Of a DNA stretch of 64,000 nucleotides, positions 1 to 64,000 are shown piece after piece. The translations under genes were made by a program, and so were the position numbers. The stretch is from Gemmatimonadota bacterium. Its GTDB lineage: Bacteria > Gemmatimonadota > Gemmatimonadetes > Longimicrobiales > Gaopeijiaceae. Position 1 is the stretch's first letter, and the number at the start of each line of letters is the position of its first letter. The stretch is from positions 2,240,001-2,304,000 of the forward strand of contig JAXHMG010000003.1 in assembly GCA_034521595.1 (NCBI GenBank), in the 5' to 3' direction. The notes below the pieces were generated by a model, which was not told the DNA's origin, ran no database searches, and saw only the letters and a program-made list of their open reading frames with translations.

Positions 1-87
1 CTGGCTCTTCGGGATGTCGAGCCGCGTCGCGGCCCGCTCCAACTCCCGAACAGCGCTGTCGTCGAGCGTGAAGGTGACCTTCTTCAT
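1..87 (-). CDS. Ribbon-helix-helix (CopG-like) DNA-binding protein, probable type II antitoxin; 5' part only, runs off the window edge
   Basis: Manual translation of the minus strand from ATG 87 (alternative ATG 96): MKKVTFTLDDSAVRELERAATRLDIPKSQ, a typical RHH beta-strand/helix pattern. Not in the ORF track. Confidence 0.7.
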   Translation of the reverse strand, partial: MKKVTFTLDDSAVRELERAATRLDIPKSQ

Positions 88-96
88 GGATGGCAT

Positions 97-129
97 ATCA
101 TATATATGGTGTATGTATGACGGCATACA
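97..129. promoter_or_regulatory. AT-rich palindromic operator/promoter region upstream of the RHH gene
   Basis: CATATATATG palindrome at 99-108 and TGTATG-acgg-CATACA inverted repeat at 114-129, in an otherwise GC-rich sequence. Confidence 0.5.
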
Positions 130-254
130 GTCTGTTGAACCAGGATTAGGAACTTTCGATGCGTCCGGTCACGCCGCGATGCGTTTCGCCACCCAGGCGC
201 CTGCCGCGTCTACAAGAGCGCAGCTGTGCTCACACACCGGAGGCTGCGATCGCC

Positions 255-509
255 ATGCGCATTCCGAGACAGTTCGTGCCCGCGGCGCACGTCGAACGCG
301 AGGACTTGGCCCCGCTGCTGGGAATGATGGGCCTCTACTTCCTGGTCGTCTTCAGCGTGGGGGTGCTGAGACCCATCCGGAACTCCATCGCGCTCGACGG
401 CCTGGCGGCTACGGATGGGAACCCCGAGGCCCCCACCCCGGTCAAGCCACCGGGATTATCTGCGTCCGCCGGGTCCCAACAGACACCCAGCGCACGGGCG
501 TGCCCATGA
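255..509 (+). pseudogene. Truncated N-terminus of an MFS / Npt-like (ATP:ADP antiporter family) transporter
   Basis: MRIPRQF...LLGMMGLYFLVVFSVGVLRPIRNSIALDGL resembles TM1 plus the LRPxR motif of Npt/TLC-like transporters. The frame then becomes low-complexity and overlaps the purA 3' end. Confidence 0.45.
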
Positions 510-1737
510 GCTCCTGGATACGGTCGAGGTAGGCGCGGGCGTTGCGCGGGAGGTCTCCTAGATGACGGATTTCGGCAGTGGAACTCTCCCAACCCGGCAG
601 CGTCTCGTAGACCGGCTCGAGCTCCGTCAACGACCAGGTATCGGCGGGGAAGCGCTCGGTCAGTGAGCCGTCGGGCAGGCGGTACGCGGTCGCCACCCGC
701 AGCTCGGGCAGCGTGTCGAGCACGTCGAGCTTGGTGACCGCGAGCCCGGTGAGCCCGTTGACCTGGGCCGCGTGGCGCGCGAGCACGGCATCGAACCACC
801 CGCACCGGCGCGGCCGCCCCGTGGTCGCGCCGAACTCGCCGCCGAGCTCGCGCACGCGCGCGTCCATCTCCGGGGAGAACGCGCTGGGGAGCGGTCCCTC
901 ACCGACCCGGGTCGTATACGCCTTGATGACACCGATCACGGCGTCGATGGAGGTCGGCCCCACGCCCGTGCCCGTGGCGGCCGCGGCCGCGGTCGTGTTC
1001 GAGGACGTCACGAACGGGTACGTCCCGTGGTCGAGGTCGAGCGCCGTTCCCTGGGCTCCTTCCAGCAGCACGCGCTTTCCGTTCCGAAGCGCTTCGCTGA
1101 TCTCGGGGCCGGTGTCGGTCGCGAACTCGAGAAGGCGTTCACCGAGGGCCAACGCTTCGTCGAGCGCGCGGTCCATCTCTTCGTTGGCCCCGCCCCCCAT
1201 CTCCCGCAAGCGCTCGCAAATGCGTCCTTTGGCCTGATCCACCCGCTGCCGCAGCCGACTCGGGCTCGCGAGGTCCGCGACGCGCACGCCCCTCCGACCC
1301 GCCTTGTCCTCGTAGGCCGGTCCGATGCCACGTCCGGTCGTGCCGATCCGGTCCTCGGCCGCGGCCGAATCCTCGACGGCCCGGTCCATGAAGCGGTGGT
1401 AGGGAAGCAAGAGCTGAGCCCGTTCGCTGACCCCCACACGACCCGTGAGATCGAGGTCGCGCTCGAGCAGCGCGTCGTACTCTTCGAAGAACTGGTGGAT
1501 GTCGAGCACGACGCCGTTGCCGAGCAGGCAGCGCTTTCCTTCGTGCAGGACGCCGGACGGGATCTGGTGGAGGACGAACTCCTCGTCCGCCACGTGGACC
1601 GTATGTCCCGCGTTCGCTCCACCCTGGTACCGGGCCACGATGTCCACGTTCTCGGCCAGAACGTCTACGATCTTCCCCTTCCCTTCGTCCCCCCACTGAC
1701 AGCCGACGACGACCGTACACCTGCCTTGCTCGGACAT
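442..1737 (-). CDS. purA: Adenylosuccinate synthetase
   Basis: QWGDEGKGK, GGANAGHT, IGTTGRGIGPAY, EGAQG, GATTGRPRRCGW and TKLDVL motifs; 431 aa. Confidence 0.98.
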   Translation of the reverse strand: MSEQGRCTVVVGCQWGDEGKGKIVDVLAENVDIVARYQGGANAGHTVHVADEEFVLHQIPSGVLHEGKRCLLGNGVVLDIHQFFEEYDALLERDLDLTGRVGVSERAQLLLPYHRFMDRAVEDSAAAEDRIGTTGRGIGPAYEDKAGRRGVRVADLASPSRLRQRVDQAKGRICERLREMGGGANEEMDRALDEALALGERLLEFATDTGPEISEALRNGKRVLLEGAQGTALDLDHGTYPFVTSSNTTAAAAATGTGVGPTSIDAVIGVIKAYTTRVGEGPLPSAFSPEMDARVRELGGEFGATTGRPRRCGWFDAVLARHAAQVNGLTGLAVTKLDVLDTLPELRVATAYRLPDGSLTERFPADTWSLTELEPVYETLPGWESSTAEIRHLGDLPRNARAYLDRIQELMGTPVRWVSVGTRRTQIIPVA

Positions 1738-1747
1738 TCGTACCCTC

Positions 1748-1796
1748 GAATAAAGAGAAAACGGGCCGCCCCCCGTTGCTTGGGGGATGGCCCGTT
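1748..1796 (-). terminator. Intrinsic-terminator-like hairpin inside the purA 5' leader
   Basis: Minus strand AACGGGCC-A-TCCCCC-aagcaac-GGGGGG-C-GGCCCGTT followed by TTCTCTTTATT. Confidence 0.6.
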
Positions 1797-1817
1797 GACC
1801 GCTGTATCCTTCGGGAA

Positions 1818-1846
1818 AAGCTAGGTGCGGGGGGAGGGGGTGTCAA
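1818..1846 (-). promoter_or_regulatory. Sigma70-type promoter of purA
   Basis: TTGACA (1846-1841), 17 bp spacer, TAGCTT (1823-1818). Confidence 0.8.
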
Positions 1847-1854
1847 CGAAACGG

Positions 1855-1880
1855 GGAACCCCGCGAGCCGGCATTCTGTT
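1855..1880 (+). promoter_or_regulatory. SigH/SigR-like ECF promoter upstream of the kinase-sigma-anti-sigma operon
   Basis: GGAAC (1855-1859), N18, GTT (1878-1880). Confidence 0.6.
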
Positions 1881-1929
1881 CGGAGGCTGACCACCCAGAT
1901 TCCGGCCTCAGACCCGCGAGCAGAGTCCT

Positions 1930-3326
1930 GTGCGATCCTGGTCTCTCATCTTCATCCTCCTCCTCGTCCCGGCGGCGCATCCGCTGCTCATGCCGTTGGT
2001 CGGGGTGCCGTCACACCTCCTCTGGTGGATTCACGTGCTGCCGGTCGCCCTCGTGGCTTTCCGGCACGGGTCGACGGGCGCCGCGGCGAGCATCGCGGCC
2101 TCGGTCGCGTTCGTGGTCGTGGGCGAGCGCCTCTTCGGAGCAGGGTACGGGATGGCTGCTCCGTGGGAGACCGTATGGTCGCTGGCGGTGGCGGTGCTGG
2201 GCACGCACTTCCTCGTCGCGGGCTTCGCTCTGTACGCACGCCGCACCGCACGGCGGTATCAGCTCCTCTTCGACAACGCCGCCTCCGCGATCCTCAGGAC
2301 CGACGAGAACGGCCGGGTGATCGCCGCCAACCCCGTGGCCCTGCGTTTGCTCAAGTGTGCTTGGACGGACATGAAGGGGCGCACGTTCGAAGAGATCCCG
2401 TGTCTGTCGCACGTTCCCGACCCGGCCACGCTGGTTCGCGAGGGGTGGTCGGGCACGCTGACATCGGGCGATCACCGACGCGCAACGCACCGTACACGTG
2501 ACCGTGGCCGCGGTAGGCGGAGAAGATCCCGCGGGCTACCAGGTCCTGATCGTGGACCGGAGCGAGGAGGTCGTGCACGACCGGGAGCTCCAACGCCAGG
2601 GCCGGCTCGCCGTGCTCGGCTCGACCCTCGCGGGCGTCGCTCACGAGATGAAGAACCCCCTTCAGGTCATCATGGGGCACACTCGAGCTCGGCCTGGATC
2701 CTGCCGCGCCGGCTTCCGAGATGCGCGAGTCCCTGGAGGTCATCGAGGAGCGCGCCGGGGTCCTCCGCGGGCTGGTGCAGGAGCTTCTCGGCTTCTCGCG
2801 CTCCGATACCGGACCCGACGAAGTGAGCCTCGCCGACGTGGTGCAGCGCATCGTGGCGCTCCAGCGCGTGAGCCACGGCCGCACGGTCGTCTTCGAGGAG
2901 AGGATTCTCTGGCACGACACGGTCGTGGCGAGCGCCGTTCGCGTCGAGCAGATACTCTCGAATCTGCTCTCCAACGCAGTGGATGCGGCCCCCGCCGGAC
3001 GGGGCATCGTCGGCGTCACTCTCTGGCGCGACGGACAGGACGCCGTGGTCGAGGTCGCGGACAACGGAGAAGGGATCGACCCGGAGCTGGGCGATCGGAT
3101 CTTCGAGCCCTTTGTCTCGACGAAGGATACGGAGCAAGGTACGGGACTGGGCCTCGCCATCTGCCGGCGCCTCGCCCTGGCGATGGGCGGCACGCTTTCG
3201 GCCCGCAATCATGCGGAAGGGGGCGCGGTGTTCGAGCTTCGCCTCCCCATCGCAGCCGAGAAGGCCGATACGGCGGCGCGTCACCCGATGGGCGCTTCGA
3301 CGTCCGGCGAGGCGTTGGCCCGATGA
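1930..3326 (+). CDS. Membrane PAS-domain sensor histidine kinase, interrupted by two apparent +1 frameshifts (~2470 and ~2681)
   Basis: Three consecutive frames give TM helices plus PAS (1930 frame), the H-box LAGVAHEMKNPL (2498 frame) and HATPase NLLSNAVDA / DNGEG / FEPFVSTK / GTGLGL (2721 frame). Confidence 0.8.
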
Positions 3327-3401
3327 GTCAGCAAGCCCTTTGGGAGAGAGTCCAGATGGCGTGGGCGGTGCTCGCCCGAAAGCGACGGCACGTCGTCGAC
3401 G

Positions 3402-4017
3402 GTGAGCGGACCCGGGAGGAACGGCCGAACCCCGAGGAGACGAGCCGGAATCGGCCAAAGAAGGGTTCTCGGAGGAGGCGCTCCCGTGGCTCGACGCAGT
3501 CTACAGCTTCGCGCTCAGGCTCACCGGGGGCGACGGCGACGACGCCGCGGATCTGGTTCAGGATACGTTCCTGCGGGCGCACCGCTTCTGGGACAGCTAT
3601 GAGCGGGGCACGAACGTAAAGTCGTGGTTGTTCACGATCTGTCGCAACACGTTCCTGCACCGCAAGGAGCTCGCTCGAAACCGCCGCGAAAAATCCGCGA
3701 CGGACATCGACACCGAGCTCGAAGCAATCCCCACAACGCCGCTCTTTCATACGGGGCGCCCGGATCCCGAGCAGACGTTCTTCCACGGGCTGATCGACGA
3801 GGAGGTCGTCGCGGCCATCGACGACCTTCCTCCCGACTTCAAGGACGTTCTGGTCTTGAGCGACCTCGGTGACCTTCGCTACGCCGAAATCTCCGAAGTC
3901 CTCGAGATCCCCGTGGGCACCGTGAAGAGCAGACTGTTCCGCGCACGCAACCTACTCCAGGAACGCCTCCGGGAATTCGCCATCAGCTCCGGCTATCTCG
4001 AGGAACCGGCACCATGA
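3402..4017 (+). CDS. ECF sigma-70 factor (SigH/SigR-like); apparent frameshift near the 5' end, start uncertain (GTG 3402 or ATG 3323)
   Basis: The frame of ORF 3628-4017 extends upstream as FSEEALPWLDAVYSFALRLTG...AADLVQDTFLRA...SWLFTICRN; region 4 is YAEISEVLEIPVGTVKSRLFRAR. Confidence 0.88.
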
Positions 4018-4301
4018 ACACCATGATGAAGAAGATGAACATGATGCGCTGCGACCAAGCCATGGCGCGCCTCTGGGAGTTTCTCGACGGCGAGCTGCCC
4101 GAGGAAGAGCACCGAGCGCTCGAACGGCATCTCGAAGTCTGCAGTCGCTGCTTTCCCGCGTACGACTTCCAACGGGCCTACCTCGAGTATACGCGCCACC
4201 TGGCCGCTCAGGAGCAGGCGCCCCCGGAGCTTCGGAAGGAAGTGTTCCTGAAGATTCTCGACCTGGAATCGAGCGACCAACAAGAAGGAGGAGGGTCATG
4301 A
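4014..4301 (+). CDS. Zinc-binding anti-sigma factor (zf-HC2, RshA/RsrA-like), soluble
   Basis: CDQAMARLWEFLDGEL...HLEVCSRC (HxxxCxxC); ATGA overlap with the sigma gene; no TM segment. Confidence 0.9.
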   Translation: MNTMMKKMNMMRCDQAMARLWEFLDGELPEEEHRALERHLEVCSRCFPAYDFQRAYLEYTRHLAAQEQAPPELRKEVFLKILDLESSDQQEGGGS

Positions 4302-5476
4302 CCCTCGAATCAGTGATATATGCGACCGCCCGCTCGACCGCTGCTCGGAGGACCTGGAAGCTCGGAGTGTCCCTGAGCTTCACGGTCTTGCTCACCACGC
4401 TGGCGTCACCGGCCGACGGGCGGGCGCAGCTCCCCACCCTACCTCAGGAAGACTGGCAGACGGACTTCACCAAGCACACGGTGCCGCTGGAGGAGATCGT
4501 CTCGGGAGGCCCGCCCAAAGACGGCATCCCCGCGATCGACGATCCCGACTTCGTGTCGGTGGACGACGCCGACGACTGGCTCGACGACCGTGAGCCGGTG
4601 ATCGTCGTGCGGCATGAGGGCGATGCCCGCGCCTATCCCTATCAGGTCATGATCTGGCACGAGATCGTGAACGACGAGGTCGGCGGCAAGCCGCTGGCGG
4701 TGACCTACTGCCCCCTCTGCAACACGGCGCTGGTGTTCGAGCGGGAGCATCCGGAAGGCCGGTTCGACTTCGGCACCACCGGACGCCTTCGCATGTCCGA
4801 CCTCATCATGTACGACCGGCAGACCGAAACCTGGTGGCAGCAGGCCTCGGGTGAAGCGATCGTGGGCGAGCTCGCCGGCGAGCGGCTCAAGCTCTTCCCG
4901 GCCCAGAGCACGAGCTGGAGCCAATTCAAGGAAGCGCATCCGGAGGGCCGCGTCCTGTCCCGTGACACCGGACACGACCGCCCCTACGGGCAGAATCCCT
5001 ACGAGGGATACGACACCCAGCCCGGCCCGTTCGAGCGGTTGTTCCGGAGCGATACGGACAACCGCCTGCCACCGATGGAGCGGGTCGCCGCGGTGACGTA
5101 CGGCGACCGTCCCGTCGCCTACCCGTTCTCGGCGCTGAGCGAGCAGCGGGTGGTGAACGACAAGATCGAAGGTGAATCGGTCGTCGTCCTCTGGGCGCCG
5201 GGAACGGCCAGCGCTCTGGATCGGGGCAACATCGCGGACGGACGGGACGTGGGCTCGAGCGGCGTGTTCCTGGCCACCCTGGACGACCGCACCCTCACCT
5301 TCGAGGCCGCGGGCGACGGACAATTCCGCGACCGTGAGACCGGAAGCACCTGGGACGTGACCGGGCGCGCGGTCGAAGGGCCCCTCTCGGGCACCCGTCT
5401 CGAGGCGATCCCCCACGGAGACTACCTCTGGTTCGCCTGGGCGGCGTTCCGGCCGAACACGGAGGTGAGACGGTGA
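4298..5476 (+). CDS. DUF3179 domain protein, exported, CxxC
   Basis: SGGPPKDGIPAID, WHEIVND, TYCPLCNT, LIMYDRQTETWWQQ, WFAWAAF. Confidence 0.85.
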   Translation: MTLESVIYATARSTAARRTWKLGVSLSFTVLLTTLASPADGRAQLPTLPQEDWQTDFTKHTVPLEEIVSGGPPKDGIPAIDDPDFVSVDDADDWLDDREPVIVVRHEGDARAYPYQVMIWHEIVNDEVGGKPLAVTYCPLCNTALVFEREHPEGRFDFGTTGRLRMSDLIMYDRQTETWWQQASGEAIVGELAGERLKLFPAQSTSWSQFKEAHPEGRVLSRDTGHDRPYGQNPYEGYDTQPGPFERLFRSDTDNRLPPMERVAAVTYGDRPVAYPFSALSEQRVVNDKIEGESVVVLWAPGTASALDRGNIADGRDVGSSGVFLATLDDRTLTFEAAGDGQFRDRETGSTWDVTGRAVEGPLSGTRLEAIPHGDYLWFAWAAFRPNTEVRR

Positions 5477-5532
5477 GCCCGACCAGGACATCCGCGACAA
5501 CTCGAAACCCGAACGGCTTAGAGGGAAGGCAC

Positions 5533-6306
5533 ATGACCCGGAAGCTCTGCTCGCTTCTTCTAGCAGGAATGCTCTCGGCGGGACCGGCCGTCGCTCAAAC
5601 TTCATCGTCGACCTTCGACCACGAGCTCTACGACGAGTTGCTGAGCGAGCACGTGACCGCGAGAGGCATGGTCGACTACGACGCCTTCGCCCGCTCGGAC
5701 GACTTTCAGACCTACCTCGACGCGTTGGCCGACGTGGACATGGCACGGCTGTCGACGCCCGAGCGGCTCGCTCTATGGATCAACGCCTACAACGCGTATA
5801 CCATCGAGCTCATCAATCGACACGAGGAAGACGAATCGATCCGCAACATCAACACGACGTTCGGCCTGGGCAGCGGCCCCTGGAAGGAACGATTCGCCGA
5901 CGTCGGTGGTGAAACGTACACGCTCGACGAGATCGAGCACGAGATCATCCGGCCTCGTTTCCAGGAGCCTCGGATCCACTTCGCCTTGGTCTGCGCGGCC
6001 ATGGGTTGCCCGCCCCTCCGGCAAGAAGCCTACACCGGCCCGCGAATCGACGAGCAGCTCGAGGAGCAGGCGCGCGTGTTCTTGCGCCGGCACACGGACA
6101 AGAACCGCGTGGACGTGGAGGAGGGTAAGATCTACTTGAGCTCCATCTTCGACTGGTATCGTGAAGACTTCCCGAAGGGTCGTGACGGGCTGGGTGAGTA
6201 TCTGGCCGATTTCTTCCCGCCGGGCCCGGAGCGCGAGCTGCTGAAGAGTGGCGATTTCGAGATCGAGCACACCGACTACGACTGGAGCCTCAATGCCCAA
6301 CGCTAG
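5533..6306 (+). CDS. DUF547 domain protein, exported
   Basis: Signal peptide; GMVDY, LALWINAYNA, TLDEIEH, PRIHFALVCAAMGCPPL, SSIFDWY, YDWSLN. Confidence 0.88.
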   Translation: MTRKLCSLLLAGMLSAGPAVAQTSSSTFDHELYDELLSEHVTARGMVDYDAFARSDDFQTYLDALADVDMARLSTPERLALWINAYNAYTIELINRHEEDESIRNINTTFGLGSGPWKERFADVGGETYTLDEIEHEIIRPRFQEPRIHFALVCAAMGCPPLRQEAYTGPRIDEQLEEQARVFLRRHTDKNRVDVEEGKIYLSSIFDWYREDFPKGRDGLGEYLADFFPPGPERELLKSGDFEIEHTDYDWSLNAQR

Positions 6307-7060
6307 CCTGGACGCCGCGGCGGCCGAGCCCGCGGACCGCCCCTCGGCCGGCGGCGCCTGGAAACGTCTGCTCTTCGGGCTGCTGATCCTCATCGGCTTG
6401 GTGGTGGTGGCCCGGGACGGTGCCGACCGCGTCCCGGAGATCCTGAGGCGCATCGACGCGATGGGTGCATGGGCGGCGGTCGCGTACATCGCGCTGTACA
6501 TGGGCGCCGCGGTCGCATGGATCCCCGGATCGATCCTGACGCTCGCCGCGGGCGCGATCTTCGGGCTCGGCTGGGGCACCTTGTACACGATCGTCGGCGC
6601 GACGCTCGGCGCCTCCCTCGCCTTCCTGGTCGGACGGTACATCGCTCGGGCGGCGATCGAGCGCCGTCTCGGCGACAGCCCGAAGCTGCGCGCCGTGGAC
6701 GACGCCGTCGCGAAGGAGGGCGCCAAGATCGTTTTTCTGATCCGGCTCTCTCCGGTCTTCCCCTACAACGCCCTGAACTACGCGCTCGGCCTGACGCAGG
6801 TCCGTTTCCGGGACTACGTGCCCGCGAGCGCGCTCGGTATGATCCCCGGAACGTTCATGTACGTCTACGCCGGACACGCCGCGGGTCAGATCGCGGCCGG
6901 CACTGCAGGGGCAGGTCCTTCCGGGCCGGGCCAGTACGTGCTTCTCACCCTCGGCCTCGTCGCGACCATAGCGGTCACCGTTCTGGTCACCCGGGCGGCG
7001 AAACGCGCCCTCCAGAGCACCACGGCGATCGAAGCGACCCCGCCGGACGAAACCGACTGA
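6293..7060 (+). CDS. TVP38/TMEM64 (DedA/VTT, SNARE-associated) membrane protein
   Basis: PGSILTLAAGAIFG, GATLGASLAFLVGRY, LIRLSPVFPYNALNYALGLT, GMIPGT. Confidence 0.9.
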   Translation: MPNASLDAAAAEPADRPSAGGAWKRLLFGLLILIGLVVVARDGADRVPEILRRIDAMGAWAAVAYIALYMGAAVAWIPGSILTLAAGAIFGLGWGTLYTIVGATLGASLAFLVGRYIARAAIERRLGDSPKLRAVDDAVAKEGAKIVFLIRLSPVFPYNALNYALGLTQVRFRDYVPASALGMIPGTFMYVYAGHAAGQIAAGTAGAGPSGPGQYVLLTLGLVATIAVTVLVTRAAKRALQSTTAIEATPPDETD

Positions 7061-7128
7061 TCGGCAGCGGACGCCCCCCTGCGCCGACATCCCGATCTCC
7101 ATCCAGATCACACGAGGTCACGTCATAA

Positions 7129-7716
7129 ATGAGTGCACGCATGCCCTACGAAGAAGCGTTTCACGCAGGCATTCCCTTCAACGAGTTCCTCGAAGCCACG
7201 GTCAAGAACCGGAGCTTGTGGCACGGGGTGGCGGCTCGTGTCACCGTGTCCGACGAAGCCATTGACCGAGCGCGGGCCACCCGGGAGGGCACGAGACTGC
7301 TGGTGCTCGCGGACGACTGGTGCGGCGACGCCGTGAACACCGTGCCCGTCGTAGCGGCTCTCGCCGACACCGTCGGTGTCGAGTTGCGAATCGTGGAGCG
7401 CGAGGCGTATCCGGAGATCATGGATGCCCACCTCACCAACGGAGCGCGGTCGATTCCGGTCGTGATCCGCCTCGACGGAGAGGGACAATGCCAGGGGTGG
7501 TGGGGACCGAGGCCCGGAGAGCTCCAAGCCTGGTTCGAAGCGGAGGGCCGCGCCCTTCCGACCGACGAGCGCTACAAGCGACTGCGTCGGTGGTATGCGC
7601 GAGACCGCGGCCGGAGCACGGCGAACGAAGTCGCCCGGTTGCTGAGCCCGGAACGGCAAAGGAGCGGCGAGCCCGAGGCTTCGACACACCCGTGCCCGGA
7701 TGAGCAAGCCGCGTGA
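7129..7716 (+). CDS. Thioredoxin-fold protein (WCGD type)
   Basis: LVLADDWCGDAVNTVP, NGARSIPV, WGPRP. Confidence 0.85.
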   Translation: MSARMPYEEAFHAGIPFNEFLEATVKNRSLWHGVAARVTVSDEAIDRARATREGTRLLVLADDWCGDAVNTVPVVAALADTVGVELRIVEREAYPEIMDAHLTNGARSIPVVIRLDGEGQCQGWWGPRPGELQAWFEAEGRALPTDERYKRLRRWYARDRGRSTANEVARLLSPERQRSGEPEASTHPCPDEQAA

Positions 7717-8450
7717 GCGGCGCACGGACACCCGTCCTCATACTTTCCGCGCTCGGGATGTTGGGTGCGGGCTCGGCTGGCCTCGACACGGTTCGCCTGG
7801 ATCGCCTGGAGGAAGCCGACGTGGGAGACGCCCACCCGCCGGGGTGGCAGGTCCGTTCCGTGCGCGGGGTCGAGCCACCCCACAGCGAGGTCGTCGAGGA
7901 GACGGGGCACCCCGAGCTCGATCGGGCGCTCCGGTTCGAAGCGGAAGGGCAAGCCGCGTTCTTTTGGCTCGAGCTCTCCGAGTCGATCGAGCCCGCCCGG
8001 GAAAAAGTGCGGTGGTATTGGAAAGTCGAAGATCCGGTGGACGGGGCCCATCTACGCGAGCCCGAACGGGATGACGCACCAGCACGGTTCTTCGTCGTCT
8101 TCGGGACCGGAGGCGTCTTCTCGACGCCCGAGATCCTCTTCTACACCTGGGGCGGAGCCGCCGAGGACGTCGGAACGCACTGGACCTACCCGGACGAGGA
8201 CAATTTTCGGATCATGGTGACTCGCAACGCAGACGATCCCCTCGATACGTGGCTCCGGGAAAGCCGCGACCTCCACGAAGACTACCGGCGAACCTTCGGA
8301 GGCGATCCCGAGGCCGTGACGGCGGTGGGATTCATGATCGACACCGATGACACCGGAGCGCGCGCGGCGAGCCGGCTCGGCGCCATCGCCAAGACCCTCA
8401 AGAGGTCCCCAGCGCCCGGCGCGCCCATACCAGACGCTGGAGCACGGTGA
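7713..8450 (+). CDS. DUF3047 domain protein, exported
   Basis: Signal peptide; W-x-WKV, DDAPAR-x-FVVF, RDLHEDYRRTFG, MIDTDDTG. Confidence 0.75.
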   Translation: MSGARTPVLILSALGMLGAGSAGLDTVRLDRLEEADVGDAHPPGWQVRSVRGVEPPHSEVVEETGHPELDRALRFEAEGQAAFFWLELSESIEPAREKVRWYWKVEDPVDGAHLREPERDDAPARFFVVFGTGGVFSTPEILFYTWGGAAEDVGTHWTYPDEDNFRIMVTRNADDPLDTWLRESRDLHEDYRRTFGGDPEAVTAVGFMIDTDDTGARAASRLGAIAKTLKRSPAPGAPIPDAGAR

Positions 8451-9015
8451 GCGCGGTGAGTCCCGCCATCAGCGTGAAAAGGACTCCCTGCTGCGCCGGC
8501 AGAACGAAGAAGAGCGTGTAGAACACGACGGTCTCGGTTCCCGAGATCACCCCTTCCGGGATGCTGATCGACGTCGGCTCCCCTCGCGCTTCGGCACCGT
8601 GCCGACGTTTTTCCAGGATGGCCGCCAGCACCATCCATGAGGCGGCGTTCACGTAGAAGGTCACGAGGAGCACGAGCGCGGATGCGACGAGCGTAGGATC
8701 GGCGCCGGGGCGCAGCGCCAGGACGACCGGAATCGCACCGTACACGACGAAATCGGCGAGGAGGTCGACGTACCCGCCGAGATCGCTGGACCGACCCTGG
8801 ACTCGGGCGACGGAACCGTCGAGCCCGTCGAGCACCCGGTTTCCGAGCCAGAACACGAGCCCCCACCCGAAGCGCCCTTCCCAAAGAGCGACCACCGCAC
8901 CGAGACCCACCACGAGCGCCAAGGCCGTCACGAAGCCGGGCGACACGAACGGCAGGGCCCGCGCCACGGGGTCGAAAAGCTTGTCCTTCAGAACGCGAAG
9001 CCGCGCATCGAACAC
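8398..9015 (-). CDS. CDP-alcohol phosphatidyltransferase family protein
   Basis: NRVLDGLDGSVAR...GGYVDLLADF signature; GTET; several TM helices. Confidence 0.9.
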   Translation of the reverse strand: MFDARLRVLKDKLFDPVARALPFVSPGFVTALALVVGLGAVVALWEGRFGWGLVFWLGNRVLDGLDGSVARVQGRSSDLGGYVDLLADFVVYGAIPVVLALRPGADPTLVASALVLLVTFYVNAASWMVLAAILEKRRHGAEARGEPTSISIPEGVISGTETVVFYTLFFVLPAQQGVLFTLMAGLTALTVLQRLVWARRALGTS

Positions 9016-9063
9016 CGGCTCACCCCTCCTCGGCAGGTCGTGCCCTCACGAGCGGACGTTCGC

Positions 9064-10599
9064 TCACGTCAACCGCCGCCAGAGCCGAAAATACTGATTG
9101 AACGCCCACGAGACGCGCTCCGTGAGCCGCGATCTCCGGCGGGCATCGGCCGCCTTGCGTAGGGACTCCGCGATGGTCGGGTACGGGAAGACCACATCGC
9201 TGAGCGAATCGAGTCCGACTCCGAGCGTCATGAGCTGAGAGATCTGGCCGATCAGCTCTCCTCCGTGTGGATGAACGACGGTCGCCCCGACGATTCGGTC
9301 CTTTCCCGCTTCGAGGTGGATGCGCACGAAGCCGTCCTCGTCCCCGTCGAGCCTCGCCCGGTCGACGTCGGCGAAGTCGATGGTGACGGTCTCGATCTCC
9401 ACGCCTTTGTCGGCGGCTTCCGCCTCGGAGAGTCCCACGCGAGCGAGCTCCGGGCTCGTGTAGGTGGCCCACGGGATGGTGAGCTCCGTGGACTTGCCCC
9501 GGCCGAAGAAGAGCGCGTTGCGCACCGCGAGGCGTGCCTGGGCGTCGGCGGCGTGGGTGAACTGGAACGGTGACGCGACGTCGCCGACCGCGTACACCCG
9601 CGGATTGGTGGTACGGAGCCGCGCGTCCACCTCGACACCCCGACGACCGAACGCGATCCCCGCGGCGTCGAGATCGAGGTCCAGATTCGGGGTCCGCCCG
9701 AGCGCGAGCAGCACCTCGTCTCCCTCCAACGTACGCCGCCCTCCTTCGGACTCGACGAGCACGCGCTTCCCGCCGCCCTCGCCCGAGCTGGCCTCGACGA
9801 CCTTCGTGCGGCCGAGGAACTCGACGCCGTCACGCTCCATGGCGCGCTGCACGACCCGGGCCGCATCCGGCTCCTCGCGCGGAAGCACGTGCTCCTCCAT
9901 GTCGAGGAGCACCACCGAGCTCCCGAAGCGGGCGAAGGCCTGCGCGAGCTCGCACCCGATGGCCCCCGCGCCGAGAACGAGCATGCGCTCGGGCACCTCG
10001 TCGAGGTCGAACACGGTCTCGTTCGTCAGGAAGTCGATCGTCTCGAGCCCCGCGATGGGTGGAACCATCGCCCGGGCTCCCGTGGCGAGCACGGCTCTGC
10101 GGAACGGCAACCGATGTCCGTCCACCGAAACGGAGCGATCCGAATCGAAGCGCGCTTCACCCAGGAAAACGTCGATGCCGAGCGATCGGAACCGCTCGGC
10201 TGCGTCGACGTCGCTGATCGCCGCTCGGATCTCGCGCATGCGACCCACGGCCGTGGCGTAGTCCTCGTCCCCGCGTGCCAGCGGTCCGCCGAACCGCTCG
10301 TGAGAGGAATGAGCCTCGGCCCAGGAGCGGCTCGCGCGCAGCAAGCCCTTCGAGGGCACACAACCGACGTTGAGACAGTCGCCGCCCATACGGTCGCGCT
10401 CGACGAGAGCCACTCGGGCACCCAATCCGGCCCCGATGGCAGCGCTCACGAGCCCGGCCGTGCCCGCGCCCACCACCACGAGGTCATACCGGTCCCGCGG
10501 CTCGGGATTGACCCAGTCGTGCGGACGAACGTTGTCCAACAGATCGCGGTCGTGATCGTGCGCGACCGAGCTCGCAACACCCGCTGCGTCGGCGTTCAT
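9064..10599 (-). CDS. FAD-dependent pyridine nucleotide-disulfide oxidoreductase (MerA/LpdA-like, without MerA metal-binding cysteines)
   Basis: GAGTAG, GGDCLNVGCVPSK, GAGAIG, YAVGD, PYPT. The real start MNADAAG at 10599 overlaps the upstream stop (ATGA). Confidence 0.88.
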   Translation of the reverse strand: MNADAAGVASSVAHDHDRDLLDNVRPHDWVNPEPRDRYDLVVVGAGTAGLVSAAIGAGLGARVALVERDRMGGDCLNVGCVPSKGLLRASRSWAEAHSSHERFGGPLARGDEDYATAVGRMREIRAAISDVDAAERFRSLGIDVFLGEARFDSDRSVSVDGHRLPFRRAVLATGARAMVPPIAGLETIDFLTNETVFDLDEVPERMLVLGAGAIGCELAQAFARFGSSVVLLDMEEHVLPREEPDAARVVQRAMERDGVEFLGRTKVVEASSGEGGGKRVLVESEGGRRTLEGDEVLLALGRTPNLDLDLDAAGIAFGRRGVEVDARLRTTNPRVYAVGDVASPFQFTHAADAQARLAVRNALFFGRGKSTELTIPWATYTSPELARVGLSEAEAADKGVEIETVTIDFADVDRARLDGDEDGFVRIHLEAGKDRIVGATVVHPHGGELIGQISQLMTLGVGLDSLSDVVFPYPTIAESLRKAADARRRSRLTERVSWAFNQYFRLWRRLT

Positions 10600-11351
10600 C
10601 GGTACTCCGGGTTCGGATGATCGAAACGGCACCCGGCCTCCCAGGCCGAACGCTGATTCCCGTGCGCCGGGATCCCACCTCGTTCCCGTAGCATGAGCGC
10701 CATATGCATCAGGTTCCAGGTCATGAAGGTCGTGTTCCTGTTGGTGAACTCGTTCTCCGGCCCCCCCGACTCCGGGTCGAGATAGGACGGGCCGGGGCCG
10801 GCTTCTCCGATCCAACCGGCGTCGGCCTGAGGAGGTATCACGTAGCCGAGGTGCTGCAACGAGTAGAGGATATTCATCGCGCAGTGCTTGACTCCGTCTT
10901 CGTTTCCGGTGACGAGGCAGCCCGCGACTCGACCGTAGTAGGCATACTGTCCGTGCTCGTTGAGGACGCCCGAGTAGCCGTAGAGCCGCTCGATCACCTT
11001 GCTGCAGACGGACGACTTCTCCCCGAGCCAGATGGGCGTGCCCAGCACCAGGATGTCGGCCGCCATGACCTTCTCTTGAAGCGTGGGCCACGCGTCGCGC
11101 GCCCAACCGTGCTCGGTCATGTCCGGGTAGACGCCGTACGCGATTTCGTGGTCCACGGCGCGTAGAACCTCCACCTCCACCCCTTGCTTGGCCATGATCG
11201 CCCCGGCCGTGTCGATGAGGCCGCGCGTATGGGACGTTCCGGGCGATGGCTTCAGCGTGCAGTTGATGAACAACGCGCGCAGCCCCGAAAAGTCGAGGTC
11301 GTGCGAAGTATGGTCCGAACGGGGCGTTGAAGTGTCTTGGCCACGACTCAT
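10596..11351 (-). CDS. Flavodoxin-like NAD(P)H-dependent FMN reductase family protein
   Basis: FINCTLKPSPGTSHT, ADILVLGTPIWLG, TGNEDG. Confidence 0.85.
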   Translation of the reverse strand: MSRGQDTSTPRSDHTSHDLDFSGLRALFINCTLKPSPGTSHTRGLIDTAGAIMAKQGVEVEVLRAVDHEIAYGVYPDMTEHGWARDAWPTLQEKVMAADILVLGTPIWLGEKSSVCSKVIERLYGYSGVLNEHGQYAYYGRVAGCLVTGNEDGVKHCAMNILYSLQHLGYVIPPQADAGWIGEAGPGPSYLDPESGGPENEFTNRNTTFMTWNLMHMALMLRERGGIPAHGNQRSAWEAGCRFDHPNPEYR

Positions 11352-11412
11352 GGCTGTTTCCTGTCTCGCAGTGGAATGGGACGAGCGACACCGTGCGGCG
11401 CGCCCACGGATG

Positions 11413-11439
11413 AACCGCCGGAGAGGCGTCCGGAGTTCC
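11413..11439 (-). promoter_or_regulatory. SigH/SigR-like ECF promoter of the flavodoxin / MerA-like / CDP-transferase operon
   Basis: Minus strand GGAAC (11439-11435), N19, GTT (11415-11413). Confidence 0.45.
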
Positions 11440-11502
11440 CCGACCCGACACGGGACGTCGCGAAGCTACCCGGCGGCCCGAGCCTCCGACGGCCGAGCTC
11501 CG

Positions 11503-11528
11503 GGAACCCGTCATGCGCTCAGCCGGTT
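11503..11528 (+). promoter_or_regulatory. SigH/SigR-like ECF promoter of the second DUF3179 operon
   Basis: GGAAC (11503-11507), N18, GTT (11526-11528); same GGGAACCC context as the site at 1854. Confidence 0.6.
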
Positions 11529-11594
11529 GGACGATCACAGCACACGGCGATCTCGAATCGCCAAGCATCCTCGCCCAGCCGGAGTCCAGCTTCC

Positions 11595-12707
11595 ATGCAC
11601 GAGCATCGTAGAACCCCGAAGGCCGCGCTCATTGCGACCGGCATCGTCATCGGACTCGGCGCCTGTTCCAGCGAGCCGGCGGTCAGGCCCTCCGGGTCTT
11701 CCCAGGCCCTCGAAGATCTGTCGTGTAGCGTTCCGGAATCGGAGATCTTCGTGGGCGCGTTCAGGGACGGCATCCCGGCGCTCACGGATCCCGAGATGCA
11801 GCTACCCGGATTCGAGGAAACGAGTCTCTGGCAAGATGACGACCGGGTGGTCGGAATGGTCCTCGGTGATCAGCCGATTGCCGTACCGCTCAACATCTTC
11901 TGGTGGCACGAGATCGTGAACCTCGACATGGATGGCTATTCGGTCGCGATCACGCACTGTCCGCTCACCGGTTCGAGTCTCGCATTCGACCGGGAACCTC
12001 AGGGCGGGGTCGAGTTCGGTGTGTCCGGACTTCTGTTCCGTAACAACCTCATGATGTACGACCGGACGGGCGAGAACGAATCGCTCTGGCCCCAGATGTC
12101 CCGCGGTGCGCGCTGCGGCCCGAAGGACGGCCAGGGGCTGGACATGCTCCCGGTCGTGGAGATGACCTACGGCAAGTGGCGGCGCATACACCCGAACACG
12201 CTCGTGGTCACGTCCGAAACCGGCTGGGATAGGGACTACTCATCGAACGGCTATCCGTACCGCGGATACGACGACCGATCGAATCCAGAGCTCCTCTTCC
12301 CGATCTCCGGAGACATCGACACACGCTTCCCACCCAAAGCCAGGGTGCTGGGCGTGCCTGAAGGCACCGGGGGCACGGCGTTTCTCTACTCCGAGCTGAA
12401 CCGCCTGGGAGACCGAGCGGTCGTAACCATGGAATCCGCGAACGAAGACTACGTCGTCTTCTGGGACGAAGAGGCGTGGGGCGCCATGGCATACCATCCG
12501 ACGGTCGACGGACAGCCTCTGACGTTCGAGGTCAGGAGCGAGAAGATCGTCGACGAAGAGACCGGCTCCACCTGGAACATGTCTGGACAGGCGACCGGCG
12601 GCGAGCTCGCCGGAAGTCGGCTCGAGCCGATCGACGAGGCGTACGTCGCCTTCTGGTTCGCATGGCCGCTGTTCCAACCCGACATTCAAGTATGGAGCGC
12701 ATCATGA
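11595..12707 (+). CDS. DUF3179 domain lipoprotein (second paralog, CxxT)
   Basis: Lipobox GLGAC; DGIPALTDP, WWHEIVN, THCPLTGS, LMMYDR, FWFAW. Confidence 0.85.
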   Translation: MHEHRRTPKAALIATGIVIGLGACSSEPAVRPSGSSQALEDLSCSVPESEIFVGAFRDGIPALTDPEMQLPGFEETSLWQDDDRVVGMVLGDQPIAVPLNIFWWHEIVNLDMDGYSVAITHCPLTGSSLAFDREPQGGVEFGVSGLLFRNNLMMYDRTGENESLWPQMSRGARCGPKDGQGLDMLPVVEMTYGKWRRIHPNTLVVTSETGWDRDYSSNGYPYRGYDDRSNPELLFPISGDIDTRFPPKARVLGVPEGTGGTAFLYSELNRLGDRAVVTMESANEDYVVFWDEEAWGAMAYHPTVDGQPLTFEVRSEKIVDEETGSTWNMSGQATGGELAGSRLEPIDEAYVAFWFAWPLFQPDIQVWSAS

Positions 12708-13615
12708 GCAAGAAGCTTGGCAACCGGTTCACCATCGCTGCGAGCATCGTCGCGGCCGCGGCACTCTTCCCGACCACGACCGAGGCCCAAGCGATCTGCA
12801 GCGCACCGCACTCGTCACCCACGCTGAGCGAGAGCGCCTCGATACGGACGTTGCCGTCCGGGGAGGGCTGGGTTCAACTCTCGACATCCTTCACCACGGC
12901 GACGGAATCGTTCAATCCGACCGGGGACCGCCAGGACTTCCTCGGTGGCTCGACGTTCGACACCCGGTCGGCCTTCCTCACCGCCTCGTACGGTGTGACG
13001 CGCGGATTGGAGATTTGGGGCCAGGTCCCGGTTCACCGTCTTCGCACGGAAGGGGGTAACGGAGGTGTGAGCCGCTCCACGGGGCTCGGTGACATCCGGA
13101 CGGCGGTCCGCGTGAGCCCGGCCCTGGTCGGAGTCGAAGCCCCCGTCGCCCTCCGGCTCGGATACAAGCAACCCGGAAGCGACTTCCCGATCGACGCGAC
13201 GGAGCTGCCCCTTACCGAGGGTCAACGCGATGTCGAGGTGAGCGTCGAATCGGGGTGGGCACCGGTTGAGTCGCCCTTCTACGTGTCGGGTTGGGCCGGG
13301 TACCGCTGGCGATCCGAGAACACGGACACCGAGCACCAGCCCGGAGACGAGGTCTTCGCGCACCTGGCCATAGGCGGCACGCTCGGCGTGCTGGGTTGGG
13401 AGCTCGGCGTGGACGGCCTCTGGGGCGGAACTCCCGTGGATCAGGGCCTCCGGCTCTCGAGCCAGGACCGCCAGTTGATACAGATCGTGCCCACGATCGC
13501 CTCGTTCGTCGGGCCGGGGAATCTCGAGATCACGGCTCCGATCCCGGTGTCGGGCCGCAACCTTCCAGCCAGCTACGGGCTGAGCGTCGGATACCGTATC
13601 GGCTGGGGACGGTGA
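12704..13615 (+). CDS. Putative outer-membrane beta-barrel (transporter / MetA-pathway-like)
   Basis: Signal peptide ending AQA; GLGDI motif; alternating amphipathic strands; C-terminal LSVGYRIGW. Confidence 0.6.
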   Translation: MSKKLGNRFTIAASIVAAAALFPTTTEAQAICSAPHSSPTLSESASIRTLPSGEGWVQLSTSFTTATESFNPTGDRQDFLGGSTFDTRSAFLTASYGVTRGLEIWGQVPVHRLRTEGGNGGVSRSTGLGDIRTAVRVSPALVGVEAPVALRLGYKQPGSDFPIDATELPLTEGQRDVEVSVESGWAPVESPFYVSGWAGYRWRSENTDTEHQPGDEVFAHLAIGGTLGVLGWELGVDGLWGGTPVDQGLRLSSQDRQLIQIVPTIASFVGPGNLEITAPIPVSGRNLPASYGLSVGYRIGWGR

Positions 13616-13622
13616 CGAAACG

Positions 13623-14271
13623 ATGAGCGAACGGACCCACACCCACCCTTCTGTCGGCAGGATCCCGGGAGTCGTTGCGCTCCTGGGCGTCCTGTTGCTC
13701 GGGGGGACGACCGTCGGCACGGCGCAGGAGCAGGAGGCGCATCTGGACGGAATCGGACACGAGCTCGGTGATCCCGAGGCGCCAGTCGTTCGTCGTCGAG
13801 TACGGCGACTTCGCCTGTGGGGCTTGTGCCCAGTTCGTCGCCGGAGCTTGGCCCGAGATCCGGGAAAAGTTCATCGAGACCGGCAAGGTCCGCTGGAAGA
13901 CCGTCCCCTTCGAGCTCGGCTTTCCGAACAGCGGAGAAGGAGCGCATGCCGGCGAGTGCGCGGCCGCCCAGGGAATGTTCTGGGAGATGCACGACGCGCT
14001 CTACGAACAGAGAGAGATGTGGGTGGGCGAGCGCGATCCCGAGGACGAGTTGGTTGATTTGGCGGGAACGACGGGGCTCGACGAAGCGCTGTTCCGCAAA
14101 TGTTACCAAGACGAGCACTACGAGGACCGCATCGACGCAGCCAACGACGCGGCGGACACCGACGGAGTCCGGGGAACCCCGACGTTCTACATCAACGGGT
14201 TCCAGGTCCAAGGAGCGCTTCCCATCGACGCCTTCCGAACCTTGCTCGAAGATGCGTCTCCCCGACGCTGA
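13623..14271 (+). CDS. DsbA/BdbD-like thiol-disulfide oxidoreductase; apparent +1 frameshift at ~13790
   Basis: Signal peptide plus LGDPEAPV in one frame joins VVEYGDFACGAC...FWEMHDALY...GVRGTPTFYING in the next. Confidence 0.85.
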
Positions 14272-14665
14272 CGGATCCGCCGGCGCGACCAGCCGGAGCC
14301 GGCCCGCGCTCGCGGCACTGGCGCTGGGGCTCACCGTGCTGGCCTGCTCGAACGGGGCCACGGCGCCACCTCCGGACGGAGGGGCGGATCTCGATGAGGG
14401 AGAGGCCGCTACCCGGGTCGAGGTCATGACCGTCACGGCCGGGGCGGACGGCTCCGCCTCCGTCGGCCTTCCGGAGCATCTGGGCACATCGGAAGCTCCA
14501 CCGAACGTCGTCTGCAGCTATACGCCGGATGGGAAGAAATGGTGGATCGCGTTCGGCGATACTGCCTGTCGCCTCGAACCGGCGGGAGACGGGACGTTGC
14601 GAGTCACGATCGAGGGACTTTCCGAAGGATGGTCGATCCGGATCGAGGTACATCCGCCCGGTTGA
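14252..14665 (+). CDS. Hypothetical lipoprotein
   Basis: Hydrophobic stretch with lipobox VLAC; overlaps the DsbA stop; small beta-rich domain with two more Cys. Confidence 0.55.
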   Translation: MRLPDADGSAGATSRSRPALAALALGLTVLACSNGATAPPPDGGADLDEGEAATRVEVMTVTAGADGSASVGLPEHLGTSEAPPNVVCSYTPDGKKWWIAFGDTACRLEPAGDGTLRVTIEGLSEGWSIRIEVHPPG

Positions 14666-14702
14666 CGATGTCGGCGGGCGCCGACCCCGCTACGGCGTCT
14701 AG

Positions 14703-14930
14703 CAGCCGCGTGCCGGAATCGAACTCGGGGGCAACGTCGCGTTCATCCACAACCAGCTCGACCTCCCGAGGGGCGATGCCGATCTGGAGGAGGTACTCCT
14801 CGGACGCCGCCAGCTCGAGACCAACTTTCAGGCCGGTCTCAGCCTCGGGTTCCGCTACCGCTTCGGCTCGATCTACAACAACATCGCGAACACGCGCTTC
14901 GGCGGAGGTGGGTCGCAGGATCGGTTCTGA
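14703..14930 (+). pseudogene. C-terminal remnant of an outer-membrane beta-barrel protein (no start codon)
   Basis: Manual translation after TAG 14700: ...GIELGGNVAFIHNQLDLPRGDADLEEVLLGRRQLETNFQAGLSLGFRYRFGSIYNNIANTRFGGGGSQDRF*, with gene-like codon usage. Confidence 0.6.
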
Positions 14931-15108
14931 GGCCGCGAACGCTTAGCCATCGAAACGGTCGTGGAGGTAGGTGACGACGGAAACCGGGACCCGAGAGGAT
15001 GAACCGTCGAGAGCCCCGGTTGCGCACGGGCAATCCGTTTCGTCCATTGCGTACCGGCCGCCTCGGCAGCCCTCGCATCCAAGCCTCCCGCTCACGGAGT
15101 GACCGCGC

Positions 15109-15489
15109 ATGAGACCGATGACCTCGATTCTGGCCGTGACCGCCCTGTTCTTCGCCACCGATGATGTTCAGGCGCAGGAGGCGCACGCGAGCGACTACGA
15201 GGCCGAGCTTCGGGAGATGGTCGCCGAGCCCGATCCGGCCGAGCGGGACCGCGAGGTGGTTCGCGACTTCCTGGACCGCTCCGACGTGGCCGACGTCGTC
15301 GCGGAGCACGGGCTCGACCGGGAGCGACTCGAGGCCGGTGTGAGCACCCTCGATGCGGACGCCGCTGCCGATCTCGCCCGCCAGGTACGGAGCATGGGCG
15401 AGGAAGCCGAGCTGGTCGGCGGCAACACCGTCGTGCTGTCCACGAGCACCATCGTCATCATCCTCCTGATCCTCATTCTCGTGACGTGA
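15109..15489 (+). CDS. PA2779-like exported precursor with Gly-Gly motif and hydrophobic C-terminal peptide
   Basis: Signal peptide (VQA/Q), helical acidic body (VRDFLDRSDV...GLD...VSTLD...LARQV), then ELVGG-NTVVLSTSTIVIILLILILVT. Confidence 0.7.
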   Translation: MRPMTSILAVTALFFATDDVQAQEAHASDYEAELREMVAEPDPAERDREVVRDFLDRSDVADVVAEHGLDRERLEAGVSTLDADAAADLARQVRSMGEEAELVGGNTVVLSTSTIVIILLILILVT

Positions 15490-17453
15490 CCGCAGCCGCC
15501 ATCGCCGTCCTGCTGGGCCTTTCGAGTGCCGGACAGCCGGCATGGACGGACGCGCCGGCAGCCGATCACCCCGACGGCGTGGACATCGAGGTGCCGTTCG
15601 TGGCCCAGGGTCCGCTCCTCTGCGGCGGCGCGGCGGCGGCGATGGTGGAACGGTTCTGGGGCGTCCGGGGCGTGTACGGGGAAGACTTCCGCCATCTCGT
15701 CCGGGAGGACGAGGGAGGGATCCGGGCGTCGGAGCTGACCACGGCGCTGGAGCAGCGCGGGTACGACGTGCACGTCTCGCAGGCACGGCCGGACCGGATC
15801 CTGGCGGGGCTGGAAGACGGGATCCCGCCGATCCTCCTTCTGGAGTCGGGCGCCACCCGTCTGCACTACGTCGTTCTCGTAGGGCTGGACGACGAGGTCG
15901 CCTGGATCCACGACCCGAACTTCGGGCCCTCGCAGGAGATCGCGCGGGACGAGCTGCTCCGGCGTTGGCGTGCGTCCGGGTTCTGGGCCGCCCACGTGGT
16001 GCCGTCGCGCTCGGCGCCCGACGAAACGGACCCGTCACGCCCGTCACCTCGCGCCCGAAGCCTGGACCCACTCGCGGACGCCGCGGCCGAATCGGCCATG
16101 GAGCGGATCCGCTCCGGCGATTTCGAAGAGGCACGCGCCACGGCCGGCACGCTGATGTCGGCGGGGGAGGACGAGGCCGCGCTCGGCCGGCGCCTGCGGG
16201 CCACCGCCTGGTTTCTGGAAGGGGAGCGGACCCGCGCCCTGGAAGAGTGGAACGTCCTGGGCGAGCCCACCCTGGATCTGGTGCGTATTCGCGGGATGGA
16301 GCACACCCGCTACCAGGTCGCCGAGCGCCGCTTGTCGCTCGAGTACGGCGACGTGCTCACCCCCGCGTCCCTCGCATTGGCACGGCGCCGGCTCGAGGCT
16401 CTCCCATCCGTCGCGGCGTCCCGCGTCGACTACCGTCCCGTGGTGGACGGCACGGTGGAGATCGACGCAGCCGTCCTGGAGCGCGCTCGCGTGCCCGGAT
16501 ACGCGACGTTGGCGGCCCAGGTGCCGCGGGGACTTCTGAACCAGCGGACAGCCCTCGAGGTCGGGCCTCTGCTGGCCGGAGGCGACCGCTGGCGGGTCTC
16601 CGGAAGCTGGGCGCCCGCACAACGTTACGTCGGAGGATCGATGTCCGCTCCGGCCCCTCCGTTGCCCGGGATCGCGGCCGTGCGCATGGAGTGGCGCCGG
16701 GAGCGGTTCGCGACCTCGGGTGGCGGGGCGAGCTCGCCCACGGAGACGGAGTATCGGTTTCGGGGCGCGCTGGAGCTCCAGGAGTGGATGCATCGTCGTC
16801 TGCGTCTCGGCGCGAGCCTGGCCCTCGAATCCTGGGACGTCCCGGCCTGGACCGTGGATGCCGCGCACGCTCCGCTGCGTCTCCTGAACGCGGGACTCCA
16901 GGCCACCGTGGCGAATCCCGACGGCCCCACGTGGCTCACCGCGCGGGGAGAGGGCTGGATGGGCTCCGGACATTCGTTCGCTCGGACGAGCCTGGAGGCT
17001 GGGACGAGCGTTCCGCAGGGTGCGCGGCGGGAGTGGCGCCTCCGTGCGGGCGGGACCGCGGTGACCCGCCGGGCGCCGCGCATGATCTGGCCGGGCGCAG
17101 GAGCCGGTCGTACGCGCGCCCCTCTGCTCCGCGCGCACCGCCTGATCGAGGACGACGTGATCCAGGGACCGGCGTTCGGGCGAGCGCTTCTGCACGCGAC
17201 CGCCGAGCACCGGATCTTCGGCCGGGTCGGCCCCGTCCGCATGGGCGGGAGCCTGTTCGTCGATGCCGTCCACGCGGGATCTCGGGCACACGGAGCCGAC
17301 AGTCGGGGCTTCGTAGACGTCGGCCTGGGAGTCTTCGTCGATGCGGGATCCGACGAGGTCACGGTGAGCCTCGCGCGGGGCTCCTCGGGATGGCACCTCT
17401 CCGCACAGGTCGAGGAACGATTTCCAACGGGACTCGGCCCGCAGCCGAACTGA
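15486..17453 (+). CDS. C39-like cysteine peptidase fused to TPR-like, POTRA-like and Omp85-like beta-barrel regions
   Basis: VPFVAQGPLLCGGAAAAMV (Gln/Cys), LHYVVLVG (His), IHDPN (Asp); POTRA-like VRIRGMEHTR...LARRRLEALP...VLER; barrel-like LLRAH and LFVDA...VGLGV. GTGA overlap with the precursor gene. Confidence 0.75.
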   Translation: MTAAAIAVLLGLSSAGQPAWTDAPAADHPDGVDIEVPFVAQGPLLCGGAAAAMVERFWGVRGVYGEDFRHLVREDEGGIRASELTTALEQRGYDVHVSQARPDRILAGLEDGIPPILLLESGATRLHYVVLVGLDDEVAWIHDPNFGPSQEIARDELLRRWRASGFWAAHVVPSRSAPDETDPSRPSPRARSLDPLADAAAESAMERIRSGDFEEARATAGTLMSAGEDEAALGRRLRATAWFLEGERTRALEEWNVLGEPTLDLVRIRGMEHTRYQVAERRLSLEYGDVLTPASLALARRRLEALPSVAASRVDYRPVVDGTVEIDAAVLERARVPGYATLAAQVPRGLLNQRTALEVGPLLAGGDRWRVSGSWAPAQRYVGGSMSAPAPPLPGIAAVRMEWRRERFATSGGGASSPTETEYRFRGALELQEWMHRRLRLGASLALESWDVPAWTVDAAHAPLRLLNAGLQATVANPDGPTWLTARGEGWMGSGHSFARTSLEAGTSVPQGARREWRLRAGGTAVTRRAPRMIWPGAGAGRTRAPLLRAHRLIEDDVIQGPAFGRALLHATAEHRIFGRVGPVRMGGSLFVDAVHAGSRAHGADSRGFVDVGLGVFVDAGSDEVTVSLARGSSGWHLSAQVEERFPTGLGPQPN

Positions 17454-17494
17454 CACGGGATCCTCCTTCGGTCGCTTGGCTCGGCCTCGGGCTG

Positions 17495-18799
17495 CTAGAG
17501 CAGGCCGGCGAGCATCGTGGCGATCCCCAGGAAGCTCGCGAACCCGACGATGTCGGTGACGGTCGTCAGCACGATCGAGGACGACTGCGCGGGGTCCTGC
17601 CCGAGCATCGTCAGCATCGTGGGGATGAGCACCCCCGCGATTCCCGCGGCCACCATGGACAGCACCATCGAGACACCGATCACCAGCGCGAGCCCCACCG
17701 ATCGGCTCCAGACGTAGACACCGGCGGCGGTGGTGAGCGACACGGCCACCCCATTCAGCAGCCCGACCGTCGCCTCCTTGCGCAAGAGCCGCGGCCATTG
17801 ACCGATGCGGATCTCCCGCATGGCCAGCCCGCGCATCGTAACGGCCAGCGCCTGCGCGCCCGTGTTACCCGACTGCCCCGCCACGACGGGCAGCAGCACG
17901 GCGAGCGCGGTGAAGCGCGCGATGGTGTCCTCGAAGATCCCGACCACGGATGCGGCCAGGAACGCCGTCACGAGGTTGATTTCGAGCCAAGGCAGGCGCT
18001 TCTTGACCGCGAACAACACCGGTGACAGCGCGCGCTCCTGTCGGCTGGCGCCCACCATGGTCTGCATATCGGCGGCGACGTCCTCCTGCGCCGTCAGGGC
18101 AAGGGTATCGGCGCGGATGACGCCGAGCAGACGCCCCTCGAAATCCACCACCGGCAGGCTCGAAAGCCGCCTCTTGCTGAAGTGCTCGACGACCTCCTCC
18201 TGAGGATCGATCGCCTGCACCGCGACCGCAGGCTGGGCGAGCGTCTCCACGACCGCGTCGGATGAGGCGGCGGCCAGTGCTTGCAGCGGAACGGTTCCCG
18301 TCAGGCGTCGCTCCGAATCGATCAGGAAGACGTCGGCGACTCGGCGCTTCCGCACGGCACGCAGGCGGTCGAGCGCCTGTTGCACCGTGGTTCCCGGGGC
18401 GAGACCGATCGCGCGCGGGTCCATGAGCCGTCCCGCCGTTTCGGGCGGGTAGTCGGCCATCATCCGCAGCTCGCGGGCGAGCGAGGGGGCGAGGCGGTCG
18501 AGCAACGCGGCCCGCGCCGCTTCGTCCATCCAACCGAGCACGGAGACGGCTCGGACGGGGTCCATCGTGGCCACGACATCACGCCGGGAGTCTTCCGAGA
18601 GCGCGCCGAGAACGTCCACGGCGAGGTGCGGAGGCAGGTGCTCCAGCAGAGGAACGGCGTGTCGCGTGGGCTCGGTGCTCAGAACGCCCGCGATCTCGTG
18701 CGCCGGAAGCTCGTCGAGGCGGTCCGCCGCCTCCTCGGGAAACTCGCGGATGAAGGTCCCCGCCAACTCTTGAAACCCCGCGGGTGGCTCATTCCGCAT
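17495..18799 (-). CDS. mgtE: Magnesium transporter MgtE
   Basis: MgtE_N, YPPETAGRLM, CBS pair, KRLPWLEINL, GQSGNTGAQ, DPAQSS...TTVTDIVG. Confidence 0.93.
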   Translation of the reverse strand: MRNEPPAGFQELAGTFIREFPEEAADRLDELPAHEIAGVLSTEPTRHAVPLLEHLPPHLAVDVLGALSEDSRRDVVATMDPVRAVSVLGWMDEAARAALLDRLAPSLARELRMMADYPPETAGRLMDPRAIGLAPGTTVQQALDRLRAVRKRRVADVFLIDSERRLTGTVPLQALAAASSDAVVETLAQPAVAVQAIDPQEEVVEHFSKRRLSSLPVVDFEGRLLGVIRADTLALTAQEDVAADMQTMVGASRQERALSPVLFAVKKRLPWLEINLVTAFLAASVVGIFEDTIARFTALAVLLPVVAGQSGNTGAQALAVTMRGLAMREIRIGQWPRLLRKEATVGLLNGVAVSLTTAAGVYVWSRSVGLALVIGVSMVLSMVAAGIAGVLIPTMLTMLGQDPAQSSSIVLTTVTDIVGFASFLGIATMLAGLL

Positions 18800-19661
18800 G
18801 CGTCACCTCGTCTCCCGATTCGATAGGGCGGTCGAGACCCCGGCCGACGGACGCCGTCCCGGAGATGGCAGCGACGATCCCGGTGGTTCCGAGTTGGAAG
18901 ATCTCCGCGAGCGCCTTCGCGGTGAGCCGCGCAGAATCGCCCCCCTGGTCGGGAGCTTGCCTTTCGAGCTTGCGCAACACCTGGTAGCGGATGGCGCCCA
19001 CCAGCCGATCCTCGTCGTCGACGACCGGCATGGCATGGTAGCGCTGCCAGCCGGGGTGCTCCCGCACGATCGCGGCCGGCAGCCACGCGCTGAGGCGATC
19101 GACGTCGCGGTGCATGACGGCGCTGACCGGATCGCGCGCCCGGGCCAGCATCAGCTCGGGAATGTCGAGCACGCCGACGAGCCGGTTGTCGCGGTCGACG
19201 ACGTAGAGATAGTAGAGGAGATCCCGAGCGGCCCGACCGAGGCGGACGCGCGCATCCGCCACGAGCACGTCGTGGGGGAGCCGGAAGATCGTCGGGTCCA
19301 TCACCGCGCCGGCGGTGCCCTCGAGGTAGGAAAGCACGCGCGTGATCGGCTCGCGTACGTCCGCGGGAAGACCGGCCAACAGAGGCTCACGCCACGCGGC
19401 CCCGAGCCCCCGCACGATCGCGCCCGCTTCGTTCGCGGTCAGCTCCGCGACGATCGCGGCCCCGTCCGGAACCGAAAGATGCTCGAGACAATCGGATGCG
19501 CTCGGCACCGTCATTTCGCGCAGCACCGCCGCGGCCGAAGGCTCCGGAACGGCACGCAATACCGTAGCGGCCGTCGGCGCCGGCATCTGCTCGAGCTTCC
19601 GTGCGGCCCGACGAGGGTGCGACTCCAGGAACGCGCGGGCGAGGAGGTCGACCCCGATCAC
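18789..19661 (-). CDS. MgtE intracellular N-domain plus CBS-pair protein (no full transport domain)
   Basis: Helical repeats, YLEGTAGAVM, YLYVVDRDNRLVG, MPVVDDEDRLVG. Confidence 0.8.
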   Translation of the reverse strand: MIGVDLLARAFLESHPRRAARKLEQMPAPTAATVLRAVPEPSAAAVLREMTVPSASDCLEHLSVPDGAAIVAELTANEAGAIVRGLGAAWREPLLAGLPADVREPITRVLSYLEGTAGAVMDPTIFRLPHDVLVADARVRLGRAARDLLYYLYVVDRDNRLVGVLDIPELMLARARDPVSAVMHRDVDRLSAWLPAAIVREHPGWQRYHAMPVVDDEDRLVGAIRYQVLRKLERQAPDQGGDSARLTAKALAEIFQLGTTGIVAAISGTASVGRGLDRPIESGDEVTHAE

Positions 19662-20452
19662 GAGCCGTCCCTCGCCAGCAGCAGTGTCGAGTTCATCTCG
19701 CCGAACTGCTTCGCGGGCACGATCACCCGACCTTCAGCCACTTCGAGGACCACGGCGTTGCCCGTGAACTCGACGATCGTGCCCTCGACGCCTCCGATGC
19801 GCACCGACTGCCCGATCTCGAACGTCTGCCGCAGGTAGTGCGAGCCGATGATGTTGCTGATCGCGGTGCGGGCGCCAAGACCGAACGCGAGCGCGAAACC
19901 GCCGAAGAACGCCGCGAGGGAGACGGAAAAGATCGCGGTCAGGAGCGCGATATCCACTCCCAACCCGGCCACCGCGATCAAGACCGCGGCGGTGATGATC
20001 GTGGCACGGACGACCTGACCGAGACCGGGGCCGAACGCCGCGCCCGCGCCCACCGCGGTGGCGGTTACGGCGCTGCGGGCGATGTTCCCCATCACCAGGC
20101 CCGCCACGAGGATCAGCACCGCGGCCAGCACACGCGGCACGAAAACCGACAGGCTGTCGACGACGGACGTCAGGAGTGCGAGCCCGAGGGCATCCGCCGC
20201 GTTCGCCACGAAAAAGAGCAGGACCGTCCAGAATACCACCGCGCCCACGATACGGGAGGCGGCCTGTTCCTCCGTGGCGCCCCAAAACGAGGTGCGGAAC
20301 CAGCGCCCCGGAACCGCACGCTCCACCGCCGAAATGACTCGGACCGTCAAGGTCCGCAGCAGGAACGCGAGCAGCACGCCGACGGCGAGCAGGATGACGG
20401 CGGTGATCAGATTCGACTGGTTCGCCGCGAGCCAGGGTCCGATGTTCTCCAT
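19658..20452 (-). CDS. Small-conductance mechanosensitive channel (MscS family, TM-helix repeat type)
   Basis: Multiple TMs, ALAFGLGARTAISNIIG, FEIGQSVRIGGVEGTI, VIVP. Confidence 0.85.
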   Translation of the reverse strand: MENIGPWLAANQSNLITAVILLAVGVLLAFLLRTLTVRVISAVERAVPGRWFRTSFWGATEEQAASRIVGAVVFWTVLLFFVANAADALGLALLTSVVDSLSVFVPRVLAAVLILVAGLVMGNIARSAVTATAVGAGAAFGPGLGQVVRATIITAAVLIAVAGLGVDIALLTAIFSVSLAAFFGGFALAFGLGARTAISNIIGSHYLRQTFEIGQSVRIGGVEGTIVEFTGNAVVLEVAEGRVIVPAKQFGEMNSTLLLARDGS

Positions 20453-20494
20453 GAATGGCAACTCGTTGGTGAGGAGCAGGCCGCGCGCCGGGGC

Positions 20495-21277
20495 TCACAA
20501 CCCCGCGAACGCCCCCAGGTCTTGGAGCTCGGGCGAGTCCCGCACGTCGAGCACCACGGCGTCGTCGGGGAGAGGATCCCCGAAGGCCAGGCGGAGGATC
20601 GCCGGGGCGGGTGACTCGGCGTCGAGGAGCTCGCCGGATGAATGCAGCTCACGGAAGCGCTCGACGTCCGGGAAGTCCTGCTCGCTCTGGCGGCGAATGA
20701 GCTCCTGCATGCCGGTCTCGATCACGCCCGGGGCGAGCGCGTAGGCACGGATTCCGTGTGGACGCTCCTCTCGGGCGGTCACGCGGGTGAGCATGTCCAC
20801 CGCGGCCTTCCCGGCGCAGTAGGCACCCCACCCCTCGATGGGATGCACCGCCGCGCCCGATGAAATGTTGACGACCGTGCCCGTGCGCCGGGCGGCGTGG
20901 AGGCGCTCGAGATAGATGCGCGTCCCATGGAAGACACCGAGCAGATTGACCTCGACGTGCGTGCGCACATCATCCGGCCCAATCTCTCGCACCGGTCCGA
21001 TGGGGTCGAGGAGTCCCGCGTTATTCACCCAGAGGTCGATCGGCCCGAGACGCTCCTCGGCTTCGGAGGCGAAACGGCTCAGCGCCTCGTAATCCGTGAC
21101 GTCCACGTGTCCGTAGTGGATGCGCTCGGGGTCGTCGGGGAGTTCTCCGGCGTCCGGATCCGATCTCGCGCAGAGGGCGAGCTTCAGTCCGTGGCGGTGA
21201 CAGACCCGGGCCAGGCCGGCACCGATGCCTCGGCTCGCGCCCGTGACGAGGGCGACGCGGTCACGCAGCGTATCCAT
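20495..21277 (-). CDS. SDR family oxidoreductase (benzil/sepiapterin reductase-like)
   Basis: TGASRGIG, NNAG, NISSGAA, YCAGK; GGAGG RBS before ATG 21277. Confidence 0.9.
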   Translation of the reverse strand: MDTLRDRVALVTGASRGIGAGLARVCHRHGLKLALCARSDPDAGELPDDPERIHYGHVDVTDYEALSRFASEAEERLGPIDLWVNNAGLLDPIGPVREIGPDDVRTHVEVNLLGVFHGTRIYLERLHAARRTGTVVNISSGAAVHPIEGWGAYCAGKAAVDMLTRVTAREERPHGIRAYALAPGVIETGMQELIRRQSEQDFPDVERFRELHSSGELLDAESPAPAILRLAFGDPLPDDAVVLDVRDSPELQDLGAFAGL

Positions 21278-21320
21278 TGAATCCTCCATTCTTCCTTGCT
21301 CGACGTCGAAGGCCCGGCGA

Positions 21321-22118
21321 CTACTCGGCCGCGTTGAGCTTCCCCGCGACGCGCGCGCTGAAGCCCCGCGGTGTGAAACGCACCAGGAACGCACCGAGCT
21401 TGTTCATCGTGCCGGGGATCACGATCCGCCGCCCGGCCGTGAAGCCCCGGTAGCCCGCTTCGGCCACCGCGTCCGCTGTCGTCATCGGTACCGCGCCGGT
21501 GGCGATGCCCGCTTCACCCATGTCCGCGCTCCCCTGGAAGCCGGTGGGCACGGGTCCGGGACAGAGGACGGTGACGGTGACGCCCTGACGTCTCACTTCC
21601 TCGGCGATCGCCTCGGAGAAGTGGAGAACGTACGCCTTGCTCGCGTAGTAGACGGCCATGAGCGGGCCCGGTTGGAAGGCGGCCGTGGAGGCGACCTGCA
21701 GCACGCCGCCGCGTCCACGCTCGACCATGCCGGGGAGGAACAGCCGAGTCATGCGAGTGAGCGCCTCGATGTTCACGCGGATCATGCCGATCTCACGGTC
21801 GAGGTCCTGCTCGTGGAACGGACCGTGGCTCCCGAAGCCGGCATTGTTGACGAGGATGTCCACGTCGATCCCGGCTTCGGCGAGCTCCTGCCGGATCGTC
21901 TCGGGCACGTCCGGGCGGGCCAGGTCCCCGGCAATCACCCGCGCCGAGACGCCGTGCTCGACTTCGAGCTCGCGCGCACGCTCCCCGAGCTCGTCCACGC
22001 TCCGGGCGGTGAGCACCAGATCGTGCCCGTGCCGGGCGAATACTCGGGCCAGGGCGAGCCCGATGCCCCGAGACGCCCCCGTGATCAGAACTCGCCCGCC
22101 GTCGCTCGCTGGATTCAT
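21321..22118 (-). CDS. SDR family oxidoreductase (DltE-like)
   Basis: TGASRGIG, LVNNAGFG, VASTAAFQPGP, YYASK. Confidence 0.92.
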   Translation of the reverse strand: MNPASDGGRVLITGASRGIGLALARVFARHGHDLVLTARSVDELGERARELEVEHGVSARVIAGDLARPDVPETIRQELAEAGIDVDILVNNAGFGSHGPFHEQDLDREIGMIRVNIEALTRMTRLFLPGMVERGRGGVLQVASTAAFQPGPLMAVYYASKAYVLHFSEAIAEEVRRQGVTVTVLCPGPVPTGFQGSADMGEAGIATGAVPMTTADAVAEAGYRGFTAGRRIVIPGTMNKLGAFLVRFTPRGFSARVAGKLNAAE

Positions 22119-22187
22119 CGCCGTCCCCTCCACCGTGTTCTCGGCACGTGCACCTCGTGACTCGGTGACTCGTTCGAGGCTTCTGGT

Positions 22188-23114
22188 CTAGACCCCCACC
22201 TTCTCTCCCAGCTCGGCGGCGGCCAGGATGCGGCGAATCTCTCCGCTGCGCTCCTCCGACACCGGGGAGAGCGGGGCCCGGGGCTGTCCTCCGTGCAGGC
22301 CGAGGAGGTCCAGAGCGGCCTTCACGCCGGGCACCCCCATGCCGCCCACGATCTGGTCGTGGACCGGAGCGATACGCTCCTGGAGGCGGCCGGCGTCCTC
22401 GAGCCGGCCGTCCCCGAAAGCGGCCGAGATCTCCGCGGCCTCCGCACAGGCCATCAGCCCCACCGCAACGATGCCCCCCACGGCACCGATCTCGAGCCCA
22501 CCGTAAAGGATCGCCCCGCTTCCGACCAACACCTGGAAGTCGTCCGCGGTCTCTTCCACCAACTCCCCGACGAGCTCCAACTTTCCACGGGAATCCTTGA
22601 TCCCCACGATATTGTCGTGCCGAGAAAGCTCGGCGACGAGCCCCGTCGGAAGCTCCAAGGTGCTGAGCCGAAGAGGGACCTGATAGACCATCACCGGAAC
22701 CGGCGACGCATCGGCCACCGTGCGGTAGTGCCGGGCCAACGCCTCGGGAGTCATCGCCCCCTTGTAGTACGCCGGCGGGCTCACGAGAACCGCATCGGCT
22801 CCGGCGGCGGCCGCCTCTCGAGTGAGGCGGATCGCCTGGCGAGTGGATTCGGCACCGGTCCCCGCGATGAGCAGCGCGTCGGCCGGAATGACGTCCCGCG
22901 CCGCTTCCACGAGGGTGACCCGTTCGGGGTCGTCCAGGAACACGGACTCCCCGGTCGAGCCGGCGGTCAGGATGCCCCGGATGGGCCGCTCGAACCAATG
23001 CCGGAGATTGGTCCGGTAGGCGACGACGTCGAAGTCGCCGGTCACTGGGTCGAACGGGGTGGTGACGGGCAAGAACGTCCCGCCGAGGTCGATTCTCTCG
23101 ATCTTACCGCTCAC
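22188..23114 (-). CDS. Dihydrodipicolinate synthase (DapA) family aldolase
   Basis: TTPF, GSTGE, YQVP, GIKDS; substrate not determinable. Confidence 0.88.
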   Translation of the reverse strand: MSGKIERIDLGGTFLPVTTPFDPVTGDFDVVAYRTNLRHWFERPIRGILTAGSTGESVFLDDPERVTLVEAARDVIPADALLIAGTGAESTRQAIRLTREAAAAGADAVLVSPPAYYKGAMTPEALARHYRTVADASPVPVMVYQVPLRLSTLELPTGLVAELSRHDNIVGIKDSRGKLELVGELVEETADDFQVLVGSGAILYGGLEIGAVGGIVAVGLMACAEAAEISAAFGDGRLEDAGRLQERIAPVHDQIVGGMGVPGVKAALDLLGLHGGQPRAPLSPVSEERSGEIRRILAAAELGEKVGV

Positions 23115-23118
23115 GCGC

Positions 23119-24252
23119 TCAGCCTCCGGCCAATCGTGTCATCTCGTCTTCGAGCCCGGTCGTTCCGGGCACGTCGCGGCTCTGTCCCGAGTCGCCCAAC
23201 ATGTTCATCTTGAGGTCGAAGTCCGCGGGGTTGTTCGCCGCGGCCTTGGCGACCTCGAAGTCCACCTCGCCCGAGCTCACCAATTCCATGAGGTGCTGGT
23301 CGAAGGTCTGCGAGCCGTAGTGCTCCTTCCCCTCCTCGATGAGATCGCTGATGTCGTCCATCCGGTCCGGATCACGAATGCAGTCTCGGATCGTGGAGGT
23401 GACGGGCATGATCTCCATCGCGGCCACGCGTCCCCCGTCCTTGCGCTGGACGAGTCGCTGAGAGATCACCGCCTGAATGGACTCGGACAGCCGCACGCGA
23501 ATCATCTCCTGCTCGTTCGGATCGAACACGGCGATGATCCGCGACATGGTCTGTACCGCGTTCTTCGTGTGCAGGGTCGAGATCACGAGGTGGCCCGTCT
23601 CGGCCGCCTTGAGCGCCGTCTCGATGGTCACCTTGTCGCGCATCTCACCAATCAGAATCACATCGGGGTCCTGACGCAGCACGGCGCGCAGCCCGGTCTC
23701 GAACGAGTCCGTGTCGGTTCCGATGTCCCGCTGCGTGATCGAGGACATGTTGTCCCGGTGCAGGAACTCGATCGGGTTTTCGAGCGTCACGATATGCAAC
23801 CGGCGATTCCGGTTCATCCAGTCGATCATGGCCGCCTGAGTCGAGCTCTTCCCCGAGCCCGTGACTCCGGTCACCAGGATCATGCCCCGACGGGTCGCCG
23901 CGATGCGGTTGATCACCGGTGGCAATCCGAGGTCCTCGACGGTGGGGATCTCGATCGGGATCGCCCGCATGACGATCATCGGCGAGCCCCGCTGCTTCAT
24001 GATGTTGACGCGGAACCGCCCCACGCCCGGGATGCCCCAGGAGCAGTCGTAGTCGAGCAGCCGGTCGAAATCGCGCCGTTCTTCGTCATGAGGGATGAGC
24101 TGGAGCGCGATGCCCTTGACCTGATCGACGGTGAGCTTCTGCTGCGTGAGCGTCTGAAGATCACCGTTCACCCGAGCGCGGATGTAGTCCCCGGCCTTGA
24201 TGTGGATATCGCTCGCGCCTCGTTCGACGGCGGCCTTGAACAGCTCCTGCAT
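23119..24252 (-). CDS. pilT: PilT/PilU family type IV pilus retraction ATPase
   Basis: ASDIH, RFRVN, GVTGSGKS, LENPIEF, LRQDPDVILIGEMRD, AETGHLVISTLHT. Confidence 0.92.
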   Translation of the reverse strand: MQELFKAAVERGASDIHIKAGDYIRARVNGDLQTLTQQKLTVDQVKGIALQLIPHDEERRDFDRLLDYDCSWGIPGVGRFRVNIMKQRGSPMIVMRAIPIEIPTVEDLGLPPVINRIAATRRGMILVTGVTGSGKSSTQAAMIDWMNRNRRLHIVTLENPIEFLHRDNMSSITQRDIGTDTDSFETGLRAVLRQDPDVILIGEMRDKVTIETALKAAETGHLVISTLHTKNAVQTMSRIIAVFDPNEQEMIRVRLSESIQAVISQRLVQRKDGGRVAAMEIMPVTSTIRDCIRDPDRMDDISDLIEEGKEHYGSQTFDQHLMELVSSGEVDFEVAKAAANNPADFDLKMNMLGDSGQSRDVPGTTGLEDEMTRLAGG

Positions 24253-24391
24253 TCCGACCTCCCCTCCGTGACTCGGTGAACTTGGAACCTAGCGAACGGA
24301 GGGAAGCCACGCGATCACCCGAACGTCGCCGATCACCGCGGGCGCATGTGGCCGACCGGCACGGGTGCGCCCTTCGGCGAGCCCGATCCGC

Positions 24392-25414
24392 TCACTCGTC
24401 CAGCGCGCTCCGCCAGTCGAGCCCCATGTTCGCCCGGACCTCCGCCATCGTCCGCTCCGCCATCTCCCGTGCACGAACCGCGCCTTCGTCGAGGATTCGG
24501 CGTACTTCCTCCGGTCGGCGCCGGAATTCCGCCGCACGCTCCCGAAACGGCGCGAACGCCGACGCGATGTTTTCTGCGAGGATCTTCTTGCAGTCCACGC
24601 ACCCTCTCGTGGCGCCCCGGCACTGGACGGCGATGTCCTCGAGCTGCTCCTCGTCGGCGAAAAAGCGGTGGAGCGAGAAGACGTTGCACATCTCGGGACG
24701 GCCCGGATCGTCACGTCGCACCCGTTGGGGATCGGTGACGGCCGTGCGCACGCGCTCCCATATCTCTTCGGGCTCGGCGAGGATTCCGACCGTGTTGCCG
24801 AGGGACTTGCTCATCTTCGCCTCGCCGTCGAGCCCGAGGATGCGCCCCACGTCCCGGTCGATGAGCGCCTCGGTCTCGGGGAAGGTGTCGCCGTAGCGCG
24901 CGTTGAATTTCCGCGCGATCTCTCGCGTGAGCTCGAGGTGCTGCCGCTGATCCTCGCCCACCGGCACGGCGTCCGCCTTGTACAACAGGATGTCCGCGGC
25001 CTGGAGAATCGGATAGTTGAGAATGCCAGCCGGGATGGAGTCGAACTGCTGTGCCTTGTCCTTGTACTGCGTCATCCGTTCGAGGTCGCCGACCGGCGTG
25101 ATCGCGTTGAAGAGCCAGGCGAGCTCGGTGTGCTGGGGCACGTCGGACTGCACGAAGATGAGGGACCGTTCGGGGTCGAGCCCGACCGCCAGGAACGACA
25201 CCGCGAGATCGAAGACGTTCTTGGGCATCTCGCTGGGATCCCCGCCCGCAGTGATCGCGTGATCATCCACGATGCAAAAGATGCAGTCGTGCTTCTCCTG
25301 CATCTCCACCCAACGGCGTAGCGCGCCCAGATAGTTTCCGAGGTGGGCTTCGCCGGAAGGCTGCATTCCACTGAACACTCGCTTTTTTCGGCCGCCCGAC
25401 GTCGACTCCGGCAT
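24392..25414 (-). CDS. trpS: Tryptophan--tRNA ligase
   Basis: FSGMQPSG, HLGNYLG, YPILQAADIL, VPVGEDQ, KMSKS. Confidence 0.98.
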   Translation of the reverse strand: MPESTSGGRKKRVFSGMQPSGEAHLGNYLGALRRWVEMQEKHDCIFCIVDDHAITAGGDPSEMPKNVFDLAVSFLAVGLDPERSLIFVQSDVPQHTELAWLFNAITPVGDLERMTQYKDKAQQFDSIPAGILNYPILQAADILLYKADAVPVGEDQRQHLELTREIARKFNARYGDTFPETEALIDRDVGRILGLDGEAKMSKSLGNTVGILAEPEEIWERVRTAVTDPQRVRRDDPGRPEMCNVFSLHRFFADEEQLEDIAVQCRGATRGCVDCKKILAENIASAFAPFRERAAEFRRRPEEVRRILDEGAVRAREMAERTMAEVRANMGLDWRSALDE

Positions 25415-25528
25415 GCGCTCCGTTCCCTTCGCCTGGTCCGTGTTTCGAGGGCTGCTAAGTTAGCGTCCCGCTCCACGGCACGGCACCCGTGGAGGCGCCC
25501 AATCTACCCCAATCCCGACGAGCTACCC

Positions 25529-26338
25529 GTGCACCGACTGCTCGAGACCGCCCGCGCGGCCGCCGACGCCGCGACACACGTCCACCGCCGAGACTTCGGG
25601 GCCGGCCTCGCCAGCGCCACCCGGAAGGCCCGCGCGGACTACGTCTCCCGTACCGACCTCGACGCTCAGGAGGCGGCCCTCGACGTGATCCGCCGCAGGC
25701 ATCCCGACCACCTGATCCTCGCCGAGGAGAGCGACGAGAGCGTGGCCACCCAACTCGCTCGCTGGGACGGCCGGCCGCTCTGGATCGTCGACCCGCTCGA
25801 CGGTACGGCGAACTACCTGCACGGCCATCCCATGCACGCGGCCTCGGTGGCGGTGGCCGTCGACGGCGCGCCCGCGGCGGGGGTGGTGGCGTGCGGATCC
25901 ACCGGCGAGCGGTGGTGGGCGGCGCGTGGGATGGGGACGTTCAAGAACGGCCGCCGCGTGACCGTATCCGAGCCCTGCCCGCTGATCGATGCGCTGGTCG
26001 GCACGGGCTTCCCGTTCAAGCGGCTGGATTTGCTCCCCGACTACCTCGGGCAGTTCGAGCGAGTGCTCCGGTCGGCCTCCGGAATCCGGCGGGGGGGATC
26101 CGCCGCTCTGGACCTCGCGTACCTCGCGCAGGGCGCCCTCGACGTCTTCTGGGAAGAGATCCTCATGCCGTGGGATTTCGCCGCCGGCATGGTCCTCATC
26201 CAGGAAGCGGGAGGGATCGTGACGGGCGTCGGTGGGGACGAGCCGACGTTGACGGAGGGACCGCTCCGCGCGGCCAACAGCCCGCGCCTCCTCGACGAGC
26301 TGAACGCAGTCCTGGGCACCACCGCCGACGCGGACTAG
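25529..26338 (+). CDS. suhB: Inositol monophosphatase family protein (SuhB-like); start approximate
   Basis: ILAEE, WIVDPLDGTANY, RRGGSAALDL, PWDFAAG. Confidence 0.88.
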   Translation: MHRLLETARAAADAATHVHRRDFGAGLASATRKARADYVSRTDLDAQEAALDVIRRRHPDHLILAEESDESVATQLARWDGRPLWIVDPLDGTANYLHGHPMHAASVAVAVDGAPAAGVVACGSTGERWWAARGMGTFKNGRRVTVSEPCPLIDALVGTGFPFKRLDLLPDYLGQFERVLRSASGIRRGGSAALDLAYLAQGALDVFWEEILMPWDFAAGMVLIQEAGGIVTGVGGDEPTLTEGPLRAANSPRLLDELNAVLGTTADAD

Positions 26339-26403
26339 CACCCCCGTGCCGTGGGGGGCCTCCTACGAGCGCGGACGCTCCTCGACAACTCCGGGTGGGC
26401 CAT

Positions 26404-28584
26404 TCAGGCCCAGCTCAGGTCGTGGTCCGAGAGCGGCAGCGATCGGATGCGATGTCCCGTCGCCGCATGGATCGCGTTGCAGAGTGCCGGGATCACGGGT
26501 GGCAACATGGGCTCACCGATCCCCGTGGGATCGTTGTCCGACTCGATGAAGTCGAGCTCCACCTCGGGCGCCTGCCGGATGCGCAGCAGCGGGTATTCGT
26601 CGAAGTTCTCTGGCTCGGCGTGCCCGTCCACGATCCGGACCTCCTGGCCCAGCGCGTGGCTGATCCCCTCGATAATGCCACCCTGCACGTTGTTCTCGGC
26701 GTTCAGGGGATTGATGATGTGACGTCCGACGTCGCCGACGGCCCACACCTTGTCCACGGCGAGCTCGCCCTCCCGGCTCACGGTCGCCTGCACCACCTCC
26801 GCGAAGTATCCGCGGTGGCTGTAGTGGAACGCCACCCCTAATCCGCTCCCCTCGGGAAGGTCGGTCCTTCCCCAGTCCGAGATCTCGGCAACACGCTCGA
26901 GCACGGCCCGCATGCGCTCCGGGTCGAGCGCCGCATCGGCCCCCGCGGCATCGAGGATGCCCAGACGGAACCGCACGGGATCGACGCCGGCCTCGTGCGC
27001 CAACTCGTCGATGAAGCACTGATACACGAACGCGAGGCCGTTGCTTCCCGGCGCCCGCAATGCTCCGGTCGGGACGCCCGAGGGGATCAGGCTCGCGCCC
27101 ATCTCCATGTTCGGAACGAAGCCGGCCGGGAATTCGGTATCACGCACGCTGGCACTCGACTGGAAGCTTTCGCCTTCGCCGAACGACACGAAATGATTCC
27201 GCCAGGCCACCAGGCGTCCGGTCTCGTCGACACCGCCTTCCAAGCGGTGGTACCCGGCCGGCCGATAGAGGTCGTGGCGCATGTCGTCTTCGCGCGTCCA
27301 CAAGAGCTTGACGGGCACGCCTACCTCGCGTGCGATCCAGGCCGCTTCGACCACGGCGTCGTTGTAGAGCCGGCGTCCGAACCCCCCTCCCATCCGCATG
27401 AGGTGTATCGTGATGTCTTCCTCGGCCATGCCGAGGGTCTCGGCCACCAACGACCGTCCGCGCTGCGGCGTCTGTGTGGGCCCCCAGATCTCGAGCTGGC
27501 CGTCCCGGTAGTGGGCGGTACAGTTCTGTGGCTCGAGCTGGGCATGAGACAGGAAGGGATACCGGTACTCGGCCTCCACCCGGTGTGGCGCGCTCCGGAG
27601 CCCTGACGACGGATCGCCGTCGGTACGAAGGTTCATCCCGGGCACCTCGCCGTAGAGCTCCCGAGCGCGCGCTTCGAAGCCGTCGCTGCTTTGCGCCGCG
27701 GTGGGCCCCTCGTCCCAATCCACGCCCAGAACGTTCACCCGAGCCTGGTTCACCAACCACCAGTTGTCGCCCACGACCGCGACACCGGACAGGAGCCCGC
27801 CCAGATCGTCTCCACCTTCCACGACGAACGCGTCACGGACTCCGGGTTGGCGGCGCACCTCGTCGAGGTTGGCGCTCCGCACCCTCCCGCCGAACACGGG
27901 GCATTTCTCGAAGACCGCGTGGAGCATGTCGGGCATCTCCACATCGATTCCGAACAGGGGCTCCCCGGTGACGATCGCGTCGAGGTCGACGTTGTGCACC
28001 GGCGTGCCGATGATCCGGAACTGATCCGGGGTCTTCAGCGCCACGCTCTCCGGATCGGGCGCCGTCATCCCAGAGGCGGCATCCGCGAGCTCGCCGTACG
28101 ACGCACTCCGCCCGCTCCTGGCGTGCCGCACGACACCCGCGTCCGTGCTCAGCTCCGCCATCGCCACCCCCCACTCGTCCGCCGCGGCTTGCAGCAAGAC
28201 CTGACGGGCCGCAGCCCCGGCCTGGCGCATGGGCAGCCAGTGGGTCGGCGTCGCGGTGCTTCCTCCGGCGAATTGGCGTGAGTAGAGCGAGGGGTCGAAG
28301 TCGGCCTGCTCCACGTGGACGTCTTCCCACGCCACGTCCAACTCCTCCGCGATCAGCATGGGCAGCATGGTCTTCACGCCCTGACCGACCTCCGGATTCT
28401 GGGCCATGATCGTGATCATGCCGTCGGGGTCGATGCGGACGAACCCGTTCGGCACGAAATCGGCCGCGGCCGCGGTGGCCCCACGCACGCCGAAGACGTC
28501 GAAGTAGCTCGAGATCAGCAGCCCGCCCCCGGCGACCGCGCTCAAGCGCAGGAAATGCCGACGGTTCATGGTCGTGGCACTCAT
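26404..28584 (-). CDS. Xanthine dehydrogenase family molybdopterin-binding subunit (IorB-like), Tat-exported
   Basis: NRRHFLR Tat motif; EVGQG, AEELD, GGS, MGGGFGRR, LRAPG, GIGEP. Confidence 0.92.
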   Translation of the reverse strand: MSATTMNRRHFLRLSAVAGGGLLISSYFDVFGVRGATAAAADFVPNGFVRIDPDGMITIMAQNPEVGQGVKTMLPMLIAEELDVAWEDVHVEQADFDPSLYSRQFAGGSTATPTHWLPMRQAGAAARQVLLQAAADEWGVAMAELSTDAGVVRHARSGRSASYGELADAASGMTAPDPESVALKTPDQFRIIGTPVHNVDLDAIVTGEPLFGIDVEMPDMLHAVFEKCPVFGGRVRSANLDEVRRQPGVRDAFVVEGGDDLGGLLSGVAVVGDNWWLVNQARVNVLGVDWDEGPTAAQSSDGFEARARELYGEVPGMNLRTDGDPSSGLRSAPHRVEAEYRYPFLSHAQLEPQNCTAHYRDGQLEIWGPTQTPQRGRSLVAETLGMAEEDITIHLMRMGGGFGRRLYNDAVVEAAWIAREVGVPVKLLWTREDDMRHDLYRPAGYHRLEGGVDETGRLVAWRNHFVSFGEGESFQSSASVRDTEFPAGFVPNMEMGASLIPSGVPTGALRAPGSNGLAFVYQCFIDELAHEAGVDPVRFRLGILDAAGADAALDPERMRAVLERVAEISDWGRTDLPEGSGLGVAFHYSHRGYFAEVVQATVSREGELAVDKVWAVGDVGRHIINPLNAENNVQGGIIEGISHALGQEVRIVDGHAEPENFDEYPLLRIRQAPEVELDFIESDNDPTGIGEPMLPPVIPALCNAIHAATGHRIRSLPLSDHDLSWA

Positions 28585-29075
28585 GATTCCTCCTCGCCGC
28601 CGTCGGGCGCGGCCGTGCCGGCCATCAGCCTCGCGGCCCGGTGAACTCCCTCACGGATGCGGACGTACGTGCCGCAGCGACACAGATTTCGGTCCATCGC
28701 ACCGTCGATGTCCTCGTCCGTGGGGGTCGGGTTCCGCTCGAGAAGCGCCGCCGCCGCCATGAGCTGGCCAGCCTGACAATATCCGCACTGCGGCACGTCC
28801 AGCTCCCTCCACACCCGTTGCAGGGGGTGGCTCCCGTCCGGGGAGAGCCCTTCGATCGTGACGACATCGTCACCCTCGAGCGTCTCCAGCCTGACCTGAC
28901 AGCTACGGGTCGTACGGCCGTTCACGTGCACGGTGCACGCACCGCACTCCGAGATCCCGCAGCCGAACTTCGTCCCCTTCAGGTCCAGCTCGTCGCGAAG
29001 CACCCAGAGCAAGGGCATGTCGGGCGGCGCATCCACCGACACGGGGGCGCCGTTCAGGGTGAAGTTGACGAGCAT
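28581..29075 (-). CDS. (2Fe-2S)-binding subunit (IorA-like)
   Basis: PLLWVLRD, GTKFGCGISECGACTV, QCGYCQ, NLCRCGTY; start MLVNF. Confidence 0.93.
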   Translation of the reverse strand: MLVNFTLNGAPVSVDAPPDMPLLWVLRDELDLKGTKFGCGISECGACTVHVNGRTTRSCQVRLETLEGDDVVTIEGLSPDGSHPLQRVWRELDVPQCGYCQAGQLMAAAALLERNPTPTDEDIDGAMDRNLCRCGTYVRIREGVHRAARLMAGTAAPDGGEEES

Positions 29076-29229
29076 GGGGCGAGCCTCCCTGATGTACGCA
29101 TGAGCCGACTGTCTTCCATCGTCTGATCCTACGATGGAGTCGGCCCGTCCAGCAAGCCGCATCGAATCCGCCTGTTCCCGGTCGGGCCGAAGGGTGCTGC
29201 CGCCCGGCCGACTCGGGCGGCAGACCAAG

Positions 29230-29259
29230 AAAAAAGGCCGGGAGCCGCGGCTCCCGGCC
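29230..29259 (-). terminator. Intrinsic terminator downstream of hsp20
   Basis: Minus strand GGCCGGGAG-ccgcgg-CTCCCGGCC-TTTTTT. Confidence 0.85.
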
Positions 29260-29281
29260 CGACCCGCTCACGCGTCGCCGA

Positions 29282-29746
29282 TCAGGACTTCGAGATCTCG
29301 ATCTTCCGGCCCTTGGCTTCGGCGACCTTCGGGAGGTCCACGGTCAGCACCCCGTTATCGAAGCGCGCCGTGATCTCTTCCGCCTTCACGGTCCGGGGAA
29401 GCGTGAACGAGCGCTGGAATCCGCCGTAGCTCCGCTCCCAGACGTGGTAGCGACGCTCCTCGCTCCCCTCGGTGCGCTCCTCGACCTTCTCGCCACTGAT
29501 GGTGAGGACGTTGTTCTCGAGCTCGACCGAGACGTCGTCCTCGCTCATTCCGGGGAGCTCCGCGGTGAGCACGAGGTTGTCCTTCGTCTCGCTGACGTTC
29601 ACGGCGGGCATCCAGCTCGTGCCCCCATCCCCCTCTCTACGAAGCGGGCTCTCGTCGAAGAAGCGCGCCAAGCGGCTCGACACGTCCTCGAGCTCCCGCC
29701 ACGAAGTGAGTCCGGGATTCCGATACTGATGGCGTGTGATGGCCAT
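29282..29746 (-). CDS. Hsp20/alpha-crystallin small heat-shock protein
   Basis: WMPAVNVSE, AELPG, VLTISGEK, ERSYGGFQRSFTLP, NGVLTV; AGGAGG RBS before MAITRH. Confidence 0.95.
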   Translation of the reverse strand: MAITRHQYRNPGLTSWRELEDVSSRLARFFDESPLRREGDGGTSWMPAVNVSETKDNLVLTAELPGMSEDDVSVELENNVLTISGEKVEERTEGSEERRYHVWERSYGGFQRSFTLPRTVKAEEITARFDNGVLTVDLPKVAEAKGRKIEISKS

Positions 29747-29847
29747 GTTGACCTCCTTGTGGATGTGGGTGGTGCCGTGCGTGCCCCACCGGGACGTGAT
29801 CACCCGGTCGGACGATGCGCCTTTTCGCTTCTCACCCTCTTTCCCAG

Positions 29848-29864
29848 AGCAATCGATGTGCCAA
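29848..29864 (-). promoter_or_regulatory. Sigma54 (-24/-12) promoter of hsp20
   Basis: Minus strand TTGGCAC-ATCGA-TTGCT. Confidence 0.75.
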
Positions 29865-29883
29865 TTCCAAGGCCGCCTCACGC

Positions 29884-29937
29884 TGCCAGAATGAACGACC
29901 ATGGACGGTCGCGGTGCCCGTCGCTATGCCAGAATGA
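29884..29937. repeat. Direct repeat TGCCAGAATGA x2, candidate activator sites
   Basis: Identical 11-mers at 29884-29894 and 29927-29937. Confidence 0.55.
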
Positions 29938-30022
29938 CGCTGTCGGCGTCCGCCGCATGCCACTTGCTACGGCGGGTCGGATGCGAAAGGGCGGGCAGTG
30001 GGGACGCGCTCGGGCCCGGCCG

Positions 30023-30961
30023 CTAGCAGCCCGCCCGGGCCGACTCGACACCAGCGAGGCGCGCGGCGCCGAGCGCCGGGTCGACGGGCGTGGTCGTGAG
30101 CTCGAGGCCGAGGGGCTCGAGGAGAGGAAGAAGCACGGGACGCAGCGCTCCCCCCTCCGCGATCAGCCCTCCCCACAGTGCGAGGCGCAGCGGAGGGTCG
30201 GCCGCATCGGCGCTCCCCGCGGCGGTCAAGCGCTCCACGAGCGCGAGGAGGTGCGTGCGAAGCTCGGCCGCCGCGTCGGTCACGATGGCCGAGGCCACGG
30301 GATCGCCATCCCGCGCCACCTCGATGACACGCGGAGCCAGGGCGGCGAGTTGGCCGCGCGTCGCCCGATCGGTCCAAGCGATGAGGTCCTCGGGCCCCTC
30401 GATCTCCAGATGGGCCATGATCGCCGAGCGCAGCGCGGTCGGCTGCGCTCGGCCATCCTCCGCACGCGCCACGCTCCGGAGCGCCCGGACGGCGATCCAG
30501 TGTCCGCCTCCCTCATCCCCCAACCACGCGCCCCACCCCCCGACCCGTACCCGACGACCTTCGCTGTCGCGCGCCAGTGCGATCGTGCCCGTTCCCGCGA
30601 TCAACAGGATGCCGGGCCCTTCGCCGAAGGCGCTCGCGAAGGCGGCGGCGGCATCGGTTCCGACTCGCACGTGCGTCGCCAGGTGACGAGCCACGAAACC
30701 CTGCTCGACTCGTTGCCGCACCGGCTCGCGCCCCGCACCGGCGAGCCCCACCCAAAGGGCCCGGGCCGGCAGCTCTGCCCCGGCTCGACGCACCGCCGCA
30801 CGGACGACCTCTTCCACGGCCCCGACCGTGCCCTCGACCGGCCCCTCTCCGAGCGGGACGGAGGGGCCGCTACACCGGGCGAGCTCCGTCCCGCGCGCGT
30901 CCGCCACCACTGCGGTGACACGCGAGCCTCCGGCGTCGACACCGACCCGACAGTCCGACAC
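30023..30961 (-). CDS. BadF/BadG/BcrA/BcrD family N-acetylglucosamine / N-acetylmuramate kinase
   Basis: GVDAGGS, GLAGAG, LIAGTGT, GGWGAWLGDEGGG. Confidence 0.88.
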   Translation of the reverse strand: MSDCRVGVDAGGSRVTAVVADARGTELARCSGPSVPLGEGPVEGTVGAVEEVVRAAVRRAGAELPARALWVGLAGAGREPVRQRVEQGFVARHLATHVRVGTDAAAAFASAFGEGPGILLIAGTGTIALARDSEGRRVRVGGWGAWLGDEGGGHWIAVRALRSVARAEDGRAQPTALRSAIMAHLEIEGPEDLIAWTDRATRGQLAALAPRVIEVARDGDPVASAIVTDAAAELRTHLLALVERLTAAGSADAADPPLRLALWGGLIAEGGALRPVLLPLLEPLGLELTTTPVDPALGAARLAGVESARAGC

Positions 30962-30962
30962 G

Positions 30963-32393
30963 TCACGGCCTCCGCGGGAAGATCCACCCCGCGAGCCAGC
31001 CGGTCGCGAAGGTGATCGCGCTGCCGAAGAGGACGTACCACGGCCACGCCATATGCTCTCGGAACAAGGTCACGAGGCCGATCCCGGTCGCCATTCCCAC
31101 GATCGCCGCGCCCTGTCCCGGCCGCTTCGTGAGCACTCCGAGCGCGAATACGCCGAGCAGCCCCCCGTACACGAGCGAAGCGATGCCGAGCGCGACCTCC
31201 ACCGCCGACGTCCCTTCGGAAAGCGGGATGAACAGGATCGCCCCCCCGATGAGGAGGCCCGCCCACACGAGGGTGAAGACCCGCCCCGCCCGGAAGATCC
31301 GGGCTTCGTCGTCCGAGGCGCCCACGATGGGGGCCCAGTAGTCGTACGCGGTCGAGGATGCCAACGAGTTGATGGACGAAGAAAGTGACGACATGGCGGC
31401 CGCGAAAACGCCCGCGATGAGCAGGCCCGTGAGGCCCGAGGGCAGGGCTTCCACGATGAAGCGGGCAAAGATCTCGTCGGGAATCGCGAAGTCGCGCCCG
31501 CCATAGTATCCCCAGAGCCCGAGCCCGACGAGAAGGAACAGCAGAAACTGTACGACGACCACGACACCACTCCCTACCAGCGCCCGCTGCGCGGAGCCAC
31601 GGTCCCGACACGTCAGCAGGCGCTGCACGATGAGCTGATCGGTTCCGTGCGATGCCATGGTGAGGAACGCCCCACCCAGCACGCCGGCCCAGACCGTGTA
31701 GGTCGTGCTCAGGTTCCAGGTGAAGTCGACCACGTCGAGCTTCCCGGCGGCGGACGCGGTCGTGAGCACCTCGCCCCACCCGCCCGGCACGAGGAGCTGC
31801 ACCGCGATCCCGGCCACGGCCGCACCGAAGAGGTAGAGGCTCATCTGCACGGCGTCGACCCAGACGACCGCCTTGATCCCGCCGTAGTAGGTGTAGACCA
31901 CGGTGAGCGCCCCGATGACGACGATCGACGCCGGGTACGGCCACCCGGTGATCAGCGCGAGCGGGATGGCCGTGGCGAACAACCGTACCGAATCGGCGAG
32001 TAACCGGGTGATCATGAAGATCGCCGACGTGAACCTGCGCGCGCCTACGCCGAAGCGGGTTTCGAGCAGAGCGTACGCCGTGACCAGCTCTCCACGGTAG
32101 TACGCGGGGAGAAGCACGGCCGCCACGACGACGCGGCCCGCCAGGTATCCCAGGGTGAGCTGCAGGAAGACGAGGCTCCCCGTGTAAGACACGCCCGGAA
32201 TGCTCAGAAACGTGAGCGTGCTGGTCTCCGTCGCCACCACGGACAGCATGACCGCGAACCACGGGAGAGACCGGCTGCCCAGGAAGTAGTCGCTGCCCTC
32301 CTTCTGGCCCCGCCCCAACCAAGCGCCCCACGCCGTCACGCCGAGGAGATAGGCGATCAGGACCACGAGGTCCAGACCGTTGAAGGCGCTCAT
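30963..32393 (-). CDS. Sodium:solute symporter
   Basis: DYFLGSRSLPW, SVVATETS, YGGIKAVVWVD, DQLIVQRLL, AAAMSSLSSSINSLA. Confidence 0.93.
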   Translation of the reverse strand: MSAFNGLDLVVLIAYLLGVTAWGAWLGRGQKEGSDYFLGSRSLPWFAVMLSVVATETSTLTFLSIPGVSYTGSLVFLQLTLGYLAGRVVVAAVLLPAYYRGELVTAYALLETRFGVGARRFTSAIFMITRLLADSVRLFATAIPLALITGWPYPASIVVIGALTVVYTYYGGIKAVVWVDAVQMSLYLFGAAVAGIAVQLLVPGGWGEVLTTASAAGKLDVVDFTWNLSTTYTVWAGVLGGAFLTMASHGTDQLIVQRLLTCRDRGSAQRALVGSGVVVVVQFLLFLLVGLGLWGYYGGRDFAIPDEIFARFIVEALPSGLTGLLIAGVFAAAMSSLSSSINSLASSTAYDYWAPIVGASDDEARIFRAGRVFTLVWAGLLIGGAILFIPLSEGTSAVEVALGIASLVYGGLLGVFALGVLTKRPGQGAAIVGMATGIGLVTLFREHMAWPWYVLFGSAITFATGWLAGWIFPRRP

Positions 32394-35300
32394 TCAATTA
32401 CCACGGGGCGTCACCTCGAGATCGGTGATGGCGCGCGCGACCGCGTCATGCACGGCCCGCCGCAAGGGAATGTGCTTCCGGTTCTCGCGGGTCGGGTGGA
32501 CGCGGTTGGTGAGCAGGACCACCCACACGTCGAGCTCGGGATCGATCCAGAGGGACGTCCCGGTGTAACCGGTATGCCCGAAGGCCGACTCGGTGAAGTA
32601 GTCCCCGGCCGACGAGCGCCCTTCGGGGGTGTCCCAGCCGAGCGCGCGCGACGAGGACGGGTCCTGTCGGGCCGTGAATTCGCGCAGCACCTCCGGCTCG
32701 AGCAGGCGGACCGAGTCGGGGCGGGGCACCGGACACGGCTCGCCCACGACCTCCCCCGGAGCGCAGGCCGGGACCCTGCCGCCGCTCGACATCATGCGGG
32801 CGAACACCGAGAGATCGAGCGCGGTGCTGAACAGCCCGGCGTGTCCCGCCACCCCTCCCATCGCGTCCGCATTCTCGTCGTGCACGCGCCCCCAGACGAG
32901 CTCGTTTCGCCAGGTCGTGTCGAGCTCGGTCGCCGCGATGCGGGGCAGGAGCGAGAGGTCGGGGCGGTACAACGTCTCCCGCATGCCCAGCGGCTCCCAC
33001 ACCCGGCGCTCGAGGAACGCGTCGAGCTTCTCTCCCGTGACCGCCTCGACGATCCAGGCGAGCGTCATCGGCCCCATGTCCGAGTAGACGGTCTCCTCGC
33101 CCGGCTCGGCTTCGAGCGGCTCGTCGGCCACGGCGGCCCGGTACGCGGCCTCACCCTCGAGCTCGAAGAACCAGCGGCGGAACGGCGGAAGGCCCGCCCT
33201 ATGCACGAGGAGATCGCGCACGGTCACGTCCCGCTTGCGTGGATCGCCCCGAGCCCACTCCGGGAGGTAAGAGACGACGGGGGCGTCGAGGTCGAGCCGG
33301 TCCTCCTGCACGAGCTGCATGACCGCGGTCGTCGTGCCTACGACCTTCGACACGGAGGCGAGATCGAAGAGGGACGTGGGCGTCACCGGCCGGCCGCTCC
33401 CCCAGGCGAGCTCCCCGTAGCCCCGGAGATGAACCAACCGGCCGTGGCGTCCCACCGCGAGCGCGGCGCCCGAGGCCGCGGAGTCGGCGAGCGCGGTCTC
33501 CACGATGGCGTCGAGCCGGGCGGAGAGGTCGGGCTCCATCCCGACCGCCGAGGGCGAAGCTTCGCGCTGCTCGGCGCCACCCCCCGGATCTCCCGCGTCC
33601 CCCGCGATGCCGGCCGCCACGAGCGGGTCGTCCGCCGAGCGGCTCGAAGGAGGGGCCGACGTCTTGGGGCGGTCCAGGCCGTGGCCGATGGGGTAGGCCG
33701 GCGGCAGGGGTACCGGCAGTCGTCCGGTGACGGCCTCCTCACCGAAGAGCGCTCCGAGCGCCGCCCGCTGTGACACCTCCCGATCTCCCCACGCGACCAG
33801 GTAGCTCCCGACGTGCGGAAGCGCCGACAACAGGTAGGGATTCCCGAGCGAGACGAGGATCGTGCGGCCCCTGGGGGCGTGACCGTCGACGAGCTCCCGG
33901 AACGGCTCGGGAAGCGCGCCCGGGCCAGAGCCCGCGGACGGCGGCACGTAGGCGGTGATCAAGACCGTCCCCTCGTCCGCCGCGGCTTCGACGGCCTCGG
34001 CGGCCCGCGCGTACGCCGCCGAATCGCTGCGCTCGTCCAGGACGACCTGCTCGGCTCGGGGAACGCGGCGACGCAGGCCGGGCGAGAAGGCGCCTCCGGC
34101 CCAGAGCCACGAAGACGGGGCGTACCGGACGTGGACGAACGGTGGGGGCGTCCGATCCGGCCTCGACACCGAGCGCCCACCGCCGTGCCTCACATTCGCG
34201 TCGAGGGGCACGAGGCGGAGCGGATCCCGGACCAGCGTGATCGAGCGGGCCGCCGCCGAATCGGCGAAGGCCAGGTGCGCGCCCGACCCCACCACCTCGT
34301 CGACGCGGTCCAGGGAAACCTCCGCGCCCCGATGCAGCCCGAGACGCGCCTTCATCTCGAGGATTCGACGCGCGGACGCCTCCAGGCGGCTCCGCTCCAG
34401 TCGACCCTGCCGCACCGCGTCCACCACCGCCGCCACCACCTCGGGCACGGCCCTGGGCGCCAGGATGACGTCCGCTCCGGCTTCCAGCGCCCGGATCGAC
34501 GCTTCACGGATTCCGTACATGTCGGTGATCGCGCGCATGGTCAGAGCGTCGGTGAGCACCAGTCCGTCGAATCCGAGCTCATCCCGGAGAAGTCCGGTGA
34601 GGAGCGGAGCCGAGAGAGTGGCCGGGGGCGACCCCGGTCCCAGCAGCTCGGGGAGCTGAACGTGCGCGGTCATCACCCCGTCGACCCCTTCCTCGATCGC
34701 TCGGACGAACGGGACGAGCTCGAGGGAATCGAGACGCTCGCGGTTCGCATCGACCACGGGCAGCCCCAGGTGCGAGTCGACCGACGTGTCTCCGTGCCCC
34801 GGAAAGTGCTTGGCGGTGGTGAGCGCCCCACCCTCGCGAGCACCGCGGACGAAGGCCGTGCCGAGGCGCGCGACGGCTTCCGGATCAGCGCCGAAGGAGC
34901 GCGTCGAGATCACCGGATTGTCCGGATTGGAGTTCACGTCGAGCACCGGCGCGAAGAGCATGTGCACGCCGGTGGCCCGGGCCTCGAGAGCGGTCATCCG
35001 ACCGTATTCGAACGCGAATCGCTCGTCGTCGATGGCCCCGAACGCCATCGTGGGCGGAAACGCCGTGCCCCCGCCCTGCGGCAGGAGCGAGGGAAGCGCG
35101 TACGTGCCGCTCAAGCGCATGCCCGGCCCGCCGTTCTCGAAGTCGGACGCGACGAGAAGCGGCACCTCCGCGTGCTCCTGGAGCGCGTTCAGCTTGGCCA
35201 CGTATGCGTGCGGCGTCCCGATGGACGGAGATACGCCCCCGATCCCGTGCCCCTCCACCCATGTCCGGAGGGGCTCGAACTCCGGGCTGGTGGGCGCCGT

Positions 35301-35540
35301 GTATCCGCCCGGGATCCATTCGATGACGAGCTGTCCCGCGAGCTGCTCCAGCGAGAATCCACTCAGGGTCCGTTCCACCCAGGCAGCCCCTTCCATGGAC
35401 GGCGTTACCGAGACGGTGGGCGGCCCGGCGGCCGCGGGTCCTCGCCGTTCACCGTCCGGAGCGGGCCCCCGGATTCCGCCGCAGGACGTGGCGAGAGCGA
35501 TTGCGATGAGCGTGCCGAGCCGGCGCAGCTCAGCTGTCAC
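32394..35540 (-). CDS. GH3 beta-N-acetylglucosaminidase fused to a beta-lactamase-fold serine hydrolase (AmiE-like); lipoprotein
   Basis: Lipobox ATSC; KHFPGHGDTSVDSH and TDAL; C-terminal LASVSK (SxxK), YSD, GHAGLFS, FGHTGYTGT. Confidence 0.9.
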   Translation of the reverse strand: MTAELRRLGTLIAIALATSCGGIRGPAPDGERRGPAAAGPPTVSVTPSMEGAAWVERTLSGFSLEQLAGQLVIEWIPGGYTAPTSPEFEPLRTWVEGHGIGGVSPSIGTPHAYVAKLNALQEHAEVPLLVASDFENGGPGMRLSGTYALPSLLPQGGGTAFPPTMAFGAIDDERFAFEYGRMTALEARATGVHMLFAPVLDVNSNPDNPVISTRSFGADPEAVARLGTAFVRGAREGGALTTAKHFPGHGDTSVDSHLGLPVVDANRERLDSLELVPFVRAIEEGVDGVMTAHVQLPELLGPGSPPATLSAPLLTGLLRDELGFDGLVLTDALTMRAITDMYGIREASIRALEAGADVILAPRAVPEVVAAVVDAVRQGRLERSRLEASARRILEMKARLGLHRGAEVSLDRVDEVVGSGAHLAFADSAAARSITLVRDPLRLVPLDANVRHGGGRSVSRPDRTPPPFVHVRYAPSSWLWAGGAFSPGLRRRVPRAEQVVLDERSDSAAYARAAEAVEAAADEGTVLITAYVPPSAGSGPGALPEPFRELVDGHAPRGRTILVSLGNPYLLSALPHVGSYLVAWGDREVSQRAALGALFGEEAVTGRLPVPLPPAYPIGHGLDRPKTSAPPSSRSADDPLVAAGIAGDAGDPGGGAEQREASPSAVGMEPDLSARLDAIVETALADSAASGAALAVGRHGRLVHLRGYGELAWGSGRPVTPTSLFDLASVSKVVGTTTAVMQLVQEDRLDLDAPVVSYLPEWARGDPRKRDVTVRDLLVHRAGLPPFRRWFFELEGEAAYRAAVADEPLEAEPGEETVYSDMGPMTLAWIVEAVTGEKLDAFLERRVWEPLGMRETLYRPDLSLLPRIAATELDTTWRNELVWGRVHDENADAMGGVAGHAGLFSTALDLSVFARMMSSGGRVPACAPGEVVGEPCPVPRPDSVRLLEPEVLREFTARQDPSSSRALGWDTPEGRSSAGDYFTESAFGHTGYTGTSLWIDPELDVWVVLLTNRVHPTRENRKHIPLRRAVHDAVARAITDLEVTPRGN

Positions 35541-37509
35541 TGGCTTTCCGGGCTCGCGGGGGAATGGTCAGGCCGGCCCCGATATCGAAAAGCGGCGGGA
35601 TCCGGGTCGGCACCCGGCCCGAGATCTCGAACTGCCCGAACAGCGCCCGCGCCGCGGCCCGTTGACTGACCTCCGCGTTGCTCCACCCCAACATGTACGC
35701 CTGCGCATCCGGAAAATCTCGAATCAGGTATGGATTCCCGAACGACACGACAACGTGGGGCACGCCCGCGTCGCCGAGCCGTCCGATGAAATCCGCCAGC
35801 TCTTCCGGAATGGCGACCGAGCCCTGGTACGATACGGCGGTCACGTACGTGCTCACGACGACGAGCGCGCTCTCGCCGACCTCACGCCACAGGGCTTCGT
35901 ACCGTTCCTTCCGCGAATCACGCTCGACCTCGAACGTCGACAGCCGCGGATAGACGGAACGGAGCTGCCGGTCGAAGGTGCGTCCCGCGAGGATGTCACT
36001 GGACCGGCGATACGTGACCGAGAGCACGCGAGCCGAACGCGTGCCACGCAAGGGCAGGAGGTTGCGATCGTTCTTCAGCACCGTGATGGAGCGTTCCGCG
36101 ATGTGCTCGGCGAGTCCCGTGTGCTCCGGGATCCCGACCGTGTGCTTGAGGCCGTCCAGCGGCACCGTCCGCAACGTGTCCAGACCGAGCGAAGCCTTCG
36201 TCGCGAGCAATCGGCGTACCGACCGGTCGATCCGGGATTCGGGGATGCGCCCGCTCTCCACGGCCTCCACGATTCCGTCGATCGCAGCCGGAACGGAAGC
36301 CGGCATCAGAATGACGTCGGCTCCCGCTTCCACGGCGCGCACGGCGGCTTCCGCGGCGGTGCGCCCACGAGCGATCGCGCTCATGTCCATGGCATCCGTG
36401 AAGACGAGGCCATCGAAGCCCATCTCGTCTCGGAGCAGCGTGTCCAAGACGTAGGGCGAGAGCGTGGCCGGGTCGCGGTTGCCGCCGTTGAGCCCCGGTA
36501 CGGAGATATGCGCCGTCATGACGGCCCCCATGCCCGCATCCATCGCGGCCCGGAACGGCCGGAGCTCGACCGAGTCCATGCGGGCGCGGTCATGGTTGAT
36601 GACGGGCAACGCCATGTGGGAGTCGACGTCGGTGTCGCCGTGGCCCGGAAAGTGCTTGCCCGTGGCGATCGCCCCGTGATCCTGGACGCCCGCGACGAAC
36701 GCCGAGCCCATGCGCGACACGTCGGCGGGGTCCTCTCCGAACGCCCGAACGTTGATGATCGGGTTCTCCGGATTGTTGTTGACGTCGAGGACCGGAGCGA
36801 ACGGAACGTGGATGCCCACCGCCCGCGCTTCGACCGCGGTCACCCGCCCCATCTGGTAGGCCAGTCGTGGGCTCCCCGTGGCGCCGACGGCCATGAGCGA
36901 CGGAAAGTCCGTGGCTCCGCCGAGATCGATGTTCCCGGGAGTGTGGACCGCACCTCGCATCCGGAAGCCGGCACCGGTCTCCAGATCCGCCGCCACGAGG
37001 AGCGGAACACGCGCGTGCTCCTGGAGGTCGTTCAGCTTGGCCGCGACCTCCGTCGGCGATCCCACCGACATGATCACACCACCGATGTGGTGATCTTCGA
37101 TCATGCGCACGATCCGCTCGTGGCTGCGGGAGCCCGCCGGAGCGTAGTCGCCCAGCACCCACGGCATCATGAGCTGCCCGACCTTCTCCCTCAGGGTGAA
37201 CGAAGCGAGCGTGGCTTCGGACCAGGGGAGCGAGGCCGCATTCTCGGGCACCGCCCCTCCTTCCCCTCCCGTTGCGGAAGGCGGAGGCGCCGAGCTCGGA
37301 GACCCACCGGTCGCGGACCGGCCCGGAGCGTCCGTCCCGGGTGCCTCGGCCGCATCCGTGGCCGCCTCTTCGCCCTGGGAGGCCTCCGGCTCCACCTTAC
37401 CCCCGATGAATGGAATGCCACCGCCACATGCCGGGATCAGGGAGATCAGAGCCAGCGCCCAGGCGAGCCGCCCTGGGGATCCGAACGTTCTTGAAAGAGA
37501 GCTGCGCAT
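35530..37509 (-). CDS. GH3 beta-N-acetylglucosaminidase (NagZ-like); lipoprotein
   Basis: Lipobox IPAC; APVLDVNNNPENP, KHFPGHGDTDVDSH, TDAMDM, SFGNPY. Confidence 0.9.
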   Translation of the reverse strand: MRSSLSRTFGSPGRLAWALALISLIPACGGGIPFIGGKVEPEASQGEEAATDAAEAPGTDAPGRSATGGSPSSAPPPSATGGEGGAVPENAASLPWSEATLASFTLREKVGQLMMPWVLGDYAPAGSRSHERIVRMIEDHHIGGVIMSVGSPTEVAAKLNDLQEHARVPLLVAADLETGAGFRMRGAVHTPGNIDLGGATDFPSLMAVGATGSPRLAYQMGRVTAVEARAVGIHVPFAPVLDVNNNPENPIINVRAFGEDPADVSRMGSAFVAGVQDHGAIATGKHFPGHGDTDVDSHMALPVINHDRARMDSVELRPFRAAMDAGMGAVMTAHISVPGLNGGNRDPATLSPYVLDTLLRDEMGFDGLVFTDAMDMSAIARGRTAAEAAVRAVEAGADVILMPASVPAAIDGIVEAVESGRIPESRIDRSVRRLLATKASLGLDTLRTVPLDGLKHTVGIPEHTGLAEHIAERSITVLKNDRNLLPLRGTRSARVLSVTYRRSSDILAGRTFDRQLRSVYPRLSTFEVERDSRKERYEALWREVGESALVVVSTYVTAVSYQGSVAIPEELADFIGRLGDAGVPHVVVSFGNPYLIRDFPDAQAYMLGWSNAEVSQRAAARALFGQFEISGRVPTRIPPLFDIGAGLTIPPRARKASDS

Positions 37510-37657
37510 GAAGGCGGGAGCCTCGGAGAAGTTCGTTGACGGCTTCCCCCGGCGACACGATGCTTGCCTCATGATTCGGATGACTCAAGAGGGGTCGCCC
37601 CGTGGCGTCGAGGAACGCGCGAAAGTTACGTGGCCCCATACCCCGTCACAATCACGT

Positions 37658-38932
37658 GTGTTCGCGCGCCGAACCTCTGTCCCGGCCTTGCTGGTCTGCG
37701 CGGCCTGTTTCGGAACGCCTCCGGAAGGGGCCGGTGACGAGGACTCCCGAGCGGCACCCGGGGTCGAGGCTCGCGCGGCCGCGGAGGTGGTGCGACCGGG
37801 CGTCGATGTCCTCCTCGACGACTCGCTGCACCTGGTCCGCGAGCGTGCGGTCGGTCTGATCACGAACCACACCGGCCTCGACCGGATGGGCCGCTCGTCG
37901 ATCGACCGGCTCGCCGACCGTCCGGACATCGACCTCGTCGCCCTGTTCTCACCGGAGCACGGCATCGAGGGACGGACCGAAGCGGGGGAATCGGTGACCA
38001 GTCGCACGGACGCGCGCACCGGCCTCCCGATCCACTCCCTCTACGGCGACACCCGACGGCCGAGCGCCGATATGCTCGAAGGCATCGACGTGCTTCTCTT
38101 CGACCTCCAGGACGTGGGGGCTCGTTACTACACCTACGTCTATACGATGGCGTACGCGATGGAGGAGGCCGGCCGGCACGACATCCCCTTCGTCGTGCTC
38201 GACCGCCCGAACCCGATCGGGGGCGAAGCCGTGCAGGGAAACGTCCTCGACCCGGATTTCAGCACGTTCGTAGGGCTCTATCCAATTCCCATGCGACACG
38301 GGATGACTCCCGCCGAGCTCGCACGTCTGTACGTCGGCGAGTTCGGGATCGACGTGGATCTCGGGATCGTGCCCGTGGCGGGCCTCACCCGCTCGATGAC
38401 GTTCGATCGCACCGACCTTCCCTGGGTCCCCCCGTCGCCGAACATGCCGTCCCTGGAAAGCGCCCTCGCCTATCCGGGCACGTGCTTGTTCGAAGGGACG
38501 CCCCTCTCGGTGGGCCGCGGCACGGAGCGGGCGTTCCAGTGGGTCGGGGCCCCCTGGCTCGACGGTGAAGCGCTCGCGGAGCGGCTCAACGCATACGAGT
38601 TCGAAGACGCTCGCTTCGAGGCCACCTCGTTCACCCCCGACGGCCCGGGAGACGGGAAGTTCGACGGTGTCGAAGTGCACGGCGTGCGCGTCGTCCCGGA
38701 AGATCCGTCGTTCGACGCCCCGAAAATCGGCGTCGCGATGATCCTCGAGGCGCGCCGCATGTCGGGCGACGACTGGGAATGGAACGTGGCCCACTTCGAC
38801 CGCCTCGCGGGCACGGATGCGCTGCGCCGGGGGATCGAAGCCGGGCACGACCTGGAAGAGCTGACCCGCGACTGGACCGAACAGCTACGTGCGTTCGAGG
38901 AAGTCCGGAGCCGTTACCTGATTTATCCGTAG
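37658..38932 (+). CDS. Exo-beta-N-acetylmuramidase NamZ (DUF1343); start approximate
   Basis: GLITNHTG, LFSPEHG, SLYG, FDLQDVGARYYTY, LDRPNP, RHGMT, PSPNMP, SVGRGT. Confidence 0.92.
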   Translation: MFARRTSVPALLVCAACFGTPPEGAGDEDSRAAPGVEARAAAEVVRPGVDVLLDDSLHLVRERAVGLITNHTGLDRMGRSSIDRLADRPDIDLVALFSPEHGIEGRTEAGESVTSRTDARTGLPIHSLYGDTRRPSADMLEGIDVLLFDLQDVGARYYTYVYTMAYAMEEAGRHDIPFVVLDRPNPIGGEAVQGNVLDPDFSTFVGLYPIPMRHGMTPAELARLYVGEFGIDVDLGIVPVAGLTRSMTFDRTDLPWVPPSPNMPSLESALAYPGTCLFEGTPLSVGRGTERAFQWVGAPWLDGEALAERLNAYEFEDARFEATSFTPDGPGDGKFDGVEVHGVRVVPEDPSFDAPKIGVAMILEARRMSGDDWEWNVAHFDRLAGTDALRRGIEAGHDLEELTRDWTEQLRAFEEVRSRYLIYP

Positions 38933-39023
38933 GCCCTTCGGGTCGAACCGACAGCGCGCACCCCCGGAGAGATGGCCTTCGCGTACTTTCTGGCGCACGC
39001 GGGCCAAGACTTCTGGCCCACGC

Positions 39024-40259
39024 TCAACCTGCCCAACCCCAGAGCAGCCGACCCACCACCGCTCCACCGAGCACCAGCCACACCGTGTTGGTCCGGAAGC
39101 GCACGACCAGGAACGCGGCCGTCAACGCGATGACCCAGGCGGGCCACGACGTGAGCACGCCCGCCCCGAGCTCGATGGTGACCGCGACCATCAACGCGAG
39201 CGCCGCGACGTTCACGGCATCGAGGAACGCGGCCATCCACGCCGACCGGCGGAGCTTGGGGATGAGCGGATTCAGGAGGAGCACGAAGAAGAACGAAGGG
39301 AGAAAGATGCCCAGCGTGGCCACCGCCGCACCCGGCGCCCCGTCGAGCACGTAGCCGACGAACGTCGCGGTCGACAGGACCGGTCCCGGGGTGAACTGTC
39401 CGATCGCGATCGCGTCCAGGAGCTCGGCCTGCGTCAGCCAGCCGTAGCCGGCAACCAAGTCCCCTTCGAGGAACGCGACGAGCACGTAGCCGCTCCCGTA
39501 CAGGATGGCTCCGACCTTGAGAAAGAACAGGAACACCTTCACCAGCGACACGCTGGTCGCGGCGCCGGCTCCGCCCGCCAGCCCGGCCGTGGCGGCCCCC
39601 AACGTCCCGGCCTTCAGGATCCCACCACTGCTCCCGGCTCCTGCTACCTCCGCGGAGGGCAGGAACAGGATCGGCGCGTAGCGTTCCGCCGTTCCCGCAC
39701 CGCCGCCGCGTGAGGCGCGGAACCAGAGCATCCCCAGGACTCCACCGAGCAGCAGGCCCGGGATCTCTCCGAGTCCGGCCAGCAGAAGGACGACCACCGC
39801 CGCCCCCAACACCGCGAAGCGCCAGTCCCTCACCGCCGAACGCCCGAGACGCCAGACCGCGCCGAGGATCACCGCGATCACGGCGGGCTTGATGCCGTAG
39901 AGGAACGGCTCCACCCGAGGCAGGGTCCCGTAGGCGACGTAGAGCCATCCGAAGGAGCCGGTGATGAGCACGGCCGGCAGGATGAAGCAGCTTCCGGCGG
40001 TCAGGAGTCCCGCCCAACCGGCTCGCTCATAGCCGACGTGCATCGTCATCTCGGTCGAGTTCGGACCGGGAATGAGATTGGTCGCCCCCACCAAGTCCAG
40101 GAAGTGCTGTCGCGACATCCACTTCCGCCGCATGACCACCTCGTCCTCGAGCATGGCGATGTGGGCCGCCGGTCCTCCGAAGGCGATCACGCCGAGCTTC
40201 AGGAAGAGGCGCGCGAGCTCGCCCAGTCGGCCACGGCCGTCTCGCTCCCCCGGGGACAT
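39024..40259 (-). CDS. chrA: Chromate efflux transporter (CHR family)
   Basis: FLKLGVIAFGGPAAHI, IPGPNS, GAILYGSGY, GQFTPGP. Confidence 0.93.
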   Translation of the reverse strand: MSPGERDGRGRLGELARLFLKLGVIAFGGPAAHIAMLEDEVVMRRKWMSRQHFLDLVGATNLIPGPNSTEMTMHVGYERAGWAGLLTAGSCFILPAVLITGSFGWLYVAYGTLPRVEPFLYGIKPAVIAVILGAVWRLGRSAVRDWRFAVLGAAVVVLLLAGLGEIPGLLLGGVLGMLWFRASRGGGAGTAERYAPILFLPSAEVAGAGSSGGILKAGTLGAATAGLAGGAGAATSVSLVKVFLFFLKVGAILYGSGYVLVAFLEGDLVAGYGWLTQAELLDAIAIGQFTPGPVLSTATFVGYVLDGAPGAAVATLGIFLPSFFFVLLLNPLIPKLRRSAWMAAFLDAVNVAALALMVAVTIELGAGVLTSWPAWVIALTAAFLVVRFRTNTVWLVLGGAVVGRLLWGWAG

Positions 40260-40262
40260 CGA

Positions 40263-40787
40263 TTACGAGCCCGGGTGCCCGCTCTCGTCACCCGTAGTGG
40301 GCCCCACGGGCGGGGTTCTCCTGCGGAGCACCGCGTCGACCGACCACGGGCCGCTCCCCGCCACGACCAGGAACAGCGATCCGAGCAGCATGGACCAATC
40401 CGTCCGCATCTCGTGGGCCATGCTGAAGAGGCCGTAGGTCGAGAGCTCCCGGACCGGGAACGGTCCGAAGCCCTGACCGAACAGGATCGGAATCTTCGTC
40501 GTGACGATAGCGACCATCATGATGACGAGGGTCGGAATCGCCGCGACCCTGGTGAGCAGACCGACCAAAAGCATGGCGCCACACACGACCTCGAACACGC
40601 CGACGAAGGCCGCCGTGAAATCCGGCCACGGAAACCCCATCGACTCGAAGCGCCCCGGTCCGCGGCTCCCCGGATACACGAACTTCTGGATCCCCTCGGC
40701 GAGGAAGACGGCACCGACCATCACCCGAATCAAGGGCGTGGCTCCGTGTGCGGCGTGTGGATCGCTGGCAAGGACATGCGCTCTCAT
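40263..40787 (-). CDS. DoxX family membrane protein
   Basis: LIRVMVGAVFLAEGIQKF, EVVCGAMLLVGLLTR, GSGPWSVD. Confidence 0.9.
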   Translation of the reverse strand: MRAHVLASDPHAAHGATPLIRVMVGAVFLAEGIQKFVYPGSRGPGRFESMGFPWPDFTAAFVGVFEVVCGAMLLVGLLTRVAAIPTLVIMMVAIVTTKIPILFGQGFGPFPVRELSTYGLFSMAHEMRTDWSMLLGSLFLVVAGSGPWSVDAVLRRRTPPVGPTTGDESGHPGS

Positions 40788-40795
40788 GGCGGCTC

Positions 40796-41851
40796 CTACT
40801 CTGACACGGGCTGTTGAGGAGGCGTGTCATCGGAGCGCCGGCCGAACCGGAACTCCGCGAACCGGTCGGGGCGAAAAACCTCTCCGTCGAACACGCGTCC
40901 GAGGCGGCGCTCGAATTCCGGGAGGTCCGTGAGCGGGACCGGCTCTGCATCCCGCTCAACCGGTCGGAAAAAGTCCTCCCAGTGCCCGAGCAGCACGCGG
41001 CGGGGACGGAGGTTGGCGACCACGGCCTCGGGATGCCAGGGCACCTCTTCGAACGTGGCTGGAACGAGCACGGCTACGTCGACCGGCCGCTCGTCCACGA
41101 GCTCCTCGGGCGCGAAGCCGAGCGGGGGCGGGGCGACGGCGTCCTGGTAGTAGATCCTGAACGCCACGTCACCGTCGTCGGACAAAAAGTCGACGAGGAA
41201 CGCGTACGTCGCCCCATCCAGCCATTCCGACGCCCGTCGTGGGGGCTCCTCGAGCGGGGTGTCGACGGTGCCACGGTAGAGCGTGAGACCGTCGAAGTGC
41301 GGGCCGTGCATGCTCCGGAGCGGCATGATGCGCACGCGGTCCCCATACGAAAGCCAGCGTCCGACGGTCTCTTCGTCACCGGCGGCGTCCTCCAAGAGGT
41401 CCACGCGGCCGGCGAGACCCGACCAGGTCCCCAGGGTGTTCCGCACCGTACGACTCCCGAGGATCCGAGCGTCCGGGGCGTGCGCGGCGGCCACGCGCGG
41501 CACGTCCATGAGGTGATCGTAGTGCGCGTGCCCGACAAGGATCGCCTTCGCTTCGGCTACGTCGTAGGCGCTCATGTACCGGTCCACGAGGGCGGTGTCC
41601 GACTCGATGTCCGCCAGTCCGGTTCGCAGTAAACCGGGATTGGAGAAGAGTGGCCCGGCGATCACCTGCGCACCCCGGTATTCCATGATCCAACCCCCGG
41701 TGCCGAGGTAGACCATCCGCAGCCCTTCCGTGGGGCGAGGACCACGCTCGACAATCCCCGTGACCGGCCCCTCCAGCGCCCCCCCGCACGCGAGGGTCGC
41801 GCCGACGAGGAGCATCGTGAGCGACGCGACCAGAAGACACGAGCGCCGCAC
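40796..41851 (-). CDS. MBL-fold metallo-hydrolase; lipoprotein
   Basis: Lipobox TLAC; YLGTGG, GHAHYDHLMD, GHWEDFF. Confidence 0.8.
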   Translation of the reverse strand: MRRSCLLVASLTMLLVGATLACGGALEGPVTGIVERGPRPTEGLRMVYLGTGGWIMEYRGAQVIAGPLFSNPGLLRTGLADIESDTALVDRYMSAYDVAEAKAILVGHAHYDHLMDVPRVAAAHAPDARILGSRTVRNTLGTWSGLAGRVDLLEDAAGDEETVGRWLSYGDRVRIMPLRSMHGPHFDGLTLYRGTVDTPLEEPPRRASEWLDGATYAFLVDFLSDDGDVAFRIYYQDAVAPPPLGFAPEELVDERPVDVAVLVPATFEEVPWHPEAVVANLRPRRVLLGHWEDFFRPVERDAEPVPLTDLPEFERRLGRVFDGEVFRPDRFAEFRFGRRSDDTPPQQPVSE

Positions 41852-41878
41852 CGCCGTCTCCGCCTTCGTCCTCGGCTC

Positions 41879-42754
41879 TCAGCGCGCGGGCGCGCGCGCC
41901 TCGTCCTTGGTCCGCTCGGCACGGGCGAGAAACGCGTCGGACAGCCTCCGCGTGGTCGGCCCCACGGCCCCGTCGCCAACCGGCTTCCCGTCGACCTCGA
42001 CGCACGGCCGGACCTCGCCGGTCGTACCCGTGAAAAAGAGCTCGTCCGCGTCGCGCAACTCCTCGACCGCGATCGCTCGCTCCTCGACTTCGATCCCCTC
42101 CTCGCCCGCGAGCTCGAGCACCACGGCCCGGGTGATGCCGGGAAGAATCTGGTTGGTCTTGGGGTGCGTCACCACGCGCTCACCGAACACGGCCCAGAAG
42201 TTCTGGTGCGCTCCCTCGAGCGCCACGCCGTCCCGAACCAGGATGGCGTCGTCGACGCCGGCGTCCTTGGCCGCCTGATACGCCAGGACGTTCGGGAGTA
42301 AGCTGATCGTCTTGATGTCGACTCGGCTCCAGCGGCGGTCGGGCACGGTGATGGCCCGGAAGCCGCGCGACCACACCTCTTCGGCCGGGCGGCTCCAGGA
42401 CGCGGCGTACGCGTAGACCGTCGGCTCCACCGGCTCGGAAGGGAAGTAGTGCGTGCGCGGCGCCGCCCCTCGGGTGACCTGGAGGTAGACCAGCGACCGG
42501 CGCGCGTCGCCCAGCCCGTTTCGGCCGATGAGCTCGCGGTGCACCGCGTCGAGGCCCGAAACGTCGAACGGAATTCGCATCCACTCGAGACCGCGACGCA
42601 GCCGGTCCAGGTGGCGGTCCAGCGCGAACGGCACCCCTCCGTAAAACGGCGTGACCTCGTAGACGCCGTCGCTCAGCAGGAATCCCCGGTCGTCGACCGA
42701 GACGTGAGCATCGGGCTTTGGAAGAAATTCGCCGTTCAGATAGACAGTGGTCAT
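41879..42754 (-). CDS. Class IV PLP aminotransferase (D-amino-acid transaminase-like)
   Basis: VYLNGEF, DRGFLLSDGVYEV, YLQVTRG, DIKTISLLPN, ILPGITR; start MTTVY. Confidence 0.9.
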   Translation of the reverse strand: MTTVYLNGEFLPKPDAHVSVDDRGFLLSDGVYEVTPFYGGVPFALDRHLDRLRRGLEWMRIPFDVSGLDAVHRELIGRNGLGDARRSLVYLQVTRGAAPRTHYFPSEPVEPTVYAYAASWSRPAEEVWSRGFRAITVPDRRWSRVDIKTISLLPNVLAYQAAKDAGVDDAILVRDGVALEGAHQNFWAVFGERVVTHPKTNQILPGITRAVVLELAGEEGIEVEERAIAVEELRDADELFFTGTTGEVRPCVEVDGKPVGDGAVGPTTRRLSDAFLARAERTKDEARAPAR

Positions 42755-42867
42755 GTTTCGACGTCCCGGTGAGTGCGCGTCCCTCGCCAAAGATGCCACC
42801 GCGGGCCATCGAGGAAAGGGGGCGACGGACGGGGGCCGGGCGCATCCTCCGGTCCCTGAAAGCCCCG

Positions 42868-43722
42868 TCAGGACTCCGAGTGCCGCTCTTCGAGCCGATC
42901 GAATTCCGACAGCAGCTCCGCCTCCGGAATTTCGGAGTCGGCGTCGGTTTCGTCCTCTTCGAGCTCCGCGTCCTTCACCACCTCTTCGGCTTCGCCGCCC
43001 GACCCTAGCTGACGCCGTTCCTCGTCCTCGCTCGACCCGGCGATCAGCCCCATCTCCTGCTTGAGCTGGAGCAGTTGATCGTCCACGCCGGCGCCCCCGG
43101 GACCCGCTTCGAGTCTCGTGAACTCCGACTCCAGGGTATCCCCCTGGAGCGCTTCCGTGACTTCGGCCTGCGCCACGCTCCGTCGTTCCTGATCGTCGAT
43201 CTTGTCGGCCATCCGGTTGAAGGCTTCGAACGCGGACGTGTCGGAGAGACCGGACATGGTTTCGTGAATCCGCCGCTGCGCCTGCGCCCTCTTCTGCTTC
43301 GCGACGAGCAGATTCCGTTTGCGCTTGGCCTCCTCGATCTTGTCGTTGAGCTGCCGAAGCGAGTCCTTGAGCTTCTGGGTCTCCGCGGCTTGCGTTTCCC
43401 ACGTCTGCTGCAGCTTCTGCGCCCGGTCCGCGTGCTCCTTCTGGCGTACCAGGGCCTGTTTGGCCAGGTCGTCCCGCTCTTCCTTGACGGCCAGCATGGC
43501 ACGGTGCTGCCAATCCCGTGCCTGCTTCGTCTCCGCGTCGAGCTGCGACTTGAGCTTTCGCTCGTCAGCGATGGCGGACGCGACCTCGCGCTTCGCATTG
43601 GCGAGCTGGTCACGCATGTCCAAGATGATCTGGTTCAACATCTTTTCGGGATTTTCGGCCCGGGAGATCAGCTCGTTGATGTTCGACTTGATCACCGTCG
43701 ATAGCTTCTGAAAGATCCCCAT
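42868..43722 (-). CDS. pspA: PspA/IM30 family protein
   Basis: MGIFQKLSTVIKSNIN...AENPEKMLNQ; coiled coil; AFEAFNRM. Confidence 0.93.
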   Translation of the reverse strand: MGIFQKLSTVIKSNINELISRAENPEKMLNQIILDMRDQLANAKREVASAIADERKLKSQLDAETKQARDWQHRAMLAVKEERDDLAKQALVRQKEHADRAQKLQQTWETQAAETQKLKDSLRQLNDKIEEAKRKRNLLVAKQKRAQAQRRIHETMSGLSDTSAFEAFNRMADKIDDQERRSVAQAEVTEALQGDTLESEFTRLEAGPGGAGVDDQLLQLKQEMGLIAGSSEDEERRQLGSGGEAEEVVKDAELEEDETDADSEIPEAELLSEFDRLEERHSES

Positions 43723-43725
43723 CGG

Positions 43726-44127
43726 TTATTCCTCCGCCCCCACGCCGGCCAGGGACCGGATCTTTTCCATGTGGCTCGCGGCCGCGAGTTCGATCGACTC
43801 CATGGACGCCTGCAACTCGTGAAGGTCGAGGGTCTCGAGCTCGAGCGTATCACTCAGGATCAGCTCTCCGTCCTCGATGCCGTACGCGCCGTGGATCACG
43901 TCCGTGGCGTTCAGCTCCAGGAGCATCCGGTACAGCCCCGCCTCGGACGGGCCGTGCTCGGGCATGTCCATCACCTTCAACCGTATGAGCAGCAGATCGT
44001 CCGCATAGTGGACCACCATCGGGAGCCCACTGTTCCGGCCCTGGACGAGATACATCCCCTGGTCGACCTCCTCCCAGTCGAGATCCATGCGGATCAGGAA
44101 GCTCTCGACATCCTCGATGGTTACCAT
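43726..44127 (-). CDS. YbjN / CesT-like chaperone-fold protein
   Basis: Acidic ~133 aa protein, LYRMLLELNATDVIHGAYGI, DTLELETLD; directly upstream of pspA. Confidence 0.75.
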   Translation of the reverse strand: MVTIEDVESFLIRMDLDWEEVDQGMYLVQGRNSGLPMVVHYADDLLLIRLKVMDMPEHGPSEAGLYRMLLELNATDVIHGAYGIEDGELILSDTLELETLDLHELQASMESIELAAASHMEKIRSLAGVGAEE

Positions 44128-44166
44128 GTGCACTCCGTTGGCTGTATCCGCTCGTGTGATCCACCC

Positions 44167-44194
44167 TTACGCGTCCGCCGCGACCGAAGTTTCC
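44167..44194 (-). promoter_or_regulatory. ECF (SigW-like) promoter of ybjN-pspA
   Basis: Minus strand GGAAAC, N17, CGTAA. Confidence 0.55.
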
Positions 44195-44330
44195 GTTACT
44201 TCGCCCGCGACCGCTCCGAAGGTAAAGGGTGGCGGCGACCCACGCACGATCTCCACGCGGACCTTACATTGCGACATCACGTTACGAGTTGCCATTCCCG
44301 AACCAATCGGCCCCACCGCGGAGCTGCCCG

Positions 44331-46841
44331 ATGTCCGACGACCGGTCTCCGGACTCCACCCGTCGAACTTTTCCGCAATCCGGCGAGATGCCCCGCGCGC
44401 TGCGGCACTTCGACTGGACCGGCACGAGCGTCGGCGTCCCGGAGGATTGGGCCCCGGACCTCCGGGCTTCGGTGGATCTCGTGCTCGACAGCCGTATTCC
44501 CATGATGATCGGGTGGGGCCCCGACCTCCGCCTGATCTACAACGACGGCTACATCCCGATCCTCGGCGACAAGCATCCCGTGGTGTGGCAGCCCTGTGCG
44601 GAGGCATTCGGTGAGGTCTGGGACATCGTGGGTCCGATCCTCACCGAGGTCTACGAGAGCGGAGAAGCGGTCCTGCGGGAGAACGAATTGCTCCCGCTCC
44701 GCCGCCGGGGCTTTCTGGAGGAGTGTTACTTCACGTTTTCCTACTCCCCGCTCCGGGACGCACACGGTCGCGTCGTCGGGCTGCTCTCCACCGCCATCGA
44801 GACGACCTCCGAAGTCGTCGCGAACCGCCGCGAGCGTGTGCTCCAGGCCGTGGCCAGGCCGCTCGCGCCCGCCCATCCCGACGAAGCGGTCCGACTCGCG
44901 TGCCGCGCCCTGGACGGAGCCCGAGACGTGCCGTTCCATCTGGCGCTTCTGCGGTCGGACGACGGCACCCTCCGAGTCGCCGCGTCCGCGCAGGCAGAGG
45001 TGGACTGGGACGACGGCGTCCGCGAGACCGACCTCCGACGACAGGGCTGGCCCATCGGGCGGCCTGCCGAGGGTGCGACCACGGCGGCGCTCTCCCGGTT
45101 GGTGGGGCTCCAGGCTTCCGAGCAGGCACGAGAGCGCTGCACACACGCCACCGTGCTTCCGCTCGAAGCACCGGGTGTGGACGGCGCCCCCGACGGATGG
45201 CTCGTCCTCGGTACCGCTTCGGACCTTCCGTGGGACGACGCATACCGAGCGTTCATGGGACGGATCGCCGATCTGGTGCACCGACAACACGACGCCCAAC
45301 GGCTCCGCGCCCTACTCGTCGCCGAAGCGGAGGACCGGTACCGCGAGCTCTTCATGCAGGCCCTCGACGGCATCATTCTCGGGAAGCCCTCCGGAGAGAT
45401 CATCGCGGCGAATCCGGCCGCGTGTCAGATCCTCGGGTACACCGAAGCGGAGCTGATCGCCGGTGGCCGTGCCCTGATCCGGGACCCCAACGACCCCCGA
45501 TGGCAGGAGGGTCTCGAGAACCGCGCCGAGTCGGGCCGGTTCTCGGGCGAGACCACCTGGGTGCATCGTTCGGGGCGTCGGGTGCATTGTGAGGTCACGA
45601 GTCGCGTATACCGGGACGCTTCCGGTGAACCGCGAAGCACCGTCATCCTCCGGGACGTCAGCAAGCGGCTCGAGTTGCAGGCGCAGCTCGCCGAGGCCCA
45701 GAAGATGGAAGTGGTGGGACGCATCTCGGGTGGGATCGCGCACGATTTCAACAATCTCCTCGCCGTCATCGACGTCCAGACCGACCTGCTACGGGACGAG
45801 TTGGCCGAGAGCCCGACCGCCCTCTCCGACCTCGACCTCCTGTCCCAGACGAGCCATCGAGCCGCCGCGCTCATCCGTCGGCTGCTCGACTTCACGCGGC
45901 ACGCGCCCGGAGAAGCCCAAACCTTCAACCCGGCCATCGCCGTGACCGACATGACCCCGCTCCTGCGTCGGCTCGTCGGGTCCGGGTGTGAGCTGGTCTT
46001 CGAGCTCGCGGAAGACGTGCCCGATGTGACGATGGCACCGCACCAGTTCGAACAGGTGGTCATGAACCTCGTGGTCAACGCGAGAGACGCCGTGGAGGAA
46101 GCCGGGCGCGAGGGGATAATCGAAGCTCGTGTCGCGTCGGAGCCGGACGGCGGCTCGGTCCTGATCGAGGTGCGTGACAACGGGATCGGGATCCCCGCGT
46201 CGAGGCTGCCCGACATCTTCGACGCCTTCCACACGACCAAGGCCCACGGCACCGGCATCGGTCTCAACACGGTTCGCACCCTGGCCAACGAGCTGGGTGG
46301 CTCGGTCTCGGTCGAAAGCACCGAGGGCGAAGGGACTACGTTCACGGTGCGGCTCCCGGCCGAAGCGGCCGCGGCCCGCACCGATGTCGCGGCGCACGAG
46401 TCGCCCGTCGGAGGCCGCTTGGACGGTCTCCGCATTCTCCTGGTGGAGGATCAGGCTCACCTGCGCACGGTCCTCTCGAGAGTTCTGCAACGGGCGGGAG
46501 CCGATGTCCTCGTCGCCGCGAACGGAGAAGAAGCGCTGCGACTCGTCGACGACCGATCACCGCAGGTGCTGGTCACCGATGTCGTGATGCCGCTCTTGTC
46601 CGGCCCGGAGCTGGTGCGCCTCCTCCGGGGCCGCCATCCGGGCACGGCCGTCGTGCTCATGTCGGGCTACACCGGTGACGAGATCGTCCCGGCCGAGCTC
46701 CTCGACGGAACCCGGTTTCTACACAAGCCCTTCGCCGCCGGCGCCCTCGTGGAGGCGGTGCTCGAGGCGTTGACCTCGACCGAGCCCGACGGTCGTCCCT
46801 CGCCCGGATCCGAACCGCGGGCGGACACGGACCATGGGTGA
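44331..46841 (+). CDS. Cytoplasmic hybrid PAS sensor histidine kinase / response regulator
   Basis: FDW...PEDW and YNDGY PAS-like N-terminus, second PAS, GGIAHDFNNLL, NLVVNARDA, GTGIGL, receiver LLVED / TDVVMP / KPF. Confidence 0.93.
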   Translation: MSDDRSPDSTRRTFPQSGEMPRALRHFDWTGTSVGVPEDWAPDLRASVDLVLDSRIPMMIGWGPDLRLIYNDGYIPILGDKHPVVWQPCAEAFGEVWDIVGPILTEVYESGEAVLRENELLPLRRRGFLEECYFTFSYSPLRDAHGRVVGLLSTAIETTSEVVANRRERVLQAVARPLAPAHPDEAVRLACRALDGARDVPFHLALLRSDDGTLRVAASAQAEVDWDDGVRETDLRRQGWPIGRPAEGATTAALSRLVGLQASEQARERCTHATVLPLEAPGVDGAPDGWLVLGTASDLPWDDAYRAFMGRIADLVHRQHDAQRLRALLVAEAEDRYRELFMQALDGIILGKPSGEIIAANPAACQILGYTEAELIAGGRALIRDPNDPRWQEGLENRAESGRFSGETTWVHRSGRRVHCEVTSRVYRDASGEPRSTVILRDVSKRLELQAQLAEAQKMEVVGRISGGIAHDFNNLLAVIDVQTDLLRDELAESPTALSDLDLLSQTSHRAAALIRRLLDFTRHAPGEAQTFNPAIAVTDMTPLLRRLVGSGCELVFELAEDVPDVTMAPHQFEQVVMNLVVNARDAVEEAGREGIIEARVASEPDGGSVLIEVRDNGIGIPASRLPDIFDAFHTTKAHGTGIGLNTVRTLANELGGSVSVESTEGEGTTFTVRLPAEAAAARTDVAAHESPVGGRLDGLRILLVEDQAHLRTVLSRVLQRAGADVLVAANGEEALRLVDDRSPQVLVTDVVMPLLSGPELVRLLRGRHPGTAVVLMSGYTGDEIVPAELLDGTRFLHKPFAAGALVEAVLEALTSTEPDGRPSPGSEPRADTDHG

Positions 46842-46873
46842 GGGGCGACCGTCGGCGTTCGCGGGGCGGCCGC

Positions 46874-47971
46874 TCAGTGAGCGTGTCCTCCGAGCGGCGC
46901 GAACGACTTCTGCCAACCGACGGTCAGCATCCAGTCGGTCTCGAGCTGCGGACCGTCGAGGTCTTGGTAGACCGGAGGATGGATCTCGATGGCCACCCGG
47001 TGCCCCGCGAGTGGTCCGTCGGGCGCATAGAGGTTCAGCCCGACGGGCACCTCCAGCCGACGTCCGGAGCGCAGGTCCGTACGAGCAGTCGGGACCATGT
47101 TCGGGGCCAGGGCCGGATCCTCACCATCGATGTCCCCCCAAACCGAGTACGAGGACCGTACCGAGACGCTCAACCAACGTGTCGCCCGAAGCGCGAGCCA
47201 ACCCGTGGCTTCGAGCTCGTTGCCCAGGGTCCAACCACGGTCGTTCTCACCCGTGCGAAGGGTGCCGAGCGCTTGCGCGCCCCAGGACCAACGGTCGGTC
47301 ATGCCGAGATAGGTGACGCCCGGCACGAAGTCCCACGTACCGGAGCCGAGCTGCATCGGATAGGGGAGCTGGACTTCTTCCCCCCCGGAGGCGGGAGTGA
47401 CGTCCCGATGCTCCACGGAACCGAGGGGTGCGGAGATACCGAGATTCAAGTGCGCGCGGTGGGCACCGCTCGTGACGAGCCCGACGAGCCCGCCCACCCG
47501 AGCGTCTCCGATCCCGGAGGCTTCCGTCGTGAAGGTGCCCCCGGAGCGTGTCTCGTGGTCCATCTCCGTGGAGCGGTAGTTGCCCATCAAGAGCATCGTC
47601 AACCGGTCACTAGGTGCGTACATGACGCCGAACATGTGCATGCGCATCGGCATGGCGGTCGGCGTGACCATGAAGTCGTACTCGCCCGCCGGATCGACGA
47701 TCGCTTGCGGGCTCACCGGGTCCGTGCCGTCCCGGTTTCCCTCCATGGACATATGCATGAAGCGGTACGAGAGCATCCACTCACCGCTGGCGTGCGTGTG
47801 GTCCCCCATGACGCCGATCGGCGCGTGGCCGTCCGGCCGGCTGGCCGTCCATTCGACCTGGGCGTGTGACTCCGCGGGCCGGACGAGGCCGACTACAGTG
47901 CCCAAAACGGCGAGGAGAAGGGCGAACGCTCTGGCATTCAAAGACTTCGATATACGCTGCGAGAGATTCAT
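46874..47971 (-). CDS. Outer-membrane beta-barrel transporter with His/Met-rich N-terminus
   Basis: Signal peptide; RPDGHAPIGVMGDHTH, WMLSYRFMHMSM, MPMRMHM, GIGD, LPYPMQLGSGT. Confidence 0.75.
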   Translation of the reverse strand: MNLSQRISKSLNARAFALLLAVLGTVVGLVRPAESHAQVEWTASRPDGHAPIGVMGDHTHASGEWMLSYRFMHMSMEGNRDGTDPVSPQAIVDPAGEYDFMVTPTAMPMRMHMFGVMYAPSDRLTMLLMGNYRSTEMDHETRSGGTFTTEASGIGDARVGGLVGLVTSGAHRAHLNLGISAPLGSVEHRDVTPASGGEEVQLPYPMQLGSGTWDFVPGVTYLGMTDRWSWGAQALGTLRTGENDRGWTLGNELEATGWLALRATRWLSVSVRSSYSVWGDIDGEDPALAPNMVPTARTDLRSGRRLEVPVGLNLYAPDGPLAGHRVAIEIHPPVYQDLDGPQLETDWMLTVGWQKSFAPLGGHAH

Positions 47972-48113
47972 GATGATCTGGGTCCTCGTGCTCGTGTGGT
48001 GAGATCGCTTCATAGCCGTTCCCGAAGACCCCGTGCACGCCGAGCGATGATGCACTACTCCACGACACGCTCCGGGTGGGTCGTGGTCTCGGATGCGAGG
48101 CGTTCGGGGCCGA

Positions 48114-48142
48114 GGACCTCGGAGGCCGTCGGCCCGAGGTCC
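48114..48142. other. Hairpin between the uORF and the beta-barrel gene
   Basis: GGACCTCGG (48114-48122) pairs with CCGAGGTCC (48134-48142). Confidence 0.5.
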
Positions 48143-48166
48143 CGGAGCTACCGGTGATTCCGGAGC

Positions 48167-48577
48167 TCAGCCGGTGGCCGGAGGGGGATTGGGAAAGGGA
48201 AGGAGCCTCGGTGCGCGCGCTCGCGAAGGCGCCTCACCACTGGGGCGCGCCGGTTCGACCACGGACGGCTCGGCGAACCGTATCGTCGCCATGAACCCGG
48301 ACGGGCGCGTTATGGGCGCGCTTTGGGCCGGGTGGCAATCGCCGAGACAGGTACAGGGGCCCGGAGCGTCCATCGGCGCCCGACTCCGAGACTCCGCGGC
48401 CGCGGAGTCGTGGGCGGCGCCCCTGGCCGCGTGGTGGTGCGGGCAGTCGTGCCGAAGAAGATCGGGCGTGGCCGCCGGCAGGATCGCCATGAGGCATACG
48501 AGCGCGAACACCCGCCTCACGACCGGCCGTCCAGGCCGGCCGTACCGGCGAATCCGTAGCGAAGGCATACACCACAT
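48167..48577 (-). CDS. DUF2946/CruR-like Cys/His-rich small exported protein with Pro-rich C-terminus
   Basis: Hydrophobic N-region, CPHHH, CTCLGDCH, C-terminal RARAPRLLPFPNPPP; extended -10 (TGtTAGCTT) 6 nt before ATG 48577. Confidence 0.65.
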   Translation of the reverse strand: MWCMPSLRIRRYGRPGRPVVRRVFALVCLMAILPAATPDLLRHDCPHHHAARGAAHDSAAAESRSRAPMDAPGPCTCLGDCHPAQSAPITRPSGFMATIRFAEPSVVEPARPSGEAPSRARAPRLLPFPNPPPATG

Positions 48578-48667
48578 ATCTCGAAGCTAACACAATATCC
48601 GGAGCGCTTCAGCGCCGCTTCGCCCTTCCGCGACCGAGGAAGCCGACACCCCGTTTTCCTCGACCAG

Positions 48668-51595
<2,928 letters not shown>

Positions 51596-51603
51596 AGCCT
51601 GGA

Positions 51604-51633
51604 ATACTAACTCAGGCGGGGACATCGGCTCAA
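51604..51633 (-). promoter_or_regulatory. Sigma70-type promoter of uvrA (near-leaderless)
   Basis: TTGAGC, N18, TAGTAT ending 8 nt before ATG 51595. Confidence 0.45.
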
Positions 51634-51791
51634 TCACGGGGGCTCGGCCGAGCGACGAGCGCCGCCGTCCGTGCGGCCGGTTCGTCACGGGCGTCTGGTC
51701 GCTGGCGCCGGCGATGGACTACCTTCCGGGTGCCGTCGTACCGGAAGCCCTACACTCCGGTTGCCGCACAACCGTCACGAATGGAGGAGCG

Positions 51792-52721
51792 ATGTTTCAG
51801 ACCCTGCTGGTGCCGCTGGATGGCTCGGAGTTCAGCGAGCGAAGCGTTCCCCTCGCACGGGGGCTCGCTCGAGCCTCGTCGGGCGCGCTGCACTTGGTGC
51901 AGGTCCACCCACCCGCCGTAGCGGGCCACATGCTCTCCTCCAGCCAGTTCGCGTACCGCAGCTTGGACCTGGAAGCCTACGCCGAGCGTCACCGGGAGGA
52001 AGCCGGCCGGCACCTCGAACAGTTGGCGAACAAGCTGTCCGGGGACGGGACGGCCGTGCACACCACCGTGCTCGAAGGGCCCATCGCCGAGACCCTGGCG
52101 GACCATGCCGGCGCCATCGGCGCGGACCTGATCGTCATGACGACTCACGGCCGGGCGGGTGCGAACCGCATGTGGTTGGGAAGCGTCGCCGACGCGCTCG
52201 TGCGTCACACCCACACGCCGATTCTGCTCATGCACCCCGAGGACCAAGACCGTGACACCGTCGAGGTCGACCGACTGAAGCACATTCTGGTCCCCCTCGA
52301 CGGCTCGGATCTGGCCGAGAGCGTGCTCGCGCCCACGGCTACCCTGGCGCGCACGACGGGCGCGCGGTTGACGCTCGCGCACATCGTGGCGTCGCAGTCC
52401 GCGCTCGGAGCCGGATTGGTCCCCCTCCTTCCGGACGATATCGTCCGGATCCGGGAGCAGGCGAACGAGTACCTCGAGAACACCGCCGACCGCCTACGCT
52501 CGGAGGGCCTGACCGTCGACACCCATGTCTGCGAGGGAGAAACGGCGGCCCCGACCGTGGCGGCCGTGGCCAAGGACCTGAAGGCCGACCTCGTCTCCCT
52601 CGCCACGCATGGATACGGCGGGCTCAAGCGCGCAGTCCTCGGAAGCGTGGCGGACAAGGTCCTCCGATCCAGCCCCCTCCCGATGTTGGTCTTGCGACCG
52701 GACTCCCGCAGCGGCTCGTGA
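51792..52721 (+). CDS. Tandem-domain universal stress protein
   Basis: Two LVPLDGS...THG...LGSVAD units; GGAGG RBS. Confidence 0.93.
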
Positions 52722-52755
52722 AGGCCGTGAAAGCCAGCGGGGCGGACACTCGAGC

Positions 52756-52798
52756 ACGCGGGCGCGGGCCGGGCGAAGCATGCCCGGCCCGCCCGCGT
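52756..52798. terminator. GC-rich hairpin between convergent usp and htpX
   Basis: GCGGGCCGGGC-gaagcat-GCCCGGCCCGC with outer extension; no clear U-tract. Confidence 0.5.
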
Positions 52799-52806
52799 TC
52801 AGCCGT

Positions 52807-53661
52807 TTAGCCAGCCAGCTCCTGCAGCCGCTCGACCCGGGCCTCGGTCGGCGGATGGGTCCGGAACAGCCCGAGAAAGGCCTGGCCCTTCCGGCCACCC
52901 GCAAGCGGATTCACGATCGCGAGCTGTGCGGCGGCCGCATTCACATCCATCGGGACGCGCTTCGCGTTCGCTTCCAGGCTCTTCAAGGCGCTCGCGAGTC
53001 CTCTCGGGTCTCCGGTGATCGCGGCGGCGCTGGCGTCCGCCTGAAACTCGTTTTGCCGGCTGATCGCCATCTGTACGATCGCCGCGGCGATCGGCGCGAG
53101 AAGCGCCATCACCAGCAGGGCCAGTGGGTTCTGGTCACCGTCATCATCTCCGCCGAAGCCGCCGAAGATCATCCCCCACCGCACGATGCTGCCGAGCATC
53201 GCGATCGCCCCGGCCATCGTGGCCGCGACCGTGCCCACGAGCATATGCCGGTGCTGGACGTGCGCCAACTCGTGCGCGATCACACCTTCGAGCTCCCGCC
53301 GGTTCAGGGCCCGGAGGAGCCCCGCGGTCACACACACGACGGCGCGGGAGGGATTCCGCCCGGTAGCGAACGCGTTCGGCTGATCCGACGGCGCGATGGC
53401 CACGGTCGGCATCGGCAACCCGGCGCGCTGGCGTAGGCGGTCGACCATCTCGTAGAGCTCCGGAGCATCGGCGGGTCCGATGGTACGGGCCTTGTACATC
53501 CGGAGAACGGCACGGTCACTGAACCAGTACATCCCGAAATTCATGACCGCGGCCATGGCGAAGAACAGCACGGCCCCACCCGTGCCCCCGAAGTAGGATC
53601 CAAAGGCCACGAGTAGCACCGTGAGGCCGGTCATCAACCCGAAGACTTTGACCGTCTGCAT
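52807..53661 (-). CDS. htpX: Zinc metalloprotease HtpX (M48)
   Basis: PNAFATGRNP, GVIAHELAH, AISRQNEFQAD, FRTHPP. Confidence 0.95.
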   Translation of the reverse strand: MQTVKVFGLMTGLTVLLVAFGSYFGGTGGAVLFFAMAAVMNFGMYWFSDRAVLRMYKARTIGPADAPELYEMVDRLRQRAGLPMPTVAIAPSDQPNAFATGRNPSRAVVCVTAGLLRALNRRELEGVIAHELAHVQHRHMLVGTVAATMAGAIAMLGSIVRWGMIFGGFGGDDDGDQNPLALLVMALLAPIAAAIVQMAISRQNEFQADASAAAITGDPRGLASALKSLEANAKRVPMDVNAAAAQLAIVNPLAGGRKGQAFLGLFRTHPPTEARVERLQELAG

Positions 53662-53741
53662 ATTTGAGCGCTCCAGCATCGTAATCGATATTGTGAAACT
53701 TCGGACGAGAGTACACCTGGCCGGGCACCAGGGTTGCGGAG

Positions 53742-56700
53742 CTATTCGTTGTAACCCCACTCCCGAAAGAGAAGCACGCCGTAGATCTGCTCGCCTCCGA
53801 GCTCACCGATCCCGAATAGCCCCGTGCCGCTCCGCAGGAACTGGTCTTCGACGAACGCTTCCAGATTGTAGGCATCGGTCAGCGACCATTCGACCCGGAC
53901 CCCTCCCCAAGGATTGATATCCTGGTCCGCGAAGGGTCGCACCACGGCGACGATGAACACGTCGTCGCCGAGGTAGGACCCGGCTTCGAGCTGCGCGCTG
54001 GTCAGGCCGAGCCCCTCCACGCCTCGGGACACCGAGAGGTAGTCGAGCCCCAGATTCTGTGCGATCGCGGCCCCCGACTGGCTGAAAAAGGCCCCGGTCA
54101 ACACCGTGAAGCCGCTGGACACGGCCGTTGCCGCCGTCGACAGCGCACCGCTGTTGAGTTGGCTGTTGAAGAACGACTGCTGACTCCGTCCCAGCTCGGC
54201 CGCCGACCGGTTGAACACCAGGTACGAGATGAGATCGGATTGGGAGAGCTCGCCCTCTTCGGAGGCAAGGGTCACCCTGGGCTGGACCAGCGTGCCTTCG
54301 ACCGTGCCCCTGATGACGATGTCCTCCCCCTCGATGCGTCGGACTCGGCTGGTCGCGTTGATGTTCAACGTGGGATTAACCCCCGGGCGCCCGATGAACG
54401 ACACGGAACCCTCGTCGACATCGAAGGTCCGACCGAGCACCAGATAGGTCCCGCGCAGCGCCTGCAGCTCCCCGATCAGCACGAGATCGCCGGCGTTCCG
54501 ATCGTAGCGCACGAGCAGGTCACCGCCCATCTCGACGTTCATGTCGTTCGACCGGAGCCAGGTATCCCGAGGGACGGAGAGCTCCACGTCCACCCGCAAG
54601 TTGTCGAGGAACGGGTTGCGCACGTCGGACAGGATCGGCTGAGACATGAAGACCGTCGTGTCCACGGCGAGCCCCTGCCCGAACAGGCGTGGGTCCGTGA
54701 GGTCCACGACACCCGCGGCCCGGGAAAACTCGTCGACCTGAAGCGTGCCCTCGTCGACGGTGACCGCGCCCTCGGCGAGGGGACGCTGATAGGTGCCCGA
54801 AAGGGTGAATTGGCCACTGATGATCCCCTCGATGTCCCGTCGGTTCATCGCTCGGAAGCGGTCGAAGCTCACCTCCAGGTCCAGAGAGGGGTCCGAGAGC
54901 GGCGTGAGCCCGACGGTCCCGGAAACGGTGGAGACCCCCGTTCCACGGGTCTCGAGGTCGACGGACATCGTCCGGTCGCCCGTCAGCTCGAGGCTTCCGG
55001 AGACGTTCCTGTGCCGCACTCCCAATCCCTCGATGCTCCACGCGGCTCCTTCGAGCTCCACGGAACCGCTCGGCACAGGGTCGGCGGCGGTCCCTTCGAT
55101 CTGCACTTCCCCCGAGAGCGTGCCCTCGACGTCCTCGAGAGTCCCGAAATACGCCAACGCCACCCCCGCGCTCAACGAATCCGCGGAAATGGATACGTCC
55201 ATGGGCTCATCCAACCTGCGCGCCTCGACATCGGCGAGGGCGAGATCCATCGGGATCGTACCCGACGCCACGAGCGCGCGGCGGTCTCCTTCGCGGGCCT
55301 CCAGGCTGACGTCCATCGACCGACCACGGTAGGTCATGGTGCCGGAGAGGCGGGACATCTCGATGTTTCGGAAGCGCGGCTCGACGATGGCCAGGTCGGC
55401 GTCGATCAGCGGCGCCTCCGCCGGCCCGCGCAGGTGTAGAGCAAGATCCATGTGACCGGCGATATCGATCGCATCGCTCTGCGCCACGGTGCCGATCTCC
55501 TCGACGTGGAATCCTCCGATGTCCACGGTGAAGTCCGAATCGCCCCCTCGGGTCAACGTCCCGTGTGCGACGAAGTGCATGGGATCGTCGCCCGTGCGTC
55601 GTACATCCAACGTGTCGACGGTGAGCGACGTGCCATCCCACGTGACCGCGGCCGGACGTGAGAGAGTCCAGCTCCGTTCATCGATCGTGGCGGCGGCCTC
55701 GTCGAAGCGAACCGCTCCGCCGACCGAATCGAGCACGAAATCGCCGGCGACCTCGTACCATTCGGACGCACGTCGGGTGAGGAGCGCCCGTCCCTCCCCG
55801 GAGCGGTCGGTCATGGCCCCCTCGAACGACGCACGCTCGAAAGAGCGCCCACTCCACTCGACACCCGTGGCGTCCAACTGCACGTCCCAGCTCCCTTCCA
55901 GGGACGGGAGCCCCCCCACGGTCAGCGCCAACCGCATCGAGTCGACCTGATGCGAGCCGTAGGCGCCGCCGACCAGGCTCGCACGCAGGTCGACCCCGAG
56001 CTCCGCGAGGCGTCCAAAGAGCGTGGCTGTGCCGTCCACCGCTCCCTCCAAGCGCACGTCCTCCGCCGAGGGCAGGGTGTCCGGATCCACGCCTTCCACC
56101 CGCAGGAGCTCACGCTCGAGAGACGTGAGCTCGTCACGTACGATCAGCGAATCCCCCATCAGGGAGGGGCGGAGCCCGACCAGCGATTCGGTGGAGAACC
56201 TGATTTCGGCCTCGCCGTGCTCATCCGGACGCATTCCGAGCCGTCCCCCGCCCCGGAAGCGCACTCCGCCGATCGATCCGACCAATGAATCGGCGTGCAA
56301 CATGCCGGCTTCGGCTCGAAACGCGGTGGACACGCTATCAATCGCCAGACCACCGACTCGGGACGAGAACATGTCCAACATTGCCCGCCCCGCGACCGAA
56401 TCCAACGAGAACCCACTCCCTTCGACGGACAACGTTCCGGTCCAAGCGGCAGGATCGGGCATCCGGCCGCTGATCTCGGTGAGATGGAAGTCGTCCGCTT
56501 CCAGCTCGAGGCGATATCCTGACGCCGCTTCGAACAGGTTCACCCTCCCATTCAGGCGGACGCTCCCACGCGCGCCGTCCATCTCCCCGGCCACTTCGAG
56601 CGCGTCGAACGGACCGCGTGCCGTGAGCGGACCCCGCAGCTCCCCCTGCAGCTCGAGCTCCGGAGCGATGTCGCTCAACGCCGCGAGAGAAAGGGGGGCG

Positions 56701-58280
56701 AGATCCCCGCTCAGATCCACGGTCCACACGCTATCGGGGCGGCTGACCGTGCCCCGGGCATGAACGCGGGAAACGGGCGCCGAGCTCGACTCGTGCATCA
56801 TGCTCGCGACGACCCCGACCTCCCGTGCGAGGCGCCCGTCGAGCTGCACCTCGGCCGTTCCGGTCCCCCCGAACGGGAGATCGGGGGCGACGATCCGGAC
56901 GAGCTCGTAGTTGAGGGGGTCGGCGCGGGCCTCGAAGCCGGTCCAGCCGACATCGGCTCCCAGATGCACGCCGCCACTGAAGTCGACCGTCGTGGGTTGT
57001 CCTCCGTACCCCGCCGGCACGAGCGTCAACCGTCCGGTGGCGCGAAGATCATCGAGCGGACCGGAGAGCGTGGTCCGGCCGCTGAGCCAGCCTTCGAGCG
57101 GGATCGTTCGCTCCAACCACGGCTCCAATCGGGAGAGCGCGACCGGGCTGGCGGTCACGGCGAGGTCACGCGTGGACGGCGACGCTCCGAACGACACGCC
57201 CCCGTCGATCGTCAGGTTGCTCGCCGCCAGTCGCACGTCGACATCGCCGAGGGTGAGGTCCAGATGCTCACCGGTGGCCACGGCTACCGACCCGCGGAAG
57301 AGACCGTCGGGGATGCGTGGATCCGCCCACCTCAGGTCGGCCAGGTCGCCCCACTCGTCGACGCTCAGGTCGGCCTGGAAGGCCCATCCCTCACCCTGAT
57401 CCGAAGGTCCGAGCTCGACCGCCCCCCGCCCGAGCGTTTCGGGAAGCCGGAATGCCCCTTCCTGCACCGTCAGACCTTCCTCGAGGTCGAAGGCCAGCCG
57501 TCCGAACGCTTCGCGGACCCTCAGCGGCTCCTCCGAGTCGGGCAGTGACAGCCGCATGGAGAGGGACGCCAGATCCGATGCGAACGAAGCCTCCTCGCCC
57601 AGCCGGAGAACGGCATCTTCGAGGTCGAGATCCAGGCCGTCCAGACCCAGTCGCCGCAGTGGCCCCCGGGGACCGGGCACGACCCCGGCCCGCTCACCCG
57701 TCTCGGCGGGAGAGAGCACGGATACCCGCCCGTCCCGCACTCCGACCTGCCCGACGAACAGCTCGATCGGGTTGGCGGCGGAATCCGGACTCGCCTCGTC
57801 GGGCGTCAACAGCCTGGACAGGTTCAGCTCATCGTCTTCCGCCAACGTGGAGATCTCGAAGTCGAGCCCCCAGAGGATCACGGATCGCAGGCGCGGCGCC
57901 CCCGTGAGGAGTCCGGTCGGAAGGTACCGGACCACGACGGAGTCGGCCGAGATCGCGGGACGGCCCCGTGCGTCGGTCAACACGAGCTCGTCGAGGGTCG
58001 CTCCGGCGAGCAGCGTGTTGCTCCGGATCCCGCCGACGCGCAGTTCCCCCGCGAGCGATCCCCGCACGCGCTCCAGAGCGAAGTCGAGCGCGACACGATG
58101 CCCGCGTGCCGTCTGTAGCACCACCGCCACCGCGACCATGACGACCAGGAGCCCGAGCATGAACACCCGAGACCCCCAGCGGGAGATCGCCCGACGGCGT
58201 CGGAGGTGCCTCCGACGCCGTTCCCTCCCCGAATCGGTTCCGGTCGGGCGGCTGACCGACTGCTCGGTCTCTTCGTTCAT
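53742..58280 (-). CDS. tamB: Translocation/assembly module TamB-like protein
   Basis: N-terminal TM anchor, long beta-rich body, DUF490-like C-terminus (GTLVQPRVTL, DLISYLVF); directly downstream of the TamA-like gene. Confidence 0.85.
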   Translation of the reverse strand: MNEETEQSVSRPTGTDSGRERRRRHLRRRRAISRWGSRVFMLGLLVVMVAVAVVLQTARGHRVALDFALERVRGSLAGELRVGGIRSNTLLAGATLDELVLTDARGRPAISADSVVVRYLPTGLLTGAPRLRSVILWGLDFEISTLAEDDELNLSRLLTPDEASPDSAANPIELFVGQVGVRDGRVSVLSPAETGERAGVVPGPRGPLRRLGLDGLDLDLEDAVLRLGEEASFASDLASLSMRLSLPDSEEPLRVREAFGRLAFDLEEGLTVQEGAFRLPETLGRGAVELGPSDQGEGWAFQADLSVDEWGDLADLRWADPRIPDGLFRGSVAVATGEHLDLTLGDVDVRLAASNLTIDGGVSFGASPSTRDLAVTASPVALSRLEPWLERTIPLEGWLSGRTTLSGPLDDLRATGRLTLVPAGYGGQPTTVDFSGGVHLGADVGWTGFEARADPLNYELVRIVAPDLPFGGTGTAEVQLDGRLAREVGVVASMMHESSSAPVSRVHARGTVSRPDSVWTVDLSGDLAPLSLAALSDIAPELELQGELRGPLTARGPFDALEVAGEMDGARGSVRLNGRVNLFEAASGYRLELEADDFHLTEISGRMPDPAAWTGTLSVEGSGFSLDSVAGRAMLDMFSSRVGGLAIDSVSTAFRAEAGMLHADSLVGSIGGVRFRGGGRLGMRPDEHGEAEIRFSTESLVGLRPSLMGDSLIVRDELTSLERELLRVEGVDPDTLPSAEDVRLEGAVDGTATLFGRLAELGVDLRASLVGGAYGSHQVDSMRLALTVGGLPSLEGSWDVQLDATGVEWSGRSFERASFEGAMTDRSGEGRALLTRRASEWYEVAGDFVLDSVGGAVRFDEAAATIDERSWTLSRPAAVTWDGTSLTVDTLDVRRTGDDPMHFVAHGTLTRGGDSDFTVDIGGFHVEEIGTVAQSDAIDIAGHMDLALHLRGPAEAPLIDADLAIVEPRFRNIEMSRLSGTMTYRGRSMDVSLEAREGDRRALVASGTIPMDLALADVEARRLDEPMDVSISADSLSAGVALAYFGTLEDVEGTLSGEVQIEGTAADPVPSGSVELEGAAWSIEGLGVRHRNVSGSLELTGDRTMSVDLETRGTGVSTVSGTVGLTPLSDPSLDLEVSFDRFRAMNRRDIEGIISGQFTLSGTYQRPLAEGAVTVDEGTLQVDEFSRAAGVVDLTDPRLFGQGLAVDTTVFMSQPILSDVRNPFLDNLRVDVELSVPRDTWLRSNDMNVEMGGDLLVRYDRNAGDLVLIGELQALRGTYLVLGRTFDVDEGSVSFIGRPGVNPTLNINATSRVRRIEGEDIVIRGTVEGTLVQPRVTLASEEGELSQSDLISYLVFNRSAAELGRSQQSFFNSQLNSGALSTAATAVSSGFTVLTGAFFSQSGAAIAQNLGLDYLSVSRGVEGLGLTSAQLEAGSYLGDDVFIVAVVRPFADQDINPWGGVRVEWSLTDAYNLEAFVEDQFLRSGTGLFGIGELGGEQIYGVLLFREWGYNE

Positions 58281-60577
58281 CAGAACGCCTGCCCGATCGA
58301 GAAGTGAAGTTGGAAGCGGCTCCTGGAATCTCCGAAGCTTACGAGCGGGGAGAGAATGCCGAGCTCCCCGGACCGCACGTAGTACGTCCCCTCGTACTCG
58401 ATACATCCCGGCGGGGGCGAGCCCCCACTCGGGCACGCTTCAGGCTCGGCTTCCTCGATCCGGGAGGTGATGACGGGAAGCTCCACCGCTCGTCGAAAGC
58501 GATACCCCAGATCCACCCGTATCGGGCCAACCGGGCTCAAAAACCGAACCCCCACACCGGGCGTGAACTCGAGGTCTCGGAGCGAGACGTCGCCGCTCGC
58601 CGCCCACACCTGGCCGAAGTCCCCGAACGCCACGCCTTCGAAGCTACCCCCGAGACCAAAGCGCAGCTCGAGGTTGCCTTCGAGCACGCGGGAGCCCCCG
58701 GTCGGCCGAGGCACGAAGCTACCGTCGTCGAGAGCGCTCCCATCACACGAAAGGTCCATGAGCGCTTCCGGTGTGCATCCTGCCCCCCCTGCGTCCACCG
58801 GGTCCACCAACTGTTGTGGATCGTCGATGGTCAGCACGCGTGGGCCGAGACGTCCCTGGGCGAAGCCTCGCACCGAGCTCGCGCCGCCGGAATAGAAGCG
58901 CTTCTGCGGGTGTACGATCTCGGCCTCGTCGTCGGCGCGGATGAGCCGGTTGAAGCCTCCCGACCCCACCCACCCCGCCCTCAGCCTCGCGGCGAGGACG
59001 ACGTCATCGAGCGGCGTATAGCTCGACCCTTCGACCGCCACTCGATCATAGCGGAAGTTCGACGCCGTCCAGGCGGCCGCATGCTCCAAGTCGATGTTGA
59101 GACGGTATCCGCGACGCGGATTCAACAGGTCATCCGAGCGATCGCGTGTGAAGGTCAATCCCACGGGCGCGAGCGTGTTCGTCCCACCGAGAATCGCGAT
59201 GTCCTCGGGGGTGCACACGAGAAAGCCCGTGCAGAACAGCACCTCGGCCGCTTCGAGCTGGGATCGTTCCGGCCGGTACGACAGGGTCAGCGGCGTGCGG
59301 GGTCCGATGGCCCGGGTGAGCGCGAGCTCGATGCCGACCGCGCGTCGAATGAACGTGTTGGGGATGCCCTGACGCTCGGCGAAGACCGAGGCACTGAACG
59401 AGTTGCGCGTCGAGAAGATCCAGGGTTGCGAGAAATCGACGCTGGCGAGCCACGTCAGGCGCTCGTACGGCCCCGAACGGTCGGTCACGCCACACAGGAG
59501 ATCTCCGAACTGCCTCGTCAAGATGTTCGAGACGCGCCCGCGGATCCTCAGAGTGCGACCTCCGCCGAAGAAGTTCCGGCTGGTCCAGCTCGACTCCGCG
59601 TTCATGCACTCGGAGCTGGTCCAGCCGGATCCTGCCCGGACGCGGTACGCATCCCCTTCCTGCACGCTGACATCGATCGGAACCAGGGAATCCGCAGCGG
59701 CTTGAAGATCGGCCGACACCTCGGCGCTCCGGACGATCCCCATGTCGAACAGACGCCCCTGCGCATCGAGAAGCTGGCCTGCCCTGTAGAGATCGCCCGC
59801 GCGGAACTGGAGGGTGCGCAGGACCGTCGACTCATCCAGATTCTCGTTGCCCGACACGGAGATCGATCCGTAGTGGGCCCGAGCTCCCGCATCGAGGTCG
59901 AAGGTCACTTCCGCCCCGTACGGACGGTCGGCCGGAATCAGCGACTGCCGGAACACGTCCGCATGAGCATACCCCTGGTTCCGCAGGCGCTCTCGCAGGG
60001 TATCCCGGGTCGCGTCGAGCCGGAGCATGTTCAACGGATCGCCCTCCCTCAAGGGGAGATCGGTCAGCAAATCCGGGATGAGCAAACTCCCGTCCCCGGC
60101 GACCTCGCCCGTGAAGGCCATCTCTTCCACGAGCACCGGCCGGCCCTCATCCACGGTGAAGGCGACCTCGGCTTTCCCGTCGTCGCGGAACGATGTCACC
60201 GTATCGACCACGACCTCGCGGAAACCCCGTTGACGGTACCAGATCTCCAGACGCACGCGGTCTCGGGGAATCTCTCGAGCCCGCAAGTAATGGCGCTCGA
60301 TCGCGAACTCGACACCCGTCACGCACAGGGGAAGCAGGAAGCCGGACTTGCACCCCGTCTCACGCGTGACGATCGCCCGAGCGAGCGAATCTCCGGGGAA
60401 CGTTTCATTGCCCAGGAATCGAACCGTCTCGATCTCCGGAGGACCCAGCTGTGCGAGCGCCGGTTTCGCCCGAGCTCCAAGCGTGACGAGAAGTCCGGAC
60501 AACGCGAGGATCGCCGTCACCGCCGTCCTTGTGATCCGTCCTTCAGCCCCCACCCCTCGAACCCTCCACGGAATCAT
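58280..60577 (-). CDS. tamA: BamA/TamA family outer-membrane protein
   Basis: POTRA repeats, RFYSGGASSVRGF, SPVGPIRVDLGY, C-terminal HFSIGQAF. Confidence 0.9.
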   Translation of the reverse strand: MIPWRVRGVGAEGRITRTAVTAILALSGLLVTLGARAKPALAQLGPPEIETVRFLGNETFPGDSLARAIVTRETGCKSGFLLPLCVTGVEFAIERHYLRAREIPRDRVRLEIWYRQRGFREVVVDTVTSFRDDGKAEVAFTVDEGRPVLVEEMAFTGEVAGDGSLLIPDLLTDLPLREGDPLNMLRLDATRDTLRERLRNQGYAHADVFRQSLIPADRPYGAEVTFDLDAGARAHYGSISVSGNENLDESTVLRTLQFRAGDLYRAGQLLDAQGRLFDMGIVRSAEVSADLQAAADSLVPIDVSVQEGDAYRVRAGSGWTSSECMNAESSWTSRNFFGGGRTLRIRGRVSNILTRQFGDLLCGVTDRSGPYERLTWLASVDFSQPWIFSTRNSFSASVFAERQGIPNTFIRRAVGIELALTRAIGPRTPLTLSYRPERSQLEAAEVLFCTGFLVCTPEDIAILGGTNTLAPVGLTFTRDRSDDLLNPRRGYRLNIDLEHAAAWTASNFRYDRVAVEGSSYTPLDDVVLAARLRAGWVGSGGFNRLIRADDEAEIVHPQKRFYSGGASSVRGFAQGRLGPRVLTIDDPQQLVDPVDAGGAGCTPEALMDLSCDGSALDDGSFVPRPTGGSRVLEGNLELRFGLGGSFEGVAFGDFGQVWAASGDVSLRDLEFTPGVGVRFLSPVGPIRVDLGYRFRRAVELPVITSRIEEAEPEACPSGGSPPPGCIEYEGTYYVRSGELGILSPLVSFGDSRSRFQLHFSIGQAF

Positions 60578-61409
60578 CCGACCCCTCACCCATGACCCCG
60601 GCCCTCCGACCCCGCGTGACCACGGTGGGATTCGCCGGCTCGAAACGCTCCCGTTCCGGCACGAAACGATGCGGTGTGACGCGGATGTCCTCCGGGCTGA
60701 TTCGAATCAGGTTGAACGTGTTCAGACCCGCTTCACTCCCCCTCCCCCTGTGGGAGGTCGTCGTCCCGCACGACACCAGCGGAAACGATACACCGGTCCT
60801 CACGTCGTCCCCACCGAGAATTCGTGTATGGTGCACGTGTCCACCCAGAAGCAGATCAACCCCCATGCCGGCGAACGCGCTCAGGTGAGCCTTCGCCCCC
60901 GGCAACGGCCGCCCTCCCGAACCGTCGTCCGTCTCCACGAAGTGGTGGTGCACGACGAGGATTCGAAGTTGCTCCGGGCGCGCCTCGGCGAACGCGGTGC
61001 GCGCGAACGCGATCTGAGACGCGTCGAGCCGTCCGGCAACGATGGCACGGCGCGGCGCTGACGAATTCAGCGCGACCACCTTCGCGCCGGGTGCGTCCAA
61101 TACGGAGTCGAGCTCGGCGGCGATGTAGCGCTTCCAATTGCGGTAGGGAGCCACGAGACGTTCCCAGACCCGGTATAGAGGCACGTCGTGATTGCCCGGC
61201 GTCACGACGACGGGCCGATCACCCAACCGTGAGAGCAAAGCGCGTGCCACGCGGTATTCACTCGCCTTCGCGCGCTGAGTGAGATCCCCCGCGATCACCA
61301 CGATATCCGGTGCTTCCTCGTCGACCGTGCGCACGAGAGCGTCCGCCACGTGGGAACGATACGGCTTACCGATCTGGAGGTCGGACGCATGGAGCAGGGT
61401 CAGAGTCAC
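60543..61409 (-). CDS. Calcineurin-like metallophosphoesterase (CpdA-like)
   Basis: HASDLQ, AGDLT, PGNHD, HHH, GGHVH. Confidence 0.9.
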   Translation of the reverse strand: MTLTLLHASDLQIGKPYRSHVADALVRTVDEEAPDIVVIAGDLTQRAKASEYRVARALLSRLGDRPVVVTPGNHDVPLYRVWERLVAPYRNWKRYIAAELDSVLDAPGAKVVALNSSAPRRAIVAGRLDASQIAFARTAFAEARPEQLRILVVHHHFVETDDGSGGRPLPGAKAHLSAFAGMGVDLLLGGHVHHTRILGGDDVRTGVSFPLVSCGTTTSHRGRGSEAGLNTFNLIRISPEDIRVTPHRFVPERERFEPANPTVVTRGRRAGVMGEGSDDSVEGSRGGG

Positions 61410-61419
61410 GAGTCCGGCT

Positions 61420-62271
61420 TCAACGCGTCGCGGGCTCGGGAGCGCCCCGGGAGAGGCGAGCCACGCCCACGGCGCCCACGATCATGATTCCGACCGAAAA
61501 CATCTGCGCCAGAGTGAGGGGCCCGAGGAACCGGTCGTCCTTGGCGCGGAAGAACTCGACCACGAAGCGCTCGATCCCGGCCAGAATCAGCCAGAGCATG
61601 AACAGCCATCCCGCGGCCCGTCTTCCTCCTCTGAGCCGCCAGAGCACGGCGAAGATGAGGGTGCTCATACCGACCTCGTAGAGCTGCGTCGGGTGCACGG
61701 GAACGACCTGACCGTACTGTTCGATGAGCTCCGGATCGACGGCGATCCCGAACTCCTGCTCGATGATATCGACCCGCGTGGGCGGGGCCCCGCGAGGGAA
61801 GGCGATGCCGACCGCGGAACCGGTGGGGCGGCCCCAGTCGTCGCCGACCATGAAGCACCCGATCCGACCGACCGCGTACGCCAACGCGAGCGCCGGCGCG
61901 GTGGCATCCGCCATCCGGGCGAGGGGAAGCTTCTGCCGCCGAATCTCCCAGATCACGAGCACCGTCGCGAGGAAGAACCCTCCGTACCAAACCAGTCCGC
62001 CCCGTGCGAAGATGAGACCCAGCGGGTCCGCCATCAGCTGCTCGTAGTTCAGGAGCACGTAGTACCCCTTGGCGCCGATGATACCGCCCACGACCGCCAT
62101 GAACACGAGGTCCCACGCCTTGTCGGGGTCCTCGCCCATGCGGCGCATTTCGGCACGTAGTATGTACCCGCCGGTCAGGAAGGCCAGGAGCATGAAGACG
62201 CCGAAGGACGTGACCGCCTCGCCGCCAAGGAACGGCAACCATTCGGGCAGCTCGAAAATGACCGGATACAT
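61420..62271 (-). CDS. lgt: Prolipoprotein diacylglyceryl transferase
   Basis: MYPVIF, GGLVWYGG, GRIGCFMVGDDWG, HPTQLYE, RFVVEFFR. Confidence 0.93.
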   Translation of the reverse strand: MYPVIFELPEWLPFLGGEAVTSFGVFMLLAFLTGGYILRAEMRRMGEDPDKAWDLVFMAVVGGIIGAKGYYVLLNYEQLMADPLGLIFARGGLVWYGGFFLATVLVIWEIRRQKLPLARMADATAPALALAYAVGRIGCFMVGDDWGRPTGSAVGIAFPRGAPPTRVDIIEQEFGIAVDPELIEQYGQVVPVHPTQLYEVGMSTLIFAVLWRLRGGRRAAGWLFMLWLILAGIERFVVEFFRAKDDRFLGPLTLAQMFSVGIMIVGAVGVARLSRGAPEPATR

Positions 62272-62290
62272 GAGATGTGCGCAGCCCGCG

Positions 62291-63400
62291 CTAAATTCGT
62301 GGAGCGGTTGCCGGACGCGGCTCGTCCGCGTCCGGAGAGACGCCCCGGACCAAACCCGGGAAAGGTAGCGAAGCCGATGCGGTCCCGTGCATCGGTGCCG
62401 TCTCACCCCGATCGAAGCGGAAGCGGGCCGCTCGCGCCACCATCGCTCCGTTGTCGAGGGACAGGCGAGGTGAAGCGTGGAAAAGCCGCCCATCCGCCGC
62501 CAGCCCATCCGACATGCCTTCCCGAAGACCCGCGTTGACGCTCACCCCACCCCCCATCAGCACCCTCTGGCAACCCGTTCGGTGGGCGGCCCGCAGCGTC
62601 TTCCGCACGAGAACGTCCACCACCGCTTCCTGGAATGCGGCGGCCACGTCGGCGCGGTGCGCCTCGAGCTCTCCCCGCGCGGCCAGGTCTCCAACGAGCT
62701 CGGCGACCGAAGTCTTGAGACCGCTGAACGAGAAATCGTAATACGCCGCCGAGCTCGGACTCTCGTTCCGCCTCAGCATCGGTCGCGGGAGCTCGTGCCG
62801 CGACGGATCGCCGCGCTCCGCGAGACGTTGAATCTGAGGCCCACCGGGATAGGGCAACCCGAGCAGCTTGGCAACCTTGTCGAACGCCTCCCCGGCCGCG
62901 TCGTCCCGGGTCTCACCGAGGAGTCGATACTCGCCCCACCGAGGCACGTGGAGCAGCATCGTATGCCCTCCCGACACCAGGAGCGCCACGAACGGAGGCT
63001 CGGCCGCGGGGTCCTCCAGGGAGGGAGCGAAGAGGTGGGCTTCCATGTGATGGACGGCGACCCAGGGCCGATCTCTCCCGTATGCCGCGGCCTTCGTCCA
63101 ACACACACCCACGAGCAACGCTCCGATGAGACCGGGGCCCGCGGTGACCCCGAAGACATCGACGTCCGCCAATCCAACGCCGGCCTGCTCGAGCGCGGCT
63201 CCGACGACGGCATCCACTTTCTGAAGGTGTGCCCGAGCCGCCAACTCGGGAACGACGCCACCGTATACCTCGTGCACGTCCTGAGACAGGATCACGTGCC
63301 CGAGGATGCGGTGGTTCCCGTCCAAGACCGCCGCCGAAGTCTCGTCGCAAGATGTCTCGAGACCCAGCACGATCGGTCGCCCACGACGCCCGCTCACCAT
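62291..63400 (-). CDS. tsaD: tRNA N6-threonylcarbamoyladenosine synthesis protein TsaD
   Basis: LGLETSCDET, GGVVPELAAR, HHMEAH, SGGHT, DDAAGEAFDK, FSFSGLKT, DNGAM. Confidence 0.97.
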   Translation of the reverse strand: MVSGRRGRPIVLGLETSCDETSAAVLDGNHRILGHVILSQDVHEVYGGVVPELAARAHLQKVDAVVGAALEQAGVGLADVDVFGVTAGPGLIGALLVGVCWTKAAAYGRDRPWVAVHHMEAHLFAPSLEDPAAEPPFVALLVSGGHTMLLHVPRWGEYRLLGETRDDAAGEAFDKVAKLLGLPYPGGPQIQRLAERGDPSRHELPRPMLRRNESPSSAAYYDFSFSGLKTSVAELVGDLAARGELEAHRADVAAAFQEAVVDVLVRKTLRAAHRTGCQRVLMGGGVSVNAGLREGMSDGLAADGRLFHASPRLSLDNGAMVARAARFRFDRGETAPMHGTASASLPFPGLVRGVSPDADEPRPATAPRI

Positions 63401-64000
63401 GACCCGGTACCGGGTGGGGAGAGCCCGACATCCGTCGCCCGACGGACTTCGACTCCGTCGACGAGTGCGTCCGCGCGCACGCGCTCGGGCACACCCGTAA
63501 TCTCCACCGGAACCCGACGAACCTCTCCGGGCGCCATTCGTCGCAGGGCTTCGGGATCGACCGACGCTTCAATTTGGCCGATGTCCAGCCCCGTCACGAG
63601 GGAGCGCGCCCCGGCGATGCGCACCCGGATCGTACGTGGCTCCGCGACCAGCGGGGAATCACCGTCACCGGCCTCCACCCGGACCACGATCCCCGGCAAC
63701 ATACGCTCGACCACCCGCTCGACCCGCACCCCGAGCGAAACGGTCGACGGAACGGCGGTTCCCCCCGCGAGGCCGGTGGTGTCGACGGCCACGGTGAAAA
63801 CGCCAGACTGTGATACCGTACCGAGGTCGAACGTCTCGAGCCCGACCGAGTCCAAACCCGCCATCCGACTCTCGGGCCCCCGGACCCGTACGAACTGCGG
63901 GTTGGGAGAGATGTCCCCCACGAGAGCGAGGTCGTCGGGGAGTCGCCCCCGAATCCTGGGTGCCACCGGAACCAATCGGGTCACCGCCGGCTCGAACGAA
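63394..64000 (-). CDS. CdaR/YbbR-like domain protein; 5' end outside the window
   Basis: Repeated VPV...P..V.VRGP..S units typical of YbbR domains. Confidence 0.75.
   Translation of the reverse strand, partial: SFEPAVTRLVPVAPRIRGRLPDDLALVGDISPNPQFVRVRGPESRMAGLDSVGLETFDLGTVSQSGVFTVAVDTTGLAGGTAVPSTVSLGVRVERVVERMLPGIVVRVEAGDGDSPLVAEPRTIRVRIAGARSLVTGLDIGQIEASVDPEALRRMAPGEVRRVPVEITGVPERVRADALVDGVEVRRATDVGLSPPGTGSW

Follow-up and report, generated by a model that had tools for sequence, protein, structure and literature searches.

Described systems related to the gene pair

The gene pair considered here, termed ORF1 and ORF2, resembles several described systems, each of which matches it only in part. 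The PA2778/PA2779 pair (NF033920 and NF033919, respectively; DUF6627) has the same gene order and the same logic, with a small exported protein that carries a small-small motif ahead of its hydrophobic tail and, downstream of it, a protein that combines C39 and TPR. ORF2 differs from PA2778 by about 400 extra residues, which account for a POTRA domain and an Omp85 barrel, and no functional paper was found under the names PA2778 or PA2779 in the literature searched.

The PlpD/FplA proteins (“type Vd”), like ORF2, are single polypeptides in which an N-terminal enzyme is followed by one POTRA and an Omp85 barrel at the C-terminus. For PlpD, the enzyme domain is reported to be periplasmic, so that its barrel acts as a scaffold (PMC11116518). 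ORF2, however, has a C39 peptidase and not a patatin lipase, an additional TPR region, and a dedicated small partner gene. As for TamA and BamA, they share with ORF2 a POTRA directly before the barrel and a long loop in which an Arg is conserved, and they are the best structural matches for residues 261–648; in contrast, ORF2 has one POTRA instead of three or five, a helix modeled at the expected β1 position, and an N-terminal protease followed by a TPR region.

Regarding the peptidase, the PCATs (ComA, LahT, PCAT1) have a C39 domain homologous to that of ORF2, including the Gln/Cys/His/Asp set, and in their substrates, as in ORF1, the GG motif comes after an amphipathic helix whose −4 position is hydrophobic. 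Unlike the PCATs, ORF2 lacks an ABC or transmembrane-helix domain and is predicted to work in the periplasm rather than in the cytoplasm. ORF1 differs from PCAT substrates in that GG is followed by a 21-aa hydrophobic tail where PCAT substrates have a bacteriocin, a folded and conserved body of 80 aa takes the “leader” side, and each enzyme has one substrate. A C39 peptidase that is exported by Sec and active in the periplasm is known from the Pseudomonas functional amyloid system, where secretion via an outer-membrane barrel is reported to depend on FapD (PMC5557850). FapD and the barrel FapF are, however, separate proteins, and FapF, which does not belong to the Omp85 proteins, forms a trimeric barrel of 12 strands.

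The initial annotation of this DNA considered the architecture of ORF2 undescribed, and indeed the literature searched contains no paper on a C39-TPR-POTRA-Omp85 protein; the supplement of PMC4104836, with the domain architectures of 12,869 Omp85 proteins, may list the combination. Precedents do exist for its parts, namely a periplasmic C39 that works with an outer-membrane barrel in FapD/FapF and an Omp85 protein with a periplasmic enzyme in PlpD.

The locus and its conservation

The window, i.e., the whole 64,000-nucleotide stretch of the Gemmatimonadota contig that was analyzed, contains the two genes at the following positions, taken from the ORF list and, for ORF2, also from profiles and the AF2 model:

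15109 to 15489, + strand: ORF1, PA2779-like partner/precursor, 126 aa, stop included
15486 to 17453, + strand: ORF2, C39-TPR-POTRA-Omp85 fusion, 655 aa, stop included

The genes overlap by GTGA, with the GTG start of ORF2 at 15486 and the TGA stop of ORF1 at 15487–15489, and this coupled pair lies exactly where it was first annotated. A genome search found a single copy of each gene; the only ORF1-type protein of the genome adjoins its sole C39 gene. Scanning for sigma-70 promoters and terminators between 14500 and 17800 returned zero sites of either kind, and the best score for a sigma-54 promoter in the window was 5/12, so that none was called. The pair is flanked in the window by genes for DsbA-like, DUF3179, MetA-like channel, and MgtE proteins, which the other loci do not share.

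The ORF2 family includes 274 cluster representatives at E ≤ 1e-30, distributed among Gemmatimonadota, Acidobacteriota, Krumholzibacteriota, Eisenbacteria, and others, and 373 genomic relatives. The neighborhood survey found a same-strand ORF that ends at the peptidase start and carries GG plus a hydrophobic tail at 77 of the 79 loci with upstream DNA, as the initial annotation had anticipated for precursor and peptidase. Beyond the pair no neighbor is conserved, the next commonest neighbor cluster occurring in only 9/80 loci. ORF1 is the single dedicated partner of ORF2, their pairing is conserved, and the two-gene observation is real and far beyond chance.

ORF1, the small partner

The following features were assigned to ORF1:

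15109 to 15174, + strand: putative Sec signal peptide, residues 1–22, ending in VQA before QE, judged by inspection
15175 to 15417, + strand: acidic helical body, residues 23–103, including a leader-like helix right before GG
15418 to 15423, + strand: Gly104-Gly105 in ELVGG, the proposed cleavage site, from conservation and the AF2 hinge
15424 to 15486, + strand: hydrophobic C-terminal tail, 21 aa, NTVVLSTSTIVIILLILILVT, GRAVY 2.40

The n-h-c pattern of the signal, with an A-x-A end before Q, recurs on inspection in the 72 listed homologs. The body (81 aa, pI 4.20) has 24 D/E versus 9 K/R and is modeled by AF2 as five helices (28–37, 43–55, 58–66, 71–79, and 83–101), while residues 104–108 form a hinge with pLDDT < 50 between two helices, the second being the tail helix at 112–125. 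Composition and the AF2 model thus bear out the anatomy proposed at the outset (signal, acidic helical body, ELVGG, 21-aa tail), with inspection as the basis for the signal. A fold search with the ORF1 model gave a best Z of 9.2 to a generic helical bundle, which is under the noise bar of the tool for helical proteins.

Across 70 sequences G104 is invariant and G105 is at least 90% conserved, and all but one of 73 precursors have GG. The residue at −4 is L in 58/72 homologs and that at −3 is A or V in 64/72, and LIVMF residues upstream of GG reach 86% at −4, 51% at −8, 51% at −15, and 72% at −18 in the 72 sequences. This context (L at −4, a small residue at −3, and the hydrophobic periodicity −4/−8/−15/−18) appears to fit a double-glycine C39 site.

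The tails of the 72 homologs are 21–26 aa long, and I, L, V, and T make up 78% of their residues in a recurrent pattern, with V/I at +4 to +6, S/T at +7 to +10, and I/L/V from +11 to the end. Stop-transfer or sorting anchors usually carry a basic cluster; here, K/R occurs among the last four residues in only 17/72 homologs and D/E in 14/72. The idea of the tail as a β-hairpin or amyloid segment was dropped, as it has no turn and no Q/N repeats, is a helix in the AF2 model, and resembles ordinary membrane helices in the split systems described below.

There are 13 close homologs of ORF1. Against the NCBIfam PA2779 model (NF033919, PA2779_fam, a subfamily model) it scores 36.6 bits (E 4.3e-9, model positions 14–109 of 123), narrowly missing the cutoff of 40 with the anatomy in common, and it matches Pfam DUF6627 with E 0.007. 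ORF2, in turn, matches the PA2778 model (NF033920, an equivalog) with 32 bits and E 8e-8 over positions 4–219 of 255, with a cutoff of 150. The suggested kinship with PA2779/PA2778 is therefore confirmed at a level under both family cutoffs. In the genomes of 21 relatives, NF033920 exceeded its cutoff in 0/21 and gave mostly TPR matches, the control genomes of this search containing no Pseudomonas.

ORF2, the peptidase-barrel fusion

The features of ORF2 are as follows:

15486 to 15557, + strand: putative signal peptide or hydrophobic N-terminal segment, residues 1–24, by inspection, pLDDT 48–59
15573 to 16010, + strand: C39 double-glycine peptidase domain, residues 30–175, with Q41, C46, H127, and D143, from Pfam and profile matches
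16065 to 16256, + strand: TPR-like helical domain, two TPRs, residues 194–257, AF2 helices 195–210, 213–223, 228–244, and 248–257
16269 to 16481, + strand: single POTRA domain, residues 262–332, β-α-α-β-β in AF2
16500 to 16541, + strand: amphipathic helix, residues 339–352, between the POTRA and the first modeled barrel strand, AF2 DSSP, pLDDT 87–93
16545 to 17417, + strand: Omp85-type β-barrel, residues 354–644, with a long L6-like loop at 527–562

The homologs of ORF2 have similarly hydrophobic N-termini, and no lipobox Cys was seen in the aligned rows displayed. The peptidase domain matches Pfam PF03412 (Peptidase_C39) with 31.6 bits (cutoff 22) and PF13529 with 28.9 bits (cutoff 24), and the Pfam C39 model run on the genome finds ORF2 at 35.4 bits. 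In 75 aligned homologs C46, H127, and D143 are 100% conserved and Q41 98%; we take these residues to be the catalytic Cys and His, together with the Asp and the oxyanion Gln. When compared with PDB sequences, the family profile retrieved the peptidase domain of ComA (E 1.2e-9), LahT (1.4e-5), and PCAT1 (1.5e-3). With the moderate confidence that we grant the model as a whole, and judging from the conserved residues, the N-terminal extension of ORF2 would carry an active double-glycine cysteine peptidase.

The NCBIfam C39_FapD model gave no match to ORF2 at E ≤ 1, and the NCBIfam PCAT models gave only 11–15 bits against cutoffs of 500–853. ORF2 also has no ABC domain by Pfam and AF2, the remainder of the protein being TPR, POTRA, and barrel. 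In addition, Pfam found no patatin match in ORF2, so that the protein lacks the passenger typical of type Vd/PlpD proteins while the domain order is alike.

The AF2 model of ORF2 has a pLDDT of 90.7 and a pTM of 0.88. The family profile matches consensus TPR proteins with E 2.4e-35; the POTRA was aligned on POTRA3 of TamA and weakly matches a BamA model at 266–333 (E 0.17), and it lies directly N-terminal to the barrel, as in Omp85 proteins, both in AF2 and in the TamA alignment. A Foldseek search returned TamA (E 3.4e-13) and BamA (E 8.8e-13). Residues 261–648 align with POTRA3 plus barrel of TamA at Z 23.0 and rmsd 4.8 over 349 residues, and with BamA at Z 22.5, with 12–15% identity to TamA/BamA; for the barrel-only TamA structure 8us4, the values are Z 22.9 and rmsd 3.6, with 272/306 residues aligned. 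The translocators FhaC (Z 20.3) and CdiB (Z 19.9) align almost as well as TamA, and no structure of the PlpD barrel was among the PDB matches to ORF2.

DSSP counts 15 long strands in the barrel, plus helix 339–352 where β1 is expected, against 16 strands in the Omp85 reference. The family-averaged hydrophobic moment of this helix is 0.84 at 100 degrees versus 0.66 at 170, and the barrel strands differ in this respect. The hallmark motifs of Omp85 proteins are (V/I)RG(F/Y) in L6 and (F/G)xDxG in β13; ORF2 has what appear to be variant forms of both, as its long loop contains LLRAH (L548-R549) and the second strand downstream of this loop contains F591-x-D593. No exception to L548, R549, or F591 occurs in the 75 homologs, and D593 is shared by 98% of them. 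Pfam PF01103 (Omp85/Bac_surface_Ag) gave no match to ORF2 at E ≤ 1, a precomputed match to it exists in 2/102 homologs, and the family profile found neither BamA nor TamA among PDB sequences. The fold match makes a strong case for the predicted C-terminal half as an Omp85-type barrel, in agreement with what had been expected of it; the other domains first read from the letters (C39 triad, TPR, one POTRA) also reappear in Pfam, profile, and AF2 results.

Predicted complex of ORF1 with ORF2

The co-fold of ORF1 with ORF2 reached an ipSAE of 0.67 (runs 0.68, 0.67, and 0.65), with 0.01 for the best control. The runs share at least 82% of contacts and the pLDDT of the partner is 70–74; the binding mark used is reached by 58 of 80 solved complexes and by 2 of 110 mismatched pairs. 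The confident interface joins ORF2 193–251 and 269–339 with ORF1 26–42 and 68–83, POTRA residues 269–272, 311–322, and 329–332 being part of it. The body of ORF1 is thus predicted to dock on a TPR-POTRA platform of ORF2. None of the residues of GG, the tail, the C39 site, or the barrel falls within the confident interface; accordingly, the docking of GG at the catalytic Cys46, which the initial annotation had named as a check by co-folding, was not confidently placed.

Natural variants of the system

Systems with fewer or separated parts occur among the relatives, and the C39-less sister systems and the split C39 + barrel forms are new here. At nine sister loci the barrel gene is without C39, as defined by a profile match that begins at position ≥ 170. 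All nine keep a PA2779-like tailed partner, but GG is found in only one. Searches of five genomes with such loci gave no match to an ORF2-type C39 domain. Eight of the loci come from one Gemmatimonadota family and one from Acidobacteriota, and the C39-less state amounts to two changes on the tree of the shared region; given so few source lineages, the covariation of motif and C39 rests on about two events.

In 13 split loci, C39 and TPR-POTRA-barrel are encoded by adjacent genes, and a partner was found in eight, with GG (1) or AG (7). In the remaining closely related loci (L113–L117), no tail-bearing same-strand ORF of at least 50 aa was found, the scan covering ORFs ending from 900 bases upstream to 120 past the C39 start, or starting from −150 to +700 of the end of the barrel gene. 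Moreover, unfused C39-TPR relatives with a partner and no barrel exist at L131 and L132, in addition to P0264 at 62.8 bits. A search for shorter relatives gave 28 matches, most of which lie on short contigs and are therefore likely fragments; only the few on long contigs (P0263, P0264, and P0285) resemble real short forms. The MlaE/MlaF genes seen beside a C39-less pair occur at only 2/125 loci and were set outside the system.

Since GG or AG is present with C39 and GG is mostly absent without it, the motif appears to travel with the protease, and the partner-barrel unit can stand alone. The GG-less partners of the C39-less barrels lend comparative support to GG as the probable target of C39. 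At the level of gene content, the variants show proteolysis and barrel as separable add-ons around a partner-TPR core. The C39-less pairs keep the tail, which must then be compatible with the barrel complex; this retention fits an outer-membrane tail better than a plain inner-membrane anchor. The natural series, from fused through split and C39-less (partner without GG) to barrel-less systems, offers a comparison set for asking what purpose the cut serves.

Proposed mechanism and alternative readings

The reading that we prefer, and regard as moderately probable, is that of a self-contained two-gene envelope module in which an outer-membrane-anchored periplasmic protease cuts a dedicated partner off its tail. 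ORF1 would be exported by Sec and retained via its hydrophobic C-terminal helix, after which its helical body would dock onto the TPR-POTRA platform. The C39 domain would then cut at Leu-x-Gly-Gly, in the flexible hinge that links the body to the tail, freeing the acidic body (about 82 aa) from the 21-aa tail. The barrel, like that of PlpD, would be an anchor and a scaffold, and proteolysis would be a release or maturation step added over a partner/TPR(-POTRA-barrel) core that also occurs without the protease. Cleavage itself, its periplasmic compartment, the membrane in which the tail resides, and what becomes of the two fragments are what we infer in this scheme.

A difficulty lies in the geometry: with an inner-membrane tail, the stretch between it and the docked body would be only about 22 residues long, and one molecule could hardly be docked below the outer membrane while anchored in the inner one. 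In the co-fold, the contacts of the docked body extend to POTRA residues 329–339, which adjoin the barrel. The absence of the usual basic cluster from the tail, the retention of the tail in C39-less pairs, the lack of a confident placement of GG or the tail at Cys46 in the co-fold, the few lineages behind the covariation, and the 5/13 split loci with no nearby partner found also count against the mechanism.

To our knowledge, all studied Omp85 proteins assemble or translocate proteins, with PlpD, a lipase anchor, as the exception. A large Omp85 branch with a double-glycine protease and a one-to-one partner would broaden the known uses of this scaffold, and the uncharacterized PA2778/PA2779 pair would gain a testable candidate function, namely Gly-Gly cleavage beside a membrane tail.

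The interpretation first given to the locus, which is partly supported by the present results, went further and proposed an outer-membrane analogue of the PCATs. Under such a reading, which also recalls two-partner secretion, the barrel would, after a periplasmic GG cut, export the body across the outer membrane or insert the tail into it. Omp85 clients bind at the POTRA near the barrel, and the predicted docking of the partner is on the POTRA beside the barrel; the barrel, moreover, keeps apparent variants of the Omp85 hallmarks (the L6-like loop with invariant L548-R549, and F591/D593), is matched nearly as well by FhaC and CdiB as by TamA, and has at the expected β1 position the amphipathic helix 339–352, which could be a plug. 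The retention of the tail in C39-less pairs would be expected if the barrel handles it, and FapD/FapF provide a reported case of a periplasmic C39 required for secretion via an outer-membrane barrel (PMC5557850). Against this, the confident interface is devoid of barrel residues, the body does not vary in the manner of cargo but has, as a subunit would, a one-to-one conservation with the barrel protein, barrel-less C39-TPR proteins of the PA2778 type that have a partner indicate that processing needs no barrel, and PlpD shows that an Omp85 barrel may be a mere anchor (PMC11116518). In its simple form the PCAT analogy fits poorly, as both C39-less tailed pairs and barrel-less C39-TPR forms exist, and we consider export or insertion unlikely.

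A related scheme, which we hold to be somewhat less likely again, makes the tail the client of the barrel: the platform would capture the body, the barrel, with its amphipathic helix modeled at the β1 position, would insert the tail in the outer membrane or bring it up against that membrane, and C39 would be a built-in release protease. The C39-less systems would then keep the anchor permanently, and the split systems would recruit the protease as a separate gene. If true, an Omp85 protein would here be devoted to a client that is tail-anchored and not itself a barrel, and a tail that resides in the outer membrane would represent a new mode of anchoring proteins there.

It is doubtful, and to a greater degree than for the two preceding schemes, that ORF1 is a stable uncleaved subunit or regulator, with GG as a helix-breaking hinge and C39 acting elsewhere or being regulated or occluded by ORF1. 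The co-fold, with its confident body-TPR/POTRA interface and no confident contact at the active site, is consistent with such a role, as are the C39-less pairs, in which the complex has a life apart from proteolysis; yet partners tend to have GG or AG where C39 is present, the L at −4 and the small residue at −3 suit a double-glycine site, and the sole ORF1-type protein of the genome adjoins its only C39 gene.

Finally, it is very improbable that ORF2 is a type Vd-style autotransporter whose own POTRA-barrel moves the C39-TPR passenger to the cell surface to act outside, because the Sec-exported partner is predicted to bind TPR and POTRA jointly, every studied Omp85 protein that we know of has its POTRA in the periplasm, and no route by which the partner might reach the surface is evident. 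The domain order is identical to that of PlpD/FplA (enzyme, one POTRA, Omp85 barrel), the passenger of which is regarded as secreted in the older literature (PMC4104836), but the enzyme domain of PlpD was later shown to be periplasmic (PMC11116518).

Architecture of the Two-Gene Locus

The feature consists of two coupled genes on the same strand, located exactly where the initial annotation had placed them, with the GTG start of the second overlapping the TGA stop of the first in a GTGA junction. ORF1 is the precursor, or partner, gene and ORF2 the peptidase gene, and the window's own genome holds a single copy of each. The genes come from the ORF list, and the parts of ORF2 from its AlphaFold2 (AF2) model.

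15109..15489, + strand: ORF1, 126 aa
15486..17453, + strand: ORF2, 655 aa
ORF2 residues 30-175: C39 domain, followed by a soft linker
ORF2 residues 195-257: TPR-like segment of four helices
ORF2 residues 262-332: POTRA
ORF2 residues 339-352 (window 16500-16541): helix before the barrel
ORF2 residues 354-644: barrel, with a 36-residue loop at 527-562

ORF1 opens with a putative Sec signal, recognized by inspection and ending in VQA just before QE, and continues with a body of 81 aa that contains 24 D/E versus 9 K/R (pI 4.20), Gly104-Gly105, and a 21-aa tail with a GRAVY of 2.40. Its AF2 model, built on a 70-sequence alignment (pLDDT 69.6), has five helices in the body, a hinge at 104-108 with pLDDT <50, and a tail helix at 112-125, in agreement with the acidic helical body, GG and hydrophobic tail initially described. 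ORF1 resembles NCBIfam PA2779_fam (E 4.3e-9), although its 36.6 bits lie below the cut-off of 40, and it matches Pfam DUF6627 with E 0.007.

The C39 domain of ORF2 exceeds the Pfam cut-offs of both Peptidase_C39 (31.6 bits, cut-off 22) and Peptidase_C39_2 (28.9, cut-off 24). An alignment of 75 full-length homologs shows no variation at C46, H127 or D143 and 98% conservation of Q41; the catalytic triad is intact, as had been claimed. When the family profile was compared with PDB sequences, it matched consensus TPR proteins (E 2.4e-35) and the peptidase domains of ComA (1.2e-9), LahT (1.4e-5) and PCAT1 (1.5e-3). BamA and TamA were not found in this comparison, nor did the Pfam Omp85 model see the barrel at E<=1; the likeness of the POTRA-barrel part to these proteins is instead one of fold. 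The AF2 model of ORF2 (pLDDT 90.7, pTM 0.88) has TamA (E 3.4e-13) and BamA as its best Foldseek matches, and VIA-align superposes its residues 261-648 on TamA 4c00 with Z 23.0 and an rmsd of 4.8 over 349 residues. Alignment with the barrel-only TamA 8us4 gives Z 22.9 and an rmsd of 3.6 (272/306 residues), while BamA and FhaC give Z 22.5 and 20.3, respectively; the TPR-like segment, single POTRA and C-terminal barrel proposed at the outset are thus borne out by the model.

In the same 75 homologs, L548, R549 and F591 never vary and D593 is kept in 98%, at positions that we take to be those of the Omp85 L6 and beta-13 motifs. DSSP assigns 15 long strands to the barrel, with the long loop after the tenth; in Omp85 proteins, L6 follows beta-11. 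If strand directions are counted back from the long loop, residue 353 comes to lie on the outer face, and 333-353 must therefore cross the membrane at the place of beta-1. This segment is nevertheless modelled as an amphipathic helix (pLDDT 87-93), and the family-averaged hydrophobicity of 339-352 has a helical periodicity, 0.84 at 100 degrees versus 0.66 at 170, which is conserved in the family and differs from that of the barrel strands. This helix may represent a plug or a seam element, or it may be an artefact of the modelling.

The Omp85 survey of Heinz and Lithgow (PMC4104836) distinguishes ten subfamilies, including patatin, WD40 and "metalloprotease" fusions; its main text lists no C39 fusion among them and lacks the terms "peptidase" and "C39". 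The enzyme domain of PlpD is periplasmic (Hanson et al., PMC11116518), and FapD is a Sec-exported C39 protein of unknown substrate, on whose Cys the secretion through FapF depends (Rouse et al., PMC5557850). Literature searches found no paper on the C39-TPR-POTRA-Omp85 architecture, in line with the initial annotation, which knew of no description, and none on the function of the PA2778/PA2779 (DUF6627) pair. The two-gene feature is real, conserved and undescribed in the literature searched.

Conserved Pairing and the GG Motif

A precursor HMM finds, in 79/79 loci with upstream DNA (the window's own included), an ORF on the same strand whose end meets the start of the peptidase gene; two loci begin inside that gene. 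GG plus a hydrophobic tail closes this ORF in 77 of the 79, which upholds the co-occurrence of GG precursor and C39 protein that the initial annotation had set as a check. The exceptions are L030, which reads AGA, and L022, where the match falls within the peptidase's own frame and no tail is visible.

Motif statistics were drawn from 73 precursors whose start could be called; GG is present in 72 of them. Their tails measure 21-26 aa (median 23), with I, L, V and T making up 78% of the residues, and run from V/I at +4 to +6, through S/T at +7 to +10, into pure I/L/V; only 17 precursors have K/R among the final four residues. Upstream of GG, hydrophobic positions recur at -4, -8, -15 and -18, with L at -4 in 58/72 and A or V at -3 in 64/72.

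Beyond the pair, the loci have no neighbour in common, the next cluster occurring in 9/80. In the window, a DUF3179 gene, a MetA-pathway-like outer-membrane channel and a DsbA-like thioredoxin lie upstream of the pair (11337-14271, + strand), and none of them is kept beside it in the other loci (80 loci). On the opposite strand (17495-19661), a full-length MgtE of 434 aa (MgtE_N, CBS, MgtE) overlaps by 11 bases with an upstream 290-aa gene that has MgtE_N and CBS only and appears to be a free-standing version of the cytoplasmic sensor half.

A sigma-54-like GG-N10-GC promoter, scored at >=9/12 against the consensus, occurs in the 250 nt before the precursor start in 32/71 loci (for example L007, L008, L013, L014 and L053), versus 4/71 on the reverse complement and 34/660 random windows. 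The window has no such promoter at 14858-15108, where the best score is 5, and neither do L002-L004, its closest relatives, with scores of 7-8.

C39-Less, Split and Barrel-Less Relatives

A match in one genome (G010, locus L089) that covers only profile positions 170-669 led to sister pairs in which a PA2779-like gene precedes a gene for TPR, POTRA and barrel that lacks C39. Nine such loci have upstream DNA, eight from Gemmatimonadota (L089, L091-L096, L112) and one from Acidobacteriota (L127). All nine partners keep the hydrophobic tail, and GG is present in one (L092, SGGS); the others read MGS, LGT or ALGS, or have no glycine. C39-bearing loci from the same search have a GG partner in 14/14, a count not pooled with the first sample since several are apparently identical by their partner tails (e.g., L100/L066). 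None of five C39-less genomes tested (92-97% complete) matched the ORF2-type C39 domain, and Pfam PF03412 gave nothing in two of four and a marginal partial match on another contig in the other two. The ESM Atlas, too, lists clusters of TPR-POTRA-barrel proteins that lack C39; one counts 709 members, chiefly from Acidobacteriota. At L089 (3540-5707) and L111, a STAS-bearing MlaE and an ABC ATPase follow the C39-less pair, an arrangement confined to these two close kin among 125 loci.

In the acidobacterial sample 46/301 genomes match (a tally that includes the unpublished G463), many in a split form in which a C39 gene of ~190 aa lies immediately upstream of one of ~600 aa for TPR, POTRA and barrel. 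Fourteen split loci were taken (L113-L126), 13 same-strand and one divergent. A partner precedes the C39 gene in 8/13. Seven of these partners carry AG (FAAG, FQAG, VAGA, EAAG) and one GG, and a longer polar spacer lies ahead of the tail; no partner was found near five closely related split loci. Four C39-TPR genes of 350-398 aa lack the barrel, and two of these have a partner, both reading QAAG.

A quick, unrooted tree of the shared region was built from 56 rows: 34 fused sequences subsampled from 93, 14 split ones and 8 C39-less; two partial barrels of the C39-less kind were left out. It places the fused sequences on one side of a branch with SH-aLRT 95, gathers the split ones into a single group (99), and makes the C39-less state two changes; because it is unrooted, gain of C39 cannot be told from loss. 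In either case, the small-small motif travels with the protease, and the core of partner and TPR occurs whether or not a protease, or a barrel, is present.

Proposed Mechanism

ORF2 residues 25-655 and ORF1 residues 23-126, each with its own alignment, were co-folded with an ipSAE of 0.67 (runs 0.68, 0.67, 0.65) versus 0.01 for the best control. The runs share >=82% of contacts, with a partner pLDDT of 70-74. In calibration the mark was reached by 58/80 solved complexes and 2/110 mismatched pairs, counts that are only rough with custom alignments. The confident interface joins the TPR (193-251) and the POTRA and junction (269-339) to partner residues 26-42 and 68-83. GG, tail, C39 active site and barrel fall outside it, where residues are simply uncertain, and the suggested docking of GG at the catalytic Cys thus did not receive a positive result.

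What is observed is the domain architecture, conservation of the catalytic residues, pairing of the genes and covariation of motif and protease; we consider it most likely, by a modest preponderance, that ORF2 docks one partner on its TPR-POTRA part and cuts the hinge. ORF2 would lie in the outer membrane and reach into the periplasm with its C39, TPR and POTRA domains, and there the partner's body, as the co-fold predicts, would be captured on TPR-POTRA. C39 would then cut the Leu-x-Gly-Gly hinge and separate the acidic body from the tail, the presumed fragments whose fates we can only infer. Geometry is the weak point of such cleavage by an anchored protease: the docked body touches POTRA residues beside the barrel and only ~22 residues lead from it to the tail, so that the body could hardly be docked while the tail was still in the inner membrane.

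The initial annotation had gone further, with the barrel handling the tail or exporting a product after periplasmic cleavage. That the C39-less pairs never lose the tail speaks for this, and we nevertheless regard it as unlikely; its boldest form, with the tail itself as client of the barrel and C39 as a built-in release protease, is more doubtful still.

Family Size and Distribution

A word-index search returned 102 full-length relatives, an exhaustive search of 50%-identity representatives 1,168 matches at E<=1e-3 (274 at E<=1e-30), and a genome scan 373 relatives confirmed from 413 pattern matches. By label, the 80 loci kept include 34 Acidobacteriota, 28 Gemmatimonadota, 3 Krumholzibacteriota, 3 Eisenbacteria, 3 delta-proteobacterial or Polyangiaceae, 1 Rhodothermales, and 4 under the binning labels Fibrobacteraceae or Bifidobacteriaceae.

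The family is patchy, being present in 8/21 nearest genomes (the window's own counted) and in 8/151 genomes sampled from the phylum, and absent from a congeneric genome that is 98% complete; both tallies count the unpublished G013, which has no match. In the tree of the fused clade, Gemmatimonadota form at least three separate groups among Acidobacteriota, Krumholzibacteriota, Eisenbacteria and Rhodothermales, and these interleaved groups, together with the patchy presence, point to horizontal spread.

A few copies are apparently broken or odd: the match at G064:C2:327347-329368 is in three pieces, the partner at L106 is spread over two frames, L022 belongs here for its partner-like match inside the peptidase frame, and in G582 (L128) two pieces of the ORF2 profile (5-184 and 222-670, with 185-221 skipped) lie inside one 641-aa open frame.
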